NCBI GenBank assembly: GCA_035593725.1
Contig: DAOSZN010000008.1
Span: forward strand, 10,052-74,051
Length of the DNA stretch: 64,000 bases
Source of the DNA: Bacillota bacterium
GTDB lineage: Bacteria > Bacillota > SHA-98 > UBA4971
Reading direction: 5' to 3'
Of this stretch, positions 1 through 64,000 are shown one piece after another. Both the position numbers and the translations under genes were made by a program. How positions within the stretch are numbered: position 1 is the first letter of the stretch; every line of letters starts with the position of its first letter. The notes under the pieces were generated by a model. That model was not told where the DNA came from. It was given only the letters and a program-made list of their open reading frames with translations, and did not search any database.

Positions 1-21
1 GCTTATCCAATTGGAAGGCCT

Positions 22-906
22 GTGCCTACGGCATACAGTCGCCCATGGTCCGGGCTTCAAAGCGCATGGGACATATTGCTCAAATTAATGAGTCATCCGG
101 GTGCAGTCGTTGGAGGTTTTGTGATCCTGGCATACGTTATTTGTGCAGTATTTGCGCCTTACATAGCTCCGTACAGCCCGGATGAGGTGTCTCTTACCGA
201 AAGGTTTCTCGCACCTGCTTTGACAGGCCTGCATCCTTTTGGCACGGATCAGCTGGGAAGGGACATGCTTTCCAGGGTCATATACGGTGCTCGCGTCTCC
301 ATCCTCGTAGGAGTTTTGACCATAGCGATTTCCATGGCGGTAGGAGTAGGGCTTGGACTCGTAGCAGGCTACTATCAAGGCACCTTTGACAAAATCATGT
401 CAAGGTTTACTGATTTACTTCTGGCGTTCCCGTACTTGATATTCGTTATTGGGATGATGTCTGTTTTGGGCCCCGGGTTCTGGAATCTCATCTTAGCCCT
501 TTGCTTTAAGGGTTGGGTCGAGTTCTACAGACTAGCCAGAGCTGAAGTAATGTCTCAGAAAACATGCGAATATGTTGAGGCTGCCCGTGCGCTTGGCCGG
601 TCTGACGCTTCTATCATGATTTCAGAGATTCTCCCCAACATAATCCATTCCATCTTGGTCCTTGGGACATTGCGCATGGGGAATATGATAGTCACGGAGT
701 CGTCTTTAAGCTTCCTAGGTCTCGGTGTGCCGCCGAGGATTCCTGCATGGGGCTCCATGGTATCCGATGGGCGCCGTTACATGCTGAATGCATGGTGGGT
801 AGCGACTCTGCCCGGGCTTGCCCTTGTCATTTTAGTGCTTGCTATTAATCTTGTGGGAGAAGGCCTCCGGGATGTGTTGGATCCTAAGTTGCAGGAGGGT
901 CAATAG
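22..906 (+). CDS. Peptide/nickel ABC transporter permease (OppC/DppC type); true start may lie upstream of the window
   Basis: Motifs HPFGTDQLGRDMLSRVIYGARVS and EAARALGRSD (EAA loop), C-terminal NLVGEGLRDVLDP; reading frame is open back to position 1. Confidence 0.9.
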   Translation: MPTAYSRPWSGLQSAWDILLKLMSHPGAVVGGFVILAYVICAVFAPYIAPYSPDEVSLTERFLAPALTGLHPFGTDQLGRDMLSRVIYGARVSILVGVLTIAISMAVGVGLGLVAGYYQGTFDKIMSRFTDLLLAFPYLIFVIGMMSVLGPGFWNLILALCFKGWVEFYRLARAEVMSQKTCEYVEAARALGRSDASIMISEILPNIIHSILVLGTLRMGNMIVTESSLSFLGLGVPPRIPAWGSMVSDGRRYMLNAWWVATLPGLALVILVLAINLVGEGLRDVLDPKLQEGQ

Positions 907-1971
907 ATGGATGCCTTTGATAATCAAACTAAACATGACACCTTAATTCATGATAAACCTGACAGCCTGACCCATGATGAAAAATCCCCGGTGCTTGAGA
1001 TTTCAGGGCTTTCAACAGAGTATCCTACTCCCCGAGGGACTGTCCACGCAGTTCGCGGCGTTGATCTCGTCTTGGGGAAAGGCGATATTCTGGCCATTGT
1101 AGGTGAGTCAGGATGCGGCAAGAGCGCATGCCTCCTCTCGATAATGAGACTTGTCCCTCCTCCGGGACGAATTGTCAAAGGGTCTGTCAAGTTTCGAGGC
1201 AAGGAGCTCCTCGCCCTGTCCGAGGCAGAGATGAGGGAGCTGCGAGGAAAAGACATGGCTATGGTCTTTCAAGACCCCATGACTACCTTGAACCCGGCAT
1301 ACCGGGTGGGGGAACAGATCTCCGAGTCGCTTCGTGTTCACAGACTTCTTCCGGGGTTTCCCGGACGCCTCTTGCGCAAAGAGAGAGAGAGGGAGCGGGA
1401 ACGGGTAATAGATCTTCTCAAACAGGTGGGGATACCGTCTCCGGAGCATAGGCACCTCGAGTATCCCCACCAATTCAGCGGTGGGATGCAACAACGTATC
1501 CTCATCGCTATCGCACTTGCGTGTAGACCTAAGGTCATACTTGCTGATGAACCCACCACTGCTTTGGATGTCACGGTCCAGGCGCAAGTGCTTGACTTAA
1601 TGCGGGAAATCAACGAGGAACTTGGAACAGCGATAGTCCTCGTCACTCATGACTTAGGTGTCGCCGCCGAATTCTGTTATAAGGCTGCTGTGATGTACGC
1701 AGGCCAAATTGTCGAGTCCGGAGGGATTGAGGACGTGCTTTCTTCTCCGCTTCATCCTTACACAAGAGGGCTTCTTAAGTCTATTCCCAAGATTGGCCAA
1801 AGACGTGAACTTGTTCCGATAAACGGCGAAGTTCCTGATCTTACCGATCTTTCCGAAGGATGCAGCTTTGCTCCGCGCTGCAGGGAAGCTTACTCATACT
1901 GCGAGCGTACTTCGCCCCCCCTAGTACATTTAAAGAACGGGCGCAAAGTCCGTTGCCATCTTTATACGTAG
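907..1971 (+). CDS. Oligopeptide/dipeptide ABC transporter ATP-binding protein (OppD/DppD type)
   Basis: Walker A GESGCGKS, signature FSGGMQQR, ILADEPTTALDVTVQAQ, C-terminal PLHPYTRGLL..CSFAPRC..RCHL Fe-S extension. Confidence 0.93.
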   Translation: MDAFDNQTKHDTLIHDKPDSLTHDEKSPVLEISGLSTEYPTPRGTVHAVRGVDLVLGKGDILAIVGESGCGKSACLLSIMRLVPPPGRIVKGSVKFRGKELLALSEAEMRELRGKDMAMVFQDPMTTLNPAYRVGEQISESLRVHRLLPGFPGRLLRKERERERERVIDLLKQVGIPSPEHRHLEYPHQFSGGMQQRILIAIALACRPKVILADEPTTALDVTVQAQVLDLMREINEELGTAIVLVTHDLGVAAEFCYKAAVMYAGQIVESGGIEDVLSSPLHPYTRGLLKSIPKIGQRRELVPINGEVPDLTDLSEGCSFAPRCREAYSYCERTSPPLVHLKNGRKVRCHLYT

Positions 1972-2185
1972 GTCCGTATTGTGTGGCTTCCCTCATGCAT
2001 GCATATGCTCGATTAAATCCGGTTGTCCTCGCACATGATATTCATGTCATATCCGGGTTTTCTCATCCGTAGGCTCAATTGAACCAGGCTTGCTTGCGAA
2101 TAATTCCTCAGTTGGGGTAAATCCTAAGAATAGGTCGGCTCTTCCAGGGTCGGCATCCGGATTCGGATCCACTGAAGGAGGAGAT

Positions 2186-3460
2186 ATGATGCATGTGATT
2201 ATGCTTTCGTGGGAGTATCCCCCAAGGGTGGTCGGGGGTATAGCCAGGCATGTGGAGGACCTTGCCAAAGCCCTTGTCAAGCAGGGAGTAGATGTGGACG
2301 TAATTACCTCAGCCCACGACAAGGCTTGCGAAGAAGAAGATGATGAAGGGGTGAAAGTCTTCAGGGTCCCTTTTCAGAGTCCTTCTCCACCTGACTTCAT
2401 CACTTGGGTCATGCAAATGAACCTGAATCTTCTGGAGCGTGGGATTGAACGGGCTGCCACCGGTGCAGATCTCGTGCATGCTCATGATTGGGTGGTTGCG
2501 TACTCCGCGAAAGTCTTAAAACACGCTTTCAATATCCCCCTAGTCGCCACGATTCATGCTACGGAATACGGCCGTAATTGGGGCCTTCATAATGATTTGC
2601 AGCGTTACATCAGTAATGTCGAATGGTGGTTAGGGTTTGAGGCTTGGCGTGTTATATGCTGTAGTCAGCATATGCGTCAAGAGCTGTCGTGGATATTTCA
2701 GCTCCCAGGAGATAAACTGCATGTAATCCCTAACGGAGTCAACCCGGCCCGGTTTGATGTCCCTTCTGACGATGATCCGGCTGCTTTTAGGTTGCAATGG
2801 GCTGCGCCTGATGAGAAATTGGTTTTCTATATCGGCAGACTGGTGCACGAGAAAGGAGTTCACATTCTCCTTGACGCATTTTCGAAGGTGCTCGCATATA
2901 GAGACAAAACCAAGCTGGTAATTGCAGGCAAAGGTCCTGCAGCCGCATACCTCAAGGAACATGCCCATGCCCTGGGAATCTACAACAGGGTATTCTTTGC
3001 CGGGTTCGTTGATGACTTAACCCGCAACAGACTCTACAAATGCTCAGACGTGGCTGTCGTCCCCAGCCTCTATGAACCTTTTGGCATCACTGCGCTGGAA
3101 GCCATGGCTTGCGGGACTCCGGTTGTGGTCTCAGATGTAGGAGGGTTAGGTGAAGTTGTCAGGCATGGAGTTACCGGCATGAAGTGTTATGCAGGTAACC
3201 CAAATTCACTTGCTGACAATATCCTAACCCTTCTTGCAGACGAGAAGCTATGTGACGGGATCCGTGCCAATGCTAAAAATGATGTCCTGACTAAGTTCAA
3301 CTGGGACATAATAGCTAAAGAAACCTCCGAGGTCTATGACGAGGTTCATCAGGCATACAAGGCCGGCCCCTGGGCGGTAACGAGGCCCGGATGGGTCTTT
3401 CAGAGCCGGGAGACTGTCAGGCCGGAGTATTCGCGATACTTCGCCCATGACACTGTGTAG
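2186..3460 (+). CDS. GT4 glycosyltransferase, Rv3032-like putative alpha-1,4-glucosyltransferase
   Basis: N-terminus MLSWEYPPRVVGGIARHV, HAHDW, TIHATEYGR, GT4 acceptor motif PSLYEPFGITALEAMA. ATG at 2186 follows RBS GAAGGAGG (ORF-track start 2090 is too far upstream). Confidence 0.85.
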   Translation: MMHVIMLSWEYPPRVVGGIARHVEDLAKALVKQGVDVDVITSAHDKACEEEDDEGVKVFRVPFQSPSPPDFITWVMQMNLNLLERGIERAATGADLVHAHDWVVAYSAKVLKHAFNIPLVATIHATEYGRNWGLHNDLQRYISNVEWWLGFEAWRVICCSQHMRQELSWIFQLPGDKLHVIPNGVNPARFDVPSDDDPAAFRLQWAAPDEKLVFYIGRLVHEKGVHILLDAFSKVLAYRDKTKLVIAGKGPAAAYLKEHAHALGIYNRVFFAGFVDDLTRNRLYKCSDVAVVPSLYEPFGITALEAMACGTPVVVSDVGGLGEVVRHGVTGMKCYAGNPNSLADNILTLLADEKLCDGIRANAKNDVLTKFNWDIIAKETSEVYDEVHQAYKAGPWAVTRPGWVFQSRETVRPEYSRYFAHDTV

Positions 3461-3481
3461 AAGAACGGAGGCAGGATTCAC

Positions 3482-5962
3482 TTGAAGGCAGTGGTAATGG
3501 CAGGCGGAAAAGGGACGAGACTCAGGCCGCTTACATGTGACAGGCCGAAACCCATGGTTCCGGTGGTAAATCGCCCTATGTTGGAGCATGTCATTGACCT
3601 CCTGAAACTCCACGGGTTTTCGGAGATTTTCGCTACACTCTACTACATGCCTGAAGTCATTCAGGACTATTTCGGCCAAGGAGACAGGTTCGGTGTCACA
3701 ATGCATTACTCTGTCGAGGATACCCCGCTTGGTACAGCAGGAAGCGTCAAAACATGTGAACGCTACCTGGATTCAACCTTTCTTGTAATTTCCGGAGATG
3801 CGCTTACAGATATTCACTTAGGTGAGGCTGTCGAGTTTCACAAGGCCAAAGGTGCAATTGCAACAATTGTCCTCACTCATGTCACAAACCCTCTGGAATA
3901 CGGGGTGGTAATAACTGACGATGACGGGCGTATTACGCGCTTTTTAGAGAAACCCAGTTGGAGTGAGGTATTCAGCGATACTGTAAATACCGGTATTTAT
4001 GTGTTGGAACCCGAGGCGTTACGTCTTTTCGACACAGGACAACAGTTTGACTTCAGCAAGAACCTGTTCCCGCTCATTCTCAAGAAGGGGCTGCCTTTAT
4101 TTGGGTATATCGCTGACGGCTATTGGAGCGATGTGGGGAATATTGAGCAATACCGGAAGACTCACTACGACATTCTCCAAGGGCCGGCTCAGGTGAATAT
4201 TCCCGGAGAAGAAATCGCAAAAGGAATTTACATGGGGACAGGCACTGAAATCCATCCGGATACAAGGCTTGATGCGCCCATTGTAATCGGGGACTTCTGT
4301 CGCATTAGGCGAGGTGCGGAGATTGGGTCAGGCACGATCATCGGACACAACAATATCCTAAGTGAAGGCGTTTCCGTAAAACGAAGTGTTATCTGGGATG
4401 ATTCTTTCTTCGGAAAGGACGCTGAACTGAGAGGCGCTATTGTATGTAGTAAAGCAAGCCTTAAGTCAAAGGCAGCAGTGTTTGAAGGGTCAGTCATCGG
4501 GTCTCGCTGTGTCATAGGGGCGCACTCAATTATCAGGCCCAGTGTGAAGATATGGCCTGAGAAAACAATTGACGCAGGAACTGCCATAACCACGAGTCTG
4601 GTGTGGGGAGCGAAGTGGTCCAAGAGATTGTTCGGTACATACGGAGTCTCAGGCCTCGTTAATGTGGAACTGACCCCGGAAATCGCAGCGAAACTAGGCG
4701 CAGCTTACAGCTCATGCTTCAGGGAAAGGCCACAGGTAGTCGTGAGTTCAGACGCATACAAGCCTTCTCGTATGGTAAAGAGAGCGCTTACATCAGGCCT
4801 CCTCTCCGGTGGAGCAAGCGTCTATGATTTGGGCCGTATGACCACCTCTGTAACCCGTTACGCTGTCACAGCGTTAGGAGTGAGCGGAGGCCTTCACGTG
4901 AGACTCTCGCCATATGACCCGGATATCGTCTTAATCGAATTCCTCGATGATAAGGGTATGAATATCGATAAATCCACAGAACGGAAAATAGAAAACGCGT
5001 TTTTCAGTGAAGACTTTACGAGAGTATGTCCGGATGATATTGGAGAGGTGGCATTTCTTACTCGCCTTGTCGAAGAGTACTTAGATTGTTTGCTCAAAAC
5101 AATATCTGTGGACTTGATAAGGGCAAAGCAATTTCCGGTCGTGGTGGACTACGATCCCGGGAATCTATCCCTGATCCTGCCGTCCTTTCTCTCTGCGTTA
5201 GGTTGCAGGGTATCTGCATCAGACAGGGATAATTCCGGGGATCATGGGCCCAGGCATCTCCTGGATATGCTGGACTCCTTATCATTCCTGGCAAAGTCGG
5301 TAATTGCCAAGCAGGCTGCTCTTGGCATAATCGTTGACAGCAACGCGGAAAGGTTGTTTCTTGTCGATGAGAGGGGAAACAGGGTGTCTGACGACCTATT
5401 TGTAGCCCTCATGTCTCTCGTTGCTTTGAAATCGCAGGAAGGCGCCACTGTGGCAGTGCCGGTTACAGCCTCACGAATCATCGAGGATATGGCCGGAAGC
5501 TACCGTGGACGTGTAATTCGCACCCGGGCAAATCCCAGATCAGTTATGGAAAAAGCCATTGAGGCGAAGATTTTCATAGGCGAAAAGGGCCTTCCCGGGT
5601 TTCAAGCGCCTTTTGACGCGCTCTTCTCTCTTGGGAAAATCCTCGAGACTATGGCAAGGGACGGCATCAGCCTCTCGGAGCTGGTCTCTATGGTTCCTCA
5701 GTTCTATATCAGCAAGCGCAGTGTCAAATGCCCTTGGGAAGCGAAAGGCAAGGTAATGCGCACTTTGATCGATGAGACCCGCACAAAGAAAGTGGAACTC
5801 ATAGACGGTATCAAAGTCTACCATGAGACAGGGTGGGCCTTGGTTTTGCCTGATTCAGAGGAGCCTCTCTTTCACATCTACAGCGAGGCTTCGACTCCGG
5901 ATGAAGCTGAGGCGTTAAGAGAGGCTTACATGAGCCGTATATGCGAAATCGGGCTGATCTAA
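3482..5962 (+). CDS. NDP-sugar pyrophosphorylase (mannose-1-P guanylyltransferase/CugP-like) + left-handed beta-helix + phosphomannomutase-like domain fusion
   Basis: TTG start; AGGKGTRLRPLT..PKPMVP, FLEKP, hexapeptide repeats, then LFGTYGVSGLVNVELTPE..GAAY (PMM domain I) and C-terminal DGIKVYHETGWALVLPDSEEPLFHIYSEA. Confidence 0.88.
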   Translation: MKAVVMAGGKGTRLRPLTCDRPKPMVPVVNRPMLEHVIDLLKLHGFSEIFATLYYMPEVIQDYFGQGDRFGVTMHYSVEDTPLGTAGSVKTCERYLDSTFLVISGDALTDIHLGEAVEFHKAKGAIATIVLTHVTNPLEYGVVITDDDGRITRFLEKPSWSEVFSDTVNTGIYVLEPEALRLFDTGQQFDFSKNLFPLILKKGLPLFGYIADGYWSDVGNIEQYRKTHYDILQGPAQVNIPGEEIAKGIYMGTGTEIHPDTRLDAPIVIGDFCRIRRGAEIGSGTIIGHNNILSEGVSVKRSVIWDDSFFGKDAELRGAIVCSKASLKSKAAVFEGSVIGSRCVIGAHSIIRPSVKIWPEKTIDAGTAITTSLVWGAKWSKRLFGTYGVSGLVNVELTPEIAAKLGAAYSSCFRERPQVVVSSDAYKPSRMVKRALTSGLLSGGASVYDLGRMTTSVTRYAVTALGVSGGLHVRLSPYDPDIVLIEFLDDKGMNIDKSTERKIENAFFSEDFTRVCPDDIGEVAFLTRLVEEYLDCLLKTISVDLIRAKQFPVVVDYDPGNLSLILPSFLSALGCRVSASDRDNSGDHGPRHLLDMLDSLSFLAKSVIAKQAALGIIVDSNAERLFLVDERGNRVSDDLFVALMSLVALKSQEGATVAVPVTASRIIEDMAGSYRGRVIRTRANPRSVMEKAIEAKIFIGEKGLPGFQAPFDALFSLGKILETMARDGISLSELVSMVPQFYISKRSVKCPWEAKGKVMRTLIDETRTKKVELIDGIKVYHETGWALVLPDSEEPLFHIYSEASTPDEAEALREAYMSRICEIGLI

Positions 5963-5965
5963 ATC

Positions 5966-7558
5966 CTAAGCCTTAGCATATACTTGGTAGTCTATCTCAG
6001 GGAAAATGTTGTTCCTTGCTTCAATATCTGAAAGCCAGCTTTCGTCAATAGACTCCCGCCGGATATCCTCATAGAGTTTCGTGAACCGCCACAAGTGTTC
6101 TTTAGTACGCCTGACTGCGTACGGGACTACGGTCCCTGTCTTCATGATGAATGCCCAGTCGCTGCTCTGAGCTAGGAGCAACTCGCGGGCTGCCTGATTT
6201 AAGGCTCGTCTCCTCAGGCCGTCTGAGTCCGGGTAGGCTTTGGCAAGTTCCGTCATTCTCTCCGCTGCTTTATGAAGATGACGGTAAATCCAGTCGTTGG
6301 AACCTTCAAGCCAGACCTCATTGTAGCCTTTATATCCCCAACTTGAAAGGGACGGTGTAGAGACTTGGTTGCGAGTGTATACGTTTAGATAGTCGCTTGG
6401 TGTAACTAACTTGAACACGTTCTGGTCGTAAGTCGCCTTTCTTATCAAGTAATCAAGCCACTCCGGTCCTTCGAACCACCAATGTCCAAAGAGCTCAGCA
6501 TCGTAAGGTGCGACTACAATGGGTTTTCTATCCATTACAGATGCCAGGTATTCGATTTGCCTCTCTCTGTTGAACATGAAGTTCCCTGCGTGGATTGCAG
6601 CTTTTCTTAAGGCACGTCCCCTGTCATAAGGTTGTTTGTCATGGGTTTTCCCGGTAATCCTGTGGTATTTTATCCCTGTGCCGATACGGGTTCCGCTTGG
6701 GTGTATGTATGGTTTTATGTAGTCGTAATCCAAGTCATAACCTATATCCCGATAGAATTCCCGGTAATCGTAATCCCCCGGATATCCCTCTCGTGCGCTC
6801 CATACTTGCTTGGATGATTCCATGTCCCTACCGAAGGAGGCCACACCTGACTTGCAGTATATCGGCGCGAACACTCCGTACTTAGGTTGAGGCGACGCGA
6901 AAAGCACTCCGTGAGCGTCCAATATGAAATATCTTATACCTTCCTGCTTCAAGTATTCATCATCACCCGGATTGAAACCGCATTCAGCAAGCCAGAAGCC
7001 TTGAGAATTGCGGTGAAAAGTTTGTCTGTGGTAGTCGGCTGCTATCTTTACCTGGGCACGCACCGCTTCGCGGGATATCTCCATAAGCGGAAGGTATCCA
7101 TGGGTTGCGCAAGAAGTAATAATTTCCAGGCATCCCTTGTCCTGAAGCGCGGTAAATGCAGTGATTAGGTCGCATTGGTATTCATCTTGGAATATACGTC
7201 TTGCTTCACGGAACTTCTCCAGGTACATTTTGGCGTTCTCATTGAATTCCGGGAGCCAGCGGGTTCGTTCAACTTCTCTTTCCGCAAGCTCGATAAGGCG
7301 TTCTATGTGGCGGAGATACCGCTCCTTGAGGAGGGAGTCCTGAAGCATGGACGAAAGGGGCGGGGTGAGGGACATTGTTATTCGAAATTTTATTCCCTCA
7401 TCAGCCAGGCGGTTGAATACTTTTATGAGAGGAATGTACGTTTCTGTAATGGCTTCATAAAGCCAGGTTTCCTCAAAGAAATCAGAATGCTCAGGGTGTC
7501 TCACATACGGCAAGTGCGCATGAAGGATAAGGGCAAGATAGCCTTTTTCATCTCCCAT
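5966..7558 (-). CDS. GH57 (DUF1957) 1,4-alpha-glucan branching enzyme, short-loop AmyC-like subtype
   Basis: LILHAHLPYV, ATHGYLPL, nucleophile WLAECGF, acid/base APYDAELFGHWWFEG, ELLLAQSSDWAF. Confidence 0.92.
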   Translation of the reverse strand: MGDEKGYLALILHAHLPYVRHPEHSDFFEETWLYEAITETYIPLIKVFNRLADEGIKFRITMSLTPPLSSMLQDSLLKERYLRHIERLIELAEREVERTRWLPEFNENAKMYLEKFREARRIFQDEYQCDLITAFTALQDKGCLEIITSCATHGYLPLMEISREAVRAQVKIAADYHRQTFHRNSQGFWLAECGFNPGDDEYLKQEGIRYFILDAHGVLFASPQPKYGVFAPIYCKSGVASFGRDMESSKQVWSAREGYPGDYDYREFYRDIGYDLDYDYIKPYIHPSGTRIGTGIKYHRITGKTHDKQPYDRGRALRKAAIHAGNFMFNRERQIEYLASVMDRKPIVVAPYDAELFGHWWFEGPEWLDYLIRKATYDQNVFKLVTPSDYLNVYTRNQVSTPSLSSWGYKGYNEVWLEGSNDWIYRHLHKAAERMTELAKAYPDSDGLRRRALNQAARELLLAQSSDWAFIMKTGTVVPYAVRRTKEHLWRFTKLYEDIRRESIDESWLSDIEARNNIFPEIDYQVYAKA

Positions 7559-7580
7559 GTCGAAAACTCATCTCCTTTTG

Positions 7581-8540
7581 CTACCAAGTGCTACGGGCAA
7601 GTCTGGTAGTGACGGAGCTGCGCATAGAGGCATCCTTTGACACTGCCTGAATATCTATGATTTGCTCCCCGTCAGGCAGGGCGTACCTTACATGAAAAGT
7701 ACCGTCCGGACGAAGTTTGACAGGCCGCCCGGAAATGGTAAGATCTGCGTCAGGTAAAGTGGCGCCGTGGATTATCACTTCCACAAATGCGTTTAACCAA
7801 AACTTTTGAGGCTGTGCTCTTTGCCCCATTTGAGGACTGGATATCTCACTTACGAATTCAGAGCCTATTTCCAAGTGCATCCGCTCGGATATTTCGGAAA
7901 CCATCTCAGGGGATGCCGGAAGGCCGGTAGACAGAGGATAGTACCTCTCTATTGCTGAAAGTGTCATCCATTCTTCATCAATGACTTCAGACATGCCGGC
8001 TCTGGGGGTTTTGACTACGTTTGACTTTGACAAGCAAAGGAAGCGGCCGTCTTGTCCAATAAGTCCGAGCTCTGCACAGTAAGATCTGTTAGGCCGATCA
8101 ACGTTTATATACCAGTTTTTGGCATGTTCGCCAATGTCAATGCTCATAGTCTTATGTGCGTTGCTTCCGTCAAATTCGATATCAGTCACATCATGCACCC
8201 GGAGAGCCTTTTTGGAAGTCAGCCATCCTTCCGGTCCCAACGCCATGGTTACCATGTCTGAAATGTCTTCCGCGATTTCCCAGTATGCGTGTATCCAATA
8301 TGGATCCCGCACCATAAGGACTATTTGGGTTGAGCCATATCTCTGAGGAAGCTCATATTGGCTGTCCCATGCATATCCAGGAGCTTCTTGATATTGAATA
8401 GGAGCTTCACCTACGTGTAATTCGCGAGTCTCAATGATTTGAATCTCAGGGACGACCTCTGAAACATGGATTTCCACCGCCTCAGAGGGGCCGGCGCCTT
8501 GACTGAGACTGTTTTCTGTCGTTTTTTCAGAATTTTGCAA
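7581..8540 (-). CDS. DUF4912 domain-containing protein
   Basis: Core LPQRYGSTQIVLMVRDPYWIHAYWEI...WYINV..PNRSYCAELG; C-terminal Ig-like GATLPDADLTISGRPVKLRPDGTF; typical neighbour of GH57 genes; TTG start after GGGGAGG. Confidence 0.8.
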   Translation of the reverse strand: MQNSEKTTENSLSQGAGPSEAVEIHVSEVVPEIQIIETRELHVGEAPIQYQEAPGYAWDSQYELPQRYGSTQIVLMVRDPYWIHAYWEIAEDISDMVTMALGPEGWLTSKKALRVHDVTDIEFDGSNAHKTMSIDIGEHAKNWYINVDRPNRSYCAELGLIGQDGRFLCLSKSNVVKTPRAGMSEVIDEEWMTLSAIERYYPLSTGLPASPEMVSEISERMHLEIGSEFVSEISSPQMGQRAQPQKFWLNAFVEVIIHGATLPDADLTISGRPVKLRPDGTFHVRYALPDGEQIIDIQAVSKDASMRSSVTTRLARSTW

Positions 8541-8736
8541 TCAGGTTACCTCCCCACTGAATCGTGTGGGCATTATCATGTGGAGGCCTCTGTAATAATA
8601 TCTCTACTGCTGTGAAGGTTTATACCATCGGAATACTGTTTGCTCGTATGACTTACACTAAATGTACTCGATTTTGGAAGAGATCGCCTAAATTGAGTAA
8701 GGAGAAATCCAGTGACAGCGCAAGGGGGGCATCTTT

Positions 8737-10386
8737 ATGTCAATTGGGTCATTTGTGCTTGTTCTCCATAGCCATCTGCCGTATTGCAGAAAGGCAGGGG
8801 TATGGCCTTTTGGCGAAGAGTGGGTTTTTGAGGCAATGGCGGAAACGTATATTCCACTTCTTGATATCATAGACCACCTGGCTGAGAAGAACGTCTCAGG
8901 AAGCTTTACAGTAGGGTTTACACCGGTGCTGTTGGATCAATTACAAGATCCGTACATGCTGCTTCGGTTTGACGAGTATCTTGAGACTAAGATTGCTACA
9001 GCGGAAGCTGACATTCTAAGATTCGGAGCCGAGAGTGAATGGAGTCTTCAAGAGCTTGCCAAGTTTTACAGGGATCGCTATGAAAGGGTCAGAGACAGTT
9101 TTTACCTTCGACACAACAGAAACCTGGTGAACGCCTTCAAGGCCTTTCAGGATAGGGGGTTGATAGAGATCCTGGCAGGAGCGGCGACTCATGCATATTT
9201 ACCGCTCCTTGCCACTGACACTTCTATTTATTCTCAGCTCAAGCTTGGATATGATGTTTACAATTACAGTTTCGGACGTCCTCCTCAAGGAATATGGCTG
9301 CCGGAGTGCGGATATCGTCCCCCGTCAGAGTCATCAAGTGTTGACAGGGCTCTAAAGGAACTTGGATATTCTTGCTTCTTCGTGGACGCGCACGCTATTG
9401 AAGGTGGAGCACCGATAGACGTATACTCAGACAGGATCTTGAAAAAGCCGGAAGTGCGATCTGCTACCGCAAAGCGGGATTATACCTCTTACCTTCCGTA
9501 CTTGGTTTCCGGTAGTAACATCGCAGTTCTTGGGCGAAATCAACGCACCGCATTGCAGGTATGGTCCTCAGAATGGGGTTATCCGGGTGACGGCAATTAT
9601 CGGGAGTTTCATAGGCGAGATCCAATTTCCGGTTTCAGTTATTGGAAAGTCACAAGTCGATTGGTGGATATCTCCGCGAAGGAAGTATACCAACCTGAAG
9701 CCGCTCTTTGTCGGGCTAAGGAGCATGCTGATCACTTTGTGAACTTAGTGGAACGGCTCCTTTTGGATTTCAACTCAGAAACCGGAAAACGAGGAGTAAT
9801 CGTAGCGCCATTTGACGTAGAATTGTTCGGACACTGGTGGATGGAAGGTCTTGACTGGTTGAAGTGGGCATTGGAAGGCCTCAGCAAGAGTCCCTATGTA
9901 GAAGTCGTTTCCGCTTCGGATTGCCTGGAGAGATACCCGCCAAATGAAGAGATCGACTTGCTGGAAAGTTCATGGGGTCTTGGGGGAGGCCACTATGTCT
10001 GGGACAATGATCAAACCAACTGGATGTGGCAAGAAATCCACAGTGCCGAAAAGGAAATTGAAGACATGGTATTGAAAACAGGCCATAGAAACCGACAAGG
10101 AGAAGATAACGCTTCGCTTAGAGCCAGACTTCTAAAGCAGGTAGCCCGTGAGGCGTTGCTGCTTCAGAGCAGTGATTGGCCGTTTCTTGTTACTACGGAA
10201 CAAGCTAGGGATTACGGTGAGAGGAGATTCCTCGAACATAAGCATAGATTTGAGAGGCTTACCCATGCTTTGGCCAAGGACCCAATACCCCCTGACATCG
10301 TGAGCTACCTGGAGCAACTTGAGTCTATTGACGCAGTATTCCCTAAGATTGATTTCACCGCTTTCATGGGAAAGCAGGGATTCTGA
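8737..10386 (+). CDS. GH57 (DUF1957) 1,4-alpha-glucan branching enzyme, long-loop TK1436-like subtype
   Basis: LVLHSHLPY, AATHAYLPL, WLPECGY, APFDVELFGHWWMEG, LLLQSSDWPF. Confidence 0.92.
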   Translation: MSIGSFVLVLHSHLPYCRKAGVWPFGEEWVFEAMAETYIPLLDIIDHLAEKNVSGSFTVGFTPVLLDQLQDPYMLLRFDEYLETKIATAEADILRFGAESEWSLQELAKFYRDRYERVRDSFYLRHNRNLVNAFKAFQDRGLIEILAGAATHAYLPLLATDTSIYSQLKLGYDVYNYSFGRPPQGIWLPECGYRPPSESSSVDRALKELGYSCFFVDAHAIEGGAPIDVYSDRILKKPEVRSATAKRDYTSYLPYLVSGSNIAVLGRNQRTALQVWSSEWGYPGDGNYREFHRRDPISGFSYWKVTSRLVDISAKEVYQPEAALCRAKEHADHFVNLVERLLLDFNSETGKRGVIVAPFDVELFGHWWMEGLDWLKWALEGLSKSPYVEVVSASDCLERYPPNEEIDLLESSWGLGGGHYVWDNDQTNWMWQEIHSAEKEIEDMVLKTGHRNRQGEDNASLRARLLKQVAREALLLQSSDWPFLVTTEQARDYGERRFLEHKHRFERLTHALAKDPIPPDIVSYLEQLESIDAVFPKIDFTAFMGKQGF

Positions 10387-10483
10387 GGTAAATGTTGAAT
10401 CTCTTCGCCTGAGGTGATGTTCCGGGGTTCAGTATAGTACTGTCTCCGGTTGTGACCGAAGGATCGAGGAGGATAATAAATAA

Positions 10484-11209
10484 ATGAAACTTGTGGCAGA
10501 TCTCCACACTCATTCCGTAGCAAGCGGACATGCATATTGCACCATTAATGAAATGGCTCAGGCTGCAGCTGAAAAAGGGCTCAAAATGATTGCAATTACC
10601 GACCATGGGCCTAACATGCCGGGCGGTCCTCATTTTTATTACTTCGGTAATTTGCGTATAGTTCCTTCTGTGATTGCCGGAGTTCAAGTGCTAAAAGGCA
10701 TTGAAGCGAATATAGTCGGCTTGTCAGGTGAACTTGATTTACCCGATCATATGCTGGAGAAACTGGATATTGTGTTTGCAGGGTTCCACACTCATACCGG
10801 TTATGAAGGTGACGGGGTTTCCGAAAATACCGGGGCAATGATAGGCGCCTTGGAAAATCCCTATGTAGACGGTATTGTGCACCCTGGGAATCCGATTTTT
10901 CCGGTGGACATCGCTGAGGTGGTTACTGCCGCTTCTGACCTTGGTAAACTCATAGAAATCAATAACGCGTCTCTTACTGTCACCAGATTAGAGAGTATGG
11001 AAAACTGCGTGAATTTTGCGGAACTTGCAGCGGAATATGGCGCAAGAGTTGTAATTGGAAGTGATGCTCATCATACTTCTTTGGTAGGCAGTTTTGACAG
11101 CGCAATTGAACTCGTGAAAAGAGCGGGCGTTAAGAGCGAATATGTGCTTAACACAGATGTCAGCAAGATAACTGAATTCCTCGATAAGAGAAGGAAGGCG
11201 CTGAGGTAA
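10484..11209 (+). CDS. PHP-domain phosphatase (YcdX-like)
   Basis: DLHTHS, ITDHG, GIEAN, HPGNP, EINNAS, GSDAH metal motifs. Confidence 0.85.
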   Translation: MKLVADLHTHSVASGHAYCTINEMAQAAAEKGLKMIAITDHGPNMPGGPHFYYFGNLRIVPSVIAGVQVLKGIEANIVGLSGELDLPDHMLEKLDIVFAGFHTHTGYEGDGVSENTGAMIGALENPYVDGIVHPGNPIFPVDIAEVVTAASDLGKLIEINNASLTVTRLESMENCVNFAELAAEYGARVVIGSDAHHTSLVGSFDSAIELVKRAGVKSEYVLNTDVSKITEFLDKRRKALR

Positions 11210-11212
11210 GAC

Positions 11213-12217
11213 ATGGGGCTTGTCATTGCAATAGACGCAGGCGGCACTAAAACAGACTGTCTAATCGGCACAACACAAGGGGAAATTCTTGCGAAATCAG
11301 TGTCCGGTCCTGCCAATTACCAGTTGGTAGGCATAGACGGCGTGCTTCGGGTCATAAGCGAACTGCTCCGTGCAACGGACGATTATTGGTCCCATGAAAG
11401 GCACGGATTTGAAGTCATGTGGATAGGTATTGCAGGGGTGGATAGGCCCGGAGAGCGGGAGCAGGTGGCTATGTCTCTTCGAAATCTGGGAGCTGCAAGT
11501 AAGGTCATAGTGGATAATGATGCGATGATCGCTCTTGCCAGCGGGACAATGGGCAAGCCGGGAATCGTGGTCATTGCAGGCACAGGCTCAATAGCGTTCG
11601 GAGTCAACGGAGAAGGAAAGCGGACAAGGGCCGGGGGTTGGGGATATATCCTAGGGGATGAAGGCAGCGCCTATTATATTGGACATTCTGCCCTTAACCA
11701 GGTTACACGAGCTCAAGACGGCCGTGGGCAACCTACTTTGCTGGCTCAGGCAATCATTGACCATTTCGGTATAGATAGTATAGACGGGTTGGTAGGGTTG
11801 GCGTACACCGGCAAACTGGATAGAATTGATATTGCGGGCCTTTCACCGCTCGTGGCAGAAGCAGCAAAAGAGGGAGATGAAACAGCCTGTCGGATACTGG
11901 ATTCGGCAGGTGCTGAACTTGGGATTGCAGCAGGCGCAGTGGCAAAGGCTCTCAACATGGAAAGGTCGGCGTTCCCGTGTGTTACTACAGGCGGGGTCTT
12001 TAAGTCAGGTAAGGCGGTTACGTACGCGCTTATGAGAGAATTGGCGAAGGTGGCTCCCATGTCACACCTTGTTGAGCCTGAGTTTCCTCCTGTTGTCGGC
12101 GCCTATTTTATGGGTATCCGCGAACTCGGGCAGGAGATTGATGAGGATGTAAGAGAACGCGCAAGAACTTCACTGGCAGGACTCAAGTTTTCCGCTTCTT
12201 GCTTGGAGGAGGATTAA
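11213..12217 (+). CDS. BadF/BadG/BcrA/BcrD-family sugar kinase, probable N-acetylglucosamine kinase
   Basis: IDAGGTKT, GPANYQ, NDAMIAL, IAGTGS, RAGGWGYILGDEGS; directly upstream of nagA-nagB. Confidence 0.85.
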   Translation: MGLVIAIDAGGTKTDCLIGTTQGEILAKSVSGPANYQLVGIDGVLRVISELLRATDDYWSHERHGFEVMWIGIAGVDRPGEREQVAMSLRNLGAASKVIVDNDAMIALASGTMGKPGIVVIAGTGSIAFGVNGEGKRTRAGGWGYILGDEGSAYYIGHSALNQVTRAQDGRGQPTLLAQAIIDHFGIDSIDGLVGLAYTGKLDRIDIAGLSPLVAEAAKEGDETACRILDSAGAELGIAAGAVAKALNMERSAFPCVTTGGVFKSGKAVTYALMRELAKVAPMSHLVEPEFPPVVGAYFMGIRELGQEIDEDVRERARTSLAGLKFSASCLEED

Positions 12218-12219
12218 TC

Positions 12220-13428
12220 ATGATAATAAAAGGCGCTGACATACTGACTCCGCAAGGCATGATCCAATCCGGAATTCTCGTAATAGAAGACGGTATCATA
12301 GCAAGAATCAGTCCTTTTGGCGACGCAGGTTTTGACACCGGGCTTCCATGTAAACATGAGCCTCGGCATGAAGTTATTGACGGGACCGGTCTAACGCTTG
12401 TCCCTGGGTTTATTGATATTCATTCCCATGGCGGAGGAGGGTGTGATACTTTAGACGGAACTTATGACTCACAGGAGAGGATGTGTCTCTCTCATGCTGC
12501 ACACGGTACCACCGGAATCCTTCCAACGACAATGTCAGCTCCGTTTGAAACCCTTCTTCAGGTGTCAGAATTAATCGGTCACGCAATAGAAACTAATGTC
12601 CTCGACGGCGCTAAGATTCTAGGGCTTCACCTTGAAGGGCCGTGGCTTAATCCGGAATTCAAAGGCGCTCAGTCGATAACAGGTATACGCAGGCCTTCCA
12701 TAGAAGAACTGGACGCGCTTATCAAGGCGTCCTCCGGAAATATCAGGATGATTACTGTGGCACCGGAGATGCCGGGGGCCCTGGATCTTATCAAGCATGC
12801 AGCGGATTCCGGGATCAAAGTCTCTCTCGGACACTCATCCGCCACGTATGAGCAGGTTATTCAAGCCGTTCAAGCCGGCGCCACCCATGTCACCCACGCC
12901 TATAATGCCATGAGCGGTCTGCATCACAGATGTCCCGGAATGGTTGGGGCAATGCTTTCGTGTGATAAGCTTACTGCGGATGTGATCCTTGATGGGTTTC
13001 ATCTTCACTGTGCTGCTGCCAAGATACTTATGAAGTGTAAAGGGAAGGATAGGCTTGCCTTGATAACAGATGCCACAATGGCTGCCGGTATGCCCAACGG
13101 TCGGTATGAATTGGGTGGACAGGAGGTTATCTTCCGTGACGGAGCAGTCAGGCTTCCTTGTGGCAATCTTGCAGGATCCGCCCTTACATTGGATAACGCA
13201 GTGAAATATGCTGTCCTAAAACTTGGGTGTTCGTTGGAGGATGCTATCACCATGGTTTCGGAAACTCCTGCCAAAATAATCGGCATGTATGACAAGAAGG
13301 GCAGCATCGAAGCAGGCAAAGATGCGGATCTCGTTCTTCTTGACGCGTCCTTACAGGTAAAGGCAACCATTGTAAGCGGCAATTTGGTATACATGTCAGA
13401 AGTCAAAGACGATTCACGAAAGGCTTAA
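12220..13428 (+). CDS. nagA: N-acetylglucosamine-6-phosphate deacetylase
   Basis: PGFIDIHSHG, HLEGPWLN, THAYNAM, DGFH, LITDA, LAGS; ATG 12220 after GGAGGAGG. Confidence 0.95.
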   Translation: MIIKGADILTPQGMIQSGILVIEDGIIARISPFGDAGFDTGLPCKHEPRHEVIDGTGLTLVPGFIDIHSHGGGGCDTLDGTYDSQERMCLSHAAHGTTGILPTTMSAPFETLLQVSELIGHAIETNVLDGAKILGLHLEGPWLNPEFKGAQSITGIRRPSIEELDALIKASSGNIRMITVAPEMPGALDLIKHAADSGIKVSLGHSSATYEQVIQAVQAGATHVTHAYNAMSGLHHRCPGMVGAMLSCDKLTADVILDGFHLHCAAAKILMKCKGKDRLALITDATMAAGMPNGRYELGGQEVIFRDGAVRLPCGNLAGSALTLDNAVKYAVLKLGCSLEDAITMVSETPAKIIGMYDKKGSIEAGKDADLVLLDASLQVKATIVSGNLVYMSEVKDDSRKA

Positions 13429-13450
13429 AGAGGTAAGAGGAGGCGAGAAT

Positions 13451-14233
13451 GTGAAAGTAATAGTTGCAGATGACTATGGGATGATGAGTAAAGAGGCCGC
13501 TGAGATTGTGGCTGCGGAGATAAGAAAAAAGCCTGACTGTGTTTTGGCATTACCTACAGGCGGAACCCCGTTGGGCTTGTATGCGGAACTGGTCAGGATG
13601 CACAAAGAAGAAGGGTTGGATTTTTCTTGTGTTTTTGCGTTTAACCTTGATGAGTACATAGGCCTTCCTGAGGATCACGAATCAAGCTACAACTTCTATA
13701 TGCATGACAGGCTTTTCAATCATGTGAATATAAGCAGAGACCGGATCCGTATCCCTTGCGGGCTTGCAGAAGATCCTGAGGAGGAGGCAGCAGCATACGA
13801 ATGGGCGATCAAAAGGGCGGGAGGCATTGATCTTGCTGTGCTTGGGATAGGGCGTAATGGACATATCGGCTTTAACGAGCCAAGGACGGAATTCGGATCC
13901 CTTACCCGTCCTATTTATCTTGCTAAGAGGACTATTGAAGCTAACGCAAGGTTCTTTCAAGAGAATCCTGATGCTGTGCCGAGGCGGGCTATTTCCATGG
14001 GGATCCGAACGATAATGAATTCCAGGAAGATTATTCTATTAGCCAGTGGAGTAGAGAAGTCGCATGCCGTTAATCAGACTGTGCACGGTCCGGTAACCGA
14101 GATGGTTCCCAGTTCAGTGTTGCAGCTTCATCCTGATTGCACTTTGATTTTGGACAAAGACGCTGCTTCTGAACTGGAGCCTTCGCCCAATGGTTTCATC
14201 CCGGGACCGGGAATAAAGACTATGGTATACTAG
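13451..14233 (+). CDS. nagB: Glucosamine-6-phosphate deaminase
   Basis: LPTGGTP, FNLDEY, LGIGRNGHIGFNEP, AISMGIRTIM, PSSVLQLHP. Confidence 0.96.
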   Translation: MKVIVADDYGMMSKEAAEIVAAEIRKKPDCVLALPTGGTPLGLYAELVRMHKEEGLDFSCVFAFNLDEYIGLPEDHESSYNFYMHDRLFNHVNISRDRIRIPCGLAEDPEEEAAAYEWAIKRAGGIDLAVLGIGRNGHIGFNEPRTEFGSLTRPIYLAKRTIEANARFFQENPDAVPRRAISMGIRTIMNSRKIILLASGVEKSHAVNQTVHGPVTEMVPSSVLQLHPDCTLILDKDAASELEPSPNGFIPGPGIKTMVY

Positions 14234-14305
14234 GTACATTGACCTGGAGTTTTTATCCCGGATCACGCCAGACTGAAAGTCGGCAAGAAGCGGGGGCTTT
14301 AAACA

Positions 14306-15187
14306 TTGTACGAAGAGCGATTTGTGATAATCACAGGGCTTTCAGGCGCAGGCAAGAGTGAGGCAGTGCGTGCGTTTGAGGATCTTGGCTTTTTTTGTGT
14401 GGATAATCTCCCGCCGACATTGATCCCGAAATTTGCTGAACTTACGGCACAATCAGAAGGAAAGATTGATAAGATAGCTTTAGTAGTAGATATAAGGAGT
14501 CGCGAGTTTTTCGATAAACTGCTTACTGCATTGGATTCCCTTGAAGAAATGGGCGTCGAGTATGAGATCTTGTTCCTTGAGGCATCTGATGAGGTCCTTG
14601 TGCGGAGGTTTAAAGAAACTCGCAGACGTCATCCTCTTTCTGCGGAAGGCGGCATTATCGAAGGAATCTGTGAAGAACGTCGAAAACTCGACGAGATTCG
14701 AAAAAGGGCTTCCCGTATCATAGATACATCAAATATTACTCCTAAACAGCTTCGTGAAAGAATAGCAGGAAGCTTCGTGAGATTGAATCCGAAGAAGGGG
14801 ATTGATATCATTGTCGTGTCCTTTGGGTTTAAGCATGGTATCCCCATAGACGCTGATCTGGTTTTTGATGTAAGATTTCTGCCAAACCCTCATTATGTGG
14901 AGGCTTTACGTCCGCTTACCGGGGAATCGGAGGCTGTCATGGAGTATGTGTTCCGTTCCCGGGTGACCGGATCATTTTTGCATAAGCTTTTTGACCTTAT
15001 GACGTTTCTTTTGCCACAGTACACAAAGGAAGGTAAGACTCAACTGATAATAGGAATAGGATGTACCGGGGGAAGACACCGTTCAGTCGCTATTGCAAAT
15101 CGCCTTGCCGACTTCTTGACGGATCAAGGATACAATGTGACAGTGGAACATCGGGACAAGGATATTCCTGAAAGACTGGCTGAGTAG
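14306..15187 (+). CDS. rapZ: RNase adapter / nucleotide-binding protein RapZ (YvcJ)
   Basis: [47 protein letters not shown]. Confidence 0.96.
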
Positions 15188-15200
15188 GAGAGATGGCGTA

Positions 15201-16436
15201 ATGATAGCTGTCAGCAGGTTATATCCTCACTTGGATCTGAAAAAGTGGTCTTTTATATTCTCAGTGGGAGTGGCGCTTGCTGTGGTCGGCGCCATATCTC
15301 TTTCAAAGGGATGGATGCCCGGTCTTGCTGTAAGCCTTATCGGTATAGGGATGGTTGCGTTTTCTGCTGTAATGGCATTCAGGTTATTGGTCAGAACTCT
15401 GGCGCCGGAATACGGAGATCGTGTTGTGCAGGCTTTGCACAGGCGGTATGAGCTTGGGCGCGGCCCCAAAATAGTGGTGGTGGGCGGGGGCACCGGTTTA
15501 TCTACCCTGCTTAGAGGCTTGAAAGAGTTTACCGGCAACCTGACTGCCATAGTGACAGTGGCTGATGACGGAGGGAGTTCAGGTAGGCTCAGAAGAGAGA
15601 TGGGAGTGCTCCCCCCGGGTGATATCCGCGACTGCTTGGTGGCGTTAGCAGATTCCGAGCCTCTTATGGCCCGTCTTTTCGAGTACAGATTTCCGGAAGG
15701 CGATCCCACAGGTCTGGGGGGCCATGCTTTTGGGAATCTCTTTATCGCGACTATGTCCGCTATTACCGGTGATTTCGATGAAGCAGTAAAAGAATCCAGT
15801 CGGGTTTTGGCAGTGCGAGGTCGTGTGCTTCCGTCCACTCTGGAGAATGTGGCCCTTGTTGCCCAGTGTCAAGGGGGTCAGGTGGTATGTGGGGAATCTA
15901 CAATTGGCAGATGCTCGACACGTATTGAGAAGGTGTTCCTTAAGCCTGCAAATCCCAGGGCGCTTCCTGAGGCTCTTGAAAGTATTGCTGAGGCAGATGC
16001 GATAGTCTTGGGTCCGGGGAGCCTGTTTACCAGCGTGATTCCTAACTTGCTCGTTGAAGGGATTGCAGACGCTATTCGGGAGAGTCGGGCGCCAAGGATA
16101 TATGTATGCAATGTCATGACTCAACCGGGAGAGACTGACTGCTTCACTGCCGCGGATCATGTGGAAGCTATCATAGATCATGCAGGGAGAGGAATTATCG
16201 ACTATGTGCTGGTAAACACAGGCGGTGTGCCCGAGAAGCTAGCAGGAAAATACAGTCAGGAAGGGGCCTATCCGGTTGACATTGACAGAGATAGGCTTTG
16301 GTCTCTTGGAATCACAACTATAGAAGAGGATCTCATTTCTAATACGGACTATGCCAGGCACGATCCGTTCCGCCTCGCTGAAGCTGTGCTAAGGATTACC
16401 TCAATGGCAGGCAAACATTTAAGAATGAAGGCTTAA
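15201..16436 (+). CDS. yvcK: YvcK/GlmR gluconeogenesis and morphogenesis factor with N-terminal transmembrane segments
   Basis: GGGTGLS, VTVADDGGSSG, PPGDIR, GPGSLFTSVIPNL, NVMTQPGET; two hydrophobic helices at N-terminus. Confidence 0.95.
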   Translation: MIAVSRLYPHLDLKKWSFIFSVGVALAVVGAISLSKGWMPGLAVSLIGIGMVAFSAVMAFRLLVRTLAPEYGDRVVQALHRRYELGRGPKIVVVGGGTGLSTLLRGLKEFTGNLTAIVTVADDGGSSGRLRREMGVLPPGDIRDCLVALADSEPLMARLFEYRFPEGDPTGLGGHAFGNLFIATMSAITGDFDEAVKESSRVLAVRGRVLPSTLENVALVAQCQGGQVVCGESTIGRCSTRIEKVFLKPANPRALPEALESIAEADAIVLGPGSLFTSVIPNLLVEGIADAIRESRAPRIYVCNVMTQPGETDCFTAADHVEAIIDHAGRGIIDYVLVNTGGVPEKLAGKYSQEGAYPVDIDRDRLWSLGITTIEEDLISNTDYARHDPFRLAEAVLRITSMAGKHLRMKA

Positions 16437-16993
16437 AACAGCTGATTGACAGCGCCGAAACCCATGATGATGCGCCATATCGCCACTGATGACAGGAATG
16501 CAACTAAGTCGGCGAGGAGACCTGCTATCAGTGAATGTCTGGTCTTCTTTATCCCTACTGCGCCGAAATAGACGGTTATGATATAAAGCGTAGTCTCAGA
16601 ACTGGCTTGCATCGTAGATGCCATCCTGCCTATTGCGGAATCAGGCCCGTATTTCCTGATAAGGTCTATGGTGACTTCTAATGCTCCGGTTCCGGACAGA
16701 GGCCTGATGAAGGCTAAGGGAAGCAGCTCTTCAGGCATGCCCAGTTGTCTTCCTACGGGAGAAAGAATTCGGGTGAGCATAGAGAGCGCACCGGATTCGC
16801 GAAAGATCCCAATTGCCATAAACATGCCTACCAGAAAGGGAATCAACCTCACTGCAACGACAACCCCTTCTTTTGCGCCTTCTATGAACATTTCATATAT
16901 TTTTACTTTCTTTATGTATCCTGCGATGCAGATAGCTGTAATCATAAGGGGTATCACAAGATTAGAGGCAAAGGTGACGGCCGGTATTAGCAT
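16433..16993 (-). CDS. spmB: Spore maturation protein B
   Basis: KKVKIYEMFIEGAKEG, RPLSGTGA, YGPDS.IGRMASTMQASSETTLY..TVYFGAVGIKKTRH. Confidence 0.93.
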   Translation of the reverse strand: MLIPAVTFASNLVIPLMITAICIAGYIKKVKIYEMFIEGAKEGVVVAVRLIPFLVGMFMAIGIFRESGALSMLTRILSPVGRQLGMPEELLPLAFIRPLSGTGALEVTIDLIRKYGPDSAIGRMASTMQASSETTLYIITVYFGAVGIKKTRHSLIAGLLADLVAFLSSVAIWRIIMGFGAVNQLF

Positions 16994-17073
16994 ATTTGAG
17001 TCCTCCTTCCAAGTATTTTATGTGCAGTCATCAGGCGCTTGTGTTCGGCGACTGCCTGCTTGCTGCAAACTGC

Positions 17074-17658
17074 CTAATTGCCTCTGGATATAGGGCGAAA
17101 AAAAATGTCAGCGAGTATTGCGACAAAGGTAGCGATGATGTTCATGATAATAATGGGCATGACTACTTCTGCCGGGTTATTGGAGTGATACTGCGCCCGA
17201 ATGGCTATTATCGTAGTAGGCACAAGGGTAATACCTGCTGTGGAAATCGCAACAAAGGTACACATGGCATCACTTGGCATATCTTGAGCCTCGTTAAGTG
17301 ACGCAAGTTCTTCCATGGCTTTTAGCCCAAGAGGAGTTGCAGCGTTACCCATACCAAGGAGATTTGCAGCTATACTCATGGTAATTGCAGCAAGCGCTGG
17401 GTGATCCTTAGGCAGTGAAGGGAAAAGCAGTCTTGCCACAGGAGCGAAGATCCGTGCAAGCCGTTTTGTGAGTCCGGCTGAGTCTGCGATCTTCATCAGA
17501 CCGTTCCACATAGCCATGATACCGATAAATCCAAGACATATGTTCACCGCTTGGTTTGCGCTTTCAATAGCGGCTTTAGTTACGTCAGCCGATGTTCCTG
17601 TGGCAATCCCCGTTAACGTGCCGATGACAATCAGCATGAGCCAAATAGTGTTTATCAT
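17074..17658 (-). CDS. spmA: Spore maturation protein A
   Basis: MWNGLMKIA, LFPSLPKDHPA, ANLLGMGNAATPLGLKAMEEL; second ATG (17658) is correctly spaced from GGAGG. Confidence 0.93.
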   Translation of the reverse strand: MINTIWLMLIVIGTLTGIATGTSADVTKAAIESANQAVNICLGFIGIMAMWNGLMKIADSAGLTKRLARIFAPVARLLFPSLPKDHPALAAITMSIAANLLGMGNAATPLGLKAMEELASLNEAQDMPSDAMCTFVAISTAGITLVPTTIIAIRAQYHSNNPAEVVMPIIIMNIIATFVAILADIFFRPISRGN

Positions 17659-17795
17659 GTCAGACATCCTCCGTATTTGTTCTTGTAAGACCTGTACAGG
17701 CAGTATCCTAAGTACCTATATTCCGGACCGGAGACAGATTATTACTACAAGACATTCCCCGGCTTATGATAGAATTAGGTCAGGTGGTGCCCAAA

Positions 17796-18755
17796 ATGTT
17801 CTATGCAGAGACAAAAGGCGAGCTTGCACGCATGATGCCTGACAGTGAATGCTGTATAATCTCTGAGCTTTCCGCAATTGCCAGAAGTTGCGGTAGATTG
17901 GAGATGCGGCAATGTGACGGCGAATCTCTGCCGGTATTTGAGATTTCAACTGAAAATGCAGCTTTTGCCCGTAAGATAATGGCATTTGTCCGTAATGTTT
18001 TCAGGTTTAAGCCTAAAGTAAGGTTCACCAGCCGTAAGCGTGGACTTCCGGGGAACAAGTACACTGTGGAACTGCCGTGCGATGCCGACACTCTTAGGAT
18101 GCTTCAAGATATCGGCGTGATCTCGCAAAAAAGAGGCGGTGTTTCCCTCCGGAACGGTATCCCATGGTCTTTGTTATCCAAGCAATGTTGTCTTAGGTCA
18201 TACCTTCGCGGGGTTTTTCTTGCGAGAGGATATGTGCAAAACCCGGAAAAAGAGTACCACATGGAGGTCATGACAGATAGTTTAACCCATGCTGAAGGGA
18301 TAGTACGAATCGCTGAATCTTTCGATGTAATGCCTAGGATTGCCAGTCGCAAAAAGGGGCACATGGTTTATGTCAAGGGCGGGGACGATGTGGCTCAGTT
18401 GCTTCGGGTAATGGGCGCTCACTCTGCAGTGCTTACCCTGGAAAGTGTCAGAGTGCTTCGAAGTGTGCGCGGGGATGTGAATCGAGTCGTAAATTGCGAA
18501 ACAGCTAACTTGACTAAGGCTGTAGACGCAGGTCTTGCTCAGGTTACAGCTATACGGAAGATTGATGAAATCATCGGGTTGGGGTCGCTCTCTCCCGGAC
18601 TTCAGGAGATTGCCCGGCTTAGGTTAGCTAACCCTGAGATGACCTTAAGGGAACTTGGACGAATGTTGTCACCGCCTATAAGCAAATCCGCTGTCAATCA
18701 CAGGATGAGAAGGCTTATCCAAACTGCGGAACGTTTGAGCGGTAATGTAGGATAA
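17796..18755 (+). CDS. whiA: DNA-binding cell-division protein WhiA
   Basis: YLRGVFLARGY..NPEK.YHME, VNRVVNCETANLTKAV, SKSAVNHRMRRL; ATG 17796 after AGGTGG matches typical N-terminus. Confidence 0.95.
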   Translation: MFYAETKGELARMMPDSECCIISELSAIARSCGRLEMRQCDGESLPVFEISTENAAFARKIMAFVRNVFRFKPKVRFTSRKRGLPGNKYTVELPCDADTLRMLQDIGVISQKRGGVSLRNGIPWSLLSKQCCLRSYLRGVFLARGYVQNPEKEYHMEVMTDSLTHAEGIVRIAESFDVMPRIASRKKGHMVYVKGGDDVAQLLRVMGAHSAVLTLESVRVLRSVRGDVNRVVNCETANLTKAVDAGLAQVTAIRKIDEIIGLGSLSPGLQEIARLRLANPEMTLRELGRMLSPPISKSAVNHRMRRLIQTAERLSGNVG

Positions 18756-18827
18756 GATTCCCGCAAGGATTTTGCAGAGGAAATTCTGTGGTCTTCTCGA
18801 ATACTGTAACGTAGGAGGTGTCAGGTA

Positions 18828-20279
18828 ATGAAGATTGGTTATGAGATGAGTCTTAAGCAGGTTCAGAAGCTTGTGATAACTCCCGAGCTTCGTCAAGCCA
18901 TAACCATTCTTCAATTGCCTTGGATGGAACTGGAGCAGTATATATCTGAAGAAATGTTGGAAAACCCGCTCTTGGAGTTCAAAGATAAAGATGAAGAGCA
19001 AGGCCCGGATTCATCTTGTGATATCCAAGATGAGGATGAATTTTCCCCGGATGAAATTGAAGGACAGACGAATCACGACATAGATTGGCAACTGTATTTT
19101 GAAGACGCAAGTGACATTGGGTACGTGGCCCCTTGGCAAGGCTATGATGAGCCTGAGGTATCATATGAGTCTTTCATTGGCCATATAGGGACTTTTCACG
19201 ATTATCTCATGTTCCAACTACACCTTTCACCTATTAGCGAGGACCGAATGAAAATCGGAGCTTTCATTATCGGCGGGCTCGATGACGATGGTTACCTGCG
19301 TATGAAGATTTCTGAAATAGCAGCTATGTCCGGTGTTTCTTGTGATGAAGTTGAATCAGTTCTTAGCGTTATTCAACAGTTTGACCCGGCAGGTGTTGGT
19401 GCGAGGAGTCTTAAGGAATGTCTTCTGATCCAATTAGAGACCCTAAAGGCCAAGGATATACCTACTTCCAGATTGGAACTGGCAAAGACATTAATAGAGG
19501 AACACCTGGACGATATAGCCCAAGGCGGGCTTATCAAGATTGCAGAGGCTCTGGAAGTCGGGGTTCTCGAAGTCCAGGATGCATGCGACCTAATAAGAAC
19601 TCTTGATCCTAAACCCGGACGGCAGTTTAGAAGTGAGCGCGCTCCGGCTTATATTGAGCCTGATGCGAGCATAGAGAGGGTTGGGGGAGAATATATCGTC
19701 ACTGTCCACGACGTATCTGCTCCACGCCTTAGCATAAATCCTCTTTACAGAAGAATGTTGAGCGCAGCAGACGGGAACCAGGATACTGCTAAAGATTACG
19801 TAAAATCTAAGCTTAACTCGGCGTTATGGCTCATACGCAGTATTGAGCAAAGAAGGCAAACTCTGCAGAAAGTTATAGAGTGTATTGTCAAATTTCAACG
19901 GGATTTCTTCGACAGGGGTGTTAAGTATTTGAGCCCTCTGACACTTGAGGACGTAGCGAGGGAAATCGGAGTGCATGAATCTACGGTGAGCAGAGCGACA
20001 CAAGGCAAGTATGTAGCGACTCCAAGGGGCACATTTGAACTGAAGTTCTTTTTTACCAGCGGAATTCAGACAGTTCATGGGAAAGGCGCTTCAAGCGAGA
20101 GCGTAAAGAAAATGATTCGTGAGATAATTGAAGGGGAAGACCCGGAGAAGCCGTTCAGTGACAGGGCTATCAGAGAGATTCTCATCGAGCAAGGGATTAT
20201 GATTTCGCGTAGGACAGTGGCAAAGTACCGTGAGGAGGAAGGAATAGCACCTTCTACTTTAAGGAAGAGATTTTGCTAG
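18828..20279 (+). CDS. rpoN: RNA polymerase sigma-54 factor
   Basis: LRQAITILQL, DPAGVGARSLKECL, VHESTVSRA, RpoN box SRRTVAKYRE. Confidence 0.97.
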   Translation: MKIGYEMSLKQVQKLVITPELRQAITILQLPWMELEQYISEEMLENPLLEFKDKDEEQGPDSSCDIQDEDEFSPDEIEGQTNHDIDWQLYFEDASDIGYVAPWQGYDEPEVSYESFIGHIGTFHDYLMFQLHLSPISEDRMKIGAFIIGGLDDDGYLRMKISEIAAMSGVSCDEVESVLSVIQQFDPAGVGARSLKECLLIQLETLKAKDIPTSRLELAKTLIEEHLDDIAQGGLIKIAEALEVGVLEVQDACDLIRTLDPKPGRQFRSERAPAYIEPDASIERVGGEYIVTVHDVSAPRLSINPLYRRMLSAADGNQDTAKDYVKSKLNSALWLIRSIEQRRQTLQKVIECIVKFQRDFFDRGVKYLSPLTLEDVAREIGVHESTVSRATQGKYVATPRGTFELKFFFTSGIQTVHGKGASSESVKKMIREIIEGEDPEKPFSDRAIREILIEQGIMISRRTVAKYREEEGIAPSTLRKRFC

Positions 20280-20351
20280 AGATAGAAGGAATTTAAAGGA
20301 GGAAAGCGAATAAACTATAGAAGCGAACAGCACTTTTTTATTTGTCTAAAG

Positions 20352-20391
20352 CGGGACAATATTCATTATGCCGGGACGCAAATAGTCCCGC
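20352..20391 (+). promoter_or_regulatory. CggR operator
   Basis: CGGGAC at 20352 and 20372 (20-bp period, as in the B. subtilis CGGGAC-N6-TGTC-N4 tandem); second unit is palindromic CGGGAC-gcaaata-GTCCCG; directly upstream of cggR. Confidence 0.85.
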
Positions 20392-20460
20392 GAACGGGTC
20401 GGTTTTCCGGGAAAGTATCTGAAAGATCGTGTCAAATCTACATAAGAAAGGTTTGTCCAA

Positions 20461-22502
<2,042 letters not shown>

Positions 22503-22562
22503 GCCGGTCTGCTATGAGAACGGTTATTCAGTCCGGATAGGCGCAAGGAGTGTGATGACTCA

Positions 22563-23756
22563 ATGTCCAAGGCCACAGTAAGAGATATCGACGTAAAAGG
22601 AAAGCGCGTGCTGGTAAGGGTTGACTTCAATGTTCCGCTGGACGATGACGGTAAGATCACAGATGATACACGTATCAGGGCTGCCCTTCCGACTATCAAG
22701 TACCTCTTGGACAGAGGCGCCAAAGTGATACTTGCATCTCACTTAGGACGGCCTAAGGGACAGCGTAGAGAGGAATTCAGCCTGGCGCCGGTTGCTGTGA
22801 GGCTTGAGGAATTGCTTAAACAATCAGTCCGAAAGCTCGATGATTGCATCGGTGATCAGGTAAAGGCTGAGGTCGCTTCAATGAAGGATGGCGACGTAAT
22901 CCTCCTTGAGAACCTAAGGTTTTATCAAGAAGAGGAGGCTAATGATGAAGGCTTTGCAAGGGAACTGGCATCTTTAGCCGACATATATGTAAATGACGCG
23001 TTCGGCACTGCTCATCGCGCTCACGCATCCACTGCGGGAGTTGCAGAGTTCCTCCCCGGGGTTGCCGGTTTCCTTATGGAGAAAGAGATTGAAGCCATGG
23101 GGAAAGCGTTATCCTCGCCTGAGAGGCCTTTCGTTGCGATTCTGGGCGGCGCCAAAGTCAAGGACAAGGTAGGCGTTATCTCGAATCTCATTGAGAAGGT
23201 GGATTCCCTGATAGTCGGGGGAGGAATGGCCTATACTTTCCTGAAAGCTAAAGGTTTTGAGATCGGCAAGTCCATTGTTGATACGGAGAAACTGGATTTG
23301 GCCAAGGAGCTTATGGAGAAGGCAAAGTCAAAGGGCGTCAAGTTCCTTCTACCTGTTGATGTAGTGGTGGCTGACAGGTTCGCGGAGGACGCGGATATTA
23401 AGGTAGTCGAAGTAAGCGAGATCCCTCAGGATTGGCAGGCTCTCGATATAGGGCCAAAGACACGGGAGGAGTTCAGTCGGGAAATTGCCAAGGCTAAAAC
23501 AGTAGTGTGGAACGGCCCGATGGGTGTGTTCGAGATGAAGCCGTTCGCTGAAGGAACCAGGAGTGTCGCAAAAGCCCTTATAGATTCTGAAGCTGTAACT
23601 ATAGTCGGGGGTGGAGACTCAGCCGCAGCCATTTCGGAAATGGGGTTTGCGGACAAGATGACCCATGTTTCTACAGGCGGCGGGGCGTCTCTTGAGTTTC
23701 TCGAGGGCAAGGTCCTTCCCGGTGTCGCTGTGTTAAGAGATAAGAACGATATATAG
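22563..23756 (+). CDS. pgk: Phosphoglycerate kinase
   Basis: [40 protein letters not shown]. Confidence 0.98.
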
Positions 23757-23773
23757 GTAGGGGTGAGAGAAGT

Positions 23774-24523
23774 TTGCGGAGGCGTATCGTTGCAGGAAAC
23801 TGGAAGATGTCGAAGACTGTAGATGAGGCTGTGACTCTTGTTACCGATTTGAAGGGCCTGGTCAAAGATGTGACAGATGTGGAGATCGTGGTTTGCCCTC
23901 CGTTCACTGCCCTTAGTGCTGTTCGTGAGGCGCTGCGAGGCAGCAATATTGAGCTTGCAGCCCAGAACATGCATTGGGAAGATGAAGGCGCTTTCACAGG
24001 TGAAGTATCTCCGGTAATGCTTAGGAATCTCGGGTGCAAGTACGTTATTCTTGGACACTCTGAGAGACGTACATATTTCGGTGAAACTGACGAATGGGTA
24101 AACAGAAAAGTAAAATCCGCCTTATCACACGGGTTGCTCCCGATAATCTGCGTCGGAGAAACTTTAAAGGAACGCGAAGAAGGCAAGACTGAAGAGGTAG
24201 TGACAAGGCAGACGAAGGCAGCTCTTGACGGCATAAAGACGAATGGGGCTGAGCGCATAGTAATAGCGTATGAGCCTGTTTGGGCAATAGGCACAGGCCG
24301 CACTGCATCAGCTGATGAGGCGAACAGGGTAATCCGCATTATAAGAAGCGTTGTAGCTGAGGTTTTCAATTCCCGGATTGCAGACGAGATCAGAATACAG
24401 TACGGCGGGAGCGTTAAGCCTGGCAATGCAGGCGAGTTGTTCCGTCAATCAGATATAGACGGTGCACTTGTAGGAGGCGCAAGTCTGAAGGCGGCTGATT
24501 TTGCTGCTATAGTAAAGGCTTGA
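23774..24523 (+). CDS. tpiA: Triose-phosphate isomerase
   Basis: AGNWKM, GHSERR, AYEPVWAIGTG, YGGSV, LVGGASL; TTG start. Confidence 0.98.
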   Translation: MRRRIVAGNWKMSKTVDEAVTLVTDLKGLVKDVTDVEIVVCPPFTALSAVREALRGSNIELAAQNMHWEDEGAFTGEVSPVMLRNLGCKYVILGHSERRTYFGETDEWVNRKVKSALSHGLLPIICVGETLKEREEGKTEEVVTRQTKAALDGIKTNGAERIVIAYEPVWAIGTGRTASADEANRVIRIIRSVVAEVFNSRIADEIRIQYGGSVKPGNAGELFRQSDIDGALVGGASLKAADFAAIVKA

Positions 24524-24563
24524 CTTATGAGACGCTGATCAGGGAAGGTACGCGGGTATCTAG

Positions 24564-25868
<1,305 letters not shown>

Positions 25869-26121
25869 CCGGATATAACTGTTGGAGTGGAGAAGTGGGC
25901 GCTGTTTTTTTGAACTAAGCGACGGCAGGGCAGCGCCCCTAAGCACCTTTGGATGTTCGGGATACGGTCACATTACAGAATCAACAAAGCAAGAAAGCCT
26001 CTGAATTCAGTTAGGCGCTGAAAGCTTAAATCCGGGAAGTATATGGAAAACCCACTTGGAATAGACCGGCTTATGACTTGCAAACAACACAACTGCCATA
26101 TTATGTAGTTTTGACTGTGCC

Positions 26122-26150
26122 TTGCTGCTTTGTATCCCGTGTGTTAGAAT
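26122..26150 (+). promoter_or_regulatory. Sigma-A type promoter of secG
   Basis: TTGCTG-17bp-TAGAAT with extended -10 TG. Confidence 0.6.
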
Positions 26151-26207
26151 TTAAGGTAGTTTACTTGTAGGTTTTTTCTGAGCAGAATGTACTGGGGGTG
26201 GTGCTCC

Positions 26208-26429
26208 TTGCGCACGGGTCTTGTAGTGTTTCAATTCGTGATATCTATAGTGCTGATTGCTATAGTGCTCCTTCAACCAAGTAAGGGGGAGGGGCTGGGT
26301 TCCATCGGCGGTGGAGGACGGCTGTTCTTCTCTAAGAATAAGAAAATGGAAGAACTCCTGAGCAGAATGACTTCTGTAGTGGCAGTATTATTTTTAGTAT
26401 CCTCAGTATTACTGACTGTAATAAGATAA
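26208..26429 (+). CDS. secG: Preprotein translocase subunit SecG
   Basis: Two hydrophobic helices flanking VLLQPSKGEGLGSIGGGG..F; follows eno; TTG start after GGGGGTGG. Confidence 0.9.
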   Translation: MRTGLVVFQFVISIVLIAIVLLQPSKGEGLGSIGGGGRLFFSKNKKMEELLSRMTSVVAVLFLVSSVLLTVIR

Positions 26430-26527
26430 GCAGTGTTTGTCGCGCTAAGATAGGATGTTAAGTGAGAAGCAGAAACAGAGCATAGCAGTCACGGAAAATT
26501 ATAACGATGTTATATAGAGGTGAGTAG

Positions 26528-28567
26528 TTGATGGCATCAATCGGTGCGTCTTCCATCTTGTACGCGACTTTAGCCGGTGGTATAGGCATTCTTTTTGTTA
26601 TTTATCTTGTGCAGTATGTTATGAAAAAGGATCCGGGAGATGAAACGATACAGGAATTGTCAGGCGCCATACATGAAGGCGCCATGGCTTTTTTAAGACG
26701 TGAATATAAAGTTGTTCTTATTTTCATTGCTGTTCTTTTCGTAGTTCTCTCTTTTGCTATTAACGTTCATACTGCAATAGCTTTTCTTGTAGGAGCGATA
26801 ACATCGGTTTCTGCAGGATACGTAGGGATGAAGATTGCCACAGCTGCTAACGGGAGAACCACCCAGGCTGCAAGCGGTGGTTTTAATGAAGCGCTAAGAG
26901 TGGCATTTCCCGGTGGGGCAGTCATGGGGATGTACGTAGTCAGTATCGGGTTATTCTCTCTGTCTCTTGTCTATTACATAATGGCGAAATTACCCGGCGG
27001 AGATGTGTTCTCTGCAATAGAGTTGATATCCGGATTCAGTATGGGCGCGAGCCTTGTGGCGTTATTTGCGAGGGTTGCAGGAGGTATATATACCAAAGCT
27101 GCTGATGTCGGTGCAGACCTTGTGGGTAAAGTGGAAAAAGGTATTCCTGAAGATGACCCAAGGAACCCTGCAGTTATCGCTGACCTTGTAGGTGATAATG
27201 TAGGGGACGTGGCAGGGATGGGCGCTGACCTTTATGAATCCTATGTAGGTGCAATTGTATCAGCTCTTGTTATTGCTACCGCAACAGGTTTGTCCGGCCC
27301 TGACAGCTTTAAGAGAATCATGTTTGCCCTTGGTTTGGCAAGTATGGGAATTATTGTTTCGATTATCGGAACATTCTTTGTCAGAACCGGCGAGACAGAA
27401 GGCGACCCGGGAGCAGCCTTGCGGACCGGGACTTTCGTAAGCGCCGGGTTGGCGATCGTCGGAGCCTTTCTTTTAAGCAAGTATTACTATGGTGAGCTCA
27501 GCGTGTTTTGGGCAGCCTTATTCGGTCTCTTATCAGGTATGGTTATTGGACAGACCGCTGAAAAGTACACATCCGGAAAGGCAGTGGAAGATCTTGCAGA
27601 GACATGCCGCACCGGAGCTGCTACGAATATTATCGGCGGATTTGCTCTGAGCATGCGCAGCACGGTAGTGCCTCTCATTTTCATTGCCATTTCCACACTG
27701 GTTTCATTCTACACTGCAGGTGTCTACGGTATAGCCATTGCAGCGCTTGGAATGCTTTCTACCGCAGGAATGACGGTTTCCGTTGACGCATATGGACCAA
27801 TATCAGATAACGCAGGCGGGATTGCTGAGATGGCGCAGATGCCGCCCCATGTTCGGGAGGTAACTGATTCTTTGGACGCTGCCGGGAACACTACTGCAGC
27901 TATTGCCAAGGGTTTTGCAATTGGGTCCGCTGCCCTGACAGCGCTTGCTCTTTTCTTCGCATACGTTCATGCAGTGCAGCTTGATGTCATAGACCTATTG
28001 AGTGCTAAAGTTGTGGCAGGTGTTTTTATAGGCGCAATGGTGCCGTATATCTTTGCTTCAGCTGTCATGGACGCTGTAGGGCGCGCTGCGTTTAAAGTCG
28101 TTGAAGAAGTCAGAAGGCAATTTGCTGAAATTCCCGGACTTATGGAAGGCAAAGGGAAGGCAGATTATGCCCGGTGCGTAGACATTACTACTGCTGCTGC
28201 ACTCCGTGAGATGGTAGGTCCCGGACTTGTCGGAGTGCTTATTCCTCTTTTGATTGGGATATTCTTGGGGCCTGAAACTCTAGGCGGTGTCCTGGCAGGA
28301 GCTTTAGCAACCGGTGTACCTTTGGCAATTCAGCTTGCAAATGCAGGCGGTGCCTGGGACAATGCTAAGAAGTACATAGAAGCCGGCAATCTCGGAGGCA
28401 AGGGTACGCCTATTCATGCTGCTGCAGTCATCGGCGACACGGTAGGGGATCCTTTTAAGGATACTGCTGCGCCTGCCATGAATATTTTGATCAAGTTGAT
28501 GACTGTAGTCGCGCTTGTTTTTGCCCCGCTAATCTTACATCTAAACGGACTCGTCGGGTTATTCTAA
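26528..28567 (+). CDS. hppA: Membrane-bound cation-translocating pyrophosphatase, K+-dependent type, probably Na+-pumping
   Basis: [48 protein letters not shown]; GNTTAA (Ala) signature of K+-dependent enzymes; Glu in GADLYESY. Confidence 0.95.
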
Positions 28568-28627
28568 ATAGATAGGCGGGTACGATACGGGCTGACAGGA
28601 TTGAAATAAACGGAGTTTAAGCTCTAT

Positions 28628-28661
28628 GCCTCGGGTCACCCGGCCCGGGGCGTGCTTTTCT
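28628..28661 (+). terminator. Probable intrinsic terminator after hppA
   Basis: GCCTCGGG-8nt-CCCGGGGC hairpin followed by GTGCTTTTCT. Confidence 0.5.
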
Positions 28662-28776
28662 TAACTGATGTATGCCTTCATTGTTTGTGTCGGCGGACGG
28701 GGAGGACATCAGGCAAAAAACATGAATACACAAAACTCAAGTAACGTACTTGGATGTTATTGAGGGGGAGTTATAT

Positions 28777-29328
28777 ATGGACAGGGAGGATGCGTTAAAA
28801 CTTGTTAAACAGCATGTGAAAACGAGGAATTTGATAAAACACATGCTTGCTACAGAGGCTGTTATGGCATCTCTCGCAAGACATCTTGGTGAAGATGAGG
28901 AGAAATGGGCACTTGCCGGCTTGCTCCATGATATTGACTATGACAAGACTTCAGATGATCCGGATCGTCATAGCATAGTAGGTGGCGCGCTCCTTGAAGA
29001 ACTCGGGGTTGATGAGGACATTGTCTATGCGGTTAAGGCCCACAACGAATGCCACGGACTCCCGAGACGTTCACTTCTTGACAAGGCTCTTTGGGCAGTA
29101 GATCCACTAACCGGGCTGCTGGTGGCAGCTGCGCTCATCCATCCTGAGAAGAAACTAAATGCCATCGACGTAGGTTTCGTGATGAATAGATTCAAAGAAT
29201 CCTCATTTGCACGAGGGGCGAACAGAGATCAGATGAAGTCATGTTCTGAACTAGGCCTTACCCTTGAAGAATTCATAGAAATCGGCCTTGTGGCTATGCA
29301 GGGCATCTCGTCTGAGCTGGGGTTGTGA
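28777..29328 (+). CDS. HD/HDIG-domain metal-dependent phosphohydrolase, function unknown
   Basis: KHMLATEA, GLLHDIDY, AVKAH; ATG 28777 after GAGGGGGAG. Confidence 0.8.
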   Translation: MDREDALKLVKQHVKTRNLIKHMLATEAVMASLARHLGEDEEKWALAGLLHDIDYDKTSDDPDRHSIVGGALLEELGVDEDIVYAVKAHNECHGLPRRSLLDKALWAVDPLTGLLVAAALIHPEKKLNAIDVGFVMNRFKESSFARGANRDQMKSCSELGLTLEEFIEIGLVAMQGISSELGL

Positions 29329-29493
29329 CTATTCTGTTCGTGTTACGTTCATGGTCAGGTTTTGTGTTGTCCCACGCGAGAAAATGATAGAACAAGTGAA
29401 CGTTGCCTTGCGGTAAAATGCGCTGATAATGAAAACCGGCCTTTGCAAGACGCAACCGGGTCAGCGGGTACGGAAGGGTCTCCTCAGGGTCTC

Positions 29494-29522
29494 TTGAACC
29501 ACAGGATCCCTCATGCTATAAT
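29494..29522 (+). promoter_or_regulatory. Sigma-A type promoter of smpB
   Basis: TTGAAC-17bp-TATAAT with extended -10 TG. Confidence 0.75.
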
Positions 29523-29542
29523 TGGCATGCAGGTGAGACAGT

Positions 29543-30004
29543 TTGGCGAATACTAAAATTGTTGCAACAAATCGAAAAGCGTACCATGATTATCATGTGG
29601 ACGAGACATATGAAGCCGGGATTGCCCTTACCGGGACAGAGATTAAGTCAGTCAGGCAAGGGATGGTGAGCCTGCGCGACAGTTTTGCCAGAGTGGAAAA
29701 TGGTGAGGTTTTCTTATATGATATGCATGTAAGCCCTTATGATGCAGGCAATAGATATAACCATGAACCGCGGCGCACAAGGAAACTGTTACTTCATAAA
29801 GCTGAGATACGAAGGCTTGCCACAAAGACACAAGAGAAGGGCTTTACATTGATTCCGCTGAAAGCGTACTTGAAAGGCGGCCGTGCTAAGGTAGAGATTG
29901 CCCTTGCTAAAGGAAAGAGGCTTTTCGATAAGAGAGAAGACATCAAGAAGCGGGATGTTATGAGGCAAGTTGACCGGGCAATCAAGGACAGGGGACAGTA
30001 CTAG
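29543..30004 (+). CDS. smpB: SsrA-binding protein
   Basis: NRKAYHDY, EAGIALTGTEIKS, RTRKLLLH, GKRLFDKRE; adjacent to tmRNA. Confidence 0.98.
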   Translation: MANTKIVATNRKAYHDYHVDETYEAGIALTGTEIKSVRQGMVSLRDSFARVENGEVFLYDMHVSPYDAGNRYNHEPRRTRKLLLHKAEIRRLATKTQEKGFTLIPLKAYLKGGRAKVEIALAKGKRLFDKREDIKKRDVMRQVDRAIKDRGQY

Positions 30005-30061
30005 ACCCTGACAGCTTGAAAAGAGAGTAATTCTGACAATCAGAGAGACGATAAAGTTTGT

Positions 30062-30416
30062 GGGGGCGATATGGTTTCGACGGGGAGCTGTGACGACAAG
30101 GGTAGCGAGCCGAGATCCCGCCGACCTCGTAAAACGGTGGAACGCACGATAAGTGCCAACAACGATTACGCTTACGCTGCTTAAATAAAGTAGCCGTCCA
30201 ATCCGGGCTCATCCTGGGAGACCGGTGCGGGCGTCAAATAAACCAGGACGCTCTCGGGTCCAATTCTCGGAGGACTTGAGCTAAGATCATCGAGATAGCC
30301 CATGAGGAACCGGCGTAGGGGTGCCTCTTGTGCGAAACTAAAATCCTGCGCTACGCTCGTAGAAGCTCTTCGAGTTGCCTCTTCGGACGCGGGTTCGATT
30401 CCCGCCGCCTCCACCA
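30062..30416 (+). ncRNA. ssrA: tmRNA; tag ORF 30155-30184 encodes ANNDYAYAA*
   Basis: 5' GGGGGCG pairs with 3' CGCCTCC-ACCA; T-arm GGGTTCGATTCCC; D-loop GGTTTCGACGGGG; tag ends in YAA-stop. Confidence 0.97.
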
Positions 30417-30687
30417 GTTCTTGCATGGATTATCCCCCGACCTTTCCATCTCTTCCATATGGCTTTCAGTAGCTCCTTTCGTTTTACCTTTTCATTTGGT
30501 CTTGATTCCGGTGCTGCATGCCCCATACCACCAATGATAGTTGATCTTCCGGAGGAGGATGAGGCCGGCTTGTAGAGCATGATATTCTTAGGCTCGGAAT
30601 TATTCGATAGGATACAGGCAATAGAAGGACTTACCTGGCTGCTGATGAATAAGTTTTCATAACAAGAATAACGAAAGGGACGAAAAC

Positions 30688-31839
30688 ATGAATAATTCCA
30701 GGCCCCGTGCCAGGGATATCGGAATCGACATCGGGATATTTGTGCCTGGCAGGTGGAATGCAATCACAGACGTGGGAGACGTAAAGGTCGGCCATGTAAC
30801 GTTGATAAAAGGTGAGGGGAAACTGGTTCCGGGCCAAGGTCCTGTCAGGACCGGTGTAACCGTAATTCTCCCTCATGACGGCAACCTGTTCCAAGAAAAA
30901 GTCCCTGCAGCTTCATATGTTTTCAATGGATTTGGCAAGTCCATAGGTTTGCACCAGGTGAACGAGCTCGGCAACCTGGAAACGCCTATAGCGCTGACTA
31001 ATACTCTCTGCGCCCCGCTTGTAGCCGATGCGTTGATTGAATGGTCCATAAGGAACAATCCTGAGATAGGCATCAATACCGGCACAGTCAACCCGGTCGT
31101 AGGCGAGGTAAACGACGGCATGCTCAATGACATCCAAGGCCGCCATGTCAGGAAAGAACATGTATTCGAGGCAATCACAAGGGCAGAGTCAGGGCCTGTG
31201 GAAGAAGGGTCAGTCGGCGCAGGCACTGGGAGTTCCTGCATGGGCTGGAAAGGCGGCATAGGGACATCGTCACGGGTACTCCCTTATAACCTTGGTGGCT
31301 ATACCGTAGGTGTATTGGTTCAAACTAACTTCGGAGGGATCCTGACAATATGCGGGGCTCCTGTCGGACGAGAGCTGGGGCGCTACTCCTTCAAATGCGA
31401 TTCTCGGTACGACGCGCCTGAAATCAAAGACTCCGAAAGCCCCGACGGATCAGTAATGGTGATTGTGGCTTGCGATGCTCCGCTTGATCATAGACAGTTG
31501 CAGAGGCTGGCGAAAAGAGCAGGCCTCGGACTTGCCAGAACCGGATTCTTCGGCAGTAACGGCTCAGGGGATTTCTTTATAGCCTTCTCCACTATAGAGC
31601 GTATTCTGCATAACGGCCCATTGACCCTTCAAACTGAGGTAGTATCCAACGATTCAATGTCCGCGCTGTTTTTGGCAGTAGTCGAAGCAACGGAAGAAGC
31701 TGTTATTAACTCGATACTTAAAGCCACTACCGTTATCGGACGGGATGAGCGGACTTGTGATGCCATCGACATCCATCAGCTGCTTCAGGTTATGAAGAAG
31801 TATAACGCGCTTAACCGGAACGAAACAATCCTCCCATAG
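30688..31839 (+). CDS. Peptidase family S58 (DmpA-like aminopeptidase)
   Basis: NAITDVGDVKVGH, RTGVTVILP, PIALTNT, EEGSVGAGTG, GIGTSSR, autoprocessing GSNGSGD. Confidence 0.9.
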   Translation: MNNSRPRARDIGIDIGIFVPGRWNAITDVGDVKVGHVTLIKGEGKLVPGQGPVRTGVTVILPHDGNLFQEKVPAASYVFNGFGKSIGLHQVNELGNLETPIALTNTLCAPLVADALIEWSIRNNPEIGINTGTVNPVVGEVNDGMLNDIQGRHVRKEHVFEAITRAESGPVEEGSVGAGTGSSCMGWKGGIGTSSRVLPYNLGGYTVGVLVQTNFGGILTICGAPVGRELGRYSFKCDSRYDAPEIKDSESPDGSVMVIVACDAPLDHRQLQRLAKRAGLGLARTGFFGSNGSGDFFIAFSTIERILHNGPLTLQTEVVSNDSMSALFLAVVEATEEAVINSILKATTVIGRDERTCDAIDIHQLLQVMKKYNALNRNETILP

Positions 31840-31960
31840 GACAGCACAGATAGGAGGAATGGAGTAGGTTCCAGTCGAAGTATGTCTTGAAATTATATCC
31901 AGATGAGTCATGGAACGAGAACCAAGCGTAACCTGCGATAATGAGGGATAGGAGGCTACC

Positions 31961-33244
31961 ATGGTGGCTATTGATACTCCGAACTGGGTCAAGAGTGCAG
32001 TCATTTACGAGGTCTTCCCCAGGAACCATTCTGTCAGCGGGACGTTTATGGACGTATACCGCGATCTCGAAAGGATTAGGAGTCTACATGTAGATATTCT
32101 GTGGCTGATGCCTATTCACCCTGTGGGTATTGTCGGACGCAAAGGAACCATGGGCAGCCCCTATGCTATCCAGGATTACCGCACTATTAACCCGGAACTG
32201 GGCGATGACCGAACCTTCCGGATGCTGATAGATAAAGCGCACTCCCTCGGCATGAAGGTAATGATTGACGTGGTATACAACCACACGTCGCGGGACAGCG
32301 TTCTTCTCAGGGAGCATCCTGAGTGGTTCTTGCAGGACTCGGAGGGCAACTTCACAACTAAGGTGCCTGACTGGTGGGATGTCTACGACCTTGATTACCG
32401 TCAGACTGACCTTTGGACGTATCAAATTGAAACCCTAAAGATGTGGGTTGACTTTGGTGTGGACGGATTTCGTTGTGATGTAGCACCCCTTGTTCCGCTG
32501 GATTTCTGGCTGGCTGCTCGTGACAAGCTCGGACAGGACAAAGAGGTTATTTGGCTTGCGGAAAGCATAGAAAAGTCATTTGTTAAGTACATACGGGATA
32601 TGGGTTACCGAGTGCACGGAGATCCTGAGCTCCACGAGGCCTTTGATTTGACTTACGATTATGATGGGTTCGAATATCTCAAGGATTACTTTCAGGGGAG
32701 GCGTCCACTTACTGACTATCTGAATCACCTGTATATCCAGGAGACACTCTACCCGGAAGGCGCGGTCAAGCTCAGATTTCTGGAAAACCACGACAATCCG
32801 CGCGCGTCTGATGTAATCAGGGGCCGTGACTCTCTGTTAAACTGGACTGTCTTCTGTGCGTTACTCCCGGGGGCAACGCTAATCCATGCCGGGCAGGAAA
32901 TAGGCTTAAGGAGGACTCCGAATCTCTTTGAGAAGGATCCCGTGAAATGGGAAGATGCAGACTATGGACTTATGTCTTTCATGCAGAAGGTGTTAGGATT
33001 TGCCAAAGAAATCAAGGGAACCTGCAAGACTTTTGCAGTCGGGGAACCGGTAGAAGGCGCGGTGAAACTCACCTGGCTCGGTGATGATATAGCTTATGTC
33101 GCCTTGCTTAATCTGGCGAATAAGTACGGGGAGATTCACGTTGAAGGGCTGGATGCGGGAGAGGTCTGCATAGGTGATGCCGGTGACCGGGGGAAGTTTC
33201 GGATGGAGCGTATGCCGGTCCTTGTGAAGATTCCGGCTACGTGA
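31961..33244 (+). CDS. GH13 alpha-amylase family glycosidase (no signal peptide)
   Basis: WLMPIHP, DVVYNH, catalytic GFRCDVA, WLAES, FLENHD. Confidence 0.9.
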   Translation: MVAIDTPNWVKSAVIYEVFPRNHSVSGTFMDVYRDLERIRSLHVDILWLMPIHPVGIVGRKGTMGSPYAIQDYRTINPELGDDRTFRMLIDKAHSLGMKVMIDVVYNHTSRDSVLLREHPEWFLQDSEGNFTTKVPDWWDVYDLDYRQTDLWTYQIETLKMWVDFGVDGFRCDVAPLVPLDFWLAARDKLGQDKEVIWLAESIEKSFVKYIRDMGYRVHGDPELHEAFDLTYDYDGFEYLKDYFQGRRPLTDYLNHLYIQETLYPEGAVKLRFLENHDNPRASDVIRGRDSLLNWTVFCALLPGATLIHAGQEIGLRRTPNLFEKDPVKWEDADYGLMSFMQKVLGFAKEIKGTCKTFAVGEPVEGAVKLTWLGDDIAYVALLNLANKYGEIHVEGLDAGEVCIGDAGDRGKFRMERMPVLVKIPAT

Positions 33245-33304
33245 GTGAGGTTCATCAGACTTTATGACGCAAGACGGATCTTAATGTATAACGACATTTG
33301 TGGG

Positions 33305-33336
33305 GCGCCCTGTTTCAAGAGGGCGCTGTTTTTTAT
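33305..33336 (+). terminator. Intrinsic terminator after GH13 gene
   Basis: GCGCCC-10nt-GGGCGC followed by TGTTTTTTAT. Confidence 0.7.
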
Positions 33337-33673
33337 GGGATTACAGGAGTCATCGGGCCAGGCTGTTTACCGCCCCCCTCCGGCTCAGACAAGAGTTGTG
33401 AGCTTTTTGCTTAAATCCTCACCATCCCTTCTTCGTCTCAGAGCGCTACGATCGTCTAAACCGACATCTCCAGTCATATCTAACCCATGAGAGCAATAAT
33501 CTTAATAAGCATCCTCTGATGAAGAGTACCGGCACTAAATGTACCTAACTATGGGGTTAACCCTGCCAGATATCTCTTTGAGTGAGGAGGGAGGTGATGG
33601 GAGTCGACTTAAAGGTGGAGCTTCATATGTAGATACACGTCGAATCCTAAAAGGAAAGGAGGGTGGATCATAG

Positions 33674-34888
33674 ATGAAACTATGGGTTAAGATTCTCATC
33701 GGTTTTGCTATAGGCGCTGTTGTAGGCCTAATCATAGGTCCGTCCATTGCAGTTGTGAAGCCCTTAGGAGACCTCTTCATAAGACTCATCAAGATGCTCA
33801 TTGTTCCCTTGGTTTTCTGTTCGCTTGTGGTAGGGGCGTCCAGCATTGGTGACCTAAAAAAGCTGGGCCGGGTAGGCGGAAAGACAATTGTTTACTTCCT
33901 AGTCACAACAGCAATAGCCATTACCCTTGCAATCATATTTGCTGTCATCTTTAACCCTGCCGGCGGGTACATCTTCAAACAAGTCGGCGTTTTCGAAGCC
34001 AAACCCATGCCTAAGGCGGCTGACGTCATCTTGAGCCTTGTGCCTACAAACGCTCTTAACGCAATGGTTACAGATAACATGTTGCAGATCATCGTATTTG
34101 CGCTGTTTGTCGGAATAGCGATCTCTCTCATTGGTGAAAAAGGCAAACCAGCTTTTGCTTTCTTTGAGAGTATTGCTGAGATTATGTATAGCATCGTCGG
34201 CATGATAATGAACTTCGCGCCTATCGGTGTATTTGCTCTTATTGCTTGGGTAGTGGGCACAAGTGGAGCGGAGGTGTTGCTTCCCCTTGCTCGAGTGATA
34301 TTCGTGGTATATTTTGTCAATATCCTCCATGCTCTTATTGTCTACTCCGGCGCGGTATATATTTGGGCAAAAATGCGTCCTTCTTACTTCTTCAGAGGAT
34401 TCTTCGAGGCTATGGCAGTGGCGTTCAGCACTTGTTCCAGCTCTGCGACGCTTCCTATATCAATGCATTGTGCCCAGGAAAATCTCGGCGTGTCCAAAGA
34501 AATATCCAGCTTCGTCCAACCATTGGGCGCTACTATCAACATGGACGGGACCGCTATTTATCAAGGTGTATGCGCTGTGTTCATAGCAGGGGTTTTCGGC
34601 ATAAAGCTGGGTCTTTCTCAGTACCTGATGATCATTGTCGCTGCGACCTTAGCTTCTATCGGGACAGCAGGAGTGCCCGGCGCAGGAATGATCATGCTCA
34701 GTATGGTGCTGGAAGTCGTAGGGCTACCCCTTGAAGGGATACTGCTTGTGGCAGGTATAGACAGGATCCTCGATATGATTAGGACCTGCATGAACGTGAC
34801 CGGGGATGCTGCAGGGGCTGTGGTGATAGCAGCCAGTGAAGGTGAGCTTACTAGGGTCGTCCCGAAGTTGGAGCCTACCGGCAAGTAA
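33674..34888 (+). CDS. Dicarboxylate/amino acid:cation symporter (DAACS)
   Basis: FIRLIKMLIVPLVF, AFSTCSSSATLP, PLGATINMDGT, DRILDMIRT..NVTGD. Confidence 0.93.
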   Translation: MKLWVKILIGFAIGAVVGLIIGPSIAVVKPLGDLFIRLIKMLIVPLVFCSLVVGASSIGDLKKLGRVGGKTIVYFLVTTAIAITLAIIFAVIFNPAGGYIFKQVGVFEAKPMPKAADVILSLVPTNALNAMVTDNMLQIIVFALFVGIAISLIGEKGKPAFAFFESIAEIMYSIVGMIMNFAPIGVFALIAWVVGTSGAEVLLPLARVIFVVYFVNILHALIVYSGAVYIWAKMRPSYFFRGFFEAMAVAFSTCSSSATLPISMHCAQENLGVSKEISSFVQPLGATINMDGTAIYQGVCAVFIAGVFGIKLGLSQYLMIIVAATLASIGTAGVPGAGMIMLSMVLEVVGLPLEGILLVAGIDRILDMIRTCMNVTGDAAGAVVIAASEGELTRVVPKLEPTGK

Positions 34889-34902
34889 CATAGATATAGT
34901 TT

Positions 34903-34955
34903 AGAAGGCAGGATTTCGAGGATCCGAAAAAGGACTCTCTGATCCTGCCTTTTCT
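34903..34955. terminator. Bidirectional hairpin between convergent symporter and lipoprotein genes
   Basis: AAGGCAGGAT ... ATCCTGCCTT inverted repeat with T-run on the + side. Confidence 0.6.
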
Positions 34956-34973
34956 TGGAGTGTCATACAAGGC

Positions 34974-35801
34974 CTATCTCAGCGATATGTCGAGTGATAT
35001 AAGCTTTAATTCATTATCAATCCATTTCCACAGAGGTCTTGCAATTCCAATGGAATTGGCGTGGTACACAACCCATATGCTGTGATAACCAACAAGTTCT
35101 GAGATTCCGTCTCCGTCAATATCCCTAAGCTCAATCATTCCCGAAGGATCTACGAAGCCTTCTTCAGGTTCAAGGAGCTTGCCGGACGGGGAGTAGATAT
35201 CCTTATAGACTTCTGACAACGTGTCTTCGGAAGATGGAAGTTTCTTGAGATCAAGAAGACACACCTTATCCAACTCGCCATTCTTGACTTTGACTATGAA
35301 ATCATCCATGAGTGAAATCTGAAAATGTAGGCCTTCAGTTAGCACATCAGGTCCTGCTAGGATTGTCGGTTCCCCTTCAGCGCAGGATATGAGATAGTAG
35401 TTAATGATCCCTCCGGATCCGCCTGTCGGAAGGCTTACCAGGATGTCTTGTGCTATCGTTGTGCTCACCTTCCCAAGAATCAGCTCGCCTTCATATCCGC
35501 CGCTGTCCTCTCCCAGGGACAGAGTGGTTTGTCCTAATGAAGCACAGTCAATAAGCACTATCTGGTGCTCTTTTGAATAATAAGAGTCAGGCGCATACTT
35601 CTGTCCTATGAGAACCACTACATCGCAAATGCCGTCACCGGTAACATCCCCGACTGCGACATCCTCTATTTGATAATCCGGAGGCAACTCTGGTTTTTGA
35701 TACTCACCCTTGTTGCCGGGTGTGACTGCTTCACTGCAGGCGGTTAAAGCAATACATGCCAGAATCATTAGCATAGCTGTAATAAAGAGTGTCTTTTTCA
35801 T
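34974..35801 (-). CDS. Lipoprotein with FG-GAP/VCBS-like DxxGDG motifs
   Basis: Signal MKKTLFITAMLMILACIALTAC (lipobox LTAC); GDVTGDGICD and RDIDGDGISE; PTGGSGG; ATG 35801. Confidence 0.7.
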   Translation of the reverse strand: MKKTLFITAMLMILACIALTACSEAVTPGNKGEYQKPELPPDYQIEDVAVGDVTGDGICDVVVLIGQKYAPDSYYSKEHQIVLIDCASLGQTTLSLGEDSGGYEGELILGKVSTTIAQDILVSLPTGGSGGIINYYLISCAEGEPTILAGPDVLTEGLHFQISLMDDFIVKVKNGELDKVCLLDLKKLPSSEDTLSEVYKDIYSPSGKLLEPEEGFVDPSGMIELRDIDGDGISELVGYHSIWVVYHANSIGIARPLWKWIDNELKLISLDISLR

Positions 35802-36209
35802 TAATAGGTCACCTTCTACCTGACAATCTTTGGAGTAGTTGAGAACTCTGAAACACAATTCGAAAAGACCTGTAAGTACAAGTTTATACTATTTTGTCTC
35901 TTGACGCATGGGTAGGTTCTTCTAGATTAGGTTAATCTACGAAGCCTTTCGAGGGGATGAAAACTAGGAGGAGTCACGTTAACTCAACTCCTTGTTTTCG
36001 AGCTTTCGCAAGAAGACTTGGACAAGCGTCTTCAGCCAATACAACTTCTATTCCAGCGAAGTGGGATTCGGCGTATCAATATGCGTGGCTCAGTCGTAAA
36101 CTCGACTGCTTTGCCGTCGCGAGGTCATTCATAGTATACTGAAAGTGCCGATTCTGACTGTGGTTAAGCTTAGGTATTCCCTGATGAGATCGGAGAGGAA
36201 GAGCTTTAA

Positions 36210-36824
36210 ATGGACTTGGAACTCATATTGTTTGACGCTGACAGAACCTTATTTGACTATGACAGAGCGGAGAACGATGCTCTAAGGGATACGTTTTCGA
36301 GGGAGCTTGAGAAAGGGAAAATCACCACATGCCAGCTGCGTATTGAGAGGTTCAGGAGGCTGTTTGACGGACAGATGTCTGACACTGACCTTGCGGAGTT
36401 TAGTAGGCTGTATTTGATCAATCTCTCAAAGGGAAGCTGTTTACTTGATGGAACTGAAGAAGTCTGCCGACATCTTGCGAATAGATATCGCCTTGCCATA
36501 GTGACGAATGGAATCCGTGAAGTCCAGTTGGCCAGGGTCAAAGGTTCGCCTGTTGAGCCTTTCATTGAACAGGTGATTATCTCTGAAGACGCCGGATACA
36601 GCAAGCCTCATCCCGGTATTTTCGACTACGCTTTCCGCATTCTGGGACATAGCAACAAAGAGACCGTCCTCATGGTAGGAGATTCCCTGAGCTCTGATAT
36701 TGCGGGGGGAATCGGATTCGGAATTAAGACATGCTGGTACAATCCTGCTAAGAGTCCCGTCCTGCCGGGACTGGAACCCGACTACGAAATAACTGACTTA
36801 AGGGAGTTACTAACGCTCCTATAA
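36210..36824 (+). CDS. YjjG-family HAD nucleotidase with apparent internal cap deletion
   Basis: FDADRT, IVTNG, KPHPGIF, MVGDSLSSDIAGG; ~20-25 residues shorter than typical family members. Confidence 0.8.
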   Translation: MDLELILFDADRTLFDYDRAENDALRDTFSRELEKGKITTCQLRIERFRRLFDGQMSDTDLAEFSRLYLINLSKGSCLLDGTEEVCRHLANRYRLAIVTNGIREVQLARVKGSPVEPFIEQVIISEDAGYSKPHPGIFDYAFRILGHSNKETVLMVGDSLSSDIAGGIGFGIKTCWYNPAKSPVLPGLEPDYEITDLRELLTLL

Positions 36825-36929
36825 GTAGCACAATTCTATGCTTTAGGGTATTGGTATCGTAGCGCCGGCCCGGTATTGTAACACTGATATAGTGCAGATC
36901 ACCAAAGATCGTCAATATGCATAGTTATG

Positions 36930-38075
36930 TCATTTGCTTATTCCTTCGAAAAGCGCTTTCGCCTCCTTGAGGTGGTGAGTAATGGGCAAGTGTTGAGGGC
37001 ATAGGTCTTCGCACTTCTTGCACTCGATGCAAGCTTCAGGGTCTGCATTTACCTTTTTCAGGTACTCATAGTTTTCGCGGAATGAATCCTTTGCCCCGTA
37101 TGCGAAGAAGTCATTACAGAGCGAGAAAACATCGGGAATAGCCACATTATTAGGGCAGGGGACACAGTAGTTGCATTCAGTGCACGGTATCTTGATACGA
37201 TCTTTATATATGGATTTTACTTGAGCAAAGAGATGGAAATCATCATCAGTTAGGGAATTTGGCCGGGCATCATTAGCTATACGGACGTTCTCCATGACTT
37301 GGTCCATAGAACTCATGCCACTGAGGACGCAAGAGACCTCAGGATGATTCCATACCCATCTGAGCCCCCATTCAGCAGGGCTTCGTTTGACCTTTGCCTG
37401 ATCCCATACAGCCTGCACATCGCGAGGCACGTTCTTTGTAAGTTTCCCGCCACGGAGAGGTTCCATGATTACGACACCGAGACCTTTTGAAGCTGCGTAC
37501 TTCATACCGGAAAGGCCTGCCTGGTAGTAATCATCCACATAGTTCAAATGAATCAATGTAAGTGTCCACTCATATGCATCGACAATCTCGCGGAACACGT
37601 CAAAAGTGTCATGGAATGAAAACCCTATATGCCTAATCAGACCTCGGGTACGAGCATTATCCATACAGTCTAAGACCTTTAGCTTTTTCGCTTTATCCCA
37701 AAGTTCCTTATTCAGGGAGTGCAAGAGATAGAAGTCTATATAGTGAGTTCTTAGTCTCTCCAACTGCTCAGACAAATACTTGTCAAAATCACGGGGGGAC
37801 TCCAAGAGCCAGACAGGACACTTCGTAGTAAGGAAGACTTTTTCGCGGTATCCGTCTGCCAAGGCCTTCCCCACAGCAATCTCTCCTTGGCGACCATGAT
37901 AGTTGTACGCTGTGTCTATGTAGTTTACACCATTATCAATGGCGTATCGAATCATGCGGCAAGCTTCGCTTTCATTGACACCGGCATCACCGTTCTTTGA
38001 TACAGGCAGTCTCATGCAACCGAATCCCAAGGCTGAGACACTAAGACCTGAGTTGCCTAATTCCCTATATTGCAC
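36930..38075 (-). CDS. Aldo/keto reductase with C-terminal 4Fe-4S dicluster domain
   Basis: LGFGCMRLP, NYIDTAYNY, YIDFYLLH, IMEPLRGG; CTECNYCVPCP and CIECKKCEDLCP; GTG 38075 after GGAGGG. Confidence 0.9.
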   Translation of the reverse strand: MQYRELGNSGLSVSALGFGCMRLPVSKNGDAGVNESEACRMIRYAIDNGVNYIDTAYNYHGRQGEIAVGKALADGYREKVFLTTKCPVWLLESPRDFDKYLSEQLERLRTHYIDFYLLHSLNKELWDKAKKLKVLDCMDNARTRGLIRHIGFSFHDTFDVFREIVDAYEWTLTLIHLNYVDDYYQAGLSGMKYAASKGLGVVIMEPLRGGKLTKNVPRDVQAVWDQAKVKRSPAEWGLRWVWNHPEVSCVLSGMSSMDQVMENVRIANDARPNSLTDDDFHLFAQVKSIYKDRIKIPCTECNYCVPCPNNVAIPDVFSLCNDFFAYGAKDSFRENYEYLKKVNADPEACIECKKCEDLCPQHLPITHHLKEAKALFEGISK

Positions 38076-38091
38076 AGTTATCCCTCCATCT

Positions 38092-39477
38092 CTAAGGTTC
38101 AGTCTGAACAGGGACACCGTAAGGCCCGTCTTTTAGGAAAGCGATAGAAGGTTCGCGTCCCATCGCTTTATATTTCCTTACTGCTTCAGCCACTGCAAGC
38201 TCCACCATGTCCTTTACATCATCAAGATTCCCGGAATAACGGCGATCGGCAGAAAGGAGCAGGTTACCGTCAGCGCCCGGCAGAATCGCTGCATCTTCTT
38301 GAGAAATATGCGGCGCGCAATACGTAAAGTTTTCCATAGGGATTCTGGCAAACACCTTTGACCACATTTGCACCTGCCATTGCTCAGGGATGAAGTTCCA
38401 GTCCTCGCTTGTTATAAGGCGCATGTAATTCCTCGCGCCGTTTAGTGTCAGCAAGTGAATAAGAGTGCGATAGTAGGCGCTTCCCACAGGATCCTTGTCC
38501 ACGTTATTGGCAGCCATTATCAGGTTTGCCCCGGGCTTCAGGGCCGGTATGGCTACCACCCCGGCCTTAGCTGCTTGGTAGTGATTGATTCCGACAAATC
38601 CCGCATGGGTCACGACAATGTCGTATGCCTGATCTAACGATATAGTCACATATTCGCGTATTCTCTCTACAGCTTTAATGTGCGCAGCCTCGAGATCCCC
38701 GGCGTAGACTCCTGTAAGCCTGAACTCATCATCTAAAGTCACATTGACAATGAAATCGACCCCGGCCATCTTCGCGATTTCAACGGCTTCTTCATGGCAA
38801 GGGTTTCCGTCAAGGACCAGGTCAGAAGAGCAAGGCGATGAAAGAAACTCCGGTCCATGGAATATGTAGGTGCTATCCTCTCCGATGAGGCCAGGGCAAA
38901 CCGCTTTTCTGCCTCCGGAGGCTCCGGCCATGAAGTGACTTTCAACGAGACCGGTGAGGATTCTTATGTCAGATTCAACATATAACTTATTGATGAAGAC
39001 CTTCGTTCCGCGGGAGGTGACACCTAGGAACCGGAGATTAGATTCATCCCTGCAATCATGGCACACAATCGTTATTGATCTTTCGAACACGGAAGGATCA
39101 AGCATAGCTTCGAGTTCATCTTGGGAGAGTTCTCTATGGGTGCCTGTAGCGACAATGATTGTTATATGCCGAGGGTTTACTCCAAATTCAATCAGAGCGT
39201 CGATTATTGGGGAGAGGATTCCTGAATCCCCGGTATACGGTACCGGCCGAGTATTATCAGATATTACTACCGCAGCAGTTAAGTCTCGGGCGGGTTTTCC
39301 TTTTCCTATGATAATCTCTGAAAGCCCGGGGGATCCTATAGGGCTGCTTATGGCTTTAAGAATCGCGTCTTTCGGGTCAGCAATTGGTGTGGGTTTCGAC
39401 ATCGCAAGACAGTGAGTTCCTTCAGGCAACCGGATTTCAACGGCTTGACCTCCAAATCCCATGGAGAATTTCGGCAT
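38092..39477 (-). CDS. LarA-family (DUF2088) nickel-pincer-nucleotide-dependent racemase/epimerase homolog
   Basis: SDNTRPVP, VATGTHR, ESHFMAGASGGRKAVCPG, GLIG...FHG, LDGNPCHEE; ATG 39477 after GAGGTG. Confidence 0.88.
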   Translation of the reverse strand: MPKFSMGFGGQAVEIRLPEGTHCLAMSKPTPIADPKDAILKAISSPIGSPGLSEIIIGKGKPARDLTAAVVISDNTRPVPYTGDSGILSPIIDALIEFGVNPRHITIIVATGTHRELSQDELEAMLDPSVFERSITIVCHDCRDESNLRFLGVTSRGTKVFINKLYVESDIRILTGLVESHFMAGASGGRKAVCPGLIGEDSTYIFHGPEFLSSPCSSDLVLDGNPCHEEAVEIAKMAGVDFIVNVTLDDEFRLTGVYAGDLEAAHIKAVERIREYVTISLDQAYDIVVTHAGFVGINHYQAAKAGVVAIPALKPGANLIMAANNVDKDPVGSAYYRTLIHLLTLNGARNYMRLITSEDWNFIPEQWQVQMWSKVFARIPMENFTYCAPHISQEDAAILPGADGNLLLSADRRYSGNLDDVKDMVELAVAEAVRKYKAMGREPSIAFLKDGPYGVPVQTEP

Positions 39478-39682
39478 GCGTAAACACCTCATATTGCTAT
39501 AGATTATGGGAAATATAACAGAATATGATACTGCTATATTATAACATACTCTTACAGGCGTATCCTACGACCGCATTTCCTTGATGTTTGGCCTGTTCCT
39601 CATAGAGGCTTTATGCGAGACAACATCCGGTGAGGAAGAGGTTCAGCAAGGGAGGGGCATATACACTGATGACAGAGAAACC

Positions 39683-39718
39683 GGAGTAATCCCTTCGGAT
39701 TTGAACAGAGATTACTCC
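39683..39718 (-). terminator. Probable terminator after the sugar ABC operon
   Basis: GGAGTAATC ... GATTACTCC 9-bp inverted repeat just past the ATPase stop. Confidence 0.55.
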
Positions 39719-39747
39719 GTCTCGTTTCCCTCGATTATGCTTAGGTG

Positions 39748-40551
39748 TCATGTGGCAGTGTTCTTTAAACTTCTTCTGTCGCCTTCAATACCATGGACAA
39801 TTATGTCCATCAGTTCTTCAACACTGGTGTCTTCTTTACGGAAATCTCCCACTTTTTGTCCGTGTTCTAGCACGACTATTTTATCAGCTACAGGGTACAC
39901 GTGATACAAGTTGTGGGTTATGAAGATAACTGCAAGACCACGGTTCCTGGCTTCATTAATATAGCTTAAGACTTTATTTGTCTCATGTACTGACAGGGCG
40001 GAAGTAGGTTCATCAAGGATAAGAAGCTTTCCGCCGAAGTGCATCGTTCTGCCGATTGCGATTGCTTGACGTTCCCCACCGGAGAGGGTGGATACTTCTT
40101 GGTGAGCTGTTCTCACAGTGATCCCAATATCCTTAAGCATTTCTTCGGTGTCTTCGCGCATTTTGTGAGTATCAAGTAAATTGAATGGGCCTATTCTCTT
40201 TCGTGGTTCTGCGCCGAGAAAGAAATTCCTGGCGATACTCATGGTTTCGACAAGGGCCAGATCCTGGTACACAGTTTCAATTCCCAGTTTTCTGGCGTCC
40301 CTGGGTGAATCAAGCTCGACTTTGCGTCCTTCGAACCGGAGTTCACCTGAGTCAGGTTTGTAAACACCTGATAGGATTTTGATGAGCGTGGATTTGCCGG
40401 CGCCGTTATCACCTACCAATCCAACAACTTCTCCGCGTTCAAGCGTGATATCCACATCCTTCAAAGCTGCTACACGACCGAACCACTTGCACAGCTTCTT
40501 TCCTTCCATGACCGGCGTATCGCTTGGATGTGATCTCGCTACTTGCTCCAT
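39748..40551 (-). CDS. Monosaccharide/polyol ABC transporter ATP-binding protein (single NBD)
   Basis: GDNGAGKSTLIK, GIETVYQDLAL, LSGGERQAIAI, ILDEPTSAL. Confidence 0.92.
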   Translation of the reverse strand: MEQVARSHPSDTPVMEGKKLCKWFGRVAALKDVDITLERGEVVGLVGDNGAGKSTLIKILSGVYKPDSGELRFEGRKVELDSPRDARKLGIETVYQDLALVETMSIARNFFLGAEPRKRIGPFNLLDTHKMREDTEEMLKDIGITVRTAHQEVSTLSGGERQAIAIGRTMHFGGKLLILDEPTSALSVHETNKVLSYINEARNRGLAVIFITHNLYHVYPVADKIVVLEHGQKVGDFRKEDTSVEELMDIIVHGIEGDRRSLKNTAT

Positions 40552-41573
40552 GAGATCACCTCCCCAAGCATGACATTGAGGGCAACGGCAGCTACGACAA
40601 TGAATCCGACGAAGGACATGTACCAGTATGCAGGAGCGCCAATCATGACAAGCCCGATTCTGATAGATGCCATGGTAATCGCGCCGAGCATAGTTCCGAG
40701 TATGCTCCCGACTCCTCCGTTTAGCGAGTTGCCGCCAATGACTGACGCTGCGATGGCCTCAAGTGCAAGGTCCTGACCCCATACAGGCGACATAGAACCC
40801 ATTCTCCCTAATTGAAAACAACCGCCGAGGCCGGCCAAAAGGCCGATGAGAGTAAAGTTTATCAACTTGACTTTAACGTCAGGCACTCCCAAAGCCCGGG
40901 CAGCCCCGCGCTTGCCCCCGGTCGCAAACACCCAGTTCCCGTAGGGAGTTTTCTGGAGTATTATCCAGAATAAAACCCCGATAGCAAGCCACCATATTGC
41001 TGAGATGTGAACTGTGGATACGATCCTGTCTCCCCCTAACCATCCAAGCAGCGGAATATTCTCAAAAATACTGATTGGCCAGCCTTGGGTCAGGTAAAGC
41101 GCGACCCCTCTCCAGAACATCATTGCGCCTAAGGTTGTAATGAACGATGGTATCCTTGCGTACAAGGTGACTAATCCATTCAAAGCGCCTATGCCGGCTG
41201 AACATGATATTGCGAAGATAAAGGCCAAGATCGGGTTCCAGTTTTGCTTTGTGATAAGCATGGCAAGGATCATGCCGCCCAGCGCGAAGTTTGATCCTAC
41301 AGACAGGTCCATTTCTCCTGAAATCATGAGGAAGCTGGCTCCGACAGCGACAACTCCAAGCTCTGCAGCGATTGTCACGATATCTCCAAGTGTGCCCGGA
41401 TTCAGGAATTCCCTCTTCATAGAGAAGAATACGCTGAATACGACGATCAGGGCACAAGCAACGCCTACTTCGCGATGATGCAATAAGGCTTTCCAAAAAG
41501 AGGGTTTTTGAGACTTCTCAGAATCCGGCACGGTACAGGATTGAGATATAGGCGAGGACCCTTTTTCATCCAT
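40539..41573 (-). CDS. Monosaccharide/polyol ABC transporter permease (RbsC type)
   Basis: SGEMDLSVGS, IPSFITTLG, FATGG..GAARALGVP, LEAIAASVIGGNSLNGGVGS. Confidence 0.92.
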   Translation of the reverse strand: MDEKGSSPISQSCTVPDSEKSQKPSFWKALLHHREVGVACALIVVFSVFFSMKREFLNPGTLGDIVTIAAELGVVAVGASFLMISGEMDLSVGSNFALGGMILAMLITKQNWNPILAFIFAISCSAGIGALNGLVTLYARIPSFITTLGAMMFWRGVALYLTQGWPISIFENIPLLGWLGGDRIVSTVHISAIWWLAIGVLFWIILQKTPYGNWVFATGGKRGAARALGVPDVKVKLINFTLIGLLAGLGGCFQLGRMGSMSPVWGQDLALEAIAASVIGGNSLNGGVGSILGTMLGAITMASIRIGLVMIGAPAYWYMSFVGFIVVAAVALNVMLGEVISWSK

Positions 41574-41601
41574 TACGCTCCCTCCTTTATGCCAATCCGA
41601 G

Positions 41602-41631
41602 ACGTGGGTGGGGGATATCCCCCACCCACGT
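41602..41631. repeat. Perfect 30-bp palindrome between binding-protein and permease genes
   Basis: ACGTGGGTGGGGGAT|ATCCCCCACCCACGT, no mismatch, no spacer. Confidence 0.85.
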
Positions 41632-41653
41632 AAAGTGTAATACCTACTGCTGT

Positions 41654-42619
41654 TTATCTGTAACCTTGCTTCACAAGGATTTCGACAACATCTGCAGTCT
41701 CTTGAGTAATGAATCCTCGCCCTGTGTCGTAATCAGCCGGGTCAAGTTTGAATTTAGCATTCAGATACAGTTCTACGACAGCCATGAATCCCTGCAGGTA
41801 CTGTTGCTGATCCACGGTTCCTTCGCAGATTCCGTCTTTAATTGCTTGAATTGTGTTAGGTTCCAAGTCAAAAGAGGCAAACAGGATTTTCCCTTTGAGT
41901 CCGTCGTCTCTTATCATCTTGATTGTGGGAATCGCACCGAGAGGCCCTACTGTAAAGATTGCAGCAGTGTCAGGATTTGCCTTAAGATAGCTCCTCAGGA
42001 TACCAATTGCCTGAGTGGCATCTTGGGTTATGTCCAGCTTATCTACTTTACCGCCAAGTTCAGCGGTGATAACATCTGAGATTCCTTTTGCCCTCGCTTC
42101 GAGGCCCACGTGTCCGGCTTGGTGGATTGCAACTACTACCTTGGCGCCTTTCTTAAGCTTCGGCATGAGCTTATAAGCCACCATTTTGCCTGCTTCGTAC
42201 TCATCCATACCGATGTAAGCCATATAGGGAATGGTTCCCTTGTGCTCTTCAGGTTCTTTACAGTTTATGGCCACCACGGGGATACCCCGACTTCTGGCTT
42301 CCTTAATCGGCTCAACCCATGCCCTGGCGTCACTTATGGATGTAGCAATACCATCAGCTTTAGCTGCCATGGCTGCGTTAAACATATTAACTTGTTCCGG
42401 CACATTGTATCCGGCAGGTCCCTGGAAGATTGCTTTTACGCCAAGGGCTTTCCCTGCGTCCTGAACTCCCCTTTGAACGACAGCCCAGAATGGGTCACCG
42501 GGACCTGTATGGGCAATTACGTAGAAAGTCATGTCATCAGCAGCGGATACAGCAGTCGAGATTCCACCGAGAGTCAATGCCAGAGACAACACAAGAATTA
42601 ACCCAACCAATCGTTTCAT
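41654..42619 (-). CDS. Monosaccharide/polyol ABC substrate-binding protein (RbsB-like fold)
   Basis: Signal peptide; AHTGPGDPFWAVVQRG, YIGMDEYEAG, LEARAKG, DQQQYLQG; ATG 42619 after GGAGGG. Confidence 0.9.
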   Translation of the reverse strand: MKRLVGLILVLSLALTLGGISTAVSAADDMTFYVIAHTGPGDPFWAVVQRGVQDAGKALGVKAIFQGPAGYNVPEQVNMFNAAMAAKADGIATSISDARAWVEPIKEARSRGIPVVAINCKEPEEHKGTIPYMAYIGMDEYEAGKMVAYKLMPKLKKGAKVVVAIHQAGHVGLEARAKGISDVITAELGGKVDKLDITQDATQAIGILRSYLKANPDTAAIFTVGPLGAIPTIKMIRDDGLKGKILFASFDLEPNTIQAIKDGICEGTVDQQQYLQGFMAVVELYLNAKFKLDPADYDTGRGFITQETADVVEILVKQGYR

Positions 42620-42980
42620 TAACAAGCCCTCCTTAATTCTTTAGGTCTGTGTTGATGTGGTTCCGGAGCTTCTCTCAATCCACTAAGCGCCCTAAAGCTC
42701 TGTTTGGCTGATTAGCCCTCCCTTCAGAGTAGACTCGCTGTGTATCGTCTAATTATCGACGTGGAGAGCGTGAGGCAGGTATTGTATTTGACTGAGGTCC
42801 ACCGGTTTTTTTAATGGGCTTGCGGTTGAAGCTGGATCATCTGCAGCGTCTTTGGCATATTGCATGAGTTGACTTTTTGTCTTTCATACTACCACATAAT
42901 GTTTAAACGCAGTTACTCCGAGTGATGACAATGTACACCCGCCACTTAAGCAAAGTCCTGTCTACATCCTAACCCTTGTA

Positions 42981-43787
42981 CTATCGGTAACTAATAATAG
43001 GTGAAATGTATTCAAATACTTTCTTAAAGGCAGTCTTATAATCAGGCATGTGCATTATTTCAGCTGAAAGATATCCTTCATATTCTATATCCTTCAGCGT
43101 ATTGATAACTTTCCGGAAATCAAAGCATCCGAAGCCAGGCGCCCATCTTGTGTTGTCCGCTATATGAACATGCCAAATACGGTCACCGGCCTTGTAAATC
43201 GGTTCAGTGAGACTTGATTCCTCAATGTTCATATGAAAAGTGTCTATCAGAAGACCGACATTATCATCCAGTTGAGACGCAATGGAATATGCGTCCTCTA
43301 TCGTATTGAATAAATCAATCTCATAGCGGTTGATAGGTTCCAGGAGTATCCTGACATTCTTTTGTTTAGCATAGGCTGATACTTCAGAGAGTCCGCTTTT
43401 TATATGGTTGACTGCTTCATCATATGAAAGCCCGTCTGACATCTTTCCTCGTATGAGTCCTACGATTACGTCAGCTTCAAGGACTGCCCCTAAATCGACA
43501 TGAGCCTTCAGCCGCTCTATGGCTTTTGCTCTACGCGTCTCATCCGGATGAGCCAGGCTAAGGCCTTCTTTGTACGCAGCTCCGGTTCCAAGTGCAGGCA
43601 CTTTCAGCTCATACGATTCCAGCAGTTGCGTAACTTGAGCCGCATCAATATCCGAGGGATCAGCTATCGCAAGCTCAACCCCGGTAAATCCTATATCTGC
43701 AGCAAGATTGACAGCCTCTTTGAGAGGTATGTCAGCTGCAAGGGATGTCGCGTTCGGAGTTGCGTTAACTACGATGGAAAGCTTCAT
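42981..43787 (-). CDS. Sugar-phosphate isomerase/epimerase TIM barrel, IolO (TM0416, 5-keto-L-gluconate epimerase)-like
   Basis: GVELA, ALGTG, IVGLIRG, LEPINRYE, DTFHMNIEE, HVHIADNTRWAPGFG, SAE. Confidence 0.8.
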   Translation of the reverse strand: MKLSIVVNATPNATSLAADIPLKEAVNLAADIGFTGVELAIADPSDIDAAQVTQLLESYELKVPALGTGAAYKEGLSLAHPDETRRAKAIERLKAHVDLGAVLEADVIVGLIRGKMSDGLSYDEAVNHIKSGLSEVSAYAKQKNVRILLEPINRYEIDLFNTIEDAYSIASQLDDNVGLLIDTFHMNIEESSLTEPIYKAGDRIWHVHIADNTRWAPGFGCFDFRKVINTLKDIEYEGYLSAEIMHMPDYKTAFKKVFEYISPIISYR

Positions 43788-43944
43788 TATCTATAAACCT
43801 CCTGCTTTAATTCATTGGTGTCATCATCATCTGGATATTTAATAAACATGATTATTATTTCCTTATTTACTTGCAAATTCCTTCCTTTGGCGGTTGCGCG
43901 AAGCATTATCTCTTTTTACGGAGCCTTATATCTTAAAACTATAG

Positions 43945-43973
43945 GACTGCCGGGAGTTTCAGACCCGGCAGTC
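43945..43973 (-). repeat. Stem-loop downstream of binding-protein copy A
   Basis: GACTGCCGGG-9nt-CCCGGCAGTC; same stem as at 52942-52970. Confidence 0.8.
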
Positions 43974-44073
43974 ATGTCGTGATAATCGTGTGATTACTGC
44001 TTTACGTATAATTTTGGGCACAGGTATATTCTATGGTTAGTCAGTATTTTGGCCCAACCGAAGGATATACTTT

Positions 44074-45180
44074 CTATTTTGCATGTTTCATCCAAAAGTC
44101 AAAGAGTTCCGCATAGTATTTTACCGTAGTTTGAGCGTTCAAAGGCATTGCGACTTTTGCCCACTCCTCAATACCACCCAACGGATCATCGGGATGAGGA
44201 GGTATTCCGGGATTTGGAGAAAAATTGCCCAGGTCTTTTGTCCAAGCATTTACACCTTCGTCTAGCAAGTAGCTTACGAATAGCTTTGCAGCATTGGGAC
44301 TGGCCGCATTCATTGTTATAGCTACATATGCAGGATAGAGATAGCCAATACAAGGTTCTATGCCGTAACACACATCCAAGGCCAAGTTCTTTGCAGGAAT
44401 TTCCCTGTGTTTGCTTAGTACGTATAAGCCAACAGGAGGATCCGTCTGACCCCGAGCTCCTACAGCTTCTGCTACGTCTCCGTCACTCCTGAAGATAACA
44501 GGCTTGTTATTTGCGAAGCGTTTGATGAACTCCCAACCGGCATTGGGAGTTGTTAGAACAATTGGTTCGCCAAAGCATTTTTCGTATGCTGCTGCCATTA
44601 CGTCTGCAGCTTCCACTATTTCTGCAAACCATGCCAATTGCATGGCGGTAAACTGTGGATCTCTCAGTGCAACTTTACCACGCCATTTTGGTGTGGTAAG
44701 CTCCCAAAGGTTTTTTATCGGAGGTTCATCGTATGCCTCTGTGTTATAACCGATAATACGAGGCTGGAATCGATAAGCCAGTGGATTTTGGTATTCAACC
44801 GGCACAATATCTTTGTGAGTTGAAGGGACATAATTAATTACATACCCTTGAGAAAGCAACTGGCCCAGTAAAATTGCCGCGCTTTCTGAAACCATCACGT
44901 CAGCGCCTCTTGCCTTTGCTTCATGCTCACGTACCACGCGGTCACTTATCTCAGAATCACCCATTTTGGTCCATTGCACTTCAATACTGTACTTGTTTGT
45001 AAAGCCTTCTGCTGCTTCCCCCATTCTGCTGGATGTATCATATACAACTACTACGCCTTCCTTTTTTGCGGCTTCAACAATTGCATTCCAATCTTCATCT
45101 GAAGCCGATACAGTAACGGAGACTCCGCCTAACGTCAATACCAGAGAAAACACAAGCAGTAACGCAGCAAATCGTTTCAC
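44074..45180 (-). CDS. ABC substrate-binding protein (Fe3+/polyamine/phosphorylated-solute class), copy A
   Basis: Signal peptide; EAAKKEG.VVVY, LWELTTPKWRGK, AASPNAAKLF; 368 aa from GTG 45180; paralog of 52994-54100. Confidence 0.88.
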   Translation of the reverse strand: MKRFAALLLVFSLVLTLGGVSVTVSASDEDWNAIVEAAKKEGVVVVYDTSSRMGEAAEGFTNKYSIEVQWTKMGDSEISDRVVREHEAKARGADVMVSESAAILLGQLLSQGYVINYVPSTHKDIVPVEYQNPLAYRFQPRIIGYNTEAYDEPPIKNLWELTTPKWRGKVALRDPQFTAMQLAWFAEIVEAADVMAAAYEKCFGEPIVLTTPNAGWEFIKRFANNKPVIFRSDGDVAEAVGARGQTDPPVGLYVLSKHREIPAKNLALDVCYGIEPCIGYLYPAYVAITMNAASPNAAKLFVSYLLDEGVNAWTKDLGNFSPNPGIPPHPDDPLGGIEEWAKVAMPLNAQTTVKYYAELFDFWMKHAK

Positions 45181-45340
45181 TGAAAAAACCTCCCTGTATT
45201 GATGTACTTCCAAGTCCTTCCTTAATTCATCAGGCGCTTCTTGTTGATACCGAGCTGACTAACCCCCCTTCATAACGGAATCATCGTACCTGTATATGAT
45301 CCATTAATGTGACCCATAGCAGTCATTGCTTTGACTACAT

Positions 45341-46222
45341 TCATGAATAGCGTAGGTCAATTAATTCCTTAACCTCACTGATATCTCGTCGAAACGGCCC
45401 CTCAGCTTCCATCTTCAGACTTGCAACTGCTGCCGCCCAAATTGTAGCCTCTTCCGGAGAACTCCGAAGACGGGCAGCCATATATGAGGAGACACAAGTA
45501 TCTCCTCGACCGCTTCGCCCAATAAGCTCTTTGGGGTAGAAGGCGGCTTCAAAAAAGCTACCGTCTGCATAAACCAACAATCCGTCCTTATGGGTGAGGA
45601 CTATTTCTTTTGGCCCCATGTCCGCCAACATCTTAGCAGCCTTATGGATGTCCTTTTCTCCGGTAAGAGATTCGGCTTCAACAGCATCGGTTTTTACGAC
45701 ATTCACCTTTGCCAGGATACGCTCCATGTCAGGCCAGTCGGCATGAACCAACTTATCACCCTGCCGTATCCGGACGAACCCTTGGGCATCAATGGAGATC
45801 CGCGTATTCTTGGCTCTAAGCGTATCAATAACTTCTTCGGGAACCTCACCCCGAATAGAAGGCGAGATTACGATTGCTTTTGCAGATATGTTTTCGACCT
45901 CTGTAGGTGTGAAAGGCTCTGCTGTGCTGTGAACATATATCACGCGTTCATCCGGATTCGAAGAGGGATACTCTAAGGTAAAGCAAGTTGACTTTGGTGT
46001 ATACGTAACATATGTGTCGACACCTATTTTTTCTAATTCATCAACAACGATATGATCCTCACGTGCCAGTTTAGTGATTGCCGCAACTTTAAGCCCCATC
46101 CTGGCTACAGCATGGGCGCCGTAGTTGAACCCGCCCCCGTTTACATACCGGGTCCCGGAAGAAGAGACAATTGTGTCTTTTGTGTAATGGCCTATTAACG
46201 CTATATCATACTGCGCATTCAT
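45341..46222 (-). CDS. PfkB-family carbohydrate kinase, Thermotoga TM0415 (myo-inositol kinase IolK)-like
   Basis: IGHYTKD, DAQGFVR, KTDAVEAE.LTG, GRSGRGDT, AAAVASLKM..EGPFRR. Confidence 0.8.
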   Translation of the reverse strand: MNAQYDIALIGHYTKDTIVSSSGTRYVNGGGFNYGAHAVARMGLKVAAITKLAREDHIVVDELEKIGVDTYVTYTPKSTCFTLEYPSSNPDERVIYVHSTAEPFTPTEVENISAKAIVISPSIRGEVPEEVIDTLRAKNTRISIDAQGFVRIRQGDKLVHADWPDMERILAKVNVVKTDAVEAESLTGEKDIHKAAKMLADMGPKEIVLTHKDGLLVYADGSFFEAAFYPKELIGRSGRGDTCVSSYMAARLRSSPEEATIWAAAVASLKMEAEGPFRRDISEVKELIDLRYS

Positions 46223-46232
46223 TTTTGACCTC

Positions 46233-47096
46233 CTAGTAATTGATTAACATGCGTGTAATGCTGTTAATGCTGGATTCTATATAGGATCGACATTCTCCAG
46301 GCGATACTCCCCATAGAATCGGGGATAATTCCAGGTTATAGATTCCGTTGTAACCTGAATTCTTGAGGATATCTATGCAATCTTTGACGTAACCTTGATC
46401 AGCTAAGACAGGCCCATGTGTTCTTCCGTCAGGTCCGATATCATGAATATGAGTATGAATCACATTTTTCGTAAACTCGTCACAGGGCAGTCGTGAATCC
46501 TTTTTCTTGCAATAATTCGCTTGACTATGGCCTACATCCCAACACAGCCCGAGGTTTCTAAAACCAATCTGTTTGGCCATGAATAGCGTATCAGAAAAGG
46601 TAACACCGACTGACTGACGATCTTTGTGCCTGCATATTTCTAAGGCTGCCTTGAATACTGAATTCTTCGCTAATGCCATGGTCAAAAGGTTCAGATCATG
46701 CAGAGTTTGCCGAGTGATTTGGCTCTTAGTCGCACTCATATCCGATTCATGACTGTGTACGGTAAAAGGGATCGTATCTTGTTGTTTATGTTCTATTAAA
46801 GTCTTCTCCAGCTCCCGAACGCCTAAGGGGATATCAGACTCATCTTCCATTTCAGGAAGCCAACCATGAACCGTGATTCCCAAACCTGCATCTCTTATTG
46901 TCTCCACACCTTGTTTCAATTGAATAGGAGGGGTTTCGGCGCAGAGCTCATTAATCTCTATAGAGGTCACCCCCAATTCCTTAAGGGTCTTCAAGCATTC
47001 GTCAATCGATCCATAGATCTCTTGCCACCATACGTCCGCTTTGTTTGAAATGTTGCCTGTAAGGTAGTTTATGGGTAACGTAAAACCAATCCTCAA
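46233..47096 (-). CDS. Xylose-isomerase-like/AP-endonuclease-2 TIM-barrel protein
   Basis: Metal-ligand pattern ALE, WDVGH, HTHIHD, NLE; probable TTG start 47096 after AAGGAG. Confidence 0.75.
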   Translation of the reverse strand: MRIGFTLPINYLTGNISNKADVWWQEIYGSIDECLKTLKELGVTSIEINELCAETPPIQLKQGVETIRDAGLGITVHGWLPEMEDESDIPLGVRELEKTLIEHKQQDTIPFTVHSHESDMSATKSQITRQTLHDLNLLTMALAKNSVFKAALEICRHKDRQSVGVTFSDTLFMAKQIGFRNLGLCWDVGHSQANYCKKKDSRLPCDEFTKNVIHTHIHDIGPDGRTHGPVLADQGYVKDCIDILKNSGYNGIYNLELSPILWGVSPGECRSYIESSINSITRMLINY

Positions 47097-47161
47097 ACTC
47101 CTGCTCCTTCCTGATGGTTTTCCGAAACGCGGGCTCTTGTCCATTCATGAGGTATCAGGCC

Positions 47162-47289
47162 AGAGACGGCGGCGGTAGTCTCTCCGGTTAGGAGGCATGT
47201 GTGCCCTCTCGGTAATTCCGGCCTTCCAAGGGCGCACATGCCTTTGATTAGTCTATCCCGAGGAGTGAATAGTCTCTGCCGGGACAGAC
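47162..47289 (-). other. Cluster of three intergenic hairpins (possible structured RNA element)
   Basis: AGAGAC/GTCTCT (47162-47183), AGGCATGTGTGCCCT/AGGGCGCACATGCCT (47193-47243), GTCTATCCCG/CGGGACAGAC (47251-47289). Confidence 0.6.
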
Positions 47290-47307
47290 TGAATGGACTC
47301 GGATTAA

Positions 47308-49821
47308 TTACTCAGCCGGCTTCCATATCACAATTGAGTCTATTACTTTATTTGTTCCGTCGTCGGCTCCTTCCCATCCATGCAAGTGTCCAACGTCTTT
47401 CTCAATGGCCTGTATATACAAGTGATCAGGGGTTACGTCTACTTTCATATAGTGGAATACAGGATGAGTGGACGCGCTCTCTCCTTTATCCGGGTCATTC
47501 TTCCTAAATGCAAGCCAAGAGCTGTCCCCAACTTCTGATATGGGATACAAATCTCTGTTCTGTGCTCCGGCACCTGCTGAAGTGATAAATATTGTCCCTT
47601 TGTTTTGAGTTGCCTGTCCAAATCTTCCGGAGCCTTCTTCCGCGTATGCGTTTTCCAGTTTATAGTACTGAGCTTCCTGTAAATCTCCTACGAGTTTTGA
47701 GCGGTAGCCTCTTATGTTCTTCGTGCGTTCATAGTTATGATCGTGGGCAGTAAATACAACATCAACTATTCCTGATTCATCAATAATATCTACGAAATCG
47801 CCTTCTCGCATCAGACCTGCGACTTCTAAAACGTCATTCATATGACCTGTGCTAGTGGTATATATTGAATGATGTAATAGCACGATTACCCAGTCAATTT
47901 CTCCTGATTCCTTCGCCTTTTTCGCTTTCGCCAGATCGTTTTTCAGCCATTCAAGTTGTAGATTGTGGAATTCTTGATTTGGAAAACCTGACATGAACGC
48001 TACAACATGAACATTCCCATAGTTGAATGAGTACCAGTATTCTTCATATCCCTGATTATTAAGGTAAGGCCAATCCTCCATGGAGTTTACGGGGAAGTTG
48101 AACATGTTCCACCATGTAGGCGCCAATCTTTCATGATTCCCATGCACATGGACCATGGGATATCTGGCCAGTAATTCTTTGCTGTTAGATTTACCGCCTA
48201 CTCCGTAATTAAACCACGCGTCATATTCAATGAAAGCTCCGTTGCCTCCATAGTCACCTGTAAATGCTGTAAAGCCCGGAGCTCCGCACTTGGCGTTGTC
48301 ATCAAGAATTTGTAATATATCCTCATTCAGGTGATTGAATACGTCGTATTGAGCTTTTGAATCCCCGTACACGATAAAAGTAAAGTTATCAGGGTTTTCC
48401 GGGTTTGTTTTGATAGTATGTATTTCAGATTTTATCAGGTTTTCTCCCTTGCTCTCAGCGTAGTATTCATACCAAGTATCGGGTTTCAAATCCTCTAAGA
48501 CAACATTGTATGCATGAGCTTCAGTGGTGCCCATAGAAAACTGGACCGGTTTCTGTCTTATTTCTCGGAATCTCTCTTCACCTTTTTCTCTAAGATACAC
48601 TGCTCCTTCATTGGAAGAAGTGTTTGCCAGCCAGTTAATTGATATGGTCTGTTGTTTTCCGGTGATTCTATCCGGATCAGGCCAGGTAATGTTTATATTC
48701 ATTTTGTCGCCTTTGATGGACTTCAGTTCTCCGGGCTGCATTACCACATTATCTACTAACGGGCGGTATTCAACTACATAAGGATAATGCATTCTAAAAC
48801 CGAACTTATTATCCTCTTCCGTGCCCCATGAATAACCGTAAGTTATCCAAATGCTATCTCCGTAGGTAGCGACAGCATGCTTTTGCGTGCCGAAGGGTAA
48901 GTCAGATTTTCTTACAAAGCTGTCGGTTTCAGGGGTGTATTCATATACAGTGGGAAGAAACTCGCCCATGTTTCTTCCTCCGATTATGTACGCTTTACCC
49001 CTAACCGCTGCTACAAACGGACTATCGGTAGGCTCAGGCAGATCGCTCAGTCTCTTCCATTGAGAGCCTTTAGGAGCGTTCGGGTCAAAGACGCAGGCCA
49101 TCTTACTGGCCTCACCTTCTTCATCTTCACCGATGTCATCAGACAGCGATACTCCACCGCCAAAAATATAGAACTTATTATCAATCACAACTCCGGAGTA
49201 ACCATAGTCTACTAAGGACGCAGGAGGCACTTGGTGATCTATGCTATCCAGCTGTATGAATTTCTCGATCACAGGATCAAAGACCGAAACAAGTCCGTCC
49301 TCGCCTAGTAGAACAACGTATTCTTTCCCGGTAATGGACATTATTCCCCAAGAGCCCGTATTCCAGTTTCCGAGCACTCCGATATCTTCCATTTTGGCTA
49401 TTTCCAGTTTTTCTATATCGAACTTGAGCAACCTGTTCTTCGCTGCAATATATATGTATGGACTCTCATCACTGGTTCTAAAGGCTGTGGCTTTATAAAA
49501 ATCTTTGCCTGTGCCGACATTTGTATACCCTTTTTCCCCGGTTTTAAGGTTAATCCATTCTATATTTGGGAAATCTACGAAGTCCTCAATTCCGTCTTGT
49601 CCCCATCCTAGGTAATGAGAATAGTAAGCTCTCCCGCTTGTGACCCACATTACATCTCCAATTACCGTGTTGCTGTGGCCCCTTCTGGGATGTATCAAGT
49701 TTTCGTGTATTATCATGATTGGGGTTTCGTCTTGTGCTAACGCAATTCCAGTACAAGTCCCGACTAGCAACGTAAGGAGCATCACGAGCACAATGGCTAA
49801 AGATACGTTTCTCCTTCTCAT
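47308..49821 (-). CDS. Secreted Kelch-repeat + FN3-like + metallophosphoesterase (purple-acid-phosphatase-like) fusion
   Basis: Signal MRRRNVSLAIVLVMLLTLLVGTCTGIALA; Kelch blades (..NKFYIFGG, WKRLSDLP, ..GKAYIIGG, ..DSIWITYG); HAYNVVLEDLKPDTWYEY; motifs YGDS, TGD, GNHE, LLHH, AHDHNYER; ATG 49821. Confidence 0.85.
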   Translation of the reverse strand: MRRRNVSLAIVLVMLLTLLVGTCTGIALAQDETPIMIIHENLIHPRRGHSNTVIGDVMWVTSGRAYYSHYLGWGQDGIEDFVDFPNIEWINLKTGEKGYTNVGTGKDFYKATAFRTSDESPYIYIAAKNRLLKFDIEKLEIAKMEDIGVLGNWNTGSWGIMSITGKEYVVLLGEDGLVSVFDPVIEKFIQLDSIDHQVPPASLVDYGYSGVVIDNKFYIFGGGVSLSDDIGEDEEGEASKMACVFDPNAPKGSQWKRLSDLPEPTDSPFVAAVRGKAYIIGGRNMGEFLPTVYEYTPETDSFVRKSDLPFGTQKHAVATYGDSIWITYGYSWGTEEDNKFGFRMHYPYVVEYRPLVDNVVMQPGELKSIKGDKMNINITWPDPDRITGKQQTISINWLANTSSNEGAVYLREKGEERFREIRQKPVQFSMGTTEAHAYNVVLEDLKPDTWYEYYAESKGENLIKSEIHTIKTNPENPDNFTFIVYGDSKAQYDVFNHLNEDILQILDDNAKCGAPGFTAFTGDYGGNGAFIEYDAWFNYGVGGKSNSKELLARYPMVHVHGNHERLAPTWWNMFNFPVNSMEDWPYLNNQGYEEYWYSFNYGNVHVVAFMSGFPNQEFHNLQLEWLKNDLAKAKKAKESGEIDWVIVLLHHSIYTTSTGHMNDVLEVAGLMREGDFVDIIDESGIVDVVFTAHDHNYERTKNIRGYRSKLVGDLQEAQYYKLENAYAEEGSGRFGQATQNKGTIFITSAGAGAQNRDLYPISEVGDSSWLAFRKNDPDKGESASTHPVFHYMKVDVTPDHLYIQAIEKDVGHLHGWEGADDGTNKVIDSIVIWKPAE

Positions 49822-49925
49822 GAATGTACACCGTCCCTTTAACATAATAAATGCCTCAAGAATCAGGCCTTTGGGCCTCAAGTGAATTTACCGGTTCTGA
49901 AGAACTCTCCCTTCTTCCTAAAGGC

Positions 49926-51065
49926 TTACGACTTTATCGAAAAATCCACCAGACTGCTTCCTTCAGATACCCGCTTACCGCTCTCGCTATCAAAGAGTAG
50001 AACTCTCTCCGGCCTAAGACTTATGTTAACTTCTGAGCCTACCGGTATTATGTCAGGTTCAGACAGTTTTGCTGTTAATAAGATATCTTTGTGACGCAGG
50101 CGGACAAAGGTATCAGACCCGGTGGGCAGATTGGAATAGACCATCATTCCAATGGTCGGTGGCTCAGTGCCGGTGATTAGAATGTCTTCACAACGGACTC
50201 CGATTATTACCTCCTGACCATCTTTGACAGTAATGTCGCCATAGGGTACCTTCTTGAGAGACAACAGCCAATCACCGCATTGCACCTTCCATATATTGTC
50301 CTGCTCAACGATCTTTCCATTTACCAAATTAATTGAAGGACTACCTACGAAATCTGCGACAAATAGATTATTTGGATACTTATAGAGTCTCAACGGCTCA
50401 TCGCACTGTTCGAGCCTGCCTTCTTTCATCACCACAACAGTGGTGGCCATGGATATGGCTTCCAATTGATCATGGGTTACGTACACAACTGTCATGTCGG
50501 TTTCAGCATGAATCCGCTTAAGTTCTGTACGCATATCCATTCGCAGTTTTGCATCCAGGTTGCTTAACGGTTCATCCATCAGCAAACAATTAGGACGTGG
50601 AGCCAGGCTTCTTGCCAGGGCTACTCTTTGCTGTTGCCCTCCACTGAGTTCCGATGGATAACGCTGGAGATATTCGTCAATTTGCATCCATCCGGCCGCT
50701 TCTTTCACGCGCTCTTCAACCTCAGAACGGCTCATTTTCTTCATTTCTAATCCAAAAGCAATGTTTTCAAAAACAGTCATATGAGGCCACAACGCATAAT
50801 TCTGAAAAATGAGGCCTACATCTCTTTTGTCCGGACTCAGGGATAATCCTCGCTCTGAACAGAAGACCGGTTTGTCGCCATTAATAATTCTACCGCGTGT
50901 CGGCTCTTCGAGTCCTGCAATCATGCGTAAAGTAGTTGTCTTGCCACAGCCGGACGGACCCAGTAAACAAGTGAAACTCCTATCCGGGATGGTCAGGTTG
51001 AGATTGTCGACTGCGACAACGCTTCCCCACCGTTTCGTCAGGTTTTCCAGCTTAATATCGGGCAT
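49926..51065 (-). CDS. ABC transporter ATP-binding protein (MalK/FbpC type)
   Basis: GPSGCGKTT, FQNYALWPHM, LSGGQQQR, DEPLSNLD, YVTHDQ. Confidence 0.94.
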   Translation of the reverse strand: MPDIKLENLTKRWGSVVAVDNLNLTIPDRSFTCLLGPSGCGKTTTLRMIAGLEEPTRGRIINGDKPVFCSERGLSLSPDKRDVGLIFQNYALWPHMTVFENIAFGLEMKKMSRSEVEERVKEAAGWMQIDEYLQRYPSELSGGQQQRVALARSLAPRPNCLLMDEPLSNLDAKLRMDMRTELKRIHAETDMTVVYVTHDQLEAISMATTVVVMKEGRLEQCDEPLRLYKYPNNLFVADFVGSPSINLVNGKIVEQDNIWKVQCGDWLLSLKKVPYGDITVKDGQEVIIGVRCEDILITGTEPPTIGMMVYSNLPTGSDTFVRLRHKDILLTAKLSEPDIIPVGSEVNISLRPERVLLFDSESGKRVSEGSSLVDFSIKS

Positions 51066-51066
51066 A

Positions 51067-52911
51067 TCAGTTTCCTCCCAGACCTTCAGATAATTCGCTT
51101 CCCGTAAGCTTTTTCATAATGTTGGTCATTACCAGAATGACAATGACAAGCAATAACACAACAGCATTAGACATATGATAGAATCCGTAGTCAGAGTATC
51201 TGAAAGTCAACGTTGTTAAGAGCTGCGTTCCCGGAGTAATGAGGATTACTACCATACTTAGCTCGCGCATAGCTGAGATAAACGGTAGTATCAATGCATT
51301 CAGCAAACCACTGCGTTGCAGCGGAAGTACTAAGCGGCGCATTCTCGTCAACCAACCCGCCCCGGCAATAATACCTGCTTCCTCAATCTCCTGCCCTAAT
51401 TGCATCATTGCTGAGATCCCTGACTTAGCGGCAAACGGGAAGTTCTTGGCGGTCGTCGCGAGGATAATCAGCAGAAATGTACCATATAAACTAGGGATTG
51501 GACCACGCTGTTTCGCAAACAAAGACAGATATATTGCCCCAAATGCAATGCTTGGAATCAGGTAAGGCAAAAAAGATATCTGGTCCAGAGTGCTTGAAAG
51601 CCAGGTGCCTCTTAAGTTAACTACCGTATATCCGATTAATATTCCAAAAACAGCGCTGAGAACCGAAGAGGACAGGCCGAGTTTCACACTGTTGAAGAAT
51701 GCTCTCCATGTTTGGGGGTCTCGGAGAATGCCTGGTCTACCATCTAAGATTCCGGGTGTCGACTTGCCAATCCAATAGTGAAGAGTAAAATTGGAGGGAC
51801 TGTATACTCCGGGCACCCGCATGAATGTATCTGCAGCCAGAACAAATAACGGAACCACAATCACAACAAACAAGAACAACAGTATGACTCCGGATGCAAC
51901 ATACCTCCATTTTCCAAGGTTGATAAGCTTAGCTCTCGGTACCTGGCCACTGATAGTCACAAAACTCTTTCGCTTGCCTACCACCTTGTTGCTGATGAAA
52001 ATGAAGGTAGCAGCCAACAGAATCATCACAATAGCAATTACATAAGCATCTCCGGGGCTCCCCGCCTGTAAGCTTGCATGTAGTCTGGTGGAAAGCACCC
52101 GATAATTAATTGGGTTTCCTAAAAACACCGGGGTGCTGAATGAGCCGATACCTCGTGAGATTGTCAGGATGAACGAAGACGCTATAGCCGGAGTAACCAT
52201 TGGCAGAACAACTCGACGCTGAATTGTCCATTGATTTCCTCCTAAGACTAAAGCTGCTTCTTCCAACCGTGTATCGAAATCTTTGAATGCGCTTCCGACA
52301 AGCAAGAACGTAAAAGGATAATAGTGTAAAGCCATAGTGATAATAATAGGCAACGGACCGTAACTAATCCAGTCGGGCAAGTGCATTCCGAAGTACTCCA
52401 GGATTCCGGTGGTGCCGCCGATGGTCCGATTCTTAAAAATGGTTAGCCAGGCCAATGATAAGGTCCAAGACGGAAGGATATAAGGAACAACAGCCATATT
52501 GGATATGAATCGCTTAAACGGCAAGTCTGTTCTAACCACAAACCAAGCAAGAATTGTCCCGATAGCAATTGCCAGAATTGACATGCAAAAAGATATGAGC
52601 AGAGTATTTTTTAGCGGCTCATAGAAAAGCACATCGCTGATATCGCTGGCAAAGACGCGCTTAAGATAATAAGTCGTAAATTCGCCGACTTGCTTGCCGA
52701 ATACACGAAGAGTATCACGACTATGTAATGTGACAGAGGAAACCAGTACGCTAATTAACGGCAGAATAACAAGATAAACAGAGATAATTAAGAGCACTAT
52801 ACTTAACATCAAAGGAGGATTTGACAGTATTCGTTTACTGCGGTTCCAACCACGCTCACAAAGCAAGGCCAGTTTATTGCCGGCTGCCGGTTGTTCAAAG
52901 CACGCTCCCAT
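51067..52911 (-). CDS. ABC transporter permease, fused two-module FbpB type
   Basis: Two EAA loops (LEEAALVLGG; IEEAGIIAGA), PYILPS, LPYLIPS. Confidence 0.9.
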   Translation of the reverse strand: MGACFEQPAAGNKLALLCERGWNRSKRILSNPPLMLSIVLLIISVYLVILPLISVLVSSVTLHSRDTLRVFGKQVGEFTTYYLKRVFASDISDVLFYEPLKNTLLISFCMSILAIAIGTILAWFVVRTDLPFKRFISNMAVVPYILPSWTLSLAWLTIFKNRTIGGTTGILEYFGMHLPDWISYGPLPIIITMALHYYPFTFLLVGSAFKDFDTRLEEAALVLGGNQWTIQRRVVLPMVTPAIASSFILTISRGIGSFSTPVFLGNPINYRVLSTRLHASLQAGSPGDAYVIAIVMILLAATFIFISNKVVGKRKSFVTISGQVPRAKLINLGKWRYVASGVILLFLFVVIVVPLFVLAADTFMRVPGVYSPSNFTLHYWIGKSTPGILDGRPGILRDPQTWRAFFNSVKLGLSSSVLSAVFGILIGYTVVNLRGTWLSSTLDQISFLPYLIPSIAFGAIYLSLFAKQRGPIPSLYGTFLLIILATTAKNFPFAAKSGISAMMQLGQEIEEAGIIAGAGWLTRMRRLVLPLQRSGLLNALILPFISAMRELSMVVILITPGTQLLTTLTFRYSDYGFYHMSNAVVLLLVIVILVMTNIMKKLTGSELSEGLGGN

Positions 52912-52939
52912 GTTATGGAACCTCCTTTCTCAGGACCGG

Positions 52940-52972
52940 ATGACTGCCGGGAGACAAGAGCCCGGCAGTCAT
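52940..52972 (-). repeat. Stem-loop downstream of binding-protein copy B
   Basis: ATGACTGCCGGG-9nt-CCCGGCAGTCAT. Confidence 0.8.
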
Positions 52973-52993
52973 CTCTCATTTTCCGTTCAATCT

Positions 52994-54100
52994 CTATCTT
53001 GCATGCTTCATCCAAAAGTCAAAGATTTCCCCATAATACTTCACTGTAGTTTGTGCATTTAAAGGCATTGTGACTTTCGCCCATGCCTCAGTTCCACCTA
53101 ACGGATCATCGGGATGAGCCGGTATTCTTGGATCCGTAGCAAAATTGCCCAAGTCTTTTGTCCAGGCCTTTACTCCTTCTTCCAATAGATACCTTACAAA
53201 TAACTTGGCAGCGTTAGGACTGGCGCTATTAGCTGTTATTGCTACATAGGCAGGATAGAGATAACCCATGTAAGGTTCCAGGCCGTAACAGGCTTCCAAG
53301 GCTAAATTCTTTGCGGGAATCTCCCTGTGTTTGCTTAGTACATATAAGCCTACCGGAGGCTCTGCCTGACCTCGGGCTCCAACAGCTTCTGCTACATCTG
53401 TATCGCTCTTAAACATAATTGGCTTATTATTCGCCAAGCGCTTGATAAACTCCCAACCTGCATTCGGAGTTGTTAACTTGATTGGTTCTCCGAAGCGTTT
53501 TTCGTAAGCGGCTGCCATTTCATCAGCAGCTTCGACTATTTCCGCGAACCATGCCAGATTTGTTGAGGTAAACTGGGGATCCCTCATCGCGATCTTGCCG
53601 CGCCATTCAGGTGTGGTAAGATCCCAAAGGTTCCGAATTGGAGATTCTGCATAAGCTTCAGTGTTATAGCCGATAATTCGGGGTTGGAATTGGTAAATCA
53701 GAGGGTCTTGGTATTCTATAGGTATGATGTCCTTGTGAGTTGAAGGGACATAATTTACTATATATCCTTGGGGAAGCAGTTGAGCCATGAGAATTGCTGC
53801 GTCTTCCGTAACAATTACATCGGCTCCTCTCGCTTTTGCTTCATGTTCACGCACTACGCGGTCGCTTATCTCAACGTCATTCATTTTCGCCCATTGCACT
53901 TCAATACCGTACTTGGCTGTGAAGCCTTCCGCAGCTTCTCCCATTCTACTGGATGGGTTATACACAATTAGCAAACCTTCTTTTTTTGCGGCTTCAATAA
54001 TTACGTCCCAATTCTCGCTAGCAGCTGATACAGTAGCCGAGACTCCGCCTAACATCATTACGAGAGATAACACAAAGAGTAACGTAACGAATCGTTTCAC
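52994..54100 (-). CDS. ABC substrate-binding protein, copy B (cognate with the adjacent permease and ATPase)
   Basis: 368 aa, GTG start; 291/368 residues identical to copy A by manual gap-free alignment. Confidence 0.9.
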   Translation of the reverse strand: MKRFVTLLFVLSLVMMLGGVSATVSAASENWDVIIEAAKKEGLLIVYNPSSRMGEAAEGFTAKYGIEVQWAKMNDVEISDRVVREHEAKARGADVIVTEDAAILMAQLLPQGYIVNYVPSTHKDIIPIEYQDPLIYQFQPRIIGYNTEAYAESPIRNLWDLTTPEWRGKIAMRDPQFTSTNLAWFAEIVEAADEMAAAYEKRFGEPIKLTTPNAGWEFIKRLANNKPIMFKSDTDVAEAVGARGQAEPPVGLYVLSKHREIPAKNLALEACYGLEPYMGYLYPAYVAITANSASPNAAKLFVRYLLEEGVKAWTKDLGNFATDPRIPAHPDDPLGGTEAWAKVTMPLNAQTTVKYYGEIFDFWMKHAR

Positions 54101-54286
54101 CGGTATGTCCTCCTTATTACTGGATTACGATATATGTTCGGAACTCTCCCAATCTACTATTCGTTTTCTGATAGCGTTAAAGTGACGGGCTTTTTTCGCT
54201 TTTTATGCTCACCTCCTGATATTCTAAGAACATGGTATTCTTGTGAACAAACCGCTATATGCCGCCAATGAGCGAAGGCCGTTATC

Positions 54287-55192
54287 TCAACGACTTTTTT
54301 GATGCTCTGCCCTGAGTTGATGAAGCTTATCAAGCATTTCGAGACAACTTTCGTCTTCAGCAGCTATGCTAAGCACCAGAGCTTCTATAATAACAAGGGG
54401 GATTGCGTAAGATCTGGAAGTGCCGACTTCACCTCTTTTTACAAACAGTATGATGTCGCTTTCCCGTGTCAACTCAGCTTCTACGTAGTCCGTTATAACA
54501 ACGGTTTTGGCGTTGACAGATCTTGCGTGATTCAGAACGATTGCAGTTTCTTCGTCAGGTTGAGAAAAGGTAATGACAACAAGCGTATCATCGGCTGTCA
54601 TGAGATGGAGGTTTTCAAACAGAGCTCGTCCTCCTTGTGAAAGCGTGTACGTGTAATATCCGTACCTGCGCAAACGAAAGTCCAGCATATCCAAGGAGAG
54701 GGCTGACATACCTCCTTGGCCGAAGAGGAAGATGTTTTTAGCGTTACACAAAGCTTCAACCGCTTCCCAGAAGGCTTTTCGAGATAATAAATTGCGGGTT
54801 TCTTCTAAAGCAATCACTTGACTGTCAAAGACTTTATCGATAATGCTATGGCGATCCGGAGTGAGGTTAAGAACGCTCCGGACTTTGTCTCCGGGTCCGA
54901 GGTAAGCTTTGATGAATTTCTGGGCTTCCTTGCGTAAATCCTGATAACCTGTATATCCAAGGCTTCGGGAAAAACGAATGACAGTCGGCTCGCTGACATT
55001 AGCGCGTTCGGCTAATTCCGCTGCTGAAAGGAAAGGGACCTCAGTTATATGATCAAGAATATATCGACCCAGTTGGGCCTGACGTTGTGACATTGTGGGA
55101 AGATTCGCTTCAAGAGTGTCTCTGATGGAAGCAAAATACCTTGTCTCATTTGCGATTCCATCCTGTTCATTTCTGTTTGTTTCCTGCTCCAT
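54287..55192 (-). CDS. MurR/RpiR-family transcriptional regulator
   Basis: HTH LSAAELAERANVSEPTVIRFSRSLGYTGY; SIS domain FWEAVEAL..AKNIFLFG, ITFS, VVITD. Confidence 0.93.
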   Translation of the reverse strand: MEQETNRNEQDGIANETRYFASIRDTLEANLPTMSQRQAQLGRYILDHITEVPFLSAAELAERANVSEPTVIRFSRSLGYTGYQDLRKEAQKFIKAYLGPGDKVRSVLNLTPDRHSIIDKVFDSQVIALEETRNLLSRKAFWEAVEALCNAKNIFLFGQGGMSALSLDMLDFRLRRYGYYTYTLSQGGRALFENLHLMTADDTLVVITFSQPDEETAIVLNHARSVNAKTVVITDYVEAELTRESDIILFVKRGEVGTSRSYAIPLVIIEALVLSIAAEDESCLEMLDKLHQLRAEHQKSR

Positions 55193-55245
55193 ATTATCCC
55201 CCTCATATCTCCGGCAATCTCACGATACTGAGAATCGTCACGCCC

Positions 55246-56124
55246 CTAATCATAGTCATAGCAGGCTGATTCTAAACTAAAGGAGTCAAGCCGCCTGGTT
55301 ATCGCATCCCAGACGCCTGAGAGATGTTCTATGCTTTCAAGTAGGTAATCCATCCTTTTAACCTCGATAACAAGGGGAAACCGCCAGTTTTCCTCATAAT
55401 AGGTTTTAAGAAAAGTCTCATAATCTATGAGACCGTATGGAGTCGCCTTATGGCTGTCACAAGTCCCATCATTGTTGTGTATGTGCGCTAATGCGACATT
55501 TTCCGGGCCCAGTTGTTGAATATAATGACTGGGATCTTCGTTTTGAAAAGTCAAGTGTCCGATGTCAACTGTGTACATGATGTCTCTGCCGAGCTCACGT
55601 CGTAGAGCTGCTATTTCTTGAACGGATCGAGCGTACTTATATACTCCTTGCCTCTCTTGCCCACGATTCTCCAGGCTGATTATGATTTCTCGATTCCTGG
55701 CATAGTCTGCTATTTCCTTAAAGACTTCGATCGTATTGGTTCTGATTTTATGGTATTGCAAAGGAGGTGCTTCACCGTTATCGCCCGGATGTAAGGTGAC
55801 AATCGTGCCCGGACATATCTTAGACGCAAAATCCACAGAGTGTTTCAGCCCTTGAAGGGTAGCCTTGCGAATAGCAGGATTCACTGACCCTGCATTGAGT
55901 TCGAGATGCAGAGCATGGATTGATACAGGAACTGTCTCAGAAAGCTTACTGAGATACTTGACCACTTCATCTTCATCTGTTTCTGAGTAATATAACACCG
56001 GTTCCAACTTAACTTCAATCCATTCAAGGCCTTGGCTGATAACGTAGTCGCAAAAATCCATACATGGCCACGTTGGGTCATAGAACACAGAAGCGCCCAG
56101 AGTAAGCTTTCGATTACTTGTCAT
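55246..56124 (-). CDS. Xylose-isomerase-like/AP-endonuclease-2 TIM-barrel protein
   Basis: SIHA..LNAGSVNPAIR, TLHPG, SLEN, DIGH, HIHNNDG..DSH, VIE. Confidence 0.8.
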   Translation of the reverse strand: MTSNRKLTLGASVFYDPTWPCMDFCDYVISQGLEWIEVKLEPVLYYSETDEDEVVKYLSKLSETVPVSIHALHLELNAGSVNPAIRKATLQGLKHSVDFASKICPGTIVTLHPGDNGEAPPLQYHKIRTNTIEVFKEIADYARNREIIISLENRGQERQGVYKYARSVQEIAALRRELGRDIMYTVDIGHLTFQNEDPSHYIQQLGPENVALAHIHNNDGTCDSHKATPYGLIDYETFLKTYYEENWRFPLVIEVKRMDYLLESIEHLSGVWDAITRRLDSFSLESACYDYD

Positions 56125-56173
56125 TTTCCTTCTCCTATCTGAATTGCTATTGCCAAGCTTGATAAGACTTCAT

Positions 56174-56186
56174 CTGAAACTTTCAG
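56174..56186. promoter_or_regulatory. Candidate operator (RpiR-type) upstream of the leftward operon
   Basis: Palindrome CTGAAA-C-TTTCAG in the divergent promoter region; assignment to RpiR is inference. Confidence 0.35.
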
Positions 56187-56438
56187 CGATTACATGAAGG
56201 ATTATATATCATATATGATGTGTTTTGATATATTACGTTACATATTCAACGTGTTTTCAGAATTTCCTTCCTGGAAAACTAAACTCAGGGGAAAATGGAG
56301 TTACCCTCTACCGGGACAAGAGGAAAAACGCATTTTATCTTTTATCTGAGTCCCCAGGTGGATTGCAGAGGGGGATCACTGATAGTAGGAAGGAATTGAG
56401 CAATTAACGTAGAATACAAAAGACAAAGATGCGTCATC

Positions 56439-56454
56439 AGACATCCTAATGTCT
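56439..56454. promoter_or_regulatory. Candidate GntR autoregulatory operator
   Basis: Inverted repeat AGACAT-CCTA-ATGTCT 29 bp upstream of the gntR-family start. Confidence 0.35.
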
Positions 56455-56482
56455 ATGTCAAGGCAAGAAAGGGGACGGGCAT

Positions 56483-57229
56483 ATGGATGCAAGCCATAAT
56501 GTATCCCTGAATTTCAAGCCTCTATATATTCAAGTAAAAGAGAAACTGCTTAACATGATAGAGGCAAAAGAACTCAGATTCGGTGAAAAACTCCCTTCCG
56601 AGCCGGATCTTGCAAGGATGTTTGGAGTAAGCAGGTCTACAGTGAGAGCGGCTATTCGTGAAATGGCACAGGAAGGAGCGGTAATAGTCAGGCACGGTCT
56701 CGGTACGTTTGTGGCAGGGAGCCAAATGTATGTAAAAAGCGATCTTGGCGGGCTTAAGAGTATTACCTGGGCAATAAAGCAGCGCGGATGGACTCCCGGC
56801 ACACAAGACGCCAAGATGCACGAAGATAAGGCTGACAATGAGCTTGCCGAGAAACTTCAGATTGCTGAATCTACGCCGATCATTTGCATTGAACGGATTA
56901 GAACCGCGGATTCGACCCGGGTGTTCTATTCCATTCACAAGATGGCCAAGGACGTTGCCGACGGGAGGATCCTAGATTGGGATATGGAAGGATCTTTCTT
57001 GGAATTTCTTAAATCCCGGTGTGGAATTGACATTCTGTATGCAGTCTCCACTGTTTTGCCGGTTAAGAATCCGGAAGAAATCACGGGCAAGCTGAAAGTG
57101 GACCCAACTACGCCGATTCTGCTATTGGATCAAATTCATTACGATGTCAGTAATAAGCCGATATTCAGATCATACGATTATTATCGCACCGATATCTTCG
57201 AGTTCAATATAGTCAGACGTATGAAATAA
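56483..57229 (+). CDS. GntR-family (HutC/UTRA) transcriptional regulator
   Basis: PLYIQVKE, LPSEPDLARMFGVSRSTVRAAI, HGLGTFV; C-terminal UTRA domain. Confidence 0.93.
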   Translation: MDASHNVSLNFKPLYIQVKEKLLNMIEAKELRFGEKLPSEPDLARMFGVSRSTVRAAIREMAQEGAVIVRHGLGTFVAGSQMYVKSDLGGLKSITWAIKQRGWTPGTQDAKMHEDKADNELAEKLQIAESTPIICIERIRTADSTRVFYSIHKMAKDVADGRILDWDMEGSFLEFLKSRCGIDILYAVSTVLPVKNPEEITGKLKVDPTTPILLLDQIHYDVSNKPIFRSYDYYRTDIFEFNIVRRMK

Positions 57230-57364
57230 GGCCGGATGAAAGGGGGAAAATGTCTCTACACAATTATTTGCGGACTGCGGAGGCAGAGGACTAGCCCTGT
57301 TGCTTGGTAAGAGAGAAAGAGATCGGATTTACCTTGACAATCTAAAAGGGGGTTTTGAACAGTT

Positions 57365-58369
57365 ATGACTAGGAAGATTGTGCGTGTGTTCTTAATATGT
57401 GCGCTCCTTGCATGTACTGTGACAAGTGTATCAGCTTCTCCTTCAAAGACTCTGCATCTGTTGACAGCCCTTGATCCGAATGAAGCGAAAATCTATATTG
57501 AGGCGTTTGAAAAATCAACAGGCATTAAAGTGGATTGGGTTCGGATGTCGGCAGGCGAGTGTCTGGCAAGACTCAAGGCTGAGTCGAAGAATCCACAGTT
57601 CAGTGTATGGTTGGGTGGGCCAAGCCCGGAATACATAGCCGCGACGAAGAACGGACTTCTTGAGCAATACGTCCCGAAAGAGTCCGAGTTTATGCTTCCT
57701 GAGCATAGAGACAAAGATTGGCATTGGACAGGGTTCTACTTCGGGGCCATAGGATTTGCGTGCAATACTGAGTGGTTTGCCAAGAACAACCTGGACTATC
57801 CTACCTCCTGGAAGGATCTCTTAAAACCTGAATTTAAAGGCCAGATCTCCTTTGCATATCCTTACACTTCCGGCACAGCTTATACCATTCTGGCAACGAT
57901 AATTCAGTTGATGGGTGAGGATGAAGGCTTCAAATACATGATGGAGCTTGATAAGAACGTACACCACTACAACACGTCAGGTTCAGCGTGTGTTACCCAA
58001 GCCGGCCTCGGAGAGATCGCTATAGGAGTAGCTTTTTCCCATGATGTGATGGCTAAGGGGATTTCTAAAGGATATCCAATTGCGCTGACAATGCCGTCAG
58101 AAGGGACCGGGTTTGAAATAGGCGGCATAGCGTTGGTCAAAGGCGGCCCTGAACCGAAAGAAGGCAAAGCGTTTATCGACTGGTGCATGTCCACAGAATG
58201 CCAGGATCTGTTTCAGGAGTGGTTCCGTATACCGTTGAATCCTAAGGCTAAGGTTGCGGAAGGAGCGGTTACCAGAGAGCAGGTCAATTTAATTGCTTAT
58301 GATGATGTTTGGGCAGGAGAGAATCAAAACCGTCTGAATGAGAAGTGGAGAGAACTAACGAATAAGTAG
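57365..58369 (+). CDS. ABC substrate-binding protein, AfuA-like (sugar-phosphate class)
   Basis: Signal peptide; RMSAGE, WLGGP, PYTSGTAYT, AFSHD, EGTGFEIGG.ALVKG. Confidence 0.8.
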   Translation: MTRKIVRVFLICALLACTVTSVSASPSKTLHLLTALDPNEAKIYIEAFEKSTGIKVDWVRMSAGECLARLKAESKNPQFSVWLGGPSPEYIAATKNGLLEQYVPKESEFMLPEHRDKDWHWTGFYFGAIGFACNTEWFAKNNLDYPTSWKDLLKPEFKGQISFAYPYTSGTAYTILATIIQLMGEDEGFKYMMELDKNVHHYNTSGSACVTQAGLGEIAIGVAFSHDVMAKGISKGYPIALTMPSEGTGFEIGGIALVKGGPEPKEGKAFIDWCMSTECQDLFQEWFRIPLNPKAKVAEGAVTREQVNLIAYDDVWAGENQNRLNEKWRELTNK

Positions 58370-58459
58370 AAAACACATACGATTGAGTGAGTCTCTACCT
58401 TTGTCGGGGGAGGGCAAGGCGCTTTATTTTCCCCGCTCTCCTCCGGCAGGAAGTTTAGG

Positions 58460-60220
58460 ATGGTGAGTCTCTTGATACGCCAAGAAGCAGAACTCGGGCG
58501 TCCTCTAAACAGACGGTCACAGTCCATGGTCCTCAAAGAACCTCTCGTAGTGTTTGTTATTATAGCTATTGCAGCAGCTCTTGTGCTATTTGTTCTTTAT
58601 CCGTTGTATTCAGTGCTTAAAACAAGTCTCATGCAAAGCGACGGGACTATTGGTTTGGAGGTGTACAGGAACCTATTAGCCAAAAGCTACAACCGTCGTC
58701 CTTTAGTTAACAGTATTCGTTTAGGAGTTATTGTCGCAGTTCTTGGCACAATTATCGGGTTCATATTCGCGTATTGCACTACAAGAGTGGATGTGCCGCT
58801 GAAAGGCTTTTTTAAAGCAGTGGCTATGTTTCCCATGATCTCACCCCCTTTTATCATGTCTCTCGCCACAATTATGCTGTTTGGAAACAATGGTCTTATC
58901 ACAAAACACTTTCTGGGCGGGCTGGTAAACTTCAAAATATACGGTCTCAGAGGATTGGTAATAGTAGAAACTCTCGCTTACTTCCCAACCGCATACCTGG
59001 TTTTGTCCGGCGTATTGCAAGCTATTGATTCTTCAATCGAGGATGCAGCCCGTGACCTGGGAGCGTCTTGGTGGCAAGTGTTTCGAACGGTTACACTGCC
59101 GCTTGCCATCCCGGGAATCGCTTCCGCGCTGCTTCTAATCTTTATTGAATCCCTTGCGGATTTCGGCAATCCCATAATCCTATCAGGCGACTACCAAGTC
59201 TTGGCTGTTCAGGCATACCTGCGTATCACGGGGCTTTATGACCTTCCGGGGGGAGCAGGCCTTGCAGTCATTTTGCTGGTTCCGTCACTCATTGCGTTCT
59301 TTGTCCAGAAGTACTGGGTCAGCAAAAGATCATATGTGACAGTTACAGGCAAGCCTTCCGGACAACGGATCAGCCGAAATGAGCCTTGGGTGAAGACTGC
59401 AGCTTTAATTGTTTGTGTGGTTCTTACCGCCATAATCCTCCTTTTCTACGGAACCGCATTTGTGGGTTCGTTTATGACCCTATGGGGCGTTAATTATGAT
59501 TTCACCCTTGCGAATTACCGCCATGTTTTCCAGGTGGCGGGGGAGTATATTAAAGATACCTTATTCCTGGCTACTGTAGCTACTCCCATAACCGGTCTTC
59601 TTGCCATGATAATTGCTTTTCTTGTTGTGAGAAAGCAATTCTTCGGCAGACAGGCTCTGGAGCTTGTTTCTATGTTATCTTTCGCGGTTCCGGGGACAGT
59701 TGTCGGTATAGGATATATCCTTGCTTTTAACCAACCGCCTATACTGCTTACCGGGACTGCGTCTATCATAATAATCCTGTTTATTTTCAGGAATATGCCT
59801 ACCGGAATTCAATCGGGCATAGCTGCTCTTCAACAGATCGATCCATCTATTGAAGAAGCTTCATGTGACCTTGGGGCGGATAGCGGGACTACATTCAGAA
59901 AGATTACCTTGCCTCTGATTGCGCCTGCTTTCTTTTCAGGATTGGTTTTCAGCTTTGTCAGATGCGTGACAGCCATTAGCGCAATAGTGTTTGTCGTATC
60001 AGGCAGGTGGAAGTTGATAACCGTTGCTGTGTTAGGATCCGTTGAAAATTCGGATCTTGCTCAGGCAGCCGCTTTCTGTGTTGTTATTGTCGGGATGGTA
60101 ATGGCTGCAATAGGAATCATAAATCTTCTGGTGTATCAGCCGTGGAAACGCGGCCCACAGGAAGTTTCGAAGAAACCGGCTATTTCAGGGGGGGCAGAGC
60201 CATGGATCGGTACAGCGTAG
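58460..60220 (+). CDS. ABC transporter permease, fused FbpB/AfuB type
   Basis: PMISPPF, SIEDAARDLGA, ESLADFGNP, FAVPGTVVGIGY, SIEEASCDLGA; start could be the ATG at 58527. Confidence 0.92.
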   Translation: MVSLLIRQEAELGRPLNRRSQSMVLKEPLVVFVIIAIAAALVLFVLYPLYSVLKTSLMQSDGTIGLEVYRNLLAKSYNRRPLVNSIRLGVIVAVLGTIIGFIFAYCTTRVDVPLKGFFKAVAMFPMISPPFIMSLATIMLFGNNGLITKHFLGGLVNFKIYGLRGLVIVETLAYFPTAYLVLSGVLQAIDSSIEDAARDLGASWWQVFRTVTLPLAIPGIASALLLIFIESLADFGNPIILSGDYQVLAVQAYLRITGLYDLPGGAGLAVILLVPSLIAFFVQKYWVSKRSYVTVTGKPSGQRISRNEPWVKTAALIVCVVLTAIILLFYGTAFVGSFMTLWGVNYDFTLANYRHVFQVAGEYIKDTLFLATVATPITGLLAMIIAFLVVRKQFFGRQALELVSMLSFAVPGTVVGIGYILAFNQPPILLTGTASIIIILFIFRNMPTGIQSGIAALQQIDPSIEEASCDLGADSGTTFRKITLPLIAPAFFSGLVFSFVRCVTAISAIVFVVSGRWKLITVAVLGSVENSDLAQAAAFCVVIVGMVMAAIGIINLLVYQPWKRGPQEVSKKPAISGGAEPWIGTA

Positions 60221-61299
60221 AGCTAATAGATGTTACGAAGATTTTTGGACATAGAGAGGCCGCGTCTGACAGCATTGTAGCAGTGAACGGAGTCTCACTC
60301 CGGCTTATCCAAGGCGAACTCCTGACTCTCTTAGGTCCGTCAGGATGCGGCAAGACGACTACTCTGCGCATGGTAGGTGGGTTCGAGACACCTACTTACG
60401 GCAGAATCTTATTAGACGGCAAGGTAATAAACGATGTCCCGCCACACAGACGCGATACCGCCATGGTGTTCCAAAGCTATGCTTTGTTTCCCCACTTGAC
60501 AGTATTTGAAAACGTAGCGTACGGGCTTCGCATGCGAAAAATGGACGCCTGCACTATATCAGCAAAGACGCGTCATGCTCTTAGTCTGGTGGGTCTGGAA
60601 GGCATGGAGGAACGGCCGCCCGGTTCATTGTCAGGCGGTCAACAGCAACGTGTAGCCTTGGCAAGGGCGCTCGTTGTAGAACCTAAAGTCCTTCTTTTAG
60701 ATGAGCCTCTTTCAAATCTCGATGCCAGACTTCGAGCTCAGATGAGGATTGAGATCAGAAAGATACAACAGGCTCTGAACATGACAAGCATGTACGTGAC
60801 GCATGACCAAGAAGAGGCGATGAGCCTTTCTGACCGGATTGCAGTGATGAACCATGGTCGAATTGAGCAGATTGGGACACCTCAAGATGTCTATGCTCGG
60901 CCGGCAAATAGGTTTGTCGCTGACTTCATGGGAAGCAAGACCACATTTCTTGATGGCACTGTCATGTCTCTTGACGGGGACCAAGTGAATGTACAGGTAT
61001 TAGACGCGGTGCTTCCGTTTGAGAAGGTTCCCGATATTGCTCCCGGGGACAAAGTTGAACTGGTGGTGCGTTCTGAGACAGTGGATATTGTGCCACCTGG
61101 AAAAGGAACCTTTCCGGCAAGAATCATTCACGCGGCATACTTTGGATCCCACGTATTATATGAGGTGGACCTCTTTGGCACGAATGTCACAGCGGAAATC
61201 CCTGATCCCCAAGAGCGAAATATGTTTTCTCGCGGGAGTGAAGTCGGGATTAATCTCAAGACCCGCAGCATCTATCTTTTGCGCAAGGTTATGAACTGA
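60202..61299 (+). CDS. ABC transporter ATP-binding protein (FbpC/AfuC type)
   Basis: GPSGCGKTT, LSGGQQQR, DEPLSNLD, YVTHDQEEA; ATG 60202 after AGGGGGG. Confidence 0.94.
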   Translation: MDRYSVELIDVTKIFGHREAASDSIVAVNGVSLRLIQGELLTLLGPSGCGKTTTLRMVGGFETPTYGRILLDGKVINDVPPHRRDTAMVFQSYALFPHLTVFENVAYGLRMRKMDACTISAKTRHALSLVGLEGMEERPPGSLSGGQQQRVALARALVVEPKVLLLDEPLSNLDARLRAQMRIEIRKIQQALNMTSMYVTHDQEEAMSLSDRIAVMNHGRIEQIGTPQDVYARPANRFVADFMGSKTTFLDGTVMSLDGDQVNVQVLDAVLPFEKVPDIAPGDKVELVVRSETVDIVPPGKGTFPARIIHAAYFGSHVLYEVDLFGTNVTAEIPDPQERNMFSRGSEVGINLKTRSIYLLRKVMN

Positions 61300-61338
61300 A
61301 AAGTTTCACGGTACATGCAAAAAAGGGAGCATATATTA

Positions 61339-62364
61339 TCAATGACTCTGTCCTAAGTTCAGCTGAACAGGCCTGCCCTTTGCCGCTGACTCATATGCTG
61401 CAATGGCAACTTCCAGTGCCTTCAGTCCGTCAAAGCCGCAGGCCGCAGGTTTTTGACCTTGGCGGATAGCGTAGACGAAGTCCTGAACGAGGAGGAGATC
61501 CATATTGTCCCCCCAGTTTCTGTATAGGACTTTCGGACCGGAGTCGTTGGCTTCGACTAAGACCTGCGCGAATACGTCTAAGGATATCACCCCTTCGGTC
61601 CCTACGATTTCCATAGTGACATCTCCCCATGTGGGGTAAGCCGTCGGCCTGGACCAACTGGGGTCAAGGGTCGCAAAAACCCCATTACGAAACTCCATCA
61701 GGAGCATACCACAATCATCAATATCAATATCATGCATCCTTGTGTCGACTTCCGCATAAACGGTTTTGACCTCATCATTCAAGAACCACCTGAGAAGATC
61801 CGCTACATGGACGGTATGATCAAGCACTGCCCCGCCGCCTGACAACTTCCGGTCAATAAACCAACCCCCTGGCATCCTACCGTGATTAGTGGCGCATACT
61901 GCTATTACCCGTCCTATCGCACCGGAGTCAATGAGTTCTTTGGTCCTTAAGACCGGTGGCGCATGTCTAACCGGAAATGCAGTGGCAAGAATTACCCCTT
62001 CACGCTCGCACTCTTCTATCATTGCTATTGCGTCTTCGGAGGTAGTTGCTATAGGTTTTTCGCATAGGATATGTTTACCTGCCTTAGCTGCTTGGATAAC
62101 TTCATCTCTGTGCTTTATATTTTCGGAACACACAATAACTGCATGGATATCAGCATCCAAAAGGTCTGAGAGAGAATCATAGTAATCGGTGTTATGCATG
62201 GCTGCTGCCGAAAGGCCGCGATTAGCGTTGTCATCATAGATTCCAATCAGCTCCGCACCGGGAATCTCACTGAGCGCGCGAGCGTAACTCGCTGCGTGCA
62301 TATGAGCGAAACTTATGATGCCGAAGCGTATCCTGTTCTTTCCGGCAAGTCCTTTTTGAGTCAT
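61339..62364 (-). CDS. Gfo/Idh/MocA-family oxidoreductase
   Basis: SFAHMHA, HILCEKP, AFPVRH, SGGGAVLDHTVH. Confidence 0.9.
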   Translation of the reverse strand: MTQKGLAGKNRIRFGIISFAHMHAASYARALSEIPGAELIGIYDDNANRGLSAAAMHNTDYYDSLSDLLDADIHAVIVCSENIKHRDEVIQAAKAGKHILCEKPIATTSEDAIAMIEECEREGVILATAFPVRHAPPVLRTKELIDSGAIGRVIAVCATNHGRMPGGWFIDRKLSGGGAVLDHTVHVADLLRWFLNDEVKTVYAEVDTRMHDIDIDDCGMLLMEFRNGVFATLDPSWSRPTAYPTWGDVTMEIVGTEGVISLDVFAQVLVEANDSGPKVLYRNWGDNMDLLLVQDFVYAIRQGQKPAACGFDGLKALEVAIAAYESAAKGRPVQLNLGQSH

Positions 62365-63344
62365 AGCTGCACCACCTCTTCGGTTTTCGCTGACTTAAGC
62401 GCGGCAAGGCTTATTTCCAGGGCGCGCAGGGCATCGTCAGGAGTCACTCGGGGTATTGTTTCACCGTCCACAAAAGCCAAAAACTCGCGGATTTCTCTGA
62501 GATATGGGTGCTTATCCTTAAGAGGGCTTTCAGGGACTGCTACTCCTTGCTTACCTGTATTCACATCTCCGGTTAAGACTGTAAGAGGCTGCGTTTTGCG
62601 GCTGTCTGACTCTATCATCCCAAGACTGCCACACACCTCGAATTTATAAGAGAACTGAGCAGGATGAGCCCAGCTTCCTTCAACATGGGCGATTACGCCG
62701 CATTTCATGCGGATAATAGCCACTGCATATTCAAGAGGCCTATCATGTCGCACGCTGCGAGCAAATACACGTTCTACATCACCGAAGCACCAAGCGAGGA
62801 AGTCAAAGTCATGTATAGATAGGTCCAAAAGGAGACTGCCGCTGCGTTTGTCGTCTAGGTACCAGTTTCCCCAGCCTTTAGGGAAAGGCCCTGTGCGGGA
62901 CATTCGAACTACGCCGATCTCTCCGAGTCTCCCTGAGGTTATCATGTCATGAGCCATTTCATACTCTGGAAAATAACGGAGCACATGGCCGATTCCAAAT
63001 TTCACATTGTTTTGTTTGCATGTCTCTGTCATTGCCTTAGCATCATTCGGGGTAAGGGCAATGGGTTTTTCACAGAAAACGTGTTTACCTGCGTGCGCAG
63101 CTTTTTCTACACACTCTCTGTGGAGGTATGTAGGGAGACATACATCAACTATATCGACTTTGGGGTCTTCGAGTGCTGCGTCCGGATGGACTTGAGGTAT
63201 GGCTCCGCACAAAGCCGCAATATTACGCGCTTTTTCCATGTCATGGTCAATAACATACTTCACTTCGGCTTCATCGCACTGCCTGTAGCAATCAGCATGC
63301 ATTCTTCCCATTGAACCTGCGCCCCAAATAGCCACTTGATGCAC
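62361..63344 (-). CDS. Gfo/Idh/MocA-family oxidoreductase
   Basis: GAGSMG, CLPTYLH, HVFCEKP, GHVLRYFPEY, SGSLLLDLSIHDFD; GTG start. Confidence 0.92.
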   Translation of the reverse strand: MHQVAIWGAGSMGRMHADCYRQCDEAEVKYVIDHDMEKARNIAALCGAIPQVHPDAALEDPKVDIVDVCLPTYLHRECVEKAAHAGKHVFCEKPIALTPNDAKAMTETCKQNNVKFGIGHVLRYFPEYEMAHDMITSGRLGEIGVVRMSRTGPFPKGWGNWYLDDKRSGSLLLDLSIHDFDFLAWCFGDVERVFARSVRHDRPLEYAVAIIRMKCGVIAHVEGSWAHPAQFSYKFEVCGSLGMIESDSRKTQPLTVLTGDVNTGKQGVAVPESPLKDKHPYLREIREFLAFVDGETIPRVTPDDALRALEISLAALKSAKTEEVVQL

Positions 63345-63614
63345 CTTGCGAACCTCCTCTGATTGTCAGTCTATTGGCGCCGATGCCGCGCATGATTGAT
63401 GTCTTAATGCGCGGATTTAGTAATTCTATAACTTCGACGTAAGGTGCCTTTAACCTTTTCTCTCCTACTGAATGGGAGACTGCCTTCTAATTGCCGGCTT
63501 AACCAGGTATTAACACCGCATAAAACAAGGTTACCCGGAGCGCCCTGTCGAATTCGCATTTGAAGACTTCATATTTCATGTCGTCACTTAATTTCTCATT
63601 TAGGAGGACAGTCG

Positions 63615-64000
63615 TTGAGGAAGAAAACATCGGAACTTTCTATTGCGCTTTTCATGCTCATAATCGGTGTGATCCTAACCGGTATAAAACCGGGTATAGG
63701 GTTCAGCAGCCAAGGTTCTATTCCTGCGTATTCGTCTTATGCGAGTGGACACGGCCCGGTGAATAATGATGGCGTGGCAAGTCATAGCGCCCGAGTAGGA
63801 GACTACAGCGTTGAGTTCAAGGAACAGCCGGGGGAGGGAAGCCGGAAGGAACCGGTTAAACCAATGATAAGGGATGGAGTCAAAAGTGAACCCTGTGCCA
63901 CCTATGTAATATACATAAATTGGGATGGATTTGCTTATCGGTATTATGAGTGGGCCAACAGCCCAGGCGGGCCCGGGACTCCTGTCCTGAATTACCTTGC
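63615..64000 (+). CDS. Partial secreted alkaline-phosphatase-superfamily (NPP/phosphodiesterase-like) protein, truncated by the window end
   Basis: Not in ORF track. TTG after AGGAGG; open frame MRKKTSELSIALFMLIIGVILTG...YVIYINWDGFAYRYYEWA..PGTPVLNYL, matching the 'V+LIxxDG...TP.L' start of this fold. Confidence 0.65.
   Translation, partial: MRKKTSELSIALFMLIIGVILTGIKPGIGFSSQGSIPAYSSYASGHGPVNNDGVASHSARVGDYSVEFKEQPGEGSRKEPVKPMIRDGVKSEPCATYVIYINWDGFAYRYYEWANSPGGPGTPVLNYL

Follow-up and report, generated by a model that had tools for sequence, protein, structure and literature searches.

Gene organization of the locus

The window analysed here is a stretch of 64,000 nt from contig DAOSZN010000008.1 of an uncultured anaerobic Bacillota bacterium, whose assembly (GCA_035593725.1) is a metagenome-assembled genome (MAG) of 2.40 Mb in 71 contigs with a completeness of 94.9%. 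It contains a gene for a LarA-family protein followed by a gene for an aldo-keto reductase (AKR) with an iron-sulfur domain, and both lie on the same strand downstream of a sugar ABC operon and an IolO-like gene (Table 1). This position had been described in an earlier note on this DNA, and it turned out that the synteny is conserved in related genomes.

Table 1. Features of the LarA-reductase locus (positions in the window)
Feature	Position	Strand	Evidence
Aldo-keto reductase with C-terminal 2x[4Fe-4S] ferredoxin-like domain, 381 aa	36930..38075	-	Pfam, family alignment, model
LarA-family (nickel-pincer type) 2-hydroxy-acid racemase homolog, 461 aa	38092..39477	-	Pfam, solved relatives, model, residue mapping
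Extended -10 promoter-like element TGTTATAAT, 61 nt 5' of the LarA ATG	39538..39546	-	Read from sequence; putative function
Strong hairpin right after the ABC ATPase stop	39674..39724	-	Sequence; RNA fold of spacer
CUT2-type sugar/polyol ABC importer	39748..42625	-	Pfam and NCBIfam
ABC ATPase	39748-40551	-	Pfam/NCBIfam
ABC permease	40539-41573	-	Pfam/NCBIfam
ABC binding protein; nearest model is rhizopine binding protein, below that model's cut-off	41654-42625	-	Pfam/NCBIfam
IolO-like xylose-isomerase-fold epimerase/isomerase	42981..43787	-	NF041099, 294.1 bits vs cut-off 300

The raw Open Reading Frames (ORFs) of the two genes on the minus strand span 38092..39492 and 36930..38117. According to homolog alignments and ribosome-binding sites, the true start of the LarA homolog is the ATG at 39477 (MPKF...), with GAGGTG 7 nt upstream, and that of the reductase is the GTG at 38075 (MQYRELG...), with GGAGGG upstream. 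The LarA stop codon TAG occupies 38092-38094, which leaves a gap of exactly 16 nt and agrees with the two-gene unit described earlier. The reductase has its own ribosome-binding site, no promoter or terminator signal was found in the gap by sequence inspection and promoter scan, and the two genes are predicted to be co-transcribed. Upstream of LarA, the extended -10 reported in the earlier note is present on the minus strand as TGTTATAAT, which a simple -35/-10 scan did not list because it has no good -35. The 270-nt spacer between the ATPase gene and LarA has an RNA fold with z = -3.1, and its hairpin, which lacks a clean U-run, is at most a weak terminator or an RNA-stabilising stem. A riboswitch in this leader (e.g. 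for nickel or cobalt) was considered and rejected, as Rfam gave nothing but a chance miRNA match.

Family, fold and residues of the LarA homolog

By its sequence, the product of the first gene is identified as a LarA-superfamily protein with every catalytic and cofactor residue. It matched the Pfam domain Lar_N (PF09861; 3e-47, 160.9 bits vs cut-off 23.3), and the closest solved sequences are 9eid and 9eia (2.5e-64). The fold neighbours of its model (pLDDT 90) are lactate racemases with TM scores of 0.82-0.89, with that of Isosphaera pallida on top (0.82/0.89 to 9eia), while GntE2 (4nar) reaches 0.60. Residues His114, His181, Lys191 and His207 align to His108, His174, Lys184 and His200 of L. 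plantarum LarA, and Arg77, Tyr300, Gln301 and Lys304 align to Arg75, Tyr294, Gln295 and Lys298, which bind the carboxylate and 2-OH groups. All the LarA catalytic and cofactor motifs quoted in the earlier note are thus present and could be aligned to LarA residues.

The protein belongs to a widespread, uncharacterised subfamily of about 460 aa with thousands of database matches, found in Bacillota, Spirochaetota, Atribacterota, Aminicenantes, Bacteroidota and Desulfobacterota-type MAGs, and we found no characterised member of it in the literature on LarA homologs. Of the 78 subfamily members for which residues were counted, 77-78 share the catalytic, cofactor and carboxylate-binding residues. 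The score against the lactate racemase equivalog model NF033504 (262.8 bits) is below the cut-off of 460, so the protein is no ordinary lactate racemase ortholog. It is also below the cut-offs of both malate racemase (LarAH5/6) models (234.6 vs 500 and 216.4 vs 462), and has Gln at the position of LarA T359, which is Lys in malate racemases. The hexonate epimerase model NF052594 is not among its NCBIfam matches. The gene is under purifying selection, with dN/dS of 0.11-0.17 among congeners and 0.13 among the copies of the sister genus.

Compared with known systems, the best match in sequence and fold is the LarA of I. pallida (LarAH2/SAR; 9EIA, 9EID, 9EIF), a short-chain aliphatic 2-hydroxy-acid racemase. 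Both proteins have the carboxylate/2-OH ligands, the catalytic His pair, the tethering Lys and the Ni-binding His, and three of the four pocket residues (M, W, Q) are identical. However, identity amounts to only about 32-40%, Phe stands in place of Leu at the first pocket position, as it does in L. plantarum LarA, and the gene context is another one. The protein here also has some 35 extra residues and a conserved tail at its C-terminus (...DGPYG(I/V)PV). L. plantarum LarA (5HUQ/6C1W) shares the fold, the catalytic and cofactor residues and the pocket pattern F,x,W,E/Q, but differs by having Phe176 where the protein here has Met, and by its setting, since larB, larC, larE, a lactate channel and a nickel ECF transporter are all missing from the present genome and the NF033504 score is below cut-off.

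The aldo-keto reductase partner

The second gene product matched Aldo_ket_red (PF00248; 4e-38, 131.5 bits) and Fer4_9 (4e-7, 30.4 bits), together with Fer4_17 and Fer4_8. In the family alignment, the catalytic tetrad of the TIM barrel, D54, Y59, K85 and H119, is invariant, and so are all eight Cys of the two clusters (CxxCxxCxxCP and CxxCxxCxxxCP). The top folds for its model (pLDDT 89.7) are NAD(P)H-dependent AKRs, in a Foldseek PDB copy that ran to April 2026 and from which 9YEB was perhaps absent. The canonical nicotinamide Asn is replaced by Phe (S153-F154-H155, in G-F-S-F-H-D) throughout the AKR-Fer4 family, in which the His is invariant, and the canonical Gln is replaced by Leu174 in the clade of this reductase only.

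Conservation of the locus and the gene pair

To place the locus, we compared 17 genomes, namely the source genome, 7 congeners and 9 genomes of the sister genus; every kin genome is a MAG, and the sample takes in genomes that are 96-98% complete and one congener MAG in 10 contigs. A survey of the whole class was uninformative, as no more than 17 class genomes reach a completeness of at least 90%. Neighbourhoods in the subfamily were counted over 80 species loci.

In the source genus the gene order is binding protein, permease, ATPase, LarA and AKR, while in the sister genus it is IolO-like gene, binding protein, permease, ATPase, Fe-ADH and LarA. The ABC orthologs (72-92% identity) adjoin the LarA homolog in the same order in both genera, and in the sister genus these ABC genes have IolO-like homologs (58-60% identity) on their 5' side. 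Five genomes of the genus retain the LarA-reductase pair, with identities as low as 76-78%. A general partnership of LarA and the reductase was rejected, as the reductase adjoins LarA in only one of the 80 species loci, which comes from the same genus. The pairing proposed in the earlier note is therefore real as to its 16-nt spacing and predicted co-transcription, but it is genus-specific and not a feature of the subfamily. The reductase family is mostly stand-alone elsewhere, which counts against functional coupling, the case for which consists of this spacing and the five genomes of one genus.

Directly upstream of LarA, an Fe-ADH gene is found in the sister genus and in 41 of the 80 species loci. 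Its ortholog (71% identity to that of the sister genus) is still in the source genome, alone on contig C26, so there was no clean swap of Fe-ADH for the reductase, although a swap in function may have taken place. In a term search of the 2020 genomic-context supplement, no LarAH group with Fe-ADH (about 427 aa) or transketolase was found; the terms transketolase, COG1454, COG1979 and COG0371 did not occur there, and the sole "alcohol dehydrogenase" entries were short-chain COG1028.

Substrate of the LarA homolog

The side-chain pocket of the LarA homolog consists of F182, M183, W367 and Q368 (LarA positions 175, 176, 358 and 359). These residues are common to most of the subfamily, with F in 76, M in 74 and W in 77 of the 78 members, and Q in 41 or E in 35 at the last position. 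The published pocket rule for lactate racemases is F,F,W,E/Q and the signature of gluconate epimerases is E,V,A,H (PMC11770544), while LarA_Ip has L174, M175, W356 and Q357 (PMC11851776). The pocket matches the lactate signature at three of four positions, and its Met is that of the I. pallida short-chain racemase. Judged by these residues, the substrates are most likely lactate-sized hydroxy acids and not sugar acids, with the reservation that pocket rules are heuristics and that, by the authors' own statement, their models left some specificities unexplained (PMC11770544).

Besides, the genome encodes two further LarA homologs. The one on C67 passes a malate racemase cut-off with a score of 526, and the one on C64 passes NF052594 (634.9 vs 500). 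The latter, a putative hexonate epimerase, sits among genes for UxaE, 6PGDH, a gluconokinase-type kinase and an SDR, which form a tagaturonate-type operon; the hexuronate and inositol routes of Thermotoga contain IolO and UxaE. As these two homologs are of the malate and the putative hexonate type, the 461-aa protein is the only lactate-type candidate.

The gene context gives a mixed picture. In the Acetobacterium woodii-type lct operon, genes for a GntR regulator, EtfB, EtfA, an FAD lactate dehydrogenase and a permease occur together with a LarA racemase. The source genome has the GntR-EtfB-EtfA-FAD-oxidase part of such an operon, and in one MAG a 71%-identical LarA ortholog lies directly 3' of EtfB-EtfA-FAD-oxidase genes, which are 68-77% identical to those of the source genome. 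Unlike in the lct operon, however, the racemase homolog here stands outside the Etf operon, with an ABC importer and the reductase, and LctD-type neighbours were seen in 2 subfamily loci only. The usual neighbours in the subfamily, namely Fe-ADH, split transketolase (13-15 loci), PfkB kinases, xylose-isomerase-fold genes and ABC or TRAP transporters of the sugar type, indicate carbohydrate catabolism instead of lactate use, which counts against lactate as the substrate.

Cofactor supply

In agreement with the earlier note, larB, larC and larE are not in the window, and the profile search detected none of them above cut-off anywhere in the assembly. Among the genomes of the genus and the sister genus, LarB, LarC and LarE are above cut-off in 0 of 17, while Lar_N genes exist in 17 of 17. 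We also looked for diverged copies. Both a hidden LarE and a hidden LarB were rejected: the PP-loop ORF that scores best (on C20) is TtcA-like, and no AIRC domain occurs anywhere in the assembly; PurE, which is present in kin, is missing from the source assembly as well. The same absence was observed in a closed 4.3-Mb Spirochaetia chromosome, which carries eight Lar_N genes and in which larB, larC and larE were all not found. With the same searches, larBCE turn up in six further genomes from the phylum sample, as well as in Iocasia and Oceanispirochaeta, and LarC in Cerasicoccus, the only one of the three tested there. One family member does have larBCE, with larE, larC and larB on a 3.6-kb contig. 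A CbiM-type nickel transporter, which is uninformative alone, was not found in the source genome, and neither was a lactate channel.

The earlier note had regarded a genome without NPN biosynthesis genes as a refutation of its reading, and the larBCE search found none here. The purifying selection on the LarA homolog indicates that the gene is in use, so the absence of larBCE becomes a question of cofactor supply and not the end of function. The absence of larBCE in lineages that bear LarA suggests cofactor uptake or a biosynthetic route of a new kind. Tentatively, and at somewhat less than even odds, we propose that NPN, or a precursor late in its synthesis, is a common resource, and that lineages without LarB, LarE and LarC import NPN from neighbours or use an undiscovered pathway. 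Import of a cofactor from neighbouring microbes occurs for corrinoids; our literature search found no paper on salvage, auxotrophy, exchange or alternative biosynthesis of NPN.

Alternative explanations

In the earlier note, the LarA homolog was taken for a 2-epimerase of C5-C6 sugar acids acting on the IolO-like product, with keto-acid reduction by the reductase. The synteny with the IolO-like gene and the sugar-type importer in two genera is in favor of this, as are the sugar kinases, transketolase and xylose-isomerase-fold genes in which the subfamily neighbourhoods are rich, and LarAH10 still epimerises gluconate with an atypical pocket (PMC11770544). The GntE D-gluconate 2-epimerases (Thermotoga maritima TM0442, 4NAR; NF052594) also belong to the same superfamily and carry out the same kind of C2 inversion. 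However, the pocket here is F,M,W,Q instead of E,V,A,H, keeping the bulky Trp where gluconate epimerases have Ala, the GntE2 structure is distant (TM 0.60) compared with the lactate racemases (0.8-0.9), and NF052594 gives no match, whereas the C64 paralog passes it at 635 bits in its UxaE/6PGDH/kinase operon and is the true GntE-group member of this genome. The sugar-acid guess was thus not borne out and we regard it as improbable; as to its second part, a possible step after IolO on a tagaturonate-type product, the tagaturonate-to-gluconate step is covered by the C64 paralog. An accidental adjacency of the two genes, with an independent reductase (e.g. in carbonyl detoxification) and a LarA that serves the ABC/IolO-like locus or the distant Lct-like genes, would explain why most reductase homologs are monocistronic and lie in unrelated contexts, why the sister-genus ortholog is on other contigs and why the copy of one congener has an in-frame TAG. 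The shortness of the gap, the ribosome-binding site in it, the lack of promoter or terminator signals between the genes, and the retention of the pair over five diverged genomes make it unlikely. It is far less probable still that the reductase, too, is nickel-pincer-dependent in the manner of NphT (9YEB, an AKR-fold hydride transferase), in which case both genes would need the cofactor. The reductase has the AKR fold, lacks the canonical Asn (and, in its clade, the Gln) and carries an invariant His after the Ser, a candidate counterpart of NphT H144. In 40% of LarC-linked AKRs this His occurs without the Lys (PMC13524815). Against it, 9yeb ranks just 12th by sequence and 26th by profile, the AKR-Fer4 alignment offers H155 as the candidate His but no invariant Lys to match NphT K200, many LarC-less genomes contain the family while two with LarC do not, no lar genes adjoin the three homologs examined, the closest folds are those of NAD(P)H enzymes, and the 2x[4Fe-4S] domain is absent from NphT.

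As for the cofactor, the larBCE genes might be present in the organism and missing from the assemblies, so that the supply would be ordinary. The incompleteness of the source genome, its 71 contigs and its lack of PurE are consistent with such a loss, and the 3.6-kb contig with larE, larC and larB in the family member is of the kind that bins lose. We consider this doubtful, as the genes are absent in all 17 genomes of two genera, including the 96-98% complete ones and the 10-contig congener MAG, and likewise from the closed Spirochaetia chromosome with its eight Lar_N genes, although the same searches readily detect larBCE in other genomes. That the LarA homolog is a decaying relic, inactive for want of cofactor, would fit the lack of larBCE in the lineage, but is scarcely credible in view of the low dN/dS in both genera, the intact reading frames, the retention of all functional residues and the three LarA types kept in coherent operons.

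Proposed function and significance

With a probability of roughly 0.55, we favor an NPN-type LarA for a small 2-hydroxy acid with a linked reductase, the LarA cofactor coming from outside the known larBCE route. The LarA homolog would invert C2 of its substrate, most likely lactate, by proton-coupled hydride transfer; other possible substrates are glycerate, 2-hydroxybutyrate or a dihydroxybutyrate. The reductase, with its two [4Fe-4S] clusters, probably produces or uses up the corresponding carbonyl compound. Together they would form the distal part of a conserved locus of IolO-like isomerase, sugar-type ABC importer, oxidoreductase and LarA, in which the racemase may deliver the enantiomer accepted by a stereospecific dehydrogenase, such as the Etf-coupled LctD-like enzyme encoded elsewhere in the genome. 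The cofactor would not come from the known LarB/LarE/LarC route in this lineage, but would be taken up or made by unknown genes.

In conclusion, a substrate assignment would annotate a recurrent carbohydrate-linked module in anaerobes, and the 17 related genomes, together with a closed genome that has eight LarA homologs and no known NPN pathway, provide a testable case for NPN exchange or alternative biosynthesis.

LarA-reductase unit and its surroundings

On the minus strand of the window, the ORF call gives two ORFs which span the LarA homolog, with a Lar_N domain (3e-47), and the reductase, with an aldo-keto reductase (AKR) domain (4e-38) and two ferredoxin-type Cys clusters. The mapped starts and the TAG stop leave a gap of 16 nt, bearing out the earlier note; the pair is a real two-gene unit. 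The extended -10 proposed there could also be read; the consensus -35/-10 scan did not list it because it has no good -35. The 270-nt spacer between the upstream ABC ATPase gene and the LarA homolog opens with a strong hairpin that lacks a U-run, and no Rfam family matched the spacer.

Positions of the features and residues discussed
Feature	Position	Strand	Basis or remark
LarA homolog, start	ATG 39477; 461 aa	-	homolog alignment and ribosome-binding site
LarA homolog, stop	TAG 38092-38094	-	
Reductase, start	GTG 38075; 381 aa	-	homolog alignment and ribosome-binding site
Promoter-like element TGTTATAAT	39546..39538	-	61 nt before LarA homolog start
LarA homolog, catalytic	His114, His181		mapping to 5HUQ/9EID
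LarA homolog, tethering	Lys191		mapping to 5HUQ/9EID
LarA homolog, Ni-binding	His207		mapping to 5HUQ/9EID
LarA homolog, carboxylate and hydroxyl ligands	Arg77, Tyr300, Gln301, Lys304		mapping to 5HUQ/9EID
C67 LarA homolog	C67:8780-10051 (L099)		malate-racemase equivalog, 526 bits vs cut-off 500
C64 LarA homolog	C64:9187-10488 (L100)		NCBIfam "nickel-dependent putative hexonate epimerase", 635 vs cut-off 500
GntR(FCD), EtfB, EtfA, FAD-oxidase	C3:78955-83024 (L116:4955-9028)		window's own genome (G000)

The LarA-reductase pairing is limited to this genus (G000, G002, G003 with locus L019, G005 and G007), where the order is binding protein, permease, ATPase, LarA, reductase. Four sister-genus genomes carry an IolO-like gene, about 3 kb, binding protein (85% identical), permease, ATPase, an iron-alcohol-dehydrogenase-family gene (Fe-ADH) and LarA. 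The link to the ABC operon and the IolO-like gene, pointed out previously from the sequence, is therefore conserved synteny. The oxidoreductase adjoining LarA changes, being the reductase here and Fe-ADH in the sister genus. A clean replacement is ruled out, because a Fe-ADH ortholog (71% identical) still stands alone on contig C26 of G000. The LarA homolog is linked with a locus for sugar-type uptake, to which the Fe-S aldo-keto reductase is added in this genus.

In G005:C85 (L111; DGZL01000052), only decayed fragments are left of the ABC genes upstream of the pair, and an in-frame TAG occurs in the reductase ortholog, with the LarA gene intact. Besides, the window encodes an 857-aa protein (47308-49881, minus strand) in which Kelch repeats are joined to purple-acid-phosphatase N and metallophosphoesterase domains; its gene has an ABC importer on one side and PfkB and xylose-isomerase-fold genes on the other.

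Subfamily and recurrent neighbours

Database searches with the LarA homolog gave thousands of matches, within which a tight group of about 460 aa comes from Bacillota, Spirochaetota, Atribacterota, Aminicenantes, Bacteroidota and Desulfobacterota-type MAGs, as well as Iocasia and Cerasicoccus. A Fe-ADH gene of about 427 aa recurs in the 80 species-representative loci, immediately upstream of LarA and on its strand; clustering found it in 39 of 77 loci and tblastn in 41 of 80. A split transketolase (13-15 loci) and a GntR/FCD regulator often precede it. Further neighbours are PfkB kinases, DUF6305 and genes of the xylose-isomerase fold. This Fe-ADH passes no equivalog cut-off, scoring highest (about 100 bits) against the ErcA and lactaldehyde reductase models, and term searches of a 2020 genomic-context supplement found mention of neither transketolase nor iron-containing ADH. 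A recurrent variant in Aminicenantes and "Eubacteriales" MAGs (L078, L080, L083, L086 and others) has the order c11 (554 aa), EIIA-like, PfkB, Fe-ADH, LarA, DUF6305 and a 430-aa protein without Pfam match.

Predicted specificity of the LarA homolog

The catalytic and cofactor residues, noticed earlier as motifs, were confirmed by mapping onto 5HUQ and 9EID. They are kept in 77-78 of 78 subfamily sequences, so placing the protein in the LarA family is safe. It falls far under every curated NCBIfam equivalog cut-off (LarA, malate racemases, LarAH10, LarAH14-16), with 263 against 460 for LarA. Among solved structures, the short-chain lactate racemase of Isosphaera pallida is closest (2.5e-64), followed by the lactate racemases of Thermoanaerobacterium and L. 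plantarum. The AlphaFold model (pLDDT 90) is closest to lactate racemases, with TM 0.82/0.89 for 9EIA and about 0.8 for the others; TM is 0.68-0.70 for malate racemase and 0.60 for GntE2 (4NAR).

Four pocket positions are used in publications to read LarA-family specificity (PMC11770544; PMC11851776). Here they are F182, M183, W367 and Q368, compared with F,F,W,E/Q in lactate racemases and L,M,W,Q in the I. pallida enzyme; in malate racemases the last of the four is Lys. Across the subfamily (78 sequences, 43-100% identity) they are F in 76, M in 74, W in 77 and Q in 41 or E in 35. Judged by the pocket, a small 2-hydroxy acid is a more probable substrate than a hexonate. We consider the protein a new, uncharacterised LarA-family member, most likely a lactate-type short-chain 2-hydroxy-acid racemase (probability about 0.55).

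The earlier note had proposed a sugar-acid 2-epimerase coupled to keto-acid reduction, possibly acting after IolO on a tagaturonate-type product. This is unlikely, since the pocket differs from E,V,A,H of gluconate epimerases and points away from hexonate, and since the tagaturonate-type step already belongs to another homolog in G000. Two further LarA genes occur there. The one on C67 adjoins genes for a PrpR-type sigma-54 activator and a TctC/TctA tripartite tricarboxylate transporter. The one on C64 holds that step, in an operon (L100:6140-12861) of SDR, FGGY kinase, LarA, 6-phosphogluconate dehydrogenase and UxaE, which we take to be the Thermotoga-type tagaturonate-to-gluconate (hexuronate) route. 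This Thermotoga-type operon thus occurs in a Bacillota MAG without larBCE matches.

As for the lactate-type reading, one ortholog (L010; 71% identity) lies after EtfB-EtfA-FAD-oxidase genes instead of Fe-ADH, a layout known from lactate-utilisation operons. The C3 genes of G000 are 68-77% identical to the GntR-EtfB-EtfA-FAD-oxidase genes of that locus and resemble an electron-confurcating lactate dehydrogenase operon, but no permease or racemase adjoins them. They likely encode a stereospecific lactate-type dehydrogenase, which a racemase could feed.

The reductase was also examined as a nickel-pincer AKR of NphT type, because AKR-fold enzymes binding this cofactor by a His/Lys motif were described in 2026 (PMC13524815). 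This is unsupported: NphT (9YEB) is no close relative (ranks 12 and 26), the reductase family has no conserved Lys, the family's distribution across genomes does not track LarC, and the fold matches are ordinary NAD(P)H enzymes. Members of this large family keep the AKR tetrad; most of their genes are monocistronic and stand in unrelated contexts. In alignment A2, G-F-S-F-H-D is invariant across the whole AKR-Fer4 family, in contrast to the canonical G-x-S-N nicotinamide contact, and the canonical Gln is Leu in the reductase's clade. Cofactor binding in this family, a widespread clostridial one, may depart from the textbook mode.

Cofactor genes

We searched for genes of nickel-pincer nucleotide (NPN) synthesis with models for LarB (NF033503), LarC (PF01969) and LarE (TIGR00268). 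The window lacks larB/C/E, as first read, and the genome-wide check that the earlier note called for found none above cut-off in G000 (94.9% complete). The best LarE-like ORF is TtcA-like, and a hidden LarE was rejected. The G000 assembly as a whole gave no AIRC/PurE domain, against a PurE-type match in 7/7 congeners; either PurE lies in the missing 5%, or de novo purine synthesis was lost in the species.

Of the 30 relatives covered, all genomes of this genus (7/7) and the sister genus (9/9) have 1-6 Lar_N genes, with LarB, LarC or LarE above cut-off in 0/7 and 0/9; one of the congeners is a MAG of 10 contigs, apparently long-read. In six other genomes of the sample, larB, larC and larE occur together. 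A caveat is that all these kin genomes are MAGs and that the single family member with larBCE has them on a 3.6-kb contig. The cleanest "orphan LarA" case among the genomes examined is G032, a Spirochaetia MAG with a closed 4.3-Mb chromosome (OY782041; L041), which has a subfamily member and eight Lar_N genes and no LarB (nor any PurE-type match), LarC or LarE. Oceanispirochaeta differs in having larC, larE and larB, at a distance of 17 kb from the subfamily gene. Our literature search found no paper linking the nickel-pincer cofactor with salvage or auxotrophy.

What stands out most is that the search did not find the known NPN cofactor pathway in any genome of the lineage (this genus and the sister genus). 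Where larBCE are missing, purifying selection acts on the LarA gene (dN/dS 0.11-0.17 within this genus; 0.13 in the sister genus).
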